A DNA stretch of 54,451 nucleotides, counting the filler, from Sphacelaria rigidula (taxonomy: Eukaryota), in assembly GCA_964200075.2 (NCBI GenBank). It is 3 parts of 3 records of this genome, joined end to end, with 100 filler letters (N's around TTAATTAATTAA, not from the genome) between each part and the next. Parts side by side here need not be neighbours in the genome. Positions count along the whole stretch, not along the records: positions 18,188 to 36,272 come from CAXNAA020000923.1; 2 more parts are not named here. The stretch is one strand, 5' to 3'. Shown piece after piece: positions 1-54,451 of the stretch; position 1 is the stretch's first letter, and each line of letters opens with the position of its first letter. A program made the translations under genes and the position numbers. The notes under the pieces were generated by a model. It was not told the DNA's origin, made no database searches, and saw nothing but the letters and a program-made list of their open reading frames with translations.

Positions 1-423
1 GACGTGTAGCTGTAAGCACACACAAGTGATGGAGGTAAAGAAAAGCACACGTGGAATAAAAAAATGACTCACTTAAAGCGAATGATCAAAGCCACTCTCA
101 ATCGTATCATCTACTACTTCCTGTACTCTCAATCTCACGAAAACACTGTTAGTAGTGAGATGTGGAGTTTCAACCCATTCTCACTCGGTACGAGTAGCAG
201 TACCGTAAACACATCCACTATACTCCTGTCGTCGAAGAACTCGCTGCGAGCTCAACACGCACGGAATCACGGTATAATGCCATTGAATGTATATATATGC
301 CATTAGTTAGATTCATAGTACACGTGTATGTGTGGTCCGCGACTATGTAGTAGAAATGGTCTGAGATGCGGTCGTGTTTCCCATGGTGTTGGGACGATAC
401 GAAACAACAGCAGCAGCAGTAAA

Positions 424-849
424 CAGCGGATTCTCAAAAGTGGGCTTAAACACAAAACGAAAATGAGGTTAGACTCAAAAGTTGTGCTTTCCCCGACCTA
501 AAGTAATAAAAAATGGCTTTCATATCGACCTCATTCCTTCTGACCTCCCTAAAACTATTTCGGGTGTTTTTTAGCCTTTCGTTCCCCCGAAGGATATGTT
601 GTGCGAAAGCATATTTTCGCTTCGATTTCGGGGTGAAAAAGGGACGCTTTTTGGCTAAAAAATCGCGCTTTCGCACCCATCCTTTGGGGAAACGGAAGGC
701 TAGAAATTCCCCGAAATTGTTTTACGGGGATCGGGATGGATGGGGTCGTCCATATGAGAGTAATTTGTCATGACTGTAGGTCAGGGAAATCACTGCTTTT
801 GAGTATAGCCTCTCATTTTTTGTTCAACACCATTTTTGAGAGTGCGCTG
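424..849. mobile_element. MITE / non-autonomous DNA transposon with ~75-bp imperfect TIRs (CAGCG...CGCTG)
   Basis: 424-500 (CAGCGGATTCTCAAAAGTGG...ACTCAAAAGTTGTGCTTTCCCCGACCTA) is an imperfect reverse complement of 777-849 (TAGGTCAGGGAAATCACTGCTTTTGAGT...CCATTTTTGAGAGTGCGCTG). No credible coding capacity inside; TSD unclear. Confidence 0.75.
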
Positions 850-2251
850 TTAAATGCGTCCGGCATAGTCGACAGAACAACATGGTTTGTAGTATGCATG
901 GCGGTGCATATTTGCGCAGGTTCAGCACAGACAGCAGTCGCAGTACAATGCGATCAGCGCAATGACGGTATCGATGAAAGCACTGTGGGCGTGTACAAAA
1001 TATTGTGGTGGACTGTACTGTAGTTGAGTTAACCCTTGGACGGCGAGGGTAGGTTATATGTTGAATCGGCATCAATTTCACTTGAAAAAAGTATGTATGA
1101 ATGATCCAGATGGACTACTCTCGCGGTGTAAGGGTAAAGATGAACTCGAAACGCCATCGTACCACACACAACAAGGTCGAAGCTTGTCCCTTGCCCCCGC
1201 CTCCCTCCTCGTGCTTACCGCCTCCTCCATTTTATTCACTGCGCTGGGACTCGACATGATAAAGATCCACCGGTTCCATGAACCGTCTTGAGACACTTCC
1301 AGAACGTTCATTCTCGTATCCTTCACGACTTATGTGGCTTGGGGTCACTCGGGGGCAAATCAGGGGCGGAGACAGAAATAGCTACGCTGCGGAGCTGAAG
1401 GATTCGTCATCATTCTCAGCGCCGGTCTGAATCCGCCCAGCAAGATCGAGATCCAAGTCAAGACGACATCAAGCAGCACAAATATCTCAGGTAAGACTCC
1501 AAGAATTTTGCATGTTGTTGGCTATATCTCATCATCCTTCTTCAGCTTGCTCGCGCCGACGACCACGAGAGTAGTTCTGCGCGCAGTTCTAGGGAAAGCC
1601 TGACTGGACCATTTACATTTATCGCGAATACACTATAATAATCGTAGGCCTCACAGAACCAACCATGTGGTGCCAGGCAGGTGTCGCGCATATCGCGCGC
1701 TCTCTTCATCACAATAGCAGCAGTAGGGAGAGCAATATATATATACAGCCTAGACACATATGCGAGACACTCCGACACCTTCAATGAAATCGGCCTGCGG
1801 ATGTTTCCGAGGCGATTCCTTGATTTCCTTGGAGTAAAATGAAGCGAAAGTTCGTTCAGAATCGAAAGATCCGCCGTTATGTCTGCCCGCAACACTCCAT
1901 ACTCCTACAAATTCTTTCAAATTATTTTCTGCGAGATTGTTTTCATACAAAAAGATATGCAAAAATGCCAAATGTTGTCCACAGTTCTCTGCACGAGCTG
2001 GCCTGACCTGATGCACAGTTCTCTGATCGGCAACCTCCTTACCCCCACTCTTCTGCCAGTACTGCCTACACCACAGCAGCAAGCCAGCCAAGCGCCCCAT
2101 CACTTCAAACGGTTCCTATCAGTCACCAGTAGTAGCTGCTGGAAGCCTAAGATACTTGATCGCCACACGACGATAAAGAGCCAGTGCAGTGCAGTAACAA
2201 CAAAGAGTACAGCAGCACAACAGCAGCAGCACAAAGCTACTAAGGAAGGCA

Positions 2252-2316
2252 CCAGCAGTAGCAGCAGCAGCGGTAGCAGCAGCAGCGGTAGCAGCAGCAG
2301 CAGCAGCAGCAGCAGC
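2252..2316. repeat. (AGC)n-rich microsatellite, probably the 5' UTR of the WW gene
   Basis: CAG/TAG/CGG triplet run ending ~10 nt before the ATG at 2326. Confidence 0.85.
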
Positions 2317-2325
2317 AAAAGAGAG

Positions 2326-2362
2326 ATGGCGAGTTACGGCCACGGTAACGAGACCAAGCAGG
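2326..2362 (+). CDS. Putative first coding exon of a small WW-domain protein (MASYGHGNETKQ-)
   Basis: ATG at 2326 after the CAG tract. Donor G|GTACGT at 2363 is phase 1, matching the phase-1 acceptors at 4422 and 4672. Confidence 0.45.
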
Positions 2363-4421
2363 GTACGTGCGCGTGTGTGTATCAGTTAAGGATCAGCTGT
2401 TGTTCAGTACTAGTCAGTATAAGAAGTACCTGTACGTAGAGTGACATCGCTATAAAGATTGGCATCGCCAACCAAAAACTGGCTAAAAAACGCCACTTCA
2501 TAGACGCAAATCCGCAAATCCGCGACCGTTTGAACTGTATCTTACGCGATTTTGTAGGCAGTTATCGTACCGTACTGACTACCTGCTGTGGATCCATCGA
2601 CGAAAGAGTATCATCGTTGTGATCATAGATGCAGTATGCTTGATCTCGTCATCGTCGCGATGATGAAGCTCTCTCTGCCGGTCTCCGCAGCAGTAGCGGC
2701 AACAACATCAGCATCGTCGTTAGCAGCAGTTCCAGCGGAATAATCTTGCACGATTAGATACGACGACAACAACGACAGAGCCTACTACTTTTATTCTTGT
2801 GGTTGTTCTGAATGAATCGAGGAAAATTGTCGCAAGGATACGTGCGGCTGTCATGTGCGACCTCGTCATCATCGATCAATCGACCCTCTCCTGTATAATG
2901 GCCCAAAACGAAACATCATTTGGTCGCCTGTTTTCATGTCGCAAAGGCCAGGCTTCTATTTCAAGCGAGATCGTCATCGTACGCTTGCTCACCCATACCC
3001 TTTCTCCACACGGGTATCATGGCGCTATGAACAACAGGAATAATGGTGGCAGCCAGCTCGAGGCTAGCTATGGCGTTCTATTGTCTCTGTTTTACTATCA
3101 TGTTGCCCGCGTACCACTTGGATATCGGAGTAAACACACAACAGACACCCCGGCGTTGTAAGATTTTACCCTGACTGTAACCCTATACTGATGAAGACTA
3201 CGAGAAAATATGAATCATACCTGTAGCAGCGCCATTTACTCAAGCTACGTACCAATAGCAAAGTGCATGTGCTCGCATCGTAGAAGCGGAACACCATGGC
3301 GCACGCGTGCTCGGGGGCGCGGCCCACTCGATCGGCTTGGAATTCGAACTGAGGTGTCCTGAGTTCATTGTCAGAGCTTTGAGTAAATATACAACCTTGT
3401 TTTTCAGAGTCGAGGGAGCTACATGGACGTCTCTCCGTCTCCGTCGACACCATCACTCGCTGCAGTATTTTCGAGTAGTAACTCATGTGCCTTTATTATA
3501 CGAGTAGCTCGTTATGGCGCCACAAAGAACGCGAGCACCGTTCTCCAATTTCTCAACAATTTATATCTTCCTTTTCTCACCCGTGACAACATGTACATAC
3601 AGAAGTCAGTTATTTTTGGATGGATCCCTCGATAAAACAATGATACATGCTGAATAGGAAGGGTACCCACCGAGGCAGCTAACCAACAAACTGTTACTGT
3701 CACTGTAATTATTTGAACAGAACGCCGTCATACTACCCATTTATCAATACGAGTATTGCCCCATGGCATTATGCGGTTGGAATAAAACCACTTGATCGCG
3801 AATGACTATGGTGGTCATTTTTTTAATGCCATCTCCAAGCAATGCCTCGCCTTGAGGATAAACGGACTTTCGTCTCGTGGTTTTCCTTTTTTTGTTGAAC
3901 GGTGTACCCATCATTTGTTTGCTGCATCGTTTAGCATTGGGACTCACAATGACGTGAAAGACAGCGAATCCGTTCGAGCCCTGGCCGTTGTGATGAAGCT
4001 CAGAGGCGTTGCAAGGAACGTCTGCTTTTGATTTGCCGATTCGTGAGAACCAAGCAAGGCTTTTACTTACGGTGGTGGTGGTAGTGACAACCCGCTTCAC
4101 ATCCTTTGTTCGGTGAATCAATGAGAGACTGTTCCCGTACCAAAAAAATGGGGGAGCGTTGACTTGACATGCCCTGCGACAAACGTGAGGAGGTCCATCT
4201 CTCTCTCTCCCTCTCTTTACACATCTATGGTTCTCACGTTGACTCCGTCGTCTCTAGTGATGAACCCATCTCTCCCCTGGTTGGTACACACCTTATCATT
4301 TTGATCTCGCATATTAGATCAGCACTAGCTCCGGCACCGCGTCGACTGTCTTGAAAACAAATCCGAGAAATGGACGATTCCTGCTACTCACGCCCTCACG
4401 TTTTCTTCGACGGAAAACCAG

Positions 4422-4499
4422 ATATTCCTGAGAAAAGAGCCAAGCTAGACGCATCTGGCGGGAACCGAACCTGCATTTTCCCTGTCCTAACGGTGTCAG
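4422..4499 (+). CDS. Possible internal or cassette exon of the WW gene (DIPEKRAKLDASGGNRTCIFPVLTVS)
   Basis: CAG acceptor at 4419-4421, donor AG|GT at 4500. Symmetric phase 1-1, 78 nt, open frame. Confidence 0.3.
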
Positions 4500-4671
4500 G
4501 TGCACCACTAGGTAACCGGAGGGTGGTTGCTGTATGGTATTATTTTGGTACCCAGAGGTTTAATATCAACGTCTGCCACAAACACCACGTAAAGCAGTGT
4601 AACCACCTCACCGCGATCAACCTCACTCCACCTTGTTCTCCACTTTGCTACCTGCCCACTTTCATCCACAG

Positions 4672-4838
4672 GGCCGTCAGGGTCAGGCAGCAACGCATCG
4701 GGTGGAGCCTCGTCCGCTCAAGGCGGCGCTGGCGGTGGTGGGGCACAAATGTGGGAGGAGACGTACGACGGCTACGGCAATACTGTCTGGGTGAATGCTC
4801 AGACGGGAGCGCTAGTACGAACAAATCCGTACGCATGA
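4672..4838 (+). CDS. Terminal exon: Gly/Ser linker plus WW-like domain
   Basis: Pyrimidine tract + CACAG acceptor. Translation (frame not in the ORF track) is PSGSGSNASGGASSAQGGAGGGGAQMWEETYDGYGNTVWVNAQTGALVRTNPYA*, matching the WW pattern W-E-x3-D-x2-G-x2-(aromatic)-x-N-x2-T-G-x5-P. TGA at 4836-4838. Confidence 0.7.
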
Positions 4839-5222
4839 TGAAATAAGGGAATTCGCACATGTAATAGATGTGTCTCGTTAGAATCCGCTGTTTGTATAGG
4901 GGGTGTTTCTGCGGGTTATTCCCCTGAACATATATGAGAAGTGCAGTAGATACTGAGCGAAAAAGCGGGCGCTCGCGCGAGATATGGTGGCAAAAATATT
5001 GTAGTAAGGAGGAGTGTGAAGAAAATGAACAAATATAGATGCCACCCAGCAGTCGCTGGTAGTCAACTTTGGTGGTGTGGTGTGATAAATAGGTTTATTA
5101 CGCATGCATGAAGATTGCCCGTGCAGCGGTACAGTTTTGAAAGAAGGGTCGACTATTCCCACTACGCAAACAAGTAGCTGAATTAGTTTTGATAAAATGC
5201 TTCTCGTTCATCCCGGTTGCGG

Positions 5223-5224
<2 letters not shown>

Positions 5225-5290
<66 letters not shown>

Positions 5291-5348
5291 TAGTTGGTTG
5301 GAGGGGGGTTGGGGTTTTTGATGGGTTTTGGGCGCAACNNNNNNNNNN

Positions 5349-5383
<35 letters not shown>

Positions 5384-5410
5384 GGGGGGATAGAGGGGGG
5401 GCAGGGGGGT
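5225..5410. repeat. Long poly-G tract containing a 10-N gap (5339-5348)
   Basis: Seen directly. The true length is unreliable. Confidence 0.9.
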
Positions 5411-7995
5411 TAGTGCGGGTGATATTCGGTTGACAATGGTCTGGAGTCTTCACTGTATTGTCGGCCAAACCTGGGATGACTACGCTGTGGGTTATGAAAC
5501 TGCTGCGAAGTAGCTGACTCCATTGAGAAGATATTGTGGTCGAGGATAGGACATTCTCGGCAAGTTTCCCCTCGTCTGTGCCTGTATGAAAGACGCGAAC
5601 GCCACGGCGACACGTGCAATACTCTTGCGAAAAACAGGGCGTGGTGACTGACGAGGGGAGGGGAGGAAAAGAAAAATGGTGTTTGTAAACATTTTGTTGA
5701 AATAAGCCAGCATGCAGATATGCAGATTACTGGTTTGTGTATCAGAAAGAGGCATGCATGCCTGTGAAACTACTACAGTGTGTGTGTGGCCTCATGTTCG
5801 TGGTCGTAGGGCTATAGCCCTATTTCGTGTACATTCCGGCCTACCTCTCAGTTGGTATGATCGAAACATGCGTCCTTCTTTTGGTGATATGATAGTAAGA
5901 GTGTTTGAATGTACTGTACGGTATCCCCCCTTCGTGGACGATTATTTTTCACATTCGAGAGTGGAGTTTTGAATTTTGTCTGTTCGGTACGTGGTACTAT
6001 AGTGGGTACTCCCGTTTGTTGTGTACGCCATGTTGTGTTTTTGTCAGTCAGAATATCCCTGTGTAAACAGGCACAAATTGATGAGCAGTATGCTTGGGGC
6101 GCGGGAAAATGTACGTGTAGGTGTATTATCAGGTTTGGATTACACTGCGCTGGGCGCTCGTGCACATAGGTTCCATCTACCCGAGAGCGAGACATTGAAA
6201 CTTGTAGAACGTGTGGCGAGGAATGCGTTCAGAGAGAAAGTGGTCGTTCTGATCCGATGAAGGACGGACGGTGTTTCGTACGTTCTCTCGTTCGGAAAGA
6301 CACTGTATTTTTAGTGAAACTGAAAGGGTGCTTTGTTTACCGTGATATCTTCTATCATTGCTACCGAGGAGATTTTGTACGAGCGGCAGGAAGCGTCCAC
6401 ACTTGCGTGTGTGTGTGGTGGTGGTGGTGGTGGTGTGTGGGGGGGTGGTGGTTTGGGGGGGTCAAGAATCACACACACGAACATGTTAGGACATATCTCC
6501 GACTCGGCATTTGTTTCCTCTAGCGTTTTTGGTGGCGTCTGTAACAGAATTACGCGTTTCTCTGCTTTTTGAGCACACATTTGGTCGTCTTCGATCGTGA
6601 AGAACGGCATTGGCGTGACAGGCGATTCCTGATTTATTGATGAGGGTAGGTAGTGTTGTAGCCTCTCTCGAGGGCCCGTGTCTCCCAAATGGATTGCAGT
6701 TCTGCTCCCCCGGGTGGTGAAGGCGGCATACTGGTATTTTTAAGCAGTAATGCGGGACTGTAGATCGCTACGGATGTAAGTACTATGAAGTGTGGTTTTG
6801 TCTTGTCGTTTGCTTTGTGCTGTTTTTCCAGTGTCTGGTTCTCATGAAAAAATATGATGTATCGTCTCCTCAAGATTGTCTTACTCCTGTGCTGCCGGCA
6901 TCAAACAAGGCGGCGGCGGCGGCGGCTACAAAAATTGGTAGGGTCACGCGTTTCCCCCTTCTATTCTGCAGCTCTCATCTACCCGTGAAGTTTGTCTCCC
7001 TTCGCCAATAAGGCGCCCCGAAATGCTAGGCGTGTCCCGTCCATCCAATATCGTTCAAGCCTTGTTCAGCACAAAAAAGGCCGGCGACCCGTCGAGCCCA
7101 GATCTTTGGCAATGGTTGGCCTAACGCGTTCTTCAATCTTCCGACTTGACTGAAACGCGGCGGGAGTAATCATGCGGCTGAAACGACGGCTCGAGCCTGC
7201 TAGTATTGGTGTTCTGTGTTAACGGATTTCCGAGAGTGTCAGTCGAACTATACTCGATGAGTCTCACGGCGGCGAGCGGTAGATAGGAATCACACGTGTT
7301 TCCCACTACGAAATACACGCGACGTGAAAATTGAATAACCTTCGATCATGGTTGGTATGATATCTCAAGAGCCAAAAAGAGAGCGGGTGCTTGCATGTGG
7401 CGATGGAGGCTCAATGGAACGTGACTGTATGTAAGCGGAGACTGATTTGAGGCTACCCTATACAACAATAGGTAAAACAATCACAAACAACTGTCTATGA
7501 TAGAGGACCCAGCAACCCACCGAACCATCCTATCCTCATCCGGTGGCACTGCACGACCGCTTTTGAAATGGAATCCAGAAGCTGTGTTTCGCTCTTTCGC
7601 CGTGGTCCCAAGATCAGTTGACACCACGCAAAAACTCTGCAGCACTCTCTCTCTTCGGGAAGCTACACGATGCATGGCGAAGCAGCACGTCTATTATAGG
7701 CAAACGAGGCCCTTTCGTACTTGCTCGCGTCACAGCCACACCTTTTCTCACAGTCCGCGGTGGATTGTGTTGTATACTGCTTCGCGCTTGATGCTTTAAA
7801 GTTGGTACCAGTCCTCGACAGGCGCGTTAACGGACTATGATGTATAACTTTTCATGTTCAGGCACAGATCGTGGTTCTCTACTGGGGGCATTTGCTTGAT
7901 ATGAAAGACGAAAGAAGGCACGTACGTGCGCCCCGAAGTTGAATGTTTCAGTGCTGCTGCATACTCTACAGAGGATATTTCAACGTTTCCCTTTA

Positions 7996-8302
7996 AGGCC
8001 CATTATTAGGCCCGTTACTATCGACACTGTTTCATCAGAGATGTCGGAATTTTTCAGAGTTTTCGGACACTGCATTCGCACTTCTCCGAAAATGAAGCGG
8101 CTTGATTTTTTCTCCAAGGCTCTTCTTGCAAAGCTTCATTTTTGGGAAAAATCCGGAAAATTCGGACTGCCAAGCAGCACATCGAAGAGCTGCCCTATGA
8201 ATACGCCGTGGCGCTCGCAAGCATACGAGAATGGTTAGGTACCTTGCCAGTACCGACAGTTTCGGAGATCTCCGAAAAAACAGTGTCGATGATAATGGGC
8301 CT
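7996..8302. mobile_element. PIF/Harbinger (Tourist)-like MITE, family A
   Basis: TIR AGGCCCGTTACTATCGACACTGTTT (8008-) pairs with AAACAGTGTCGATGATAATGGGCCT (-8302). There is an extra AGGCCCATTATT at 7996 with a TTA left flank. A second, partial copy lies at ~47197-47438. Confidence 0.75.
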
Positions 8303-11300
8303 GAAGACGTTCAGTGATTCTGATTCGAACTACCGGCGGCGTGCGACTGGTCATACTCCACCACTCTTAGAGCTTGCGTTACTGGTCGAATGAGGGAGTG
8401 AGGCCAGCTATATTGACATAGAGTACCGCAGCCTAAAGCCCGAGCGCGTGTTACAGCACAGTAGGAAAACGAAAAGGATACGCCGGAATTAAAAAAAAAG
8501 GCCGGAATCGAATTGCGGGGTTGCTAATCGAGCGAAATGCGAAGAGCCGTCGCTTTGCGGCGGGCCATGATCCATCACGAAGATGAAGGAAAAGGATGAA
8601 CGAGGGTTTTTCCATACACAAACTACAAGAAAGACACTGAACATCGATCAACTACGACGTTCACAAGTTCGTGAGGGACACGCCAACAAACTTGACGCAG
8701 AGCAGATAATGCCAATCGGTTGGCGTCTGAATCAGAATTGCCAGGTAGACTGCAAGTGTTGCCTATTCGATTTTACTGAGGAATCAGTCGACAAGTTGTC
8801 TCCCGGGCGATGCTACGGTAGGGTTGCACTTTTTGCTCAAAATCGTGTCTGGTTCAGGGGCTCCTAACGGTTCTAGATGCGCAAGAATATGGGTCAGGGC
8901 ATTCTCGTTTGCAAATTCATTCGGGATATCCCTAGCACATTGGAATAGCAATCCTGGCGTACTCTCACATATTTCATAAATCGTGTTTTGGATGAGATGA
9001 GCGGTTCTCAACAACTAGAACCTCAGAAAAAACCGTGCACCCCTACCGTGGCATCCCTCTTCCCTCAAGAACAAATATGCCCAGCTTAACAGAACATGCA
9101 CGGAACTCCGCTCTTGCTCTCTAGTCGATGCCGATGTTGTATTGTCCAAGAGGGCGAACAGTCTCCTTGTTCGGAGACGAGAGAGTACTGTCTACCGTTT
9201 TGACGTGGGGGGGCACAAGATGAGCCGTGCGATGCTTCACCACGGGCAAGCCCCACGCGACACCGGCGTATCTAGGCTGCTTGTCTTTATTCTCACCCGA
9301 CTCTGCACGTGGACGCTAAATTGACACGCACGAAGAAGGCCAAAATATATGAAGGTCATCAAAGCATCTCTGGCTAAGCTCGCCGGGCACTTTTACCGCC
9401 GGGCATCCTGTATACCAAGTCATGGAGCAGCAACAAGGCTCCATAACATGTGCTGAAACCCACAAGACACCATGAAAATTGTTCGTCGTTGTGTTGCATG
9501 AAACCAGGCACCCATTTCTATTCAGGAGCATCTGAACCGTTCAATACAGAGGGAGACCACGCAATAAAAAAATTTACAAAGAAGATTGGGCGACAGTGCC
9601 AGGGATCCTGGGAAAAGACAAAAACACCCGCAAATGTTCGGTCAAACCGTCCTCGTGCCAGCAGCATCAAAACCACCACATGATACAGCAAACCCCAGCG
9701 AAAAACATCGAACGGACCACATCATCGAAGAAACGAAACGCCACGCATCCACGACAACCGTAACGGTAGAGTATCGACCACGGCGGAGACCACCACGATA
9801 ACGTCATCAAACCCAACCGAACGAGACAACAGTGCGGCCTTTACTGTTTCCACGAGGGGTTGAGCCACGCAATCCTCCTCCCCGATGGACGGCACGTCTT
9901 GCTCGCCATTCACCACCACACCCTCATCACCACTCACCAGCATCATCACCATCATCCTTCACCTCGTGAATCGCCGTCACGTTTTTCAGGCACCATGCCT
10001 TTGTCGATATCACTACCAATACCATCACCACTACCCTCAGTCTACTTATCCTTTCTCCCGCCGCCGTCTCTGATACACCACTCCGTTCTCCATAGGAGCA
10101 AGAGCCAGCAACCATAGCATTGTCATTTTCTGGGGATTCTACTGTGCCCGCCGCCCGGGGTAGGAACTATGCACCGACCATTGCCTGTTTTATCCGTCCA
10201 AGCAACGGCGACTGCCTCCATCCGCTCTTCCTCCCCACTCTTGTCCTCATCTCTTGTTCCCTGCTTCCGCCGGCCCCAGACGAGCCGTTGACTTATCTCA
10301 CTTCGCGGCGAAGCTGCTGTGCGACCGTCCTCGACGGCGGTGATGGCGATAATGATTTTGCTTTCAATACTTCACCCGTAGATTTCGAAGCAGTTTGCAT
10401 CGGTCAGTAAGGAAACATCTCAACATCTCGCGGTAGCCATTTGAAGTGCGCTCACGAACAGCATGACTCAATAGGCGACCCGGTTCCGATACAGTACGCC
10501 GTAGCGTAAGCACACCCCCAAAATAAGGAGCGAAGCTCAAGACCGGGTAAATGACAAAGTTGCGGCGAGCGTCTGGGTACCAAGAGCACGCAGCTTTTAA
10601 AAGCGTTTCACTCGTACCACCGGAAATAATAAAATAAATTTTGCGATAAGCCGTCACTAAGGCCAGCCATTTGCAGCACGAGCCTTTCTCGGTGAAATAT
10701 GTTTCGGTAATGAACGATGACCTTTGGTAAAAGCTAGGGGGGGGGCGTCGGCCGTACACCCACGGTGCCAACCCCCAGTTGACTGCCCCCAGAGACTGTA
10801 CAAAACAAACTGGTGTTCACCGTATATATCTGCTTCAATATTCATTTCCACTAGCGTGTCTTTGTACACCCAAAAACGCACATGTCATACGCCAACATAT
10901 GAACAAAGGATTTGCCGCAAAATTACAGCTTGACGGGAAACACAGGTGACGTAGGCTATATTCCAAGCCTTGAGATGTATTCCCGACCTGCCGACTTCAT
11001 GACGTACTCGCATTGTAGGCCAACTAACGTCGGTAACCATGTCTCCGCATGTTGTGAATTTCCGTGCCTACCTGGTTCGAAACCTTGGCGGTGATACACA
11101 GCGCATCCAAAATATATTCTCGTGAGAACGACAATACCGCGTACATTTACACTTGCCTCTCGTAAAGAAAGGGGGAAAAAATGATTGGATCAGCGTCGGA
11201 AAGCTGCGACTGATCACCCCCACCACTCACCCACCGTCCACTTTTGGTATGTACACACATGTACTGTTTACACGAAAGAAAATACCGACCGGTGCCAAAC

Positions 11301-11545
11301 AGCACATCTCAAAAAGACTGAAGACGCATGGCGGCAGCCTGTTCGGTAACAAAACCTGAATGTCTTTCCAACAGTCCTCTCTGTCGAGTGGCTGCGCCCG
11401 TTCGTTCACTTGCAAATCTCCAGTGCTTTCTAGCTCAAGAAAAATTGTTAACAAGTCTCAACAATCAGGAAATCACTAGGAGAACGCTAGGTTCTCCGAC
11501 ACTACCGGAAGCCTCATCTTTCTCGCACACAAACGACACTTGGTA

Positions 11546-11546
<1 letters not shown>

Positions 11547-11577
<31 letters not shown>
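11547..11577. repeat. (CA)n microsatellite
   Basis: Seen directly. Confidence 0.9.
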
Positions 11578-11579
<2 letters not shown>

Positions 11580-13059
11580 GGGACGCTCGCGTGTCTTGAC
11601 TCCACATCAGTACCAATCGTCCGCCAATGCTGCTCGCAACATGAGCTGCGTCATTTTCACTCCGCATCGGTCCGCATCTTCCTTGAACTCGAGGCAATCG
11701 CTGGGATCGTCATCACGCTCTTGCAATTTTCTACACTGGGACCACTGTCACGACAAAAATGAGGCGAAAGGGGCGAGCGGTGAAGGAAGAAAAATAGTCA
11801 AGTCGAGCACGCCAGCGCGAGAGTCGGGGGCGGAGGGCGGGGGCGGAGTAAAGTTCAGCACGGAGACGCGTAGCAGCTGGTATACCATACGCAACCGTTG
11901 GGAAATCTTTGAGGCATCTTCAGCGACGGTTCCGAGCTGAAATTACGTCATCAACATGATGGGTCAAATGCATGAGCACGAGTGGGACTAGGGGTGGGCG
12001 CAGGGGGTCAAGATATGCTGCCGAATCGTGGCCGTTCAGTGGTTCAGGCCATTAATCCGTCGAATAACAACGAACGCCGCTCCGGCAATTATGCCTGGTT
12101 GCTTTGGGTCTCCCAGAGGCGGTTCATGAAGACAACCAGTCCTCTTGACACCTTCGTTCATCGAAACATACGTGTAATTTCCCGGAGGATTTCGAATAGC
12201 ACCTCATTCTACCCTTGCTGGTTACCGGGCGAAAAATATTTTTTAAAGCATGAACGCAACTCTCTCCCCCTAACCTTGTGTTTGCCCTGTCCGCCCGCCC
12301 TGGGGGCCTGATTTCGTGATTCGGTGATGCCGTCCTGATTTGGTGACTTGGTGACGCCGCTTGTAAAAATCTCAGGCAACATCGATTCGCGATGGTTTCA
12401 CCAACTGATGGTCGCACCACACCCATAAACCTCGACTTCAACCCAGACACCATTATTGTCACTTCATCGTGGATGCACTTGCCCTTGTACCTTACTGCTT
12501 CTCCCACACTGAACTGACTCACTTGGTTCATCACACAGGCAATCTTGCATGTCAATGTGTTCTGAAATGGCTTCTAGATACTGCAACCACTATAAACATC
12601 TGGGAAAATTCTTCCCGCTTCTGCACAAAACATCGATTCTTCCCTGACACAGAATCGAGCCTTTCGTGCAGTTGCTTTCGAGTTTTGTCACATTGTGCAC
12701 TCCCGCCCCCAACCCAGCTTGTGGGGGGTGGGTAGGGAAAACCTCATGAATCACCCGTTCACAAACGGTGTGACTCCTCACGTATCCGACCGTTGGCTCC
12801 CATCTGGAGATTGCGCTGAGTACAGTCGCACCAGCCTCCACAAGAACCTAAGCCGACGCGCGGATACAACATGTCTCTCCTACGCTCTCCCCCGCCACAC
12901 CAATGCAATCCATGCCGTAGGGGCAAGACACTCCCGTGCACATGTGACCGACAACTCATTCTCGGCTCCAATTCCGGCATCCAATCCTCTTCGTTGACAC
13001 ATGACTGTACTACTCTTCACTTATCCATTCATTTACCGTATGCTACCGTATCCCTTTCA

Positions 13060-15520
13060 TTGCCACTATTTTGATGTAGCATCCATCATGTAACTCGGCG
13101 TCATGAGCCGCCTTTCCCCAATGAGGCCTCTACTCGTCCCTGTAATCCGTGCCCTGACCAGGCTACTGATCCCACTTCTGCACCGATCGGCGAAAGCTTC
13201 TGACCCCAAACCGCAAATAGCATTTACTCGTACCTTATTTTGCAACATCCTTAGTGTCATTCCTGCTACGGACAAGTGTGTGGTGCCACCAATGCACAAC
13301 TCTGCAGGCGTTAGCCCAGCCAACACCGCCACTTGCCGCAACGTAGTCACCGCATCATACCGAGTTCATATCAGAATCCCCCCGTTGTTCTAAACACGTC
13401 GACGCAACTGCGTCTTTCCCCCTTAAAATGTCAAATCACTTTTACGCACATGTGTACTGGGTGATGGGAACGGAACAGGATCGGTACACATCCCGTGTGA
13501 TCTCGTCAAAAGGAAAAGGAGACACAGATACACAGCTACAACACGTGACCACCAGGGCCCCACGCAAGGGACAAATGTTCCCCATCCAACAACACCGACA
13601 ATGAAGCGGCCGCCAAACGCTTTGCTATGTTCTCATCACAACGCGCTTACGTTTCAATTCCATCAACGTATTCTTAATGAACGAATATCCCCAGTACGTT
13701 CTCGCAGACGAACGCGCAATTGCACTTTGGACGAGCCCGAGTCCAAAAGCCTGAACACGGATGCCTCCACTCTGTCCTGATGTCCTGCATATGCCATTGA
13801 ATACCGGGACAGTGGGACAAAAGGTTAGCAGAAACACCATCCATAGGCCACCACAAATTGCTTCAGCCACATCATTGAAATTCTCGGAACATGCATCGTC
13901 TCAACACCAAGCCCAAGTCGAGTTCCAGCACACCAAACATGCGTATCACAGCACCCGAACGCGGCTCCTTACCGCTCTGCGCTTATTCATACCCACATCA
14001 CGGCGTACGAGTTGTCTCCTTACAACCGCACGCAACCAGCACGTAACCGTGAACGTCTCCCGCACAGAAGAAATATTACCGGCGCCGACATTACCGTACC
14101 CAATCGTTCCATTACATTGGTCGAATATCATCATCCGAGTGCACGGTAGAACCTTCAACATGGGGTTTTTCCTCAGCTATAAAGTCACACCGCCGCCACA
14201 TGCCCGACGGCAAACAATAGCCCCTGACAGCCGCGTCCGACGCATCCGAAGGCAAGGACGACATGGGCGGGTGCAACACCAACCGCTATACCAGGGATGT
14301 TGTTGCTGTTCCACGCCGTGACAATCCATAGCCAACGACGCAACGCCACACGCTAGATCACCGTGAACCTCCGGGCTCAATACCACCACCAACGCCACTC
14401 ATCTAGATCATCATGACACTCCGGGCTCAATACCACCACCCGGGCCATCGTCGGCGCCCTTTTCTTCTTCTTTTTTTCTTTTTTTTAGACATCCCCCGTC
14501 ACAACTCGGGACGAGGATATATGCACCGGGGATTACGATGATGCTGCTCTATACAGGGGCAATCCATCGTCAACCTGCCAACGCCGCACGTCTAAATCTT
14601 CATGAAATTTCGGGCCCAATATCATCACTGGTGACTTCGTCGCCGCCCTCTTTGAAAACATCCCCCGACACAACACGGGACGGGGAGGGGTGGCGCACCC
14701 CAGCCGATTCGGGCTTAACACCATCACCCGCGACATCGTCGCCGCCCTCTTTGAAACAATCCCGACACAACACGGGACGGGGAGGGGCGGCGCACCCCAG
14801 CCGATTCGGGCTTAACACCACCACCCGCGACATCGTCGCCGCTCTCTTTGAAAATCATCCCCCGACACAACACGGGACGGGGAGGGGCGGCGCACCCCAG
14901 CCGATGCGAGCATGCAGTGAACAAAGGGCTTTCCCGGACGTGAAGTAAACGAGACGTGCGGCAGAAAACCAGCCAACGACGAAATGTCTCTGTCTGATAC
15001 ACCCTTGCGTTCTCGAGGCCACTGCAATCGTGCCTTTGCAATTTGTTGCTGTTTGCCTCTGAATGCGAAATAGCGAGGGAGTCAGCATCAATCACCAAAC
15101 CCAGTACTTCCAATCGTGTATTGTATCCAAGGCCGACTTTTTGCTTTTTGCATCAAACAAGGCTCGCTCAGAAAACGAACATGATAAAAAAATAAGGGTC
15201 TCGCCCCAAACATCATTCGCCGTCTGGGAAAAAAACTTCCACCAGTATACCGCCATCAACACAGATGCACATGCAAGAGGGATGACCAACCCTGCCACCA
15301 TGTTTGTCGACTAGGATGTAAATAGTTTTGCTCTGTTATCCCCGCTTGCTACTAGCCTTGGCTTCCTTGTTCCCATCCTCAGCTTCTCTCGGAGTATCTG
15401 CTAGTACATGCTACAAATGAATGATTTACAAATCGCTCACCGCTTTGAATGGCATCTAAATGTCATCCAAGCCTCCAAGCTCCTCAATGTGAGGGGTGAC
15501 ATTTATTATAACTCTCCACA
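13060..15520 (-). mobile_element. Decayed DIRS/Ngaro-type tyrosine-recombinase retrotransposon (RT, RNase H, YR)
   Basis: Minus-strand fragments in the expected order: degenerate YVDD as CVDGGILVEV (~15260); LEVLGLVIDA (15110); SLAGFLPHVSFTSRPGKPFV (14980); RNase H SDASDAAVRGYC (14250) and HVP..NDVAEAI (13890); YR N-terminus GLVQSAIARSSARTY (13730); YR C-terminus LRQVAVLAGLTPAELCIGGTTHLSVAG (13340; cf. HSLRIGGAT). Many frameshifts and stops. Confidence 0.8.
14612..14905. repeat. Tandem repeat, 3 x ~98 bp, inside the DIRS relic (degenerate copies at 14370-14515)
   Basis: Unit GGGCTTAACACCACCACCCGCGACATCGTCGCCGCCCTCTTTGAAA...CCCGACACAACACGGGACGGGGAGGGGCGGCGCACCCCAGCCGATTC starts at 14612, 14711 and 14808. 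Confidence 0.9.
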
Positions 15521-17121
15521 TGTATGAGTGGAAAACAAGCCAAACACCGCAATTTTATTGCCTTCAACCGCGGTCCCCCAAGGCCCCCTCACCAGCCGGG
15601 GGGGGGGGGGGTGTTGGGGCTCGTTCGCCGCTCGCCGCCGATTTCGTTTCCAGTTAATCGGCCATTGACTGGAAAAAACATCGACGTACTGGCCGCTGGC
15701 GCGGCCAGTTTCAACTCAACTGGCCAGAACTGCCGGTTCACCGCCCTACATTTTTGCTATGCCTGTTCCATGAAATACTGGGCTTGGTGTTCCGCGTGAG
15801 TGTTGCTGAGTCAGTGCTTGCTTAATGAGAATATTGATCCTTGTTAGGGCGAAAAAAGCAGCTGGGTCGCTCAGCACTACTGCTGCAACAGACGTACGAC
15901 ACCGTGTTGGCGCTGACCGAATATCCTCGTGTGGTAGGTGGGCGACTGGACCCGAGCGCTGTTCAGACTTGGGCTTGACCAGCCTCGCCTGCCCCTGTGG
16001 ATAACTGCGGCACAGCCCAGTGCTATGGACAAGACCATCTACTACGACCATGGTATGTACATACCAATCGACAACGTATAGTTCCGTTCCCTCCTCTATC
16101 CTTTCCATTGATATGCTTGGATTAATTCGCCACGTTATTCGTCTCTTTTTCGACTGAAATTGCTGCTCGAATGTTCGATGAATACAAGACCACGGGTGTT
16201 CGATGAACAAAGCGACCACGGTTCAGACTTCCGTTGTGTATGCAGGTACTAAATTGCAGTCCAGCGGTACTTTCATAGGCACTGCTGGTGCTTCAAGTTT
16301 GTCTCCGCGATGCAGTTGTTATTTTATATGCTGGACTCCCTACTTCTGTGAAGTACGGCGCAGTAGTACGTATATAACATTATTGTGATGTACGTTCAAG
16401 GCATTTTGAGCAGTGTATTGATCGTCGACGTTTCGAAAAACGTTCCAGGTTCTGCGTGAGAGAATGGCCCATAATGTTCAAGGTTTCTGCCGAGGATTGA
16501 GTCATTAGTCTCTCTTAAGATAGCGCTAGCACTTACTGGAAGAGATGAAGGCGCATATAATCCCACGTTTGATCAGGTTGCGCGATCAAATCTCACCTAA
16601 CTCTCCGTGAGGTTGTAGACTGTTTTGTGCTTCACACCTGCCCCCCCCTGAATCCCGTAATCGACCTGCTTCAACCCGGCGTTCGACATTCGCTCTGCAT
16701 CCAGTGGTTCTGATCTGCACCGGGGCCGGCATTACTCCTGGGATCTCCATCGCACAAAGGTGTCGCGTATTGTACTCATAGCTGTATGTTGCCATCGTAT
16801 TCGCGTGACGAAATGGTAGTGTATGTTTGCCGCCCCTGTCGTCTCTGCGCGTCTGGTTCGTTGTTACCTTGTAGTGCAAAACACAAGCTCGATTCCTAGA
16901 ATGTAATGATGCCATGTGATCTTGCCGAAACGTCCTCCTTTCTACCACGACCGCGTGCCGCCAGCACCCATGTCAATCATGTCACGTGTAGATGAACACG
17001 CTTTCATGTTCCTTGTTGCGTATGCTTCCGGCATTTTTTCATCTTATCTGACATGTTTCGTTTGTCGTTGTTCACTGACCGTCGTCTCGCTGTCGTCAAC
17101 CCATCGTCAACCTCAAAATAG

Positions 17122-17197
17122 GTACGCCAAAAACAAGGAAATTCACCTGCTGTGGATCACGAGGGACAGCGGCATGGTGGCTCTCTTCGAGAAGGAG
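17122..17197 (+). CDS. Internal exon of an unidentified gene (-YAKNKEIHLLWITRDSGMVALFEKE)
   Basis: AATAG| acceptor, GAG|GTATGC donor, phase 2-0, coding-like composition; joins in frame to 17660. Confidence 0.6.
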
Positions 17198-17659
17198 GTA
17201 TGCGGAAGATAACACTGTAGTGTACTGGTGCCACCCCAATCAGGTGCGTGCACACTGGTTTACATGCGCAACAAATACACGAGCTACCACATCAGCCTAC
17301 CCTAGGGCGGAAGTACGGCATGAACTTTCCGAGTGTGTGCCTTCATGTATCGTCCGCACGAAGCAGACTTCCGTTATGATGATTATACCCCCGCACCCTC
17401 CTTCTCCTCTTTTGTTTTCACGACCCGCAGTTTCCATACCATCAAACAAGAGTACTTGAGTCATAACATAATTTCTCCCCTGCATCCCTCTCTCCTCCTG
17501 CTCTCCTGCGCTAGTCTCCTACAACAGAACTCGATGAATTCGGTTCAAAGATATATCTCACATTAATCAAAGCCTCTCCTGCTCCTATCCCCATTCCTCA
17601 CGCATAAAACCCCCCCCATCAACGTGTATTACGTGGTCTTTGCGTCTGCACCAACACAG

Positions 17660-18004
17660 TTGCGCCTGGTGCGCAGCACGGTATACCTCACAGGCAAACC
17701 AGACATCGAGGTAAAACTCGCCCTTTCGAAATTACTGGCACCGGCGGCGTCGACGGCAGCGGCAGCGGCAGCGGCAGTGGCCGGTAGCCTTGTCAGCACC
17801 GGGAGCAACAACAGTGGCCTAGGCCTCGCACGGCACGACAGCAACGACAGTGCTCGACGTCTAGATGGCAGCTTCAAGGAGATACATGGGAATGATCGAC
17901 CCGCTTCGATCCTGGAGAAGACCAGGGCTTCTCTGCTGAATGGGGATGCTGAATCCGTGGAGTCGTCGAGGGGTCCGCCTCCCGTGCTCGCTGCGCTTAC
18001 CCCG
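17660..18004 (+). CDS. Internal exon of the same gene (LRLVRSTVYLTGKPDIEVKLALSKLL + Ala/Ser low-complexity region)
   Basis: CACAG| acceptor, CCG|GTATGT donor, 345 nt phase 0-0, open, GC-rich. The gene runs off the contig end. Confidence 0.65.
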
Positions 18005-18020
18005 GTATGTACGGGGAGGA

Positions 18021-18083
18021 GGGGGGGGGGCGTACTCATTTGTTGCTTGCCTTAGTCATTTGACCATTGACCACGCATCCCTT
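18021..18083. repeat. End of a dispersed repeat; reverse-complement copies at 36389-36447 and 37683-37745
   Basis: GGGGCGTACTCATTTGTTGCTTGCCTTAGTCATTTGACCATTGACCACGCATCCCTT is nearly the exact reverse complement of AAGGGATGCGTGGTCAATGGTCAAACGACTAAGGCAAGCAACAAATGAGAACGCCCC. Confidence 0.85.
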
Positions 18084-18087
18084 AGAT

Positions 18088-18187
18088 NNNNNNNNNNNNN
18101 NNNNNNNNNNNNNNNNNNNNNNNNNNNNNNNTTAATTAATTAANNNNNNNNNNNNNNNNNNNNNNNNNNNNNNNNNNNNNNNNNNNN
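18088..18187. other. Artificial 100-nt contig spacer
   Basis: 44 N + TTAATTAATTAA (stops in all six frames) + 44 N. Confidence 0.97.
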
Positions 18188-20091
18188 AGGCGAGTATGCA
18201 TTGAGTGTTGAGCGGGGGGGTGATAGTCAGCAGGGTGAGGGCGAACCGTGGATATTTGACACGGGGGCTACCCAGCATTTCTCCCACGATTCCCATGGGA
18301 TGACGGAGTACAGAGAGTACAAGGGTAGGGTACTCCGGTGCACCGGAGGTAGCACTTACCCCATCGTGGGCAGAGGAAATTTGTCTCTTGCCTTCAGATC
18401 ATCTGACGGACAAGATGTATCCCTAAAACTAGTAGATGTTGACCATGTACCTGGTGTCCGTCATAACCTCTTGTCTCTCACGGGGGTCCAATACATGGGA
18501 CACACCCTACACTGGTTTTCGTGATGATTTCAGGGTAGATCTCAATTCAGGCAATAGACTGATGATACCCGGACAACCACGGGAACTCAGAATGTACGCC
18601 CGCCGCCTCAATCAAAGTGGTAGTGAGAAGTGTGCTTCGGCATATGTTGTTATTGCCCCGGGGGCTCCGCCTAGCCCCCAGACCGCTGGCATCAACGAGT
18701 TCCACGAGTTCCCACGCTCACGTCCACGAGGATTTACTGAGGAAGACGGCGAAGCAGCAGGGAAAGCGGCTGGCTGGGGAGCTGCAGCCCTGCCGCGGCT
18801 GCTCAGGGGCGAAGGGATTGCGGGCACCGATTCCAAGATCGACGCACACGAGAGCAGCCAAGTCAGCGTCTAAGGTGTTCGTAGATCTTTCCGGGCCGAA
18901 ACCAGTCAAGTCTAACGGGGGACAGCCGTACACGATGATTGTCCGAAATGATCAGTCACGGCACACGAAGCTGTATTTTCTCCGTGAGAAGGATGAGGTA
19001 GAGAGATACTTCGCGAAATACATTGCATGGGTCTCTCCGAGAAAAATTGAGATAGTCCGTAGCTATGATGGGGGTGAATTTTCGGAGGGTGCATTTGGTG
19101 AACTGTGCGACAGGGAAAAGATCAAGCAAGCGATCAAGGGATCAAGCGGTGTTGCTCGATCCTCGCGAGTTGCGGAGCGTCGCCGGCCCCCCCGCCATCT
19201 TGCGAGGGATCCGTGGAGGAGGGTGTCAGTGCGGGCGACGAGGCAGTGTCCGATGCCGATGTGAGCGTCGGCGTAGGTGTCGGCGTCTGCACTGATGTTG
19301 GCGCTGATGATGATGATGATGATTCCGGCTCCACCTCACCCCCTCCGTTGACAAAATCTGGAACGGGGATCTCTGGTATTACCCCGCTTTCGACCGCAGA
19401 TTGTGTCGGGACACAGGGGAAACCAAGCTTTTTGTTTTGTACGAGGATAACGAGGGAGCAAAAGCTCTGACCGAGAATCCTCTCAGCCCCGAAAGGAGTA
19501 AGCACATAGGCGTGAGATATCACTTCATTCGAGAGCTGGTGGGGACGGGGAAAATCAGGGTTGTACATGTAGGCTCAGGATGGCAGCATGCAGATATTTT
19601 GACAAAGCCTCTTTCGATCAGCCTGTTACGAGGCACAGACGTTTTTTTATGAACTTGGAAGGTGACAAGTAGGTACGAATTTCGTTGTGTACCATTGTGC
19701 TCGTGCGGGGTATTTTTAGATGTTCGAGTGATGCATTTATGCGCATTTTGGGTTAAGCCACCCACGCTACTTTGAGGGGCATGGGCTTTGTAGGGCGTTT
19801 CCCGACATGTCGTGTATCTGCCTCGACCGGCGTCCATGGATTATCTAGATGGAGCACAAGCCGTTGAGGGGAAGGGGTTTTTGCCCGGATGGCCGGGTTT
19901 CCCCCTTGAAACTTTGTTTTTTTTTAGAGGAAAAGCCACGACGACTGATGTACCGGTTCAGAGGGGGTGATCATGTGAACAGGTGCACTGAGTGAGCATG
20001 CAAACGTGCGGGTACTGGTAGTCGAGTGTGTGTGACTACAGTATCCCGCTCATGGCAGCTCGGTAACTGCCATGAGCGCTCACTCTCAACA
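18188..20091 (+). mobile_element. Ty1/Copia LTR retrotransposon, 5'-truncated by the contig edge, RT missing, with a putative 3' LTR
   Basis: Protease WIFDTGATQH; pre-integrase HAHVHEDLLRKTAK...CRGC; integrase VFVDLSGP...IVRSYDGGEF; RNase H end YEDNEGAKAL...RSKHIGVRYHFIRELV...QHADILTKPL; PPT AGAGGGGG at 19960-19967 then TG...TCAACA (19968-20091). Frameshifts are present. Confidence 0.92.
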
Positions 20092-21330
20092 TCTGATCCC
20101 TCAGTCATGGGGTCGACTAAGTCTAGGCACTCTCCAATAATACAAAAGACAAAACTATCTATCCTTCGCCACGGGCCACGGAATACAGACCAGGTTGTGT
20201 CCGCTGATATGATCGACTAATACGCGTTCGACGGGGGCGTGAACATCTTCAGCCGTAACACGAAAAGGCGGCGACTTGGTGGCGTGCCTCGTTAATACGT
20301 ACCGGCTGAGTCCCAAAGGCAATTTTTTGGGCATGTTTAGCGGTGTCGTGCGGGGCGGTGCAAGGTTTACAGCGCCAGACAGACACGCCGTACCGAACAA
20401 CACCATGCACATCACCGAACGCGGGACAAAATCACGCTCCCAGCCTTCAACTTGTGCCAACGATCCGGACTTGAACATAGATTTTCGGATACGCCGCGTG
20501 CTGGGCCATTGGTCCTCCCTCTGGGGCACCTCGCTTGTGTGGACTAGACCTACTCCGCGGATGATCCCAGCTGATTAATTATACAATGACGTTTGTATGC
20601 GAAAATCGGCACACATTTGACTTCTTGTTTTTTTGGCGCAACACTGATTGTTTGCCAGCATCAGCTGTGGATAACAACGGCTCCAGCCATCGCGGCCGTA
20701 GCTGCAGCACGGGTGACAACTGTGGGATAAGATCATAAAGTAGACCCTGGAATAAAATCGGTGAGGGCTAGGGATCGCAGTGCCATCTTAAGCGGATTCC
20801 TAACGCAAAGGTGAGACGGATCGGAGCTTCCAAAGCTTCTCCTTGGTTCGGCAATCCAGTCGGTGGCGACATTAACGCACGCCATCGCCCGCCCCATAAG
20901 TCGCACTACAGGGTACGTTCTTTGTGGTCTCGAACTGTGAGGTAAACATGTCGTGAAAAGATGGGCCATTGAAGAGATTCAGTCTATCTTGTTTGTTATA
21001 CGATTTCACAAAGAAATTTGATGTTCTGTCTCTCGAGCAAGCCGAGGATACAAAACCTATCGCCGATGGATATGGTTGTTATACGCCGTCAGGTTGTGCG
21101 ACTTTGTTTGCAGGGAAAACAGTCGGTACAATGAACGCAGAATGTGTTCGGCACTGCACTGTGCAGTATCATCTGCCGTGCGAATCAGGTGGTGCTTGGA
21201 GCAGCACGAGCCGAGAAGAAAAATTTTCTTCATGAGATCTCCAGTTGTTTTCCAATGATCCACCTCGATTCCCGTCTGACTACACCGCACCTGGGGATAT
21301 CACATTTTTTAACTACCCTGCTTGCCTTTT
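20092..21330 (-). mobile_element. Ty3/Gypsy integrase and chromodomain-region relic
   Basis: Minus-strand RVSVWRCKPC..PHD..MPKKLPLGLSRYVLTRHATKSPPFRVTAEDVHAPVERVLVDHISGH resembles, from recall, the integrase C-terminus of brown-algal Gypsy elements. Degenerate integrase-like fragments lie upstream. Left end abuts the Copia LTR. Confidence 0.6.
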
Positions 21331-24300
21331 CCGTACACAGAGCTTGATTCCAGTCTGAAAACCCGACAGTCCCAGCGCCGACCGTTTTGGCCGTTATCAC
21401 GATGCGCAGAGACCATGATTGTTGTGGTTATGAAGCGCAATCGCGTGCTGTGAATAATTTTTCAGTGCACACAGCGTGCGGTATACCACTGTCACCTTCC
21501 TCGCGCTTCACTTTGACTTCAGACCAACACCACAGTTGAGCACATGCCTCGGTGTTGCGCCGCAATAAGGTCACTTTATTCAACACCCCTAGACGCAAGA
21601 CACAATGTAGTCCACGAACCTGACAAGAGCACACGATCGCCACTAAACAGGAACATATGTGTCGAGAATATCCTATTTTTTCCTTAAGCAACTCTGTCTC
21701 GTTTCCACCGACTGTGGAACACAACTTGTGCTACGTGCGTTGCCTTGGGGCGTCGCAAACAGGAAAATGCAAAGCTAGAAGTCTCTCGCAACATGGGCAT
21801 GTACAAGACGGGAATGCTCAAATGAGCACGAACAATAAAACGCCATGCTGGGGTCAACCCTTGGACGGCGAGAGGAGATCCTCTGTAGAGTCGGCATCAA
21901 TTCAATGTTGACAAGCAAGCATGATCCAGATAAACTGCCCTCGCGGCCTAGGGAAAAATACTGATTGTAGCAAGCGTGGTTGATCTTCCGCCAAATGTCT
22001 CATGTCCTTGCACAAGAGAGAGAGAGAGAGAGAGAGTGAGAAAGCTCTGCGGATCCCCGCGGTGTCACAACTGCTGCGTGCTTCGCACTCATCATGCGCC
22101 AAAACGGCCGCATTTGCCACCTCGCGGCACAAACGTACGCCAATCGTGCGAAGGCTGTGTGTTTGGACTGTCTGTACAGTTGGAACCTCTCGCGGACCCG
22201 AGCGAACTCTTTTGGGGTCGGGGGACTCCACAGCTTTTTGGCGTACACAGAGAACGCAACCCACCCATTCGATATCATCATAATGCTATTGTAGCGTGGG
22301 ATTGTGACTTCAAAAACATATAGATTGTGGCCATAAAATACATCCCCAGGGGCTGTCGCAGTTGCGGCTAAGATTTGCTGTCACCTTAACTTAGGCGAAC
22401 CACGATTACCGTCATACACAGGTGGACCCACAAAACAACACCGAGATAACAGCACACTAGCTCACGCACGAAACAGACTCGCTCAGGAGAAACAGTGTTT
22501 CTTTGAACAGCGCAACTACGCGTGCGTGCTTCTCAAGCAAGCATCGTGGTATGCACCACGGCACTTAAATTCGTGGGCTGTATGTCGTAAGTACAGCGCG
22601 CCGAACCGAACATCTGCATATGATAGTTGACATGTGATATTCGACCCGCCATCTGCACCCCTCGGTCTTCCGTAGGGCCCCAACAGTGAGGACAATTGGC
22701 TCTGACATTTGACGAGATGTGCGCAAATACGTGGCTGCTGCGAGGGATCCTTCGCTTCCGGTATCATTACAAAAACTAAATTTTTTCTTACATGCACCGC
22801 AACTCTCTCATAACCATCTGTGATCTACGCGCAAGTCTCACATGTCCATCTTTGAACCGGCACGGGATCATGAGTAACGTGAAGGACATTCGATCATGCA
22901 TGGGATGACATTTCGGTCAACCCAGGGATCAGCCTCAATGGTTTTCGATGGACCCACAGTTCACGGGGAGGCACATGGAGACTCCTGAGAATGACTCATG
23001 TTCCCGTACCGAACTAGTGTGGCGATGAAAATGTCACCAATGAGAAAGCTAACCTCTAGAGTTTTCTGAAGACCGAGCCACGCTCTGTGGAAAAACGAGG
23101 ACGTGAAAAAAAAAAAAAACTCCCCGGTGGGGATCGTATACTAGATCACTCCGGTGAATATTGCAGCGGCTTCAGAGACCTTCATATATATTTTGTGTTT
23201 CCGGCGCCACTTCGTGAATTGTTGTTTTTGCGAATGGGCGGTCGGGGGGTGTAGTATACTGAAAGGCATGTCACCCCCACGATGATGCGTAAAAGTCGCA
23301 CGAATTTTTGTTATTTCCTCTTACGCGTCTAAGATGCCTTGGAAGTGTGCATCTATGGTATGTAGCCCTGTGCATAGATGAGGTTTGAAGGCCATCAAGT
23401 TGGGGTTATACTTAAATCAACACTTTTTAGTGAACAAGATCAAGAAACAGTTCCCGCCATGGGCTTATTGGAAAGATAACATACAAATAGTAAAAAAAAA
23501 AGCTATCGTATCAGGGGTACTGTAGATTGGACCGCACATCAACACACCACATTGCAAGGCTGCATTTGCGCTAACGTTGGGCTAATGGGCTCGAATTTGG
23601 GGGAGTCCAGGCGCTATAAAATAGGTAGCGACGCGGTCAAATACACAGGACCTCACGAAGGTTGAGCCTCAAAACTTCGAATTTCTGTCCTCGGCACCCT
23701 GCGTTTAATCACCTCGAAGTGCAGCCCAGGGCCGGACGGCTTTGCCAACAGCGACAGTCACAGGGCAGAGCCACAGCGTTACTCACACACGCGTAGCACA
23801 CGTCACAGGGAATACGTGGATATCTTAAACATTGCATGGGAGCCAGAACCAGTCGGGTTATGTCATGAATTGAAAAATGAGTAACCATATCCAGTGCTCG
23901 GCGTACCTGGACAGCAAACTACAATTATGGTATCACACGTTGTACTGTACTGTTCGGACGGTTTGCGATGAACCGTAGCACAGCATATCACATTACCTTA
24001 CAGTCTAGACGGTATACTAGACGGAGTGCGTTGCAAGAGGTCAGCTGGTGGATTAAGTACGGCACGACACCGTGCAGTAGGTGTTTTCCTGTATAAACGT
24101 TACAGCGGCAAGCGGGAGAGGATGAGGCATGTCGCGCTGTGTGTTTCACTAACGCTTAAGCCCCGAACTTCTTCGACCGAATACGGACGGCGAGGGGACA
24201 TCGCAGTAAGAAGAAAAATGGCGAGATCAAGTGCCTGTTGATGGAGAGGGCCGGTAGGGTCTGGTAGACGTATCGAAAGAAAACAACCTCGATCAAGAGA

Positions 24301-27300
24301 ATCACGACCATGATGGCGAGAAACATGGGGAGGGCACAGGGGGAGCTGAACCCTCGATGGGTGGTAATGATCAGAGGAACTAACTTGACTAATCACGCTA
24401 CTGTTGACGGGGTGATTCGTCAGCCGCGGAATGTTGAGTGAACGGATCTGAAGAGAAGTCCACGGAAATATCTGAGTTCATGTGCCGTGAAAACACGAGT
24501 CACTTTACCAGGGCTGGGTGACAGCGACTACTGTGGCAGGGTAGGTATAGTGTGGGGCTGGTGAATAGTCCGATACACTTGTCGCCACGCCTCGACGGTC
24601 AAATTGGTACAGCTGACGTCAACGACGTTGGAGGAGTGCGTGCTCGATTGCCGGCGGATACCACTGGGTTTATTTGCGAAAAGCATCTGATCCCCTCAGC
24701 GGAACCTTGAGTACGTGAGTAGCATAGACAGTTTCATAGATGACAGCTGCCGCTGTGCGGAAGACTTCATCCAAACCACGATATCAACAGCTGGAAGCTT
24801 GCCGCGGGTAAAGATGGGATCGTTCTCTCAACCTTCAAGCCACAGAACCGTTTCGAGGAAGAGGGGAGATCGACAGTGTGAAAACACAAAAGATAGGGAC
24901 GTCGCCGTGTACCCCCGCCGTCCTCAAACAGGTGATTTGCGTCTTGAGTTACAAGTACGACGGGCAACGTGCGATATTGCAAGTGAACCTTTTCACATCC
25001 GATAGCAACGTCCGCCTCACATAATTGCAGCACAGCAGCGTTCACATTGAAAATATGACTGTATTTTCATGCTTGTTCTTGGCCGAAATTTTTGTGTAGC
25101 GGCGACTCTGCAAGGTTGCGTCGCCCCCTCCTCCCAGCTGCAGTCTACGCATCCGCATACTGCGCCTCGATCGAAAACAGCATTGTACGTATCCACGAGT
25201 GTTCGTCACATTTCAGCTAGTGTATTCAGGAGCGATATTGTTGCGTCTGAGGTGGGAGGGTAACATGGCTGGCTGGGCATGCTCTCTCATCAGCTTATCG
25301 GCTCGACCTGCACAATCAAAAGTGTTTTCGTGAGATTGCGAGTCTAGGATGTGACTGAGAGTGAGCAGCGGTCAATGAATGAAATAGTGTCAGTTCCGAA
25401 ATGCTCCTCCGGGTCTTTACGAGGCCCAACACGCTAGCTGTGGTATCTTTAGCCACTGAAGCCTTCGATATCCCTGAGGAGGGTATCGACGTGTAGCTGT
25501 AAGGACATGACGGTGTTTCACGCAAATAAAAGCGGAAACGAAATGAAGAGTTGGTCAAATTGGAGCGAATAAGAAACTCCACGCTCAATCACCGCGAGAC
25601 TGTCAATGTCACGAAAACATTTTCACTCGTCATTCCGACAAGCACCGTTGGACAAGAAGCATCGGCAGCATGATCTGCTTTACGCTTGTGTCATTCGAAC
25701 GTAGTAGCGCTACCGACTCGATCGGAGAAACTAGCGCAGTTGGTGCGTGGCCAGAGCGAATGAACGCGTGTTGCCTCAGAAAAGCAATCCTGTGGTATAC
25801 GTTCCAAACATACAAAACAGCGGACGGTGTTTTGTTTAGGTCGACATTATTCACGGTACAAGCAGGCGATTTTAAAAAATGCTCCAGCTCGAACATAATA
25901 GTCCTGAACCAAGGACTGCCCCAGTGCCACCCTTGAGTACGTTTTTGAAAAGACGGCTGCGCAGTTCTGTACTTGATTTCGCCTCATTACTGCAGTACAC
26001 GGTGTGCCGTACTGGAAAAGGGCAGCGCGGAAGGGTGTGGTATCGTATGTTTTCTGAGTCACCCGGACCACGACATGTGGTTCTCCGGAACTGCAGGGCG
26101 GTGCAGTACGGGGCCGGATGACGGTGGCATCTTCCGCGCCGATGGCAGCCGTCGGCATGCCGTACCCACCACTGTCCTGTATGTATTTGATGTACGCGTT
26201 GTAAATGAATTTTGGATGATTCCATCCCAACTACGGTAGTCATCGCGGAAGTAGAGAGGGGACCTCAGATCTCATCCCCTCCGAGAAGCAGGTGGGGTGT
26301 GCTGGACGGCCCTACGGTCCCGCCTCTCTGAAAGCAAGTCCTGACTCCACCGTAGCGTGAACTCGAAGTATGAAGGAGAAGTGAACGGCCGTGAGCATAA
26401 AAGAGCTCCACGGCTCGCCACACACGAAATGTATAACGCACAGATTACCATTCCTCCGACACACCGATCAGTGAAGATAAAAACGCGCTAACGTCCGAAC
26501 GGTGATGGCAACCGCCCCTGGGAAAACGAAAAAATGGAAGTTGAGCAAGGAGCTGAAGATATGAAAAAAATCACGAAATTTGGAAGTAAGGCACCAGCAT
26601 TTTGGATTTTTTTTTATCATGATGAATGATGTTTTGTTCCTCCCGAAACCCCGTGTCACAAGCTTCGAACAATAAAGGGCACAGAGAGCTGTCGAAAGGC
26701 GAAAGTTTGGAAGAAACAATTTCGTGAGGTTCTCACGACTTGCTTCTCGTAGGAGTCATGAGTCATACGTGGTCGTTCGATTCACGTGACGCTGGCTGTC
26801 AGGCATTAGTGTGGGACTTTCATTTGTCTTAGTGTGGTGTGGTGTCAATATTTTGCTGTATTTGGATCGTACGGTTTCGGCGATTCACGATAGACTTCCG
26901 CGCAATAAGGGTAATCTGCTGTACAATACGATGTCATACGATACAGGAGATCGTTGTTGTAGCGCCTGGGAAGATGTGTCGCCAAGCGAAGTATGGATAA
27001 TTATCGTGAAGAACAGCCCGGATGTTTCCAAAAACGCGCACGACCACTCGCAATATTTATAATGAGCTGTGCCAAAAAGAGAATGTGACATGCACATCTC
27101 TGAACAGCACAAGTCTCACACGGCCATGTTCGAACCGGACGGTCAAGTCGAAAATCTCACGTGGACACTTCTGAACCGGACGGAGGCCTCTGAAAGACAC
27201 GTGTTACACCGGATTGTGAAGAGCCTTGGGAAAACGTGGTCGGTCGCTGGAGGCCGAAGGGGCACATTCACTTCTTCAAAGGCCTCGATTTGAAGTGCTG

Positions 27301-27341
27301 TGGAAATTGTCGTCGTTGAATTTGTCATCACCATATGTGGT

Positions 27342-27342
<1 letters not shown>

Positions 27343-27407
<65 letters not shown>

Positions 27408-27408
27408 G
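27343..27408. repeat. (TTG)n microsatellite, ~22 units
   Basis: Seen directly. Confidence 0.95.
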
Positions 27409-27668
27409 CCAAACCTCTCGAACCTGTGGTCACAGGCGTACCAGACTCGACTTTCCAGTTCCGTCCCTGGTGTTACTTTGAAGATATGAACTTTTCAGTG
27501 TTTCTTATGAGACCCTACAAAAACAGAACAAGCGTTACAACTTCACATAAAACGACAACAGAGAGGCGTAAAAAAACAGATGAGAGGTTGATCCTCCTCG
27601 AGTTCATCCTGTGTATTGTGTGTTGTGTTGTGATCCAATCTATTCTGGACTCGGTATACACCTATGAG

Positions 27669-27845
27669 TATATATATATATATATATATACTTCGGACCA
27701 TCTGTCGGGGTCACGGGAGAAGAGTCGACACAGGAGTTTCATTTCGTTTTAATCAGTACTCCACGTCCTTCTGCAGTGCTTATCTTTCTCTTATCGCGAG
27801 AGGGATCCACTTTTTTCACCTCGTCGACCGTGAAGTCAAGTTTTG
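27669..27845 (+). repeat. Dispersed SINE- or LINE-tail-like repeat preceded by (TA)n; second copy at 45988-46965
   Basis: Shared blocks ACACAGGAGTTT, TTATCGCGAGAGGG and CCTCGTCGAC..TGAAGTC.A.TTTTG with 46770-46930. The class is an inference. Confidence 0.65.
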
Positions 27846-28126
27846 GGGGGGAGGTAAGAACGACCCTATCAGACCTGCCAAGACCATGCTCAAAGGAATA
27901 GGGAAAATAGTGTTATTCCGAATGTGCCCGTCGGAGTCGACCCTGGGTTCCTCATGTCACATGAATCGAAAATCACGACTAAATACGCTCGGACGCTTCT
28001 CCTTTCACACACGGAACGTACGCGCGGTAAGGTGCAGTGATGTTGCGGGGGGCGTGTCATCTCTTGGAAACTGAACCAGCGGATAATCTCATTGGACCAC
28101 AGACGATACCTGCGCTTACTGTGACT

Positions 28127-28224
28127 TGTGACGGTTCAAGAGACAACCAAATAGACTACTGACCAGTCAGCGAGAACTAGACTAATGACCAGTCAGCGAG
28201 TTGGTTGTCTCTTGAACCGTCACA
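28127..28224. mobile_element. 98-bp micro-MITE with perfect 24-bp TIRs (TGT...ACA) and 4-bp TSD GACT; Ginger-like
   Basis: TGTGACGGTTCAAGAGACAACCAA (28127-28150) and TTGGTTGTCTCTTGAACCGTCACA (28201-28224). GACT at 28123-28126 and 28225-28228. The interior is two copies of TAGACTA(C/A)TGACCAGTCAGCGAG. Confidence 0.85.
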
Positions 28225-29099
28225 GACTCGAAGCATGTGGCCATGACATATAGTTGTGAAATCCTATTTGACATTTGATGAAGCACTATTGGTAGACGCT
28301 GGAGTATCGAGGAACCTGGTCACCCTCTTCAGTTGCCTACGCAGTCAGAATTATACCATGGATGCGACGGTTGGGCAGGTGTTGTGGAAGACATATTTGC
28401 TGAGCAGTATACTTGGGGTCGTGATCGCCAACAGACCTGTATTGTAGCGGGGGCCGAGCTCTTTATATGTGTGTGCTTCCTGTTGCCGGTGTCTACGCGA
28501 GGCGGCATGCCCTTGCGGTTTGGGAAACATTTGCATCTCGTTTGCTTCCTGGAACTTTCTGACATAAGATGCAGACCACGCAACCGTTTCACGCCGCCGG
28601 TGTTGATGTCATGCGCTCATCGTTCGGGTTTCGGGCATGTGTCAGCCTCTACCCGGATCACGGAGATCGGAGGCCGCTTGGTTGCCGCTCAAAATTGCAG
28701 CCCAGTAACGGCATTTGCTGAGTTTCGATCTTCGACTTTCGATTTGCGATCGAGTAGTTTACGCCGAGACACGCTGTCGGGTTGACAAACGCTGTGTTTG
28801 GAGGTGGTGGGCACCGCTGCAGCCAATCATAGACATAGCTGGTTTTTGTTCGTAATGGTTTGGTTCTCGATGAAGCACGACTTTGAATTGCTGTACTGTA
28901 CCGTACGGAAGGGTCCTGCGTTGCGTTCGTGTAATTACGGCATGGTTCACTGCTTGAGCTTCGGGCGTGCTAAGGTATGCGCTGAGAAATACCAGGCACC
29001 CCTTCGAATTTCATCCTGCATGCACAGGGTTATTTTTACAGGTCATGATCACCCGACCATAATCTGGGTCCTACAGTCCCTTCTCATGTAAAGATCACG

Positions 29100-31786
29100 C
29101 CGAATTCACAGATGATCCACCGTGAAAGTCCACAAATCAGGTCTGCCGAGGAACAAAATGGCCACGCAAGGCCTTTACGGACATTCTCAAAATGCGACTC
29201 GGGATCTGCGTGCAGCTTCAGATTTGTAGACGCCATGAAAGTCGGTCTTCGTCGCATAGCTTCGAGTCTGTTTCATCTGTCCTTCCCGGATTTTGTCACA
29301 TGAATTGACTCCGAGTCTTCCCTCGTTTTCCGACCCAAGTGTCAAGAGTTGACCATGGAGTTTTTTCGCGATGCTTTCCACATGACCGGCGTTACGCATG
29401 TCGTTTTTACGTGTATTACGTTCAACCAGGTCATAGATGGTCATGTGAGAGCTCGCTTGGCGTGAAAAAGGGTTGCTGGTTCCTATTTTTCGCAGAATTT
29501 TCGACAAATCCGAGATTTGCTGAGACGGACGTTTTCAGACGACCAAGCGCGCGAAGTTGCTGCTTCTGAAACAGCACAATGCATAGTTCGATACAGCAAG
29601 GAATCGTGGTCGAGCATACATGCAAACGACCGAAGGGTACTTGAATGTAGTCACTTGTGCACACAACCCAAGTCTTCGAGAGTATGTGTAACGCGGTATC
29701 CGCTGCGAATCAAGCGTGGAGGCATGATAGTCCGACCGTGCTGCTGGTGGACATAGATCGGCCTTGACGACACACCTAGTTCGAGCCGCACTCAAATAGG
29801 GAAACGTGAATGATTGGAGAAGTCGGCGGTTTGGCTGACCGCAGGTCGGTATCCACGTTTCTTTATCGGAGATACCAACCATTGACGAGCGTGCCTACCT
29901 TTGCACGTGGCATGCCTGGGGCACAGGAAATGGAAACTCTGAGAGTCGCGAAGCTTTGTTTGGGCAACTACCTCATTGCCAAGCTAATGCCACGAGGGCG
30001 TAAAGAACGCGGATTCAGTCCCCGCCACATGCGATTGTGACTTCTCGTTCAAAGCATCTGATTTCCGCCTATGCAAGGATGAGGACATGAGTAGACGGAA
30101 ATAACCTGTCCGAGTTTGTGTGACGAGAGTTGACGCGGTGCGGGAGTGTTGATCCAATCCGCGAAATCTGTACCGGAGAGAGAAGTGTCGATCCCTCGAG
30201 ACCAAGGACTCGTCCCGAAGGGGGGAAGGGGTTGGGTATATTACAGAACATGAATGAGGGTGAAGACAACATGCATTTTTTCAAGATGATCGCAAATAAA
30301 TCGGATACCGCAGTTACGGCGACCGAGCGGCCGGCCCCTCAAGTAGTGAAGACACCGTTTTAGTCACTGTGGAGCAGACATCACTGCTGTTGGTCTTGAA
30401 ACCGCTGCCAGCACAGTGTACACGCGGCGACCGCATGCGATACCCTGTGCACGTCGTCGATATGTCCGTCAGTGTTTGTGCACCCACTACCGCAACATAC
30501 AAACAGCCGCAATGACCACGGCACAGCACATCATTCGCCTTTTTCTGTAAACAGCAGTTTTTCGGGCAGTAGGGTCGGCATAGTCAGCGTGCCATGATGT
30601 GGCATTCTGTATGCAACGAGAATCCGCGCCGTCCCGAACCCATGGGTAAGAAACAGTTGCATGTACAAAGTGTTGTCGACGCTCTTCTCAAGTTATGATT
30701 AGATCGCATGCCGATTCAGAACAAGCGCTTTAGAACCGTGAAGTCGCGGGCAACATATACTTTTTTCTCCACGCTGACGCACCGACTGTGCTGTTCCCGC
30801 GTTTGTGTGTCTGACGGTGATGTTGAAGACGCGATCACTGTGACGAAATCTATAACGCCCAGCAGGAGAGTGAACTAGAAACTGGTTCGAACCATGCGAA
30901 AAACGACACTTTTGTACGCCTGCCCAAACCTCGTGGAGCTCCCCCGCCGGCATTAAATACTGTACTTCGACTGTACGTGGAGTAAGTGTCGGCGTTGCGG
31001 AAGCCCATGGTGCTATGTATGTTGAGTGGGGGTTTGCTGCGGCAATACTCTGATACAAATCAAGTTTCTAGGAGTCGTTCCAGAGCTGGTCTTCACCACG
31101 TCAGTATGAGCTTCAAGATTGGGGGAGAGGTCACGAGGCCTCAACCAGCCGGCGTAGTCGCTGCACATTCGAAAGCTGCTGGAACGTGCGCCAAGGTCAT
31201 GGGGGTGGTGATAGCAACAGATCTGAGCTACGAGGGGCTTGGTGCGCCGGCTTTAGGGCTCTTTGCGACTAGTTTGACCAAAATTCTCCCAACAAAACGT
31301 CTTTTCAGATATTCTGATGCTGATTTATTCGTTTCAACGTCTTTCATCTCACTATTCACCGAGTGTGCAACAGAGCTGAACGGCCGATGCCATGTGGTCA
31401 TTTACAGGGCTCTCGCAAAGGTGCTTGCGGTTCATAAAACACACCGCCCTTGCCCAGTCCGTCGTCCCGTCCAAACCTGTGGCATCGCCGTGACCCTTCG
31501 CCCAAGCCATCGGACTAGACGTAGCATTTTGCTGGCGCGTTTCAAGCATCGAAAAATGACTGCGCCCCATAGCACTTTCTGGTACAAATGCGCATCCAAA
31601 AGAACATATACTACGAAATGATCCCTTACTTTAGCGATACTGCAATCCACCCCCGTGTTCATTCTGCAGACGTCTTCGTTGCTGGGTTGTCAGCCTGTGA
31701 TCTGCAAGCCCTGACTTGTGTGCTTCTGCATGTATCGACGTGTTGGATCTCTTTTTCACGGCTGTGCACGGAAACCATTTTCACCA
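29100..31786 (-). mobile_element. Possible highly decayed Helitron Rep-like coding relic
   Basis: Minus-strand ADNPA (~31690), followed by G..GTT...(Y)EPQA and a degenerate L-x-D-H-M (~31480-31390), loosely resembling the Helitron E-x-Q-x-RG-x-LH-x-H motif. Weak. Confidence 0.25.
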
Positions 31787-32973
31787 CGAGCTGGGCCATC
31801 TGAGAAGCGATTACATATAGAGTTGGACCCTGAAATTTGGTGTGGACAGTGAATGGGGCAAAAAAACAAGAATTACCAGTGCACACCAGATTTTTTTTTC
31901 CATGAGTCAGGGGCATTTCACCGATATCTGAAAACTGATTATTGCCCTTAACTCATGAAAAAAGAGATAAAGCCCCTGTGTGCACCAGCAATTTCTTTTA
32001 TTATGCCCTCTTCATTGTCCATACCAAAGTTCAGGGTCGAACTCTAAGTATTGGCCGTATGATGAGCCGTTCGGTGACGTTATCAGAAGAAATTCGGAAC
32101 AGGATTTTGCAGGCCACTTACCGGCCCACGTTTGATGTTTGTGCATTGAAACTTTGTGTGGGCCATGGCTAGGGCATCAATGACGAAACGAAGTGAGCCG
32201 GGTTGATTTTTTCTCACTTTTTCACTGCTTGAGGGCGTTTTAGTATAGAAACCGCCATTTTTCAACGAGAACACCCGAACCTCTGCCGAAAAAGAAAACT
32301 GAGGGCTCATTTTATTTTTTTAATTAAGCATACCTCTGTGGTTCTTTATCGGGAGTTTTATATCAGAATTCTAAAAATTGAGCTCAAAAATTGAGTTGAG
32401 GCCCAAAAGCAGTGTTCATTTCTCCTCAAAACTGCGCCAAAAACCTGAAAACAAAATGAAATAAAACGAAATAATTGAAAAAGCTGTGTTTAGAAGCTTT
32501 ATTATGCACTAGCGGTTCTACATACGACAAGTTCCAGCATAACCCTCAAAACCGGAGACGCGATATTCAGGTTTAGCTAATCTAGCACATCTGCTTGTAA
32601 TGTACTGATTTTAGTATAAAAACTTATGTGCGCCATACCTCGAGATAGATTACGCCTTAAGTGGAGGGGAGGGTATCTATCCTCTCCCCGTGCTCCAGGG
32701 AATGTCCACACCAAAATTCGTCGTCATCCGCTGAATGCATCGATCGGGGGTTCCATAGAGATTTTAATATGGACGCTATCTCCCTCAGGTATAGAAATTA
32801 CTCGACATGGGGTTTAATCAACGAGAAAATATGGGCCCAAAAGTTTGAACAGATGGGCACCTTCCCCTCATGGTGAGACGATTAATACAATATGCGGATC
32901 ATGGCCCAATTCGTCCGTGTCGACGAGTTATTGCTTTGAGGGCTTCAATCCGTGTCTAGGCTGGCCCAGCTCG
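31787..32973. mobile_element. Tc1/mariner-type non-autonomous element, family C, copy 1
   Basis: TIR CGAGCTGGGCCA...TGGCCCAGCTCG followed by TA (left flank CA). Colinear with 48900-50106, e.g. TACTGATTTTAGTATA.AAC.TTATGTGCGCCAT and AGATGGGCACCTTCCCCT. Internal palindrome at 31818-32047. Confidence 0.85.
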
Positions 32974-33086
32974 TACCATTTTTTTATTCTTTTCAACCTT
33001 CGACTCACAACAACCTCCAGGTGTTTGTCGATCATGCTACCGCAGGTGAGTAGTCTTCGACGAAGCACCACGCAAAAGAGGAGCTG

Positions 33087-36000
33087 ATGGCCGACGTCAC
33101 GCAAATAGAGTGCATCAACGAGGGCTGCTGCAAGAAATCAGCGTTTGGTGCAGCAGGAAGCAAGAAGGCGGAGTTTTGCTCCGAGCATGCCCGGGCGGGA
33201 ATGATTTATATGATGAGCGAAAAGTGCGGCGACAAGGGCTGCTCGATCATTCCGTCCTTCGGTGTAGCGGGAAGCAGGAAGACGGAGTTCCTCTCCAAGC
33301 ACGCCAGAGCTGGAATGAATAATATGACCAGCAAAAAGTTCGGCGATCAGGGCAGCTCCACCCAGCCGTCGTATGGTAAAGCCGGAGGGGGGAAGGCGGA
33401 GTTCTGCTCCAACCATGCCAGGGCGGGAATGGCGAGTATGAAGAGCAAGAAGTGCGGCGACGAGGGCTGCTCCACCCACCCGTCGTATGGTATAGCCGGA
33501 GGCAGGAAGGCGGAGTTCTGCGCCAAGCATGCCACGGTGGGCATGGTGAATGTGGTGAGCAGGAAGTGCGGCGACGGCGGCTGCTCCAAGCAGCCCTCGT
33601 TTGGTGTAGCGGGGAGCAAAAAGGCGGAGTTCTGCGCTAAGCATGCCAAGGCGGGAATGGTGAATTGTTCAAAACAACGTGCGGCGACGAGGGCTGCTTC
33701 ACGCATCCGTCGTATGGTGTAGCGGGAAGCAAGAAGGCGCGGTTCTGCTCGAAGCATGCCAGCGCGGGAATGGTAAATGTAGTGGACAAGAGGAGGGTCG
33801 ACGAGGACTGCTCCACGCATCCGTCGTTCGGCGTAGCGGGGAGCAAAAAGGCGGAGGTTTGCTCCAAGCATGCCAGGGCGGGAATCTTGAATGTGATCAA
33901 CACGACGTGCGGCGACGAGGGCTGCTCCAAGCAGCCGTCGTTTGGTGTAGCGGGAAGCAAAAAGGCGGAGTTCTGCTTTAGGCATGCTAAGGCGGGCATG
34001 GTGAATGTGGTCAAGAGGAAGTGCGGCGACGAGGGCTACTCCAAGCAGCCGTCGTATGGTGTATTACGGAGCACGCAGGCGGAGTTCTGTTCGAAGCATG
34101 CTCGGGCGGAAATGGTGAATGTGGTGAGCAGAAAATGCGGTGACGGGAGCTGCCCGAAGCAGCCGTTGTATGGTGTAGCGGGAAGCAAGGAGGCGGAATT
34201 CTGCTTTAAGCATGACAGAGCGGGCATGGTAAATGTGGTGGGCAAGAAGTGCGGCGACGAGGGCTGCTCCAAGCAGCCGTCGTTTGGTGTAGCGGGGAGC
34301 AAAAGCCGGAGTTCTGCTCCGAGCATGCCAGGGCGGGCATGGTGAGTGTGAAGCGCAAGCCGTGCGACCAGGAGGGATGCTCCATCATTCCGTCGTATGG
34401 TGTAGCGGGAAGCAAGAAGGCGGAGTTCTGCTCCAAGCATGCCAGAACGGGAATGATTCATTTCAGACACAAGGCGTGCAGCGACGAGGGCTGCTCCATG
34501 CATTCGTCGTTCGGCGTAGCGGGGAGCAAGAAGGCGGATTTCTGCTTTAGGCATGCTAGGGTGGGCATGGTGAATGTGAAAAACATGACGTGCGGCGACA
34601 GGGGATGCACCATCATTCCGTCGTTTGGTGTAGCGGGGAGCAAGAAGGCGGAGTTCTGCCTTAGGCATGCTAGGGCGGGTATGGTAAAAATGTGAAAAAC
34701 ATGACGTGCGGCGACGAGGGCTGCTCCATGCAGCCGTCGTATGGTGTAGCGGGGAGTAAAAAGGCGGAGTTCTGCCCTAGGCATGCTAGGGCGGGCATGG
34801 TGAATGTGAAAAACACAACGTGTGGCGACGAGGGCTGCTCCAAGCAGCCGTCGTATGGTGTAGCGGGGAGCAAAAAGGCGGAGTTCTGCCTTAGGCATGC
34901 TAGGGCGGGCATGGTGAATGTGAGAAACACGACGTGCGGCGACGAGGGCTGCTCCAAGCAGCCGTCGTATGGTGTAGCGGGAAGCAGGAAGGCGGAGTTC
35001 TGCTCCGAGCATGCTAGGACGGGCATGGTGAATGTGGTGGGCAGAAAGTGCGGCGACGAGGGCTGCTCCAAGCAGCCGTCGTATGGTGTAGCGGGGAGCA
35101 AGAAGGCGGAGTTCTGCGCCAAGCATGCCAAGGCGGGCACGGTGAATGTGGTGAAGAGGAAGTGCGGCGACAAGGAATGCTCCAAGCAGCCGTCGTATGG
35201 TGTAGCGGTAAGCAAAAAGGCGGAGTTCTGCTTTAGGCATGCTAGGGCGGGCATCGTGTATAGGGTGAAAAGGAGGTGCGGGGACGAGGGCTCCTCCACG
35301 CAGCCGTCGTATGGTGTAGCGGGGAGTAAAAAGGCGGAGTTCTGCTTTAGGCATTCTGAGGCGGGCATGGTAGATATGGTAAACAGGAAGTGCGAGGACG
35401 AGGACTGCTCCAAGCGGCCGTCGTATGGTGTAGTGGGAAGCAAGAAGACGGAGTTCTACTCCACGCATGCCAGGGCGGGCATGGTGAATGTGGTGAGCAG
35501 GAAGTGCGGCGACAAGGGCTGCTCCAAGCAGCCGTCGTATGGTGTACCAGGAAGCAAGAAGGCGAAGTTCTGCTCCGAGCATGCCAGGACTGACATGGTG
35601 AATGTGAAAAACACGAGGTGCGGCGACAAGGAATGCGTTGCATCGGATATCTCCAGGAAACGCAGTCTTGATGCACAGCTCTGTCAACAGCATGCTACTG
35701 CACACAATACAGCTACTGTGCGCAACACTGCGGAGCTCAACACTGGGGTGACCGCCTGACGGCGGATAGTGGAGGAATCGTTGCTGATGTACGAGGAGCC
35801 AAGCGCCATTGCGCAGCATACCCTGGGTCTAGTGCAACAGACTGTGTTGGTGTTCGCCCCAAAGTGTGCCCCGGTCCCAGACGTGGTAGTACAACACCAC
35901 CGGTGCTCTTAGGACAGCTGCCCGTAGGGGACCATGGTGAGGCGTCTCCAGGGGCAAAAGCGGGGGCAGGAATGAAGGTAGAGCTGGCCGTCTCTTCTGC

Positions 36001-36256
36001 TCCTTATCATTGGGATGGAATGAAAGAGTTCAGCGGGCGGGCTGCTTCTTCGCATGGTTGGAGCAGCGTAGGAGGTAATGGTAGCTCCAGCGGGAGCGGC
36101 AGTCGTGGTGTGAGTATGAGACGGGTATGTGGTTCGCCAGCAGTGGTATCTGGGTGTGCTGGTACGTTTGAGAGTGTACCCCAAGCTCCAATTTCACGGT
36201 ACTGCTTTCATAGCTATTATGAAAGCATCGCGGCTTCGGATAAGGGCATTTCATAG
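33087..36256 (+). pseudogene. EsV-1-7 cysteine-rich repeat protein: 23 x 38-aa repeats plus C-terminal tail, frameshifted as assembled
   Basis: 114-bp tandem units encode CGDEGC-SKQPSYGVAGSKKAEF-CSKH-ARAGMVNV, the C-X4-C-X16-C-X2-H EsV-1-7 motif. Split across ORFs 33087-33722, 33665-34345, 34249-34695 and 34692-35759, plus an open tail frame ~35756-36256. Indels near 33667 (-1), 34305 (-1), 34688 (+2) and probably ~35750. Several units have lost a Cys. Confidence 0.9.
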
Positions 36257-36272
36257 CCGGAAAATAGAAGGC

Positions 36273-36372
36273 NNNNNNNNNNNNNNNNNNNNNNNNNNNN
36301 NNNNNNNNNNNNNNNNTTAATTAATTAANNNNNNNNNNNNNNNNNNNNNNNNNNNNNNNNNNNNNNNNNNNN
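36273..36372. other. Artificial 100-nt contig spacer
   Basis: 44 N + TTAATTAATTAA + 44 N, identical to 18088-18187. Confidence 0.97.
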
Positions 36373-36510
36373 CGGTGCTTCGTCTCGGAAGGGATGCGTG
36401 GTCAATGGTCAAACGACTAAGGCAAGCAACAAATGAGAACGCCCCCCTTCCCCTCACCCTTCCCCTACCCATCCTGCCCACCGCCGCTGTAATGAAATCA
36501 CAACCGATAG

Positions 36511-36716
36511 GAAATTCCAAAGGAACTTCTTCTAGAAGGTTTCGAAGAGGCGGTCAGGGGTCCCAAAAAGCCAAGTTTGGTAGGTGCTGACGAGGAAGGG
36601 TCAGGTGGCGGGAGCGGTGGCGTCGGGACAACGGCGGAGGAATCGAAGAAGAAAGTTACGGTGTCTTTGCTCGGGGCGAAGACTCTACAATACGCGATCG
36701 TGTTCAGCACTGTCAG
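36511..36716 (+). CDS. Formin FH2 domain exon (upstream exons are off the contig)
   Basis: GATAG| acceptor. EIPKELLLEGFEEAVRGPKK...KKKVTVSLLGAKTLQYAIVFSTV matches FH2 'LEELF...KKKVSLLDxKRxQNxAI'. Donor AG|GT at 36717, phase 2. Confidence 0.75.
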
Positions 36717-37994
36717 GTTCGCGTTTGGTTCTGATTTTGGTTCTGGTTTTGATTCGGTTCGACTCGGTTCCGTTCGGTTTTGTAACCACTTTCGTGGGTT
36801 TTGTTTGACTCAGACTTGATTTGTTTTTGGGCAGGGAGGGGCGGGGGGGGAGGGAGTCAAATGCACTGTATCTTGACCCATGCAGTTGGTTCAAGAAGAT
36901 AGCAGAAGAGAGAAAAGAAAATGACCAATTTTCCCATCATAGCAAGAGACGCCCTCATGTTAGTCAAGTGTACCAGTAGAAAAAGGAAAGCCCTACACCA
37001 ACTCTGATGCATTGTACTCTGCTAGCTAGGAAGGAAATAAGTACACAGCGCAAATCGAAGGTGGTCAGGGTGATGGTGGATCCGGATATTCTGGGGAGCG
37101 CATAGTTCGGGTACCCTTGGAATACCCGTTATTTTCGGCCGTCGATACCGGGAAAACTGGCAATACTTGAGAATGATCCTGGAAGGCAGCCGTGTCGTGG
37201 AACCTACGCTGTATACGGAACTCATCGGCGTGATTCAATCTTCCTCATCATGAGCGAATCGTTCACAGCGGACGTCGGTCAGCGGTCGCGCCTGATCGCG
37301 GAGAGCCACGGCATGCACCAAAGTGACGAGGTAGCTCATCGTAGGCGATATATCTACTGTTTGCAGCAATAGCGATGCTTCGAAGTGACTCCTTCGAACA
37401 AGAAGTGAGTCTTCCCCCCTCGTGCCCCCGTCCCCGAGGCACTCATGAGGCACTGCCTTAGCCGTGACTGTCTCGGGAAGTGGTGATACCGGAAAATGAA
37501 GCAACTCATCGGAGGCTGTCATCTATATGCAAGATGATCAGTACGTCTCGGGCCGAACAACCTTAGCAGGACGTAGCTCACCCGTCATGCGACTCGCCGA
37601 ACACACCGTGGCGCTTCCCGCTTGGCGATTGATTGCGAGTCTGCTCCGCCGTAAACCCGACTTGCTCCTTCACGGCTTTGTAGGGATGCGAGGTCAATGG
37701 TCATACGACTACGGCATGCAGGATCATGAGTGTCCCCGCCCCCATTCCTCCGTTCCCCCCATTCCCCCCATTCCCTGCCCCCGCCCCCCGTAATCATGGG
37801 GTCACTCCCTATGCAGTATATCAGGCACATACCGGAAGCTTGCTGTCACTTCCTGTGTCGAATTCAAGGTCCTCGGTTGTTTCTGGGGAAGAGCTTCCGG
37901 CCTCCGCCTCGTGAGCGCTTGCAGTGAAGTAAATGAAGTAGAAGTAAAAACTGTGACGACTTGTCTGGATCCATACCGTGATTCATGAGTCATG

Positions 37995-38220
37995 ATCACT
38001 TATCTGTGATCCGTGCTCCGTGATCCGCGATCTGTGAGAAAGCAAAAAGTTGCGTATACATGTCTAGATCAATACAGCGATCTACGATCCATTATCTGTT
38101 ATCCTTCTTCTGTGACTTGTGATGCGTATGTGTGACCCGTCATTTGTGATCCGTTATCTGTGATGTGTGATGTGTGATGTGTGATCTGCGATGTGTTACT
38201 TGTGATTCGATGTCTGCGAT
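37995..38220. repeat. Degenerate (TGTGA/TCTGTGA)n intronic low-complexity repeat
   Basis: Repeated TGTGA pentamers, seen directly. Confidence 0.75.
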
Positions 38221-38238
38221 ACGTGAAAAAAAAATTAG

Positions 38239-38392
38239 TGTGGCGCCAGAAACTGTTCGTGACGCGGTGATGTCCATGGACATGCAATTCCTGGACGCCG
38301 ACACGTTGGAGAAGCTGAGGAAGTTGGAGCCGCAGCCGGCGGAGCTGGTGGCCCTCAAGTCGTACAAGGGCGAGCTCGAAGACCTTGAGGAA
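38239..38392 (+). CDS. Formin FH2 domain exon
   Basis: VAPETVRDAVMSMDMQFLDADTLEKLRKLEPQPAELVALKSYKGELEDLEE. Phase-2 acceptor TTAG| fits the previous exon; donor GAA|GTGAG is phase 0. Confidence 0.85.
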
Positions 38393-38738
38393 GTGAGCTC
38401 GATTTTTTTTCCTCTTGCCTATTCCTTCTCTTTTCTTTTTGCCTTTTCTTTCCTTTTTGTTTGTTTAGTTTTCGTTGTTTTTCTCCCTCATTTTATTTAC
38501 TTTTTCTCTTTTTTTCGCCTTTTTTTGTCTTTTTTCTCTTTTTTTTCTGGCGTCATGTGAATGACTGAAAAAATATCGTTGCATCCGTGCGATTGCTACT
38601 TGGACGGATCTTTGTAAAATGGCTGTTGTAAAAACAAACGTCCCGTTTGTGGAACCAGGTTTGGTCACGTGTAATCGCTCCACTTTTACACTTTCCTGGG
38701 TGTCTTGGGGTCCCCCTCCCCCCCTCTCTTTCCAATAG

Positions 38739-38879
38739 GTGGAGCGTTTCATGGTGCTGGCGTCTCGGATACCGAACTACGAAACACGCCTCCGTTGCGC
38801 GTTCATCATGCAAACCTTCAATGGGGACGTCGAGTTCACCACCGCCCGGCTGCAAGTCGTCGAAGATGCTGTCCAGGAG
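38739..38879 (+). CDS. Formin FH2 domain exon
   Basis: Pyrimidine tract + ATAG|. VERFMVLASRIPNYETRLRCAFIMQTFNGDVEFTTARLQVVEDAVQE (cf. 'E.F...L..IP....RL.......F'). 141 nt, phase 0-0. Confidence 0.88.
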
Positions 38880-39138
38880 GTGCACACATGTTCAGTCTGA
38901 CCAACAGTGCCCAATGACGGTACAAAGAAGCCTGAGCGTTCATACCTTGATCCTTTGGTAAAATATAATATTATAGTTTCGACAACTGAACGTGCGTGCT
39001 CGAAGGTTCATATTCTTTGGCTACAGTGTTTGCTTTTTTTCGTCTATTTATTGTATGCTCCTTGGGTTATGGGTATCGGTGGTATGGCTACTTGCACTCT
39101 GTGACCACGGGTTCAAGAAATGGAGCTAACGTGACGGA

Positions 39139-39204
39139 TATAATAATAATATTAATAATAATATTAATAATAATAATATTAATATTAATAATAATAATAT
39201 TAAT

Positions 39205-39264
<60 letters not shown>
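39139..39264. repeat. (TAA)n microsatellite abutting the family B TIR
   Basis: Seen directly. Confidence 0.95.
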
Positions 39265-39265
<1 letters not shown>

Positions 39266-40366
39266 GAGAGTTTCGGAAAACGTTTTTTCAAATCTTAGAG
39301 TCAGAGTGGAAGGAAAAATAGCCGGTAACGGTGCACTTTCCGCTATGAAGGTTTTTTCAGAGCGATTTTTCAGAGTGAGAGTGCCGTTTGCATCACTTCA
39401 CTCTGACAACCGTTGTTCCTCTTCAGAGCCCATGGCGGAATGAAGAAGGACCACTCCCACCTTCACCGCCATGGTCACGTCCAGTCCAAAGTCAACACAC
39501 CCTAACAAGCAAAGTGGGACATTCATCATCCATCAAAACTGCCGTACTCACCACAATAGGCCATTCACGAAGTAGAAAAGCTTGGCATGGGAATCAGAAG
39601 ACCTCCCTGATGCCGCCATGGTATCAGCATTCGTCTGGTTGTGTTGCATGAATATTTAAATGCTCGACGGGCACACGTTGCCCTTGGGTCCAGTTCCTCA
39701 CTCTTGCCAGTCTCAGCTGTAAGAAGACGGTGTGAACGATTCGTAGTCTGCAACGCACAAGCAGTACTACACCTGGCTACATTTCCATTTCGTTAGAAGT
39801 CATGACTTCTTGCATCACACTTATGGATGGCATGTTGGGAAATCATCACGACGCGACCTTGTTTGTTGTTCGAAAGTACTGCCTACTGCCTACTACGGTA
39901 CTGTTGTGCTGCTGTATTATACAACTGACTGTACGGCATCGTTGTAGTTCACCGTACCGCGATGTACTGCTGTAGGGTTCTACATTGCACTCTCTATACT
40001 GCACTGGCTGTAGTCTACACTGCACAGCCCTACAGCACTACAGTACCCTGTGGTGCGCCGTGGTGGATTGAAGTACTACAGGTGCAACGAAGCGTGGTGT
40101 ACGGCACGTACGGTGCCGCAGGGTATGGTGCAGCAAATGCTGTCTTGACTGGGGCATTTTGGGACTGCACATGACTGCACGCTGGGCGATCGCACATTTA
40201 TTTGGCGGCACAACCTGCGGCCAATCACTGCGAGAAGAAAAAGTCCACATCAAGCCACGTCACGTCAGCTTCCGCGATGAACTTTTTAGCGTCCACTCTG
40301 AAGTTTCAACGCTTCCACTCGGCGCTCTGACTCTATGATCAAAAACAAAATCTTCCGAAACTCTCT
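39265..40366. mobile_element. Non-autonomous TIR element, family B (Harbinger/ISL2EU-like, tentative)
   Basis: AGAGAGTTTCGGAA...TAGAGTCAGAG pairs with CTCTGACTCTA...TTCCGAAACTCTCT. AAT flanks both sides. The left ~225 bp recurs at 46971-47195. Confidence 0.8.
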
Positions 40367-40369
40367 AAT

Positions 40370-42105
40370 AGCCATAATCTTTTACTACATTTCGCATTCC
40401 GGAAAAGCGGCATTCTGATCAAATAGCCGAACTTGAAACAAGCTGATACACGAACTGCAACAAGAGCTGGGTTCCAATAAACTCGCACGACACCGTTACG
40501 CCCGCAAGGTAATTCAGTGTCGGAACGAATCCACTCCACTATGCACGCAATATTAGCTATGCATATGTCGGCTGAAAACAAAAGTGGGCATCCATGCTTC
40601 CGTTGATTCAAATGGCGTACAACACATCTTATCACAATACAGTACAGGAGACACCGTATGTTTTATTGTTCGGAAGACAGCCCAGATAACCAATCGACAT
40701 CATCCTCGGCATACCAGAGGAAAGCCAAACTGCAACACCCGAAGAATTTTCTAAAGAAACACGGGAAAACCTACGGTTGGGATTTGAAATTGCGAGACAA
40801 GCTGTACGAGGAAGAGCGAACGAGCAAGAAAACGAAAGCAAATTGAAATCGTTCTGAGTGTTCAAACCCGGTCAGAAGGTATGCCTCCGACCATACCAGG
40901 ACTCAGAAGGATCGAACCCGGAACTCCAAGTACCATGGAGAGAACCTTGCATGATAACCGAGAGACGATCGCTGTTTGTGTATAAAATCAAAGTAGGCGA
41001 CGACTCTAAAGAAGTGTCGTATATCTCGCTTACTGCAGAAATATCACCCTAGCGAAACACCACCAGCACCAGTTTTCGATAAGTTGGGCGAGTTAATCCT
41101 AGGCAAAGAAATACTTCTACCGGAGAAAGATCAACCAGACGAAACGTTGCCTAAAATAGCGCTTCACGTGATGGAAAAGGTTGTGAGCCACGCTCCAAGA
41201 CCGGGTCGGAGAAGTCTTCATAACTATAGATATCGGTTGAGACTCAAAGGCTACGACCCAGCAGCAGATCTAACGTATCGAGCCGATCAAATACCACAAT
41301 GCAAACATCTCATCGATAAACACCGCCATGATAATGGGTCAGCCAAGTGCTCACGTCCGGACTTGAAATCCAAAGACAACGGGAAACGAAAACGGAAGTG
41401 ACAGTTCAACAGATTGCTCGAGCGTCCTAGCAAAACGGTCAAGGGTTGAGCAGTAGCCTGGGGTCACAATTCGGAGATCAATGAGAATTACACATGAAAT
41501 GACGTTAGAACAATGCAGACATGAACGGAATAACATCTGACATGTTAGCGGTGACAGGGGTACAACTTCCCAAGGAAGATAGTCTCTTCGCAATGGGGGT
41601 AGTCGCGGACAAGAAGCAAACAAGGGTCATTTCGACGATGTTTAGCCAAAAGAGCACACTGTTCACAACATAAAAAATGAACATGATACCCACCGCTTTG
41701 TTACTAAAGCGAGGACTTTGCCCTACTCCAGTGTCAGCGGAACCGAAGGCATCCCAGAACCCGGGCATAAATAACCCAGGCGCCCGCGGACGGATCAGTG
41801 CCCCAGCGCCCAGTCACGTATAAACAGCAGATACAACCAGCACCAAGGTGCAAAAAATACATGTCATGGAAAAATGACACCCTTACATGACACAAAATGA
41901 CAAGGAGCGAGCGTCATTTCGACGATGTTTCGCCAAAAGAACACAATGCTCACCTGACAAAAAAACATCATGCACACCGCTTTGTTACTGACGCGAGGAC
42001 TTTGTCCTGCTCCGGCGTCAGCGGAACCGAAGGCATCCCAGAACCCGGGCATAAATAACCCAGGCGCCCGTGGACCAGTCAGTGTCCCAGTGCCCAGTCA
42101 TGTAC
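40370..42105 (+). mobile_element. Ty3/Gypsy chromovirus relic: integrase C-half, GPY/F region, chromodomain, 3' noncoding region
   Basis: FRIPEKRHSDQ (~40392); PYVLLFGRQPR; FKPGQKV...LQVPWREPC; chromodomain MEKVVSH...YRYRLRLKGYDPAADLTY (41084-41401). Stops and frameshifts are present. Confidence 0.85.
41626..42103 (+). repeat. Two ~190-bp direct repeats (41626-41820 and 41913-42103)
   Basis: Both carry GTCATTTCGACGATGTTT...GTCAGCGGAACCGAAGGCATCCCAGAACCCGGGCATAAATAACCCAGGCGCCCG; the ORF track shows twin MPGFWDAFGSAD ORFs. Confidence 0.9.
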
Positions 42106-42887
42106 TTCCTCCGTGCCATAAGTAAAGGTCCGTATGGGCGTTTCATCGTTTGGGTATTTCAACGTTGATGATCATCCTATGCTTGGGTCCGTCAGAGAGG
42201 TGAGCGCAGACGAAGCCGATGAAGAAGAAACGAAAAAAAATGTATTTTCGTCACTAAAATTATGTCGAAATATACCCCATTCTGACCCTTTTTGATCCAT
42301 TAATACCCCATCATTAACCGATTTTGGGCGTTTTCACGTCGAGCACTAGCAATCAGATGCTAACAAAATATTGGATGAGGCGTGCGTAGTTAACACCACG
42401 GACAGGTCCAAAACCAATGGTGGTTTCGCGGTTTTCACATTTTCTAGCCCATTTTTAGTATTTTTCGTGTTCCTGGGTCTCTCATGCTTTCCGGGGAAAG
42501 CGAGCGAAGAATCGGCGTTTTTGGACCGACCGACTTTTTCTCGGCCGCGCGGCTGCATGGGTCAAGCACCCACATTGTAAAAAGAATGTTGGTTTTAGCT
42601 AATCTAAGAAAACGCCGAAGAATGTAATAAAAAGATCGAAAATCAAAATTTCACGCCGTGAAGGACCCACGCGTAAGAGAGGGTAACATGAACTACAGAC
42701 TAATCTGTGTATTGTATCAGCGGTGATGCAATACATAATATTACCAGTGGTCCATGCCAACAGTGTTGAACTCCATGCTCAACCCTGCACCTGCGGAGTT
42801 TCACCATGTATGTACTGGGACCCAAACTCAGTCTCGCAGGTGCAGATTTCTACCCGAAGTTAGGGCACTGACACCGAAAAATCGTCG

Positions 42888-44017
42888 ATGGAGACGAGAC
42901 ATGTGTGCGTAAGTGCCAGATTTGGCGTACTGGAGCTAGCGGCCGACGCGGGCTGGAAAGGCTGCACCCTCCTCACGAGGCCAAAACGCAAGGCGCGTAC
43001 CATTACCTATGCGCCAAGAAAAAATTGTAACAAGAAAAAGTTCGCGAGAAAGATTGGAAGGAGGAGCAGACCCGAAAAGAGCGTAAAACAAGGAGCAAGA
43101 CGTGTAGATATAGATAAGGCTGGGGCTAGGTCACGTGCAGGGAAACTCGAAGTGGCGACCGGCAACATCCGCATACTGTCCCTCACGGGAAAGAACGGAG
43201 CTGGTCATGCTGAGGTAGAGTCTGCAAAAGTGTTCAGCGGTGGATTGTGACGCCATCAGACTGCAGTAGACAAGGACGCCGGGTCGAACCGAGCTGATTG
43301 CCGCGGGGTACCGTGCCTTCTGCTGCGGAGCGGAAGGTGGCAAGAGGAGAGCTGGACAACATGAGGTCGGGTTGATGGTCAAGGAATCGATCACCAATAA
43401 GGCCTCATGTCGATAACTTTCATCTTCGCAGGTAAATCGAACGTCGTCACATTTGTAGCTACCTATGCTCGTACAGGCACATGAAAGCCAAGATAAGAGA
43501 GAGATACGTTTCGGACTAAGTTCGAGAACACTGTAAACAGGGCTACCAAGAATCACCACCTCTTTGTTTGATGGACGCTAACGCTAAGACCGGAGTAAGA
43601 ACCGGGGAGGAGGACAGTAAAATAGTGGGGGCATGCGACCGGGACTCCCGAGCCGACGACAGAAGCGGCACCTCTTTCCTACATTTTGCGGGTGTCAACA
43701 GGCTGGCCCTGGTCAACACGTTTCCCTCCACCCCCAAGCCGGCAAGTCGCGTACGTTCAACGGTATTGTGAGTCGTCCCAAGGACAAAAAACGTATTGAC
43801 TACATCCTCACACGGAGAGATCACCATAGGCTTGATCGCAATCTCCCCGTCGCCTATTGTATTATTACCCAACTCGCCCGACTCTCACCACACCATCGTG
43901 TGCGCACAAGTGCGGCTCCCTGGTCACTTCGTACGTACCAGACCTTGGCAAACCCCCACTGGGCGCAAACCAATCGACAAGCCGGCAATAGCATCAGACA
44001 CTGATATATGTGAGTAA
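42888..44017 (+). mobile_element. LINE (RTE-like) apurinic endonuclease domain relic, 3'-truncated
   Basis: APE motifs in order: VATGNIRILSL, LQ*TR, GQHEVGLMVK, MDANAKTG, LALVNTF, RIDYILT, DSHHTIV. Multiple frameshifts; no RT seen. Confidence 0.88.
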
Positions 44018-45399
44018 CCCACCCAGCTCAGTACAGCACAATACAGCGCAGAGTGCAGACAGTGCAGACACTTGAGTTGCACACCCCATGTATAACGAAG
44101 ACGCTGCAAGAAATTGCACAAAGTCGACACATTGGGAGGATACCTACACAGCATTCCTCTCGAGAGATCATGCTTTGTGCAGCTTTTTCTTGCAGGGCCA
44201 TGAACGCGGGAACAAGAACTCTACCAGAGTCTTATGGGTAGGTAGGGGACCTCGCGGCTTCTCGTGAGTGTCTCATCAGATTTCACCAAGTAGCTGTTGA
44301 GCGCGCCAACGTAATCAATTTATACATTCTTCCATGTATAGATTTTTCGAACAAACAGCGGCAGTCATCATCCAATTGAAAAAAGCCCCGATACAGCAGA
44401 GCGCGAGTACACAGTTGAACGCACGGAGTAAATACATGCGGCGGTACCGCGTTTCCCAAACATCAAGGGGGAGCATATCTCAGCGAAACAAATCATAACA
44501 TTTTTGGTTGAACAAAAACCCCATATGGTTCCATCCTGTCTGGCTGTGCTTACTAGTGTGCTGCTGTTGGCAAAACGTGATGCGCCGCAGTACTGTCTGC
44601 AGCTATGGTGTGCGCGCCTGCCCAGTGTCGGGATTGTTCTTGATAAGTGACAGCCAGAAAAAGGGACCATGTGTTTTCGAGTGACGATCATATCCGTTCT
44701 TCTCATATTTTCGATAACTTATCGCACATTGTTCTCTTCATCATCTCGGGTGGACGAAAATTCGGCAGGTGCTACGTTCCTTCACTATGCTCCTGTCATG
44801 CTATTTGCAACGGCGCGCCTGCAACAAATGCGCCGTGCTTGGTCGCACCATGGAAGGTGTAATTTAGAAATAGAAAGTGGCTTCAGAAAGGATGGGGATA
44901 TTTGTACATAGCGCATCATCTGCGTACCGTTGAAAGGGATTGCGCAGAATGGTGATATTACCAATCTGTGGAATAACAGACAACGCATGCATGCACAACT
45001 GTTGAATTCGGCAACATCTTGAAGCCGGATATATATATATATATATATATCAGTTATTTCGAAAGCAACATGGATACTCGGCGTTGGGGTAGCGCCAGGA
45101 TGCCGAGTCGCGGCAGCGAAGTGACTGGAGGCCCGATGCCAGGCGGGAAGGAGATACGAAGATACGTACACATGTGTCCATCCGATGTGCAATAAAAGCA
45201 GTAGGCAAAACGAGACTGTTCTGCGACATTCAGTCACAGCAAGTGCATTACGGAAGAGTAAAACAGTTCTCCACCACCTTTGCCGCTTTCTCTACCAGCT
45301 CTTGCACGACGACTGGTGAACGTGGGACACGGGCACAGAAATAGTAGAAACTGTAAACACGAGAACGAGCAGCTGAATGCCCAAGCCCGCGAGGAGCCT

Positions 45400-45640
45400 C
45401 CGTCGTAAAGAGGATAGAGGCCGCTCTCAGAGGATGGAGGCCTCACTACATGGTTGACAACCGGCAAGGGAATGCCGCTACGCCAATTCGCTCGGTGCTT
45501 CGCGATCATCCCGGCTACGTCAGCTTCATCGGAGACGCTCCTTTCAAAGACCGGTTTGATGGCAACAAAGAGGGGGTCACGACTGAAGGGACAAACAATA
45601 GCCCAAAAAATGAGAGTGCATGTCGCGATCACTTTCAGTC
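45400..45640 (+). mobile_element. hAT transposase C-terminal dimerisation domain relic
   Basis: PLRQFARCFAIIPATSASSETLLSKTGLMATKRGSRL matches the hAT consensus 'IPATSASSERxFSxAGxxxTxxRxRL'. Confidence 0.8.
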
Positions 45641-46037
45641 TCGCAGATTACTACACTTCACTTTGCTGAACGGGGGTGGGTTCCCCCATAGTTTTCAGCA
45701 TTTGTCTTCACTTCACTCTCGGAGAACGAACGAAACGTGTTTCGCTTACATGCCATGATTTGGCTGCGTTACCTGCTGCCCTTTACATTGGCAGCAAGCT
45801 CAGTGATCTCAAATATTGCGGCGTACTGTGCCATGCCGTGTTGCTGTTCGTTCTTCTGCTTGGTTGTGCTAGTGCAACTGGCCGATAAAACGACGTTGCC
45901 CGGCCGCGCTGCTTTTCTCTTGTTTTGCTCTGGATGTGGGAGTGTCGGATGTCAACATCGTACTTTGTCATAGGGTTTATATTGTAGTGTGTGTTTGTGT
46001 GTGTTTGTGTGTGTTTGTGTGTGTATCATCCCATCTA

Positions 46038-46728
46038 CAGTGCCGGCCCGCACTTAAGAACCTCCTATTTTGAGCGAGGCTCAGTTCTTGTTGGCTGCCC
46101 CAACCCTAGCACCAGTTCTTATTTGCCAAGTTCTTGTTTCGTCGTCCAGTTTTCCTCCAGAAATGCGGTTTTTGTTCTTATTTCAACACCGATTGCTCTA
46201 TTATTGGTTTGTTTATCATATGACGACGTACTTTGGTGGCTCTCAACTGCACTCGGCGGAGTGTTTAACATGAGGAACACTGCTGTTTTTGTTTGGTACA
46301 AGAAAGCGCCAAGGCATGGAGGAACTGCTGTCAACCTTCTTGGTCCACAAGGGTGACGTTGGGGGTGCGTACCCTTCCCGCTCTACTAACGCTCTCAAGC
46401 AAAACCCAGGAGCCCACCGCCGCATCCGTATCTCCGCTGTTCTTGTCTAAGGGCAGCTTCATCTTGCGCGTACTCTGGTCTAGCTCCAGCTGGACACAGT
46501 AGTCGTACAGGTGGCGAGTGTGCTGTGGAGATTGCTGAAGGATCAACCCTTCAAACCACCCCATGCCCAGCCTAACATTACTCTTGTTCTTATCTGTAGC
46601 ATCAGTGGTACACCTCAAGTCTGTGTTCTTGTTCTTAAGCACGTGTTCTAAGGGGCAAATTCTTGAGTTTTGATTTTTTTGAGCCTCAAATTCTTAACTG
46701 CCATATTCTCAAGTGCGGGCCGGCACTG
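46038..46728. mobile_element. Tc1/mariner (pogo/Stowaway-like) MITE, 691 bp, TA TSD
   Basis: TA|CAGTGCCGGCCCGCACTTAAGAA ... TTCTCAAGTGCGGGCCGGCACTG|TA. Inserted within the SINE/LINE-tail-like repeat. Confidence 0.9.
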
Positions 46729-46970
46729 TATTCTCGACGCCGGTCTACACCTTTCGGTATATGTGGGCGCACCAGCCGCGGTCATACAGGAGAAAGGCCA
46801 ACACAGGAGTTTTTTCTTCTTTGCTTGTTTTAGTTGTCCACCTTTCTTATGCGGTGCTTGCCTTTATTTTTTATCGCGAGAGGGGTTCACCAGTCCCTTT
46901 CCCTCGTCGACAATGAAGTCGAATTTTGTGTACCTACGGCATGTTCGTTTTCCACTGTTGGGCATTGGAT

Positions 46971-47438
46971 AGTTTCGGAAAACGTTTTTTCAAATCTTGG
47001 AATCAGAGTGGAAGGGAAAATAGTCGGTAACGGTGCACTTTCCGCTATGAAGTTTTTTTCGGGAGCGATTTTTTCAGAGTGAGAGTCCCGTTTGCACCAC
47101 TTCACTCTGAAAACAACCGTTGTTCCTCCTCGGAATTCATAGCGGAATGAAAAAGAACCACGCCCATCATCATCACCACGGTCACGTCCAGTCCACAGAA
47201 TTTTTCAGAGGTTTCGGACTCCGCGGTCAGACTTCTGCGAGAATGAAGCGGCTTGATTTTTTTTCCGAAGCTTCATTTTTGGAGACGTCCGAAAAAGTCG
47301 GACCGCAAAGCAGCCCTTTGGAGAGCTGCCCTGCGAATACACTGCAGCGCTCGCAAGCATTCGAGAATCATCAGGTACCTCGGCAGTCCTTACAATATCG
47401 GGGATCTTCGAAAAAACAGCGTCGATAATAATGGACCT
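46971..47438. mobile_element. Chimera: family B left end (46971-47195) fused to family A interior and right end (47197-47438)
   Basis: The first part aligns with 39269-39487 and the second with 8048-8302. Confidence 0.8.
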
Positions 47439-48268
47439 ATAAGAGCAGCGTATTCCATTTTTGAAAATAACGCCTCGGTACAAAAGCACCAGATCCTGTT
47501 TTTGCAAGACGATACCGACCGCTGCTCTATTGGGATATGGATAGCGACGGTGTTGAAGCCAACGACAATCGAGAATATCCAACTCACCGTAAGTAGTAAT
47601 CGAGACGGGGTTGGTCCCTGCGCCCTCCCTCAGAATATTGAGCTCCGGGTATTACTTCCCTAGAAGTTGCTGCGAAATGACCATTCATGCGGTGAGAGGG
47701 CGGCAAGTTTGGCCACAAGACAAGCGGACGGGCAGACAAGATCGGGCGTTCTGTACCCTGGGATACACTACGTGACCAATCTCTGCAGCCAGTGCACTGA
47801 AGTACATAATCGCACTTCACCACTATACATGACACTTTATACTGCGTTATGGTCTGTATGGTCTGTACCCCCACCACAGTACAGTACGGTGGTCAACATA
47901 CTGTACTGCACATCCCAGTGTGACTGTTGTGTGAAGACTTGAAAAATTCGATGACTGCACTCTTGAGCTACTCTGAATGACGTAGCAACAGCACAATCTG
48001 CTCTCGAAGATTCCGAGATAGGTTGGTTCGTCACGCCATTTCTTCCTCGAACTCTCAAAACCAAACTCTCTCGCGACATCACATCATCAGACAGCGTGTT
48101 GGATTCGCTGTAGAAGATGACGAAAACGACTCGTCACCTGGTCGATCTAAACTTGCAGAAGCAAAAATGAACACTAAAAAAAAGTAAGAAACTCCTTACG
48201 CGTCCCGCGCCGTTTTACGTTATACAACAAATACTCATGATCCCTGGAGAATCCTACAGGACACGAAC

Positions 48269-48550
48269 ATGAAAGCGACAGTTGTAGTAGTGGCAGCCTC
48301 AATAGCACCTGCCTGTTCATTTTCGATCCTGCCTGCGTCTACACTTACTGTGAAAAGGTGGGATAGAGATGTAACCGTTGCAAGGAGTCTCACATCTCCC
48401 ACAACGAGGCGATGCGCAACGCTTGCACCCCACAGCGCGCCACCGGGTGATTGGGATGCGACTTTTTTCTCTCCGTCCAAGATCAACTTGTTTCTGCGTG
48501 TTATTGGAAAGCGTCCTGATGGCTTCCACGACCTTGCATCGTTATTTCAG
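48269..48550 (+). CDS. ispE: 4-diphosphocytidyl-2-C-methyl-D-erythritol kinase, exon 1, with bipartite plastid leader
   Basis: Signal peptide MKATVVVVAASIAPACS-F (ASAFAP-like), then a Ser/Thr/Arg transit peptide, then FSPSKINLFLRVIGKRPDGFHDLASLFQ (IspE N-terminal signature). Donor CAG|GT at 48551, phase 0. Confidence 0.93.
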
Positions 48551-48899
48551 GTGCTGATGATAAATGTAGACAATGGATGTAGAATGTATCACTCCAGGAT
48601 ATCTTCGCCTGGTGGCTCCGTCGGTCTTGGCAGCAAGCTACCTTGAGACGGTTGTGGGGTGCAGGGCAGTCTGTGCTGCTCGGCGCTGCAATGCGACTAC
48701 CCCTCTTGGTATCGTACAGTAAGTAGGCCGTGCTCTGGAAGACCACTGTGTCCCTGTCGATGCGTTGTATGTGAGTATTTCCTGAGTGGTGAGAGTTTGG
48801 TATGCCATGCTCCTGCTTTCGAACATACTGTACTGTAAAAGGCAGTACTACCGTATTGTACTGAAGATATACTAAACGATCGCAGTTTACAGTACCATA

Positions 48900-50106
48900 C
48901 AGGCTGGGCCAGCCTACAAGGGGATTTGTACTTTGTAGGCGAATTCGCAATTTTTTCTTGGAGTTGGAAAGTGAAATTTGGTATGGACAATCAACAGGGC
49001 ATGAAGAAAAGCTGTCTGTGAGGTCCCAACGATTTTTTTTTGTTTTCGTGAGTTAAGGGCATCTTACCAAACCTCGAAACTGATTTTTGCCCTTAATTCA
49101 CGAAAACAAAAAATCACCGGAACCTCACAGACAGCTTTTCTTCATCCCCGGTTGATTGCCCATACCAAATTTCACTTTCCAACTCCAAGACGAAAATTGC
49201 GAATTTACCTTTGAAAAACCGAGGCGACGGAAATTCGGAACAATATTTTGTAGGCCGTTTATCGGCCCACGTTTGGTGTTTGTGAGATTAAACCTTTGTG
49301 CGGGACCTTGCTAGGTCGTGATGAACGAAGAAAAGTGGGTGAGGGTGGGTTTTATTGTTTTTTTTCACTGACTGAGGGCGTTTTAGTCTGGTAGAGATGA
49401 CTTTTTTACGAGAACGCTCGAACCTCTCATGACGAAAAAAATGAAGCCCCGTTTTTTTTTTACTCAGCAAACCTTTGTCGTTTTCCATGCCAAGTTTTAA
49501 ATCACAATTCTAAAAATTGAGCTGAAAAATTGAGCTAAAGTCCAAGAGCAACGTTCATTTGTCCTCAAAACCCCCCAAAAAACACAAAAAAAGATGAGAA
49601 AAAAACAAAAAAAAACGGAAAAGCTGCGTTTTTTTTTTCATCGTGCACCAGCGGTTCTCCATACCAAATTTCATAGCACAACTCTCAAAAACTGAGACGC
49701 GATATCCAGTTTGAGGTCATCTAGTGCCCCTGCTCATAATATACTGATTTTAGTATAGAACCTTATGTGCGCCATTTCTCGAGATAGATGACGAATTAGG
49801 TGAAAGTGAGGGTATCTATTGTCTCCCCGTGCTCCAGGGAAGGTCCATACCAAAAATCGTCATCTGCTTGATCGATCGTTCGGGGTTTCATATAGATTTT
49901 AGTGTGGACGCTATCTCCGCTAGGTAAAGGAATTACTATACATGAGGTTTACTCGACGAGAAAAAATTGGCCCAGATTTTTGAGCAGATGGGCACCTTCC
50001 CCTTGATTAGACAATTAATACGATATGCGGATCACGGCCCAACTCGTCTGTGTCGTTGAGATATCGCTTTTAGAGCTTAAATCCGTTTTTAGGCTGGCCC
50101 ACCTCG
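48900..50106. mobile_element. Family C mariner-type element, copy 2, in ispE intron 1
   Basis: TA|CAGGCTGGGCCAGCCTA ... TAGGCTGGCCCACCTCG|TA. Homologous to 31787-32973. Internal palindrome at 48941-49206. Confidence 0.87.
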
Positions 50107-52145
50107 TACACATCACGGATCTTACACCTCCAGCATTGTTTTGGAACATTATCATCGGCTGACCATCTAGGAGTTTCCATTATTTGAGGGGGGGGCGTGC
50201 CGGCTCCCCAATCGCCAGGGAACGCGTCCCAGATCAACCATACGTGTTTCCAGGAAAATTCTAGGTCAGACAGCAGGTCTCAAGAGGTCTAGTGACTATT
50301 TTGGTAGTTGCGGACGGCGGAGTGATCACTTATTGTACCCTCCTCTTGAAGTACTGATATCGCACTCAATCTACCCGAATTTTTTATTTTTGGGGTAGAG
50401 CTAATATTCGGGTGTGATACCCGGGGACTCAAGAGTACATGCCCTACCCGACCTGCCCATGACAAAATGGTATGTTGTCGCTCCTTGAATGACACGATGA
50501 TTTTCGAAAGCTCGAATCTTCCCCGCCCCAGTGTTTCGGGACGAGTTATTGTGCTGCAAGCAACAGCGAAGGTTTTGTAAAAGACTCTCCTAAACTTATA
50601 TCCTGAGATCCAGGGAAAGTAGCTCTCACCAACTCTGTTGTGGGGCAAAAACTGACATCGCCCGACTTCCCCGACTTGAGGTGGACCTGTATTTGACCGT
50701 GTAAACAAACGATCTCTCAACCATCGAAGCACGGTCAAAACGGAGGGGTTTTGATATCTCTGCGCAGCCTTTGCCATCTGCCTACCCCTTCGCGTGTTGT
50801 AGCGAGCTGCGCATTGTTGCTGCAGTACACTCAGCGGGAATGGATATAGCGTATATTGTATGATGTGCTGTGTGCAGTGAAGAGCAAGGACATCGTACTG
50901 CTCTGTTTGTTGTATGCAGCGGCGATGAAGAAAGTCGATCTGTAGGGTACAACAACAGCACGGTACCATAGAGTGCAGTTGGGATGATTTCATACGCCAT
51001 GCAACATCAGAACATTCAGGAGGTGCATCAGCAACGCCCTGAAAGTACCGGGACTGAACAAGCAAGGCAGAGAGTAATTTGGTAGCCAGCTTGCACGAAT
51101 AACTTGTGCATGACAGCATGTACCGCCCCCTGAGCAAAACAAGACGTGTACACACACCTTGCTTGGCCAGAAAAAACGGCCTGGTGTCCTCATGAACTGA
51201 TTTCCATACGGACGCTCAACATCCTCTTGTTTGTATAAACAGGGGTGTCGTGCCACTTGAAAAACAACAGATCCAAAGCCAAAATTGACCATTAGCAATT
51301 TCGGGCGGCTGGAGGTCAAGGGGTTAACTCCTTGAGCGCCGAGACTTCCTGTTACGATAATCCGGCCTGACAGTGGCGCCGATTCGGAATATGGCAATTG
51401 TATGCGTTGATAGTCCTTTGTGACCCGTGGGCGCTAAAGCAGACAGAATACAAGTTTCCTTTGCAAGTATCGCAAGTATTATAGTCCACGTCCATGGTTG
51501 ACCGGAGGGGTTGGAGTTTCGGAGGCCTCTATATCACAATGCATAGCATTCGCAGCTGCAGCTGCCGAAGGCTCCGTCAGCACATTGGCTGCACTCGCAA
51601 CACCTCCGTATCCCGTAGAGATTGCTCTGTACTCTGCACTGAATATGGCACGGATATGCGCGCGGGAACGACCCGGCGGGCCTATGCCCTCCTGTTTTAA
51701 TGTAGGCAATGTGTCTCTTTTACTGGAACAACTATTCCGAATCCCCCCAAACAGCCAAGCCAACAGAGGCCACCTGCACAAGTGGGTGCTACAAGGGTCG
51801 GCTTTTTCTTTAAGGAGTTACACCCCGTCCTCTGGCCGGTTGTTTTGGGGAAAATGCGGAGTTCTCACAGTTGTTTCCAAGCCACATACGGATTCATCAT
51901 ATGCCAGGCAGCGCTCAGCATTTTTCTTTTCAGGATAAGGAGTTAGTACACGTGAGATATGATGGAAGATAATAGGGTAGGCCTTTTCTCTCCCGATTTA
52001 GAGGTCTTGAGAGTATGGCTCCCGGGAAATGTCGCTAAGGCCCTCCTTGCTTTTCAATGATGAAATTCAAACTTTTTCACAATCGCTGTCAAACCCCCCT
52101 CCGTGCTCCGGCCGCCTCCTTTCTGTATGTATTGGGTTGAGTCAG

Positions 52146-52310
52146 ACCGTAGGCTTCGGTGATGACTTGTATTTTGAGAGACTCCCCAAGACGGCCGACC
52201 AAGACGAGTTCGAGTGCAATATGGATGGAGTGCCCACGGATCGATCGAACCTTGTCCTGAGGGCGTTGGATTTGTTTCGACGAAAAACGACGAACGAAGA
52301 CTATTATAAG
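52146..52310 (+). CDS. ispE: ispE exon 2 (later exons not seen in the window)
   Basis: CAG| TVGFGDDLYFERLP...DGVPTDRSNLVLRALDLFRRKT...YYK |GTAACG. 165 nt, phase 0-0; continues exon 1. Confidence 0.92.
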
Positions 52311-53595
52311 GTAACGTCTACTACAACATTCTTTCTGGAACCACTTCTTGTCGAAGTGGAATTTTTTCCCTTCTTTAGTTCTGTTACTTTCGTTCATGTT
52401 TTTTTTAATGGCACTTCCAGTCGTGTCTTTCGGAGGCAAAAGAAATTTAATTCCAAAACCTGATTTTCCCGTGACTGGCGGGGGGCGATACCGCCTCAAA
52501 TCACTTTGGAATGTGATTCTTGGTCTCGGGAATATGGTTCTGAAATGCCATTCCCGGCTGTGTCTTCTTGTGTCTTCTTGGATTCAACCCAAACAATGTT
52601 GGATTCAACAACGCGCACTTTCGGCCGTGTAACTGAGCGCGGTATACCTATTTTGGGTTGGTTCCAATGAGAACTGATTTTGAAACGATGTGCTCAGTGG
52701 CCGTGACACACTCCAAACAATACAAACGCTGCGCGAATACGCCCACTTCTATTTTATTTCGTCGGTGTCTTGGTGTTGCTCATCCTGTACTGAATCGATT
52801 TCCGTGAAGTAAAGCTCCCTCCATGAAGCTGAAGAAGAGTTCTCATTAACGTGGGCACTGACTAAACATTAAATGATAGATCATCGCACATGGTCGCACA
52901 TCAACTGGTCCCCGAGGGATCCAGCCGTGGTCACAAGATATGTGTAGAAAACAGTATTTTTGTACTGGCGAACATATGAAGAAAAATGTTATTGTTATTC
53001 TCTACTTTTTTTGCCCGTGTCCACTATTTTTCAAGTGTGCCTCTGCATGTGCGAGCAAGTGCGACTGTACAGCGAGGAATCTACACATCGTATGGACTCG
53101 TAGAAGTTGAAATAGATATTCCCTGTGCAACATAAGCGTTAGCAAGGGTTGGCAAAATACCTTTTGTGTAGGAAATTATAGTTTCTCAATCATGTATCTG
53201 CAGCAGGCTGAAATTGTTCTGTTCTGTCGTACGTGTGCCACATCTGGACCGGATGACATAGTCGAAGATTTCGCACGGCCAACTTCGAACCAAGAAAAGA
53301 CAAGAGCAATTCCCTGCTTCATCATAAACTGCTGAATACTTCGTATTTGATATGTCCCAAACCGAGATATGGTTTCGAAAGGCAGATTTTGAGCATGCCC
53401 AACCGTAACGATAAAAGACAGTGAGCCGGTGTATTTTTTCTCCCGAAACGACACTTGTCGTACCGATGATCAGATTTCGATGTAGCGATCCGGTTCGGCA
53501 GATCCAACCCAACCAGAGCGGGACCAGAATGGGAATATATATGATCGGCTTTGCCGAATCACACGTGATCATTTCTGAACCAGATGGCAAATGCT

Positions 53596-54050
53596 TCCGA
53601 GGTTGCAACATCTGTGAAAGCTAGAGAGTTTGATTTTTATTAACTGCATCCACACAATTCAAACGGCCCTCACAACCTGAGGGAAGGTGGCCGCTTCGGG
53701 TCCAGTGAAACATCCGAAGGTACCATCGAACAGCAATACAAAACTCTTCTGGGATCGGCATCAGGCAGTCCTTGAAGAACTGAACAGAAATTGACAAGTC
53801 ACCGTTCGTATTAGAAAACAATGCGCATGGAACGCTTTGCAGGTTGGAAAATACGGATTTTAATGGAAAGAAACGTCTCCGGGCCCCCTTTTGTGTTGTA
53901 TCTGCCTGTCAAAAGTCTTTCCTTGTTCATCAATGCCTGGCTGGGGGACAGGGAAGCCGTCCTCCCTCAGGTTTTGAGAGCCGTTTGAATTGTGTGGATG
54001 CAGTTCATAAAAATCAAACTCTCTAGCTTTCACAGATGTTGCGACTTCGG
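53596..54050. mobile_element. Long-TIR (foldback/Mutator-like) MITE in ispE intron 2
   Basis: CAACATCTGTGAAAGCTAGAGAGTTTGATTTTTAT.AACTGCATCCACACAATTCAAACGGC (53605-) is inverted at ~53978-54041. Arms are ~95 bp; TSD not resolved. Confidence 0.8.
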
Positions 54051-54451
54051 TGCAGTTTGTTACCGTGACCACCTCTGAGCAGACGGGAGTACGCGCGGTA
54101 GAGCAACGAAAGGTAGCTATGATCCGGTTTGCCTGCCGTACTGCCGACAGCGTCGCGTGAAAGCCACAAGACCCTTGCTGTCGGCGGTTGATGGCGTGGG
54201 TCTCGAATACAACGACATGCGGTTGATCGTAGAGCACTCTCGTCTCTCCTCCCAACTTGTGATAATCCATGACCTCCTGACATCGGAATAATTATTGCTT
54301 ATTGGAAGCTACTCGTACCTGTACCGAGCTGTCCACGCGACCAGCGTGTGCTGCAGATTGCCTATGCGCCACGCTAGCAGCAGTTAGGTCACCACCATAG
54401 GTATCTTTTCTCACTCCGCATGTGAAAAAGGTCTCTACAAGTGTTTGATCT

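What the first reader, a model, noticed from the sequence alone, without database searches (positions are those of the whole stretch)
33087..35700. Intronless EsV-1-7 array with TALE/PRDM9-like variable positions
Seen: 23 tandem 114-bp units share a largely constant scaffold (GDEGC, PS[YF]GVAGS[KR]KAEFC, HARAGMVNV). Recurrent variation clusters in three patches: the residues before Cys1 (VSRK, KNTT, VKRK, VGKK, KNMT), the triplet after Cys2 (SKQ, SII, STH, STQ, SMQ, SKR) and the CxxH pair (SE, SK, AK, FR, LR, PR). The same states recur in different combinations. Established: EsV-1-7 is a C-X4-C-X16-C-X2-H repeat shared by brown algae (IMMEDIATE UPRIGHT family) and the phaeovirus EsV-1; I know of no established ligand. 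Inference: this may be a modular Zn-binding array with a per-repeat recognition code for nucleic acid or a repetitive ligand, diversified by recombination, possibly in host-virus conflict.
Basis: partly seen in the sequence, partly recalled or inferred. Interest (0 to 1): 0.8.

Follow-up and report, generated by a model that had tools for sequence, protein, structure and literature searches.

The report
Decayed 23-repeat EsV-1-7 zinc-motif gene
This is an unusually long but broken copy of a known brown-alga and giant-virus cysteine-rich repeat gene family, and its variable positions change at about the neutral rate, not in a TALE- or PRDM9-like way.

Summary
Window 33111-35732 (+) carries 22 canonical units plus one degenerate terminal unit of 114 bp (38 aa). 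Each unit reads C-x4-C-x16-C-x2-H plus a 12-aa linker and matches Pfam PF19114 EsV_1_7_cys (E=1e-125).

The locus is a pseudogene. It has three frameshifts inside the array. A fourth cuts off a C-terminal tail conserved in 13 Sphacelaria rigidula homologues. Seven Zn-ligand substitutions affect six units. A dispersed repeat ends 110 bp upstream of the ATG. Independent contigs of the same organism show two of the array frameshifts. A ~1% diverged genotype lacks those two but has its own stop codon.

- Units differ by 22% of bases (pS 0.30).
- Patch codons change at about the synonymous rate (omega 1.0-1.2, P=0.06).
- Scaffold codons have omega 0.54.
- In intact giant-virus orthologues, patches are under purifying selection (omega 0.33).

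Units are mosaics (linkage decays with distance), so recombination is plausible. Basic patches and literature hints fit an ancestral nucleic-acid-binding array, which is untested.

Verdict: new member of a known kind, low-to-moderate interest.

The parts
31820..32976 (.). Dispersed repeat (transposon-like) that ends 110 bp upstream of the ATG
   Evidence: 74% identical over 1185 bp to window 48961-50109. Summed contig depth is 1e4-1e5 times that of single-copy flanks. Loose ends at 32975-32977 appear in all four runs laid.
33021..33053 (+). Possible remnant of a further unit upstream of the ATG, in frame with it, closed by a stop at 33051-33053
   Evidence: The frame translation reads like the F-C-x-x-H-A-x-A-G end of a unit, one residue short, followed by a stop. 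Weak evidence from the sequence only.
33087..33110 (+). ATG and 8-residue leader before Cys1 of unit 1
33111..35618 (+). 22 canonical EsV-1-7 units (u01-u22) of 114 bp each: C-x4-C-x16-C-x2-H plus a 12-aa linker
33665..33666 (+). Frameshift 1: one base missing in the linker of u05 (frame 0 to 2)
   Evidence: Unit alignment, three-frame translation and local context. Not informed by the laid runs.
34299..34302 (+). Frameshift 2: one base missing in an A run at codon 18 of u11 (frame 2 to 1)
   Evidence: Contigs of runs X1 and X4 agree with the window. One contig of run X3 has an extra A there.
34687..34688 (+). Frameshift 3: two extra bases in the linker of u14 (frame 1 to 0)
   Evidence: X1 agrees with the window. 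One X3 contig lacks the two bases.
35619..35732 (+). Degenerate terminal unit u23 (C-x4-C-x15-C-x2-H), also present in the Sphacelaria rigidula homologues
35748..35759 (+). Frameshift 4 (about 35748-35752) and the resulting frame-0 stop at 35757-35759
   Evidence: Homologues align without a gap in the protein to 35505-35747 in one frame and to 35750-36172 in another. X1 and X3 contigs spanning 35517-36225 have no gaps, so this shift is shared.
35750..36256 (+). C-terminal non-repeat tail, now out of frame with the array (ORF 35672-36256)
   Evidence: 39-46% identical to the tails of 13 homologues, all named Sphacelaria rigidula. 10 of the 13 carry a KRKR or KRRKR run where the window reads differently. 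No Pfam family.
33291..35459 (+). Seven Zn-ligand substitutions in six units: u02 Cys3>L (33291), u03 Cys1>F (33339) and Cys2>S (33354), u07 Cys1>R (33794), u09 Cys2>Y (34037), u20 Cys2>S (35292), u21 Cys3>Y (35457)

Best explanation
This is a pseudogenised, exceptionally long member of the known EsV-1-7 cysteine-rich repeat family (Pfam PF19114). It belongs to a subfamily that ends in a conserved non-repeat tail and is otherwise seen in Sphacelaria rigidula.

Shown: there are 23 units of 38 aa with the family's CCCH spacing. The gene carries four frameshifts and seven ligand substitutions, and a transposon-like repeat abuts its 5' end. A closely related genotype carries different disabling lesions.

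Inferred history: an ancestral gene grew by tandem duplication of units. The units then diverged for a long time (synonymous difference 0.30) under purifying selection on the Zn scaffold. The loops flanking the Zn ligands (positions 8-9, 24-25, 35-38) drifted at about the neutral rate and were reshuffled by gene conversion or unequal exchange between units. Finally the gene died.

Inferred ancestral mechanism: each unit folds round one Zn ion. Cys1 and Cys2 sit on a knuckle, and Cys3 and His sit at a short helical turn. The array forms a string of basic beads (net +3 per unit) that bound a polyanion, most likely nucleic acid, in the nucleus. The ligand is not shown by anything here.
For: Family membership:
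- PF19114 at E=1.3e-125.
- 38 aa is the family's modal spacing: 431 spacings, against 28 for the next most common value, 39.
- 6220 cluster representatives match at E<=1e-3.

Pseudogene:
- The frame runs 0>2>1>0 within the array.
- The tail homologous to 13 Sphacelaria proteins lies in another frame.
- Only 15 of 23 units keep a strict motif, and there are seven ligand substitutions.
- Contigs of runs X1 and X4 (same organism label) agree with the window at 34300. X1 also agrees at 34687.
- One contig of run X3 (another study, about 1% diverged) lacks both indels but has C>T at 34046. That change turns codon 9 of u09 into a stop.
- X3 shares the ungapped tail junction.
- AlphaFold2 confidence falls to 42-60 over u20/u21, which lost ligands, against about 90 over the intact u15-u19.

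Neutral-like patches:
- Tree-based counts give patches N/site 3.60 against S/site 3.55 (own) or 2.97 (global).
- The rest of the unit has omega 0.54 and the ligand codons 0.40.

Old, diverged units: mean base difference is 0.22 and the closest pair differs by 0.053.

Mosaic units.

Basic character: 140 K+R against 72 D+E in 22 units. In the patches it is 71 K+R against 6 D+E out of 198 residues.

Literature:
Against: - Frameshift 1 (33665/6) was not informed by any laid run.
- X1 may be the very sample the window was assembled from, so its agreement is not fully independent.
- The X3 variants each rest on a single contig (depth 17-26). They could in principle come from a close paralogue or a sister species rather than an allele.
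- The 16 X3 differences (6 synonymous, 10 non-synonymous) are too few to show relaxed constraint.
- Parsimony counts on a poorly resolved tree of 114-bp units, at about 3 changes per synonymous site, are saturated. Omega near 1 at the patches could therefore hide some positive selection. P=0.059 is close to the usual threshold.
- Zn binding, nuclear location and nucleic-acid binding are inferences. No solved structure resembles the model.
Confidence: 0.75

Rival explanations
1. The reader's reading, applied to the ancestral gene or to intact paralogues. The array is a modular reader in which the residues flanking the Zn ligands set a per-unit specificity for nucleic acid or a repetitive ligand. 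Units are shuffled by recombination. This locus is a fossil of such a reader.
For: - The eight most variable positions all lie within four residues of a ligand, so by chain geometry they surround the Zn site (inference).
- They are strongly basic or polar: 71 K+R against 6 D+E of 198.
- Patch states assort independently of each other. Patch C (24-25) and patch A (35-38) are also independent of the rest of the unit (Mantel r about 0). All 22 units carry a distinct combination.
- Linkage decays within the unit.
- In close algal homologue pairs the patches differ strongly between units (identity 0.08-0.40) but are 0.75 identical between the pair (206 of 274).
- In intact viral orthologues the patches are constrained (omega 0.33), as expected if unit-specific residues matter.
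- A transposase recruited the domain at its N-terminus (passage of PMC12477816).
Against: - There is no excess over the synonymous rate at the patches (omega 1.0-1.2, P=0.059, sites chosen post hoc).
- The scaffold is not homogenised as in TALE or PRDM9 arrays (pS 0.30).
- Scaffold positions also differ between units in other family members.
- Patches are only slightly less conserved than the scaffold between close homologues (0.75 against 0.83).
- No ligand is known, and no fold match to a nucleic-acid-binding finger was found.
- The one pair with patch omega 4 (L002 and L005) is explained by two replaced tracts, not by patch-specific change.
Confidence: 0.15
2. The gene is intact and functional, and the frameshifts are assembly or polishing errors in a repetitive region.
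For: - Frameshifts 2 and 3 lie in or beside A runs.
- The three array indels sum to zero (-1, -1, +2), so the first and last pieces share a frame.
- One X3 contig lacks indels 2 and 3.
Against: - Independent contigs of X1 (depth 83.5 and 46.5) and X4 (depth 17.6 at 34300) show the window's letters, with no contig carrying the alternative.
- Seven ligand-destroying substitutions cannot be indel errors.
- The fourth shift is present in X1 and X3 contigs without gaps.
- X3 has its own stop codon.
- Overall omega is 0.68 among units.
Confidence: 0.05
3. The array is viral cargo: part of an integrated phaeovirus or other giant-virus element rather than a host gene.
For: - The family is shared with giant viruses. 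19 IMG/VR loci encode relatives of homologue P0106.
- The literature treats the domain as virus-associated (passages of 10.64898/2026.04.27.720984).
- The gene has no intron.
Against: - No IMG/VR relative of this protein was found with its own peptide patterns.
- The ten longest flanking ORFs have no Pfam family, hence no viral hallmark.
- The nearest relatives (59-72% identity) carry the name of a brown alga, Sphacelaria rigidula.
- The flanks hold dispersed repeats typical of host DNA.
Confidence: 0.05

Closest known systems
EsV-1-7 domain family (Pfam PF19114; includes Ectocarpus IMMEDIATE UPRIGHT and the EsV-1 gene EsV-1-7)
   Same: The C-x4-C-x16-C-x2-H motif, the 38-aa period and tandem arrays with no other Pfam domain. 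The family is greatly expanded in brown algae (passages read).
   Different: This locus has 23 units, against at most 11 in the 260 best-scoring relatives retrieved. It is broken by four frameshifts. IMM's unique N-terminal domain was not looked for here.
Sphacelaria rigidula 'unnamed protein product' subfamily (P0002, P0004, P0005, P0010, P0011, P0015, P0022, P0035 and others)
   Same: 59-72% identity over the repeats. The same degenerate last unit and the same ~140-aa C-terminal tail, at 39-46% identity in 13 proteins.
   Different: Those proteins are 347-484 aa with single-digit unit counts and open frames. 10 of the 13 keep a KRKR-type basic run in the tail that the window has lost.
TALE repeats (Xanthomonas effectors)
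   Same: Tandem modules of similar size (34-35 aa in TALEs, recalled) with variation concentrated at a few positions.
   Different: TALE units are helical, bind no metal and are almost identical apart from two residues (recalled). Here the units differ at 22% of bases, with pS 0.30, are Cys/His-based and are modelled as short strands plus one helical turn.
PRDM9 / KRAB C2H2 zinc-finger arrays
   Same: Tandem Zn-binding modules. The variable residues lie next to the ligands. There are signs of exchange between units.
   Different: The ligand spacing is CCCH with a 16-residue loop, not C2H2. Only PF19114 and two sub-threshold families appear in the Pfam scan. There is no excess of non-synonymous change at the variable codons. 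The scaffold DNA is not homogenised.

Membership tests
EsV-1-7 (PF19114) | Match to the Pfam model above its gathering score | tested here: met
   409.3, 211.8 and 270.8 bits against a cut-off of 25, with 8, 5 and 6 stretches
EsV-1-7 (PF19114) | C-x4-C-x16-C-x2-H ligand spacing | tested here: met
   15 of 23 units match strictly. Six units fail by substitution of a ligand, one is cut by a frameshift and the last has x15.
EsV-1-7 (PF19114) | Tandem units at a 38-aa period | tested here: met
   The period here is 114 bp. 38 is the modal spacing in the 162 homologues retrieved at that point: 431 spacings, next 39 with 28.
EsV-1-7 (PF19114) | Zn binding by the four ligands | not testable with these tools
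   [quoted passage not shown] The AlphaFold2 models are confident but contain no metal.
TALE/PRDM9-like hypervariable repeat code | Repeat DNA nearly identical outside the specificity codons (concerted evolution) | tested here: not met
   Mean pairwise base difference is 0.22 (range of nearest neighbours 0.053-0.237). Synonymous difference is 0.30.
TALE/PRDM9-like hypervariable repeat code | Non-synonymous rate above synonymous rate at the variable codons | tested here: inconclusive
   Omega is 1.02 (own S) or 1.21 (global S), with Poisson P=0.059 on post-hoc sites and saturated counts. In four independent pairs of intact viral orthologues, patch omega is 0.33.
TALE/PRDM9-like hypervariable repeat code | One unit reads one element of a linear ligand | not testable with these tools
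   No ligand is known and model coordinates are not returned by the tools.
Functional protein-coding gene | One open reading frame through all homologous parts | tested here: not met
   Four frame changes. Two are confirmed in independent contigs of the same organism label.
C2H2 zinc finger | C-x2-4-C-x12-H-x3-5-H motif and beta-beta-alpha fold (recalled definition) | tested here: not met
   The ligand order here is C, C, C, H with a 16-residue loop, and no C2H2 family appears in the Pfam scan at E<=0.01. Fold comparison is inconclusive: best Foldseek E is 0.78 and best VIA Z is 3.1.

The most novel reading that the evidence does not exclude
EsV-1-7 arrays are a further kind of modular linear reader. 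The basic and polar residues flanking each unit's Zn ligands (positions 8-9 and 24-25, and the four residues before Cys1) would set a per-unit preference for nucleic acid. Unit identities would be kept by purifying selection between orthologues, and new combinations would be made by exchange between units. On this reading the locus is the fossil of a 23-unit reader, twice as long as any of the 260 relatives retrieved.
Probability: 0.15. Interest if true: 0.8.

Novelty: new member of a known kind. Interest (0 to 1): 0.27.

Why it matters
The EsV-1-7 family is among the largest expansions in brown-algal genomes, with 2018 proteins in 31 genomes (passage read). It includes a developmental regulator, yet no ligand or structure is known. 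This locus will not answer that question, because it is dead.

The analysis does give the family three things:
- A quantitative map of which unit positions vary.
- Evidence that these positions are constrained between orthologues yet unit-specific.
- Evidence that units exchange segments.

It also marks out a subfamily with a conserved tail and a KRKR run whose intact members would be good material for binding and structure experiments. For the scan, it shows that a tidy 'variable patches on a constant scaffold' pattern can arise from old, diverged repeats without any diversifying selection.

Tried and rejected
- Whole genome: none is held for this window.
- Earlier notes of the scan: nothing for this genome.
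- Sequence search of solved structures: 0 matches at E<=1.
- Fold searches:
  - 355-aa model: best Foldseek E 0.78. VIA-align wide gave 8 chains with Z>=2, best 3.1 (B-box, rmsd 3.6 over 41 residues).
  - 3-unit model: best Foldseek E 1.4. VIA gave one chain at Z 2.3.
  - All weak rows are small Zn domains. This shows neither that the fold is new nor what it is.
- IMG/VR with the window's own protein: no relative. With P0068: none.
- JGI metagenome contigs: the first call failed because alignment A1 had no conserved stretch. Alignment A3 found none and P0068 found none. No DNA of intact algal paralogues could therefore be obtained for site models.
- Flanking ORFs: the ten longest have no Pfam family.
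- RNA: no RNA holder is listed. Four runs are only guessed to be RNA. One of them (X6) has two exact low-depth contigs on the locus, which I do not count as evidence of expression.
- Depth over the array is dominated by paralogues and was not used.
- Macaisne et al. 2017 (Development 144:409) is not held. What I say of it comes from other papers' passages.
- Supplementary tables of the brown-alga genome paper (Table S17, the list of EsV-1-7 proteins) were not seen. They may list arrays as long as this one.
- The antisense ORF 34458-35828 (456 aa) was set aside as a by-product of the repeat's composition. It was not tested.
Full report
What is there

Window 33087-35759 (+) opens with an ATG and eight residues and then runs through 23 head-to-tail units of 114 bp. 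Tandem Repeats Finder reports period 114, 21.8 copies, 80% matches and score 2396. Cutting at each Cys1 codon gives 22 canonical units (33111-35618) and a degenerate last unit (35619-35732). Each unit encodes C-x4-C-x16-C-x2-H followed by a 12-residue linker. The open pieces match Pfam PF19114 (EsV_1_7_cys) at E=1.3e-125, 7e-64 and 2.5e-82. All 15 strict motifs found in the six frames of the whole window lie in this array. The eight highest amino-acid entropies among the 22 units fall at positions 8, 9, 24, 25 and 35-38. Non-synonymous changes are unevenly spread over the codons (chi2 77.7, 37 df, p=1e-4).

The locus is broken

- The reading frame moves 0>2>1>0 within the array. The causes are a missing base in u05 (33665/6), a missing base in an A run of u11 (about 34300) and two extra bases in u14 (34687-8).
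- Thirteen homologues, all named Sphacelaria rigidula, share the degenerate last unit and continue into a non-repeat tail of about 140 aa.
- In the window that tail (39-46% identity) is encoded at 35750-36172 in a different frame. It abuts the end of the frame-0 homology at 35747, so a fourth frameshift lies at about 35748-35752. The array frame stops at 35757.
- Seven substitutions remove a Zn ligand in six units.
- A dispersed repeat (31820-32976, 74% identical to 48961-50109) ends 110 bp before the ATG.
- A short in-frame remnant that looks like the end of another unit lies between the repeat and the ATG and is closed by a stop.

Are the frameshifts real?

I laid Logan contigs of four public runs on 32600-36250.
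- Runs X1 and X4 carry the same organism label as each other. X1 may be the source sample.
- X1 and X4 agree with the window at 34300. X1 also agrees at 34687. No contig carries an alternative.
- Run X3 comes from another study and is about 1% diverged. One X3 contig has an extra A at 34300 and another lacks the two bases at 34687. Two of the three array frameshifts are therefore absent in that genotype.
- Of the 16 substitutions X3 shows, 6 are synonymous and 10 are not. One (34046 C>T) turns codon 9 of u09 into a stop.
- X1 and X3 contigs cover 35517-36225 without gaps, so the tail frameshift is shared.

A shared lesion plus different private lesions in two close genotypes is the signature of a pseudogene, not of assembly error. 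Two caveats apply. Each X3 variant rests on one contig, and frameshift 1 was not informed.

The TALE/PRDM9 analogy

Those arrays combine nearly identical repeat DNA with an excess of amino-acid change at a few codons. Neither feature is seen here.
- Units differ at 22% of bases on average. The closest pair (u15 and u16) differs at 5.3%, and adjacency hardly matters.
- Pairwise synonymous difference is 0.30 and non-synonymous difference 0.20.
- I counted changes by parsimony on a FastTree tree of the 22 units. The nine patch codons have 77.5 non-synonymous changes on 21.5 sites (3.60 per site) and 19.5 synonymous changes on 5.5 sites (3.55 per site), giving omega 1.02.
- Against the global synonymous rate (2.97 per site), 63.8 non-synonymous changes are expected and 77.5 observed (one-sided Poisson P=0.059). 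The sites were chosen after seeing the data and the counts are saturated.
- The other 29 codons have omega 0.54 and the four ligand codons 0.40.

The scaffold was therefore under purifying selection for much of the units' history, while the patches drifted at about the neutral rate.

Recombination

- The three patches are not associated with each other. Patches C (24-25) and A (35-38) are also not associated with divergence in the rest of the unit (Mantel r between -0.11 and 0.07).
- Patch B (7-9) follows the rest of the unit (r=0.45, p=0.005).
- All 22 units carry a distinct combination of patch states.
- Of 629 pairs among 36 informative sites, 422 show all four gametes. Linkage falls from r2 0.20 within 5 bp to 0.06-0.09 beyond 30 bp (permutation p=0.001).
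- Local descent is also visible. The adjacent units u13-u16 share the xR pair and a KNxT/RNTT-type linker, and the xR pair is linked to the GCT or TCT codon at position 27.
- Recurrent mutation at this divergence also produces four-gamete pairs, so the decay of linkage is the stronger argument.

The family at large

- The family is very large: 6220 cluster representatives match at E<=1e-3 and 884 at E<=1e-30.
- The best-named relatives are Sphacelaria rigidula, Ectocarpus and Pylaiella proteins at 59-72% identity, and none is identical.
- Among the 260 relatives retrieved, a profile of the window's unit finds at most 11 units per protein. At 23 units this array is the longest seen here. The supplementary list of family members in the brown-alga genome paper was not available to me.
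- Over 429 units from 126 proteins, entropy by position correlates with the window's (Spearman 0.54; 0.59 for within-protein differences). Positions 2-4, 7, 14, 15, 28 and 29 are also variable family-wide but constant here. This fits a younger array in which only the fastest positions have diverged.
- Of six close algal or unnamed homologue pairs, five had strict units. In those five, patch residues are 0.75 identical (206 of 274) against 0.83 for the scaffold (620 of 750; Fisher p=0.009). Between units of one protein the patch identity is 0.08-0.40.
- DNA of intact arrays could be obtained only from giant-virus contigs of IMG/VR: 19 loci related to homologue P0106.
- Over four independent orthologous pairs of those loci, patch omega is 0.33 and scaffold omega 0.25, at dS 0.46.
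- One close pair (L002 and L005) gave patch omega 4. Its differences sit in two replaced tracts (residues 263-290 and 413-430) with multi-base codon changes, which indicates segment exchange rather than patch-specific selection.
- In intact arrays the patches are therefore constrained, not racing. These viral genes are only 30-40% identical to the window's protein, so the transfer to this subfamily is an inference.

Structure

- AlphaFold2 models u15-u19 at pLDDT about 90 and drops to 42-60 over u20-u21, which have lost ligands.
- A three-unit model has pLDDT 84.5.
- Both models place short strands at unit positions 12-14 and 31-33 and a helical turn at 24-26.
- No solved structure matches by sequence or clearly by fold.
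- Coordinates are not returned, so whether the patches share a face could not be tested. Because all nine patch residues lie within four residues of a ligand, they must surround the Zn site. This is an inference from chain geometry.

Mechanism

I commit to the following, with steps marked as shown or inferred.
- Shown: the array is a dead copy of an EsV-1-7 gene.
- Inferred: its ancestor was a string of Zn-bound mini-domains.
- Shown: the units are strongly basic, at net +3.1 per unit, and the patches hold 71 K+R against 6 D+E of 198 residues.
- Shown: 10 of 13 intact relatives have a KRKR-type run in the tail.
- Inferred: together these suggest a nuclear protein that binds a polyanion, most likely nucleic acid.
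- Literature: the domain is described only as a possible new class of zinc finger with no known function (passages). It has been recruited to the N-terminus of a Mariner transposase (passage), which fits DNA binding but does not show it.

Verdict

The Zn-module array and the recombination are supported. The hypervariable code and the host-virus conflict are not. The locus is a new, unusually long and decayed member of a known family. The modular-reader idea remains open for intact paralogues. I give it about 0.15, and it would be of high interest if it proved true.

Noticed in passing
window 18088-18187 and 36273-36372: Two N stretches have the same layout: 44 N, 12 bases, 44 N. Beside them, 36389-36455 is 94% identical to 18083-18019 in inverted orientation, so both gaps or masked stretches sit in copies of one repeated element.
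   Followed up: partly
window 18761-18952 (+): This stretch is 58% identical over 64 aa to the C-terminal end of P0147. P0147 is an Ectocarpus protein annotated with a retrotransposon gag-type family (PF14223) plus PF19114. The stretch is probably a retroelement fragment.
   Followed up: no
window 31820-32976 and 48961-50109: Two copies of a dispersed repeat are 74% identical over about 1.2 kb. The first ends where contigs of all four runs diverge (32975-32977) and has very high summed depth.
   Followed up: partly
window 34458-35828 (-): A 456-aa antisense ORF runs through the array, and several other antisense ORFs of 125-257 aa are present. They are most likely a by-product of the repeat's G+C-rich, stop-poor composition.
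   Followed up: no
L002 3001-4317 and L005 435-1748 (IMG/VR giant-virus contigs): Two orthologous EsV-1-7 genes are 95% identical in DNA. Their differences are concentrated in two short tracts (residues 263-290 and 413-430) with multi-base codon changes, as after segment replacement.
   Followed up: yes
homologues P0002, P0004, P0005, P0010, P0011, P0015, P0022, P0030, P0035, P0075 (tails): 10 of the 13 tail-bearing Sphacelaria rigidula homologues have a KRKR or KRRKR run in the tail, which resembles a nuclear localisation signal. The window's copy has lost it.
   Followed up: partly
unit positions 9 and 33 across five close homologue pairs: These positions differ often between units of one protein (0.76 and 0.59). 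They are nevertheless 0.90 and 0.97 identical between close homologues. Numbers are small (about 30 unit pairs), but they are candidates for unit-specific constraint.
   Followed up: no
proteins P0133, P0156, P0162: Some database proteins join EsV-1-7 repeats to other domains: a major-facilitator transporter in Monoraphidium neglectum, a very-short-patch-repair endonuclease annotation, and a reverse transcriptase. They could be real fusions or chimeric gene models.
   Followed up: no
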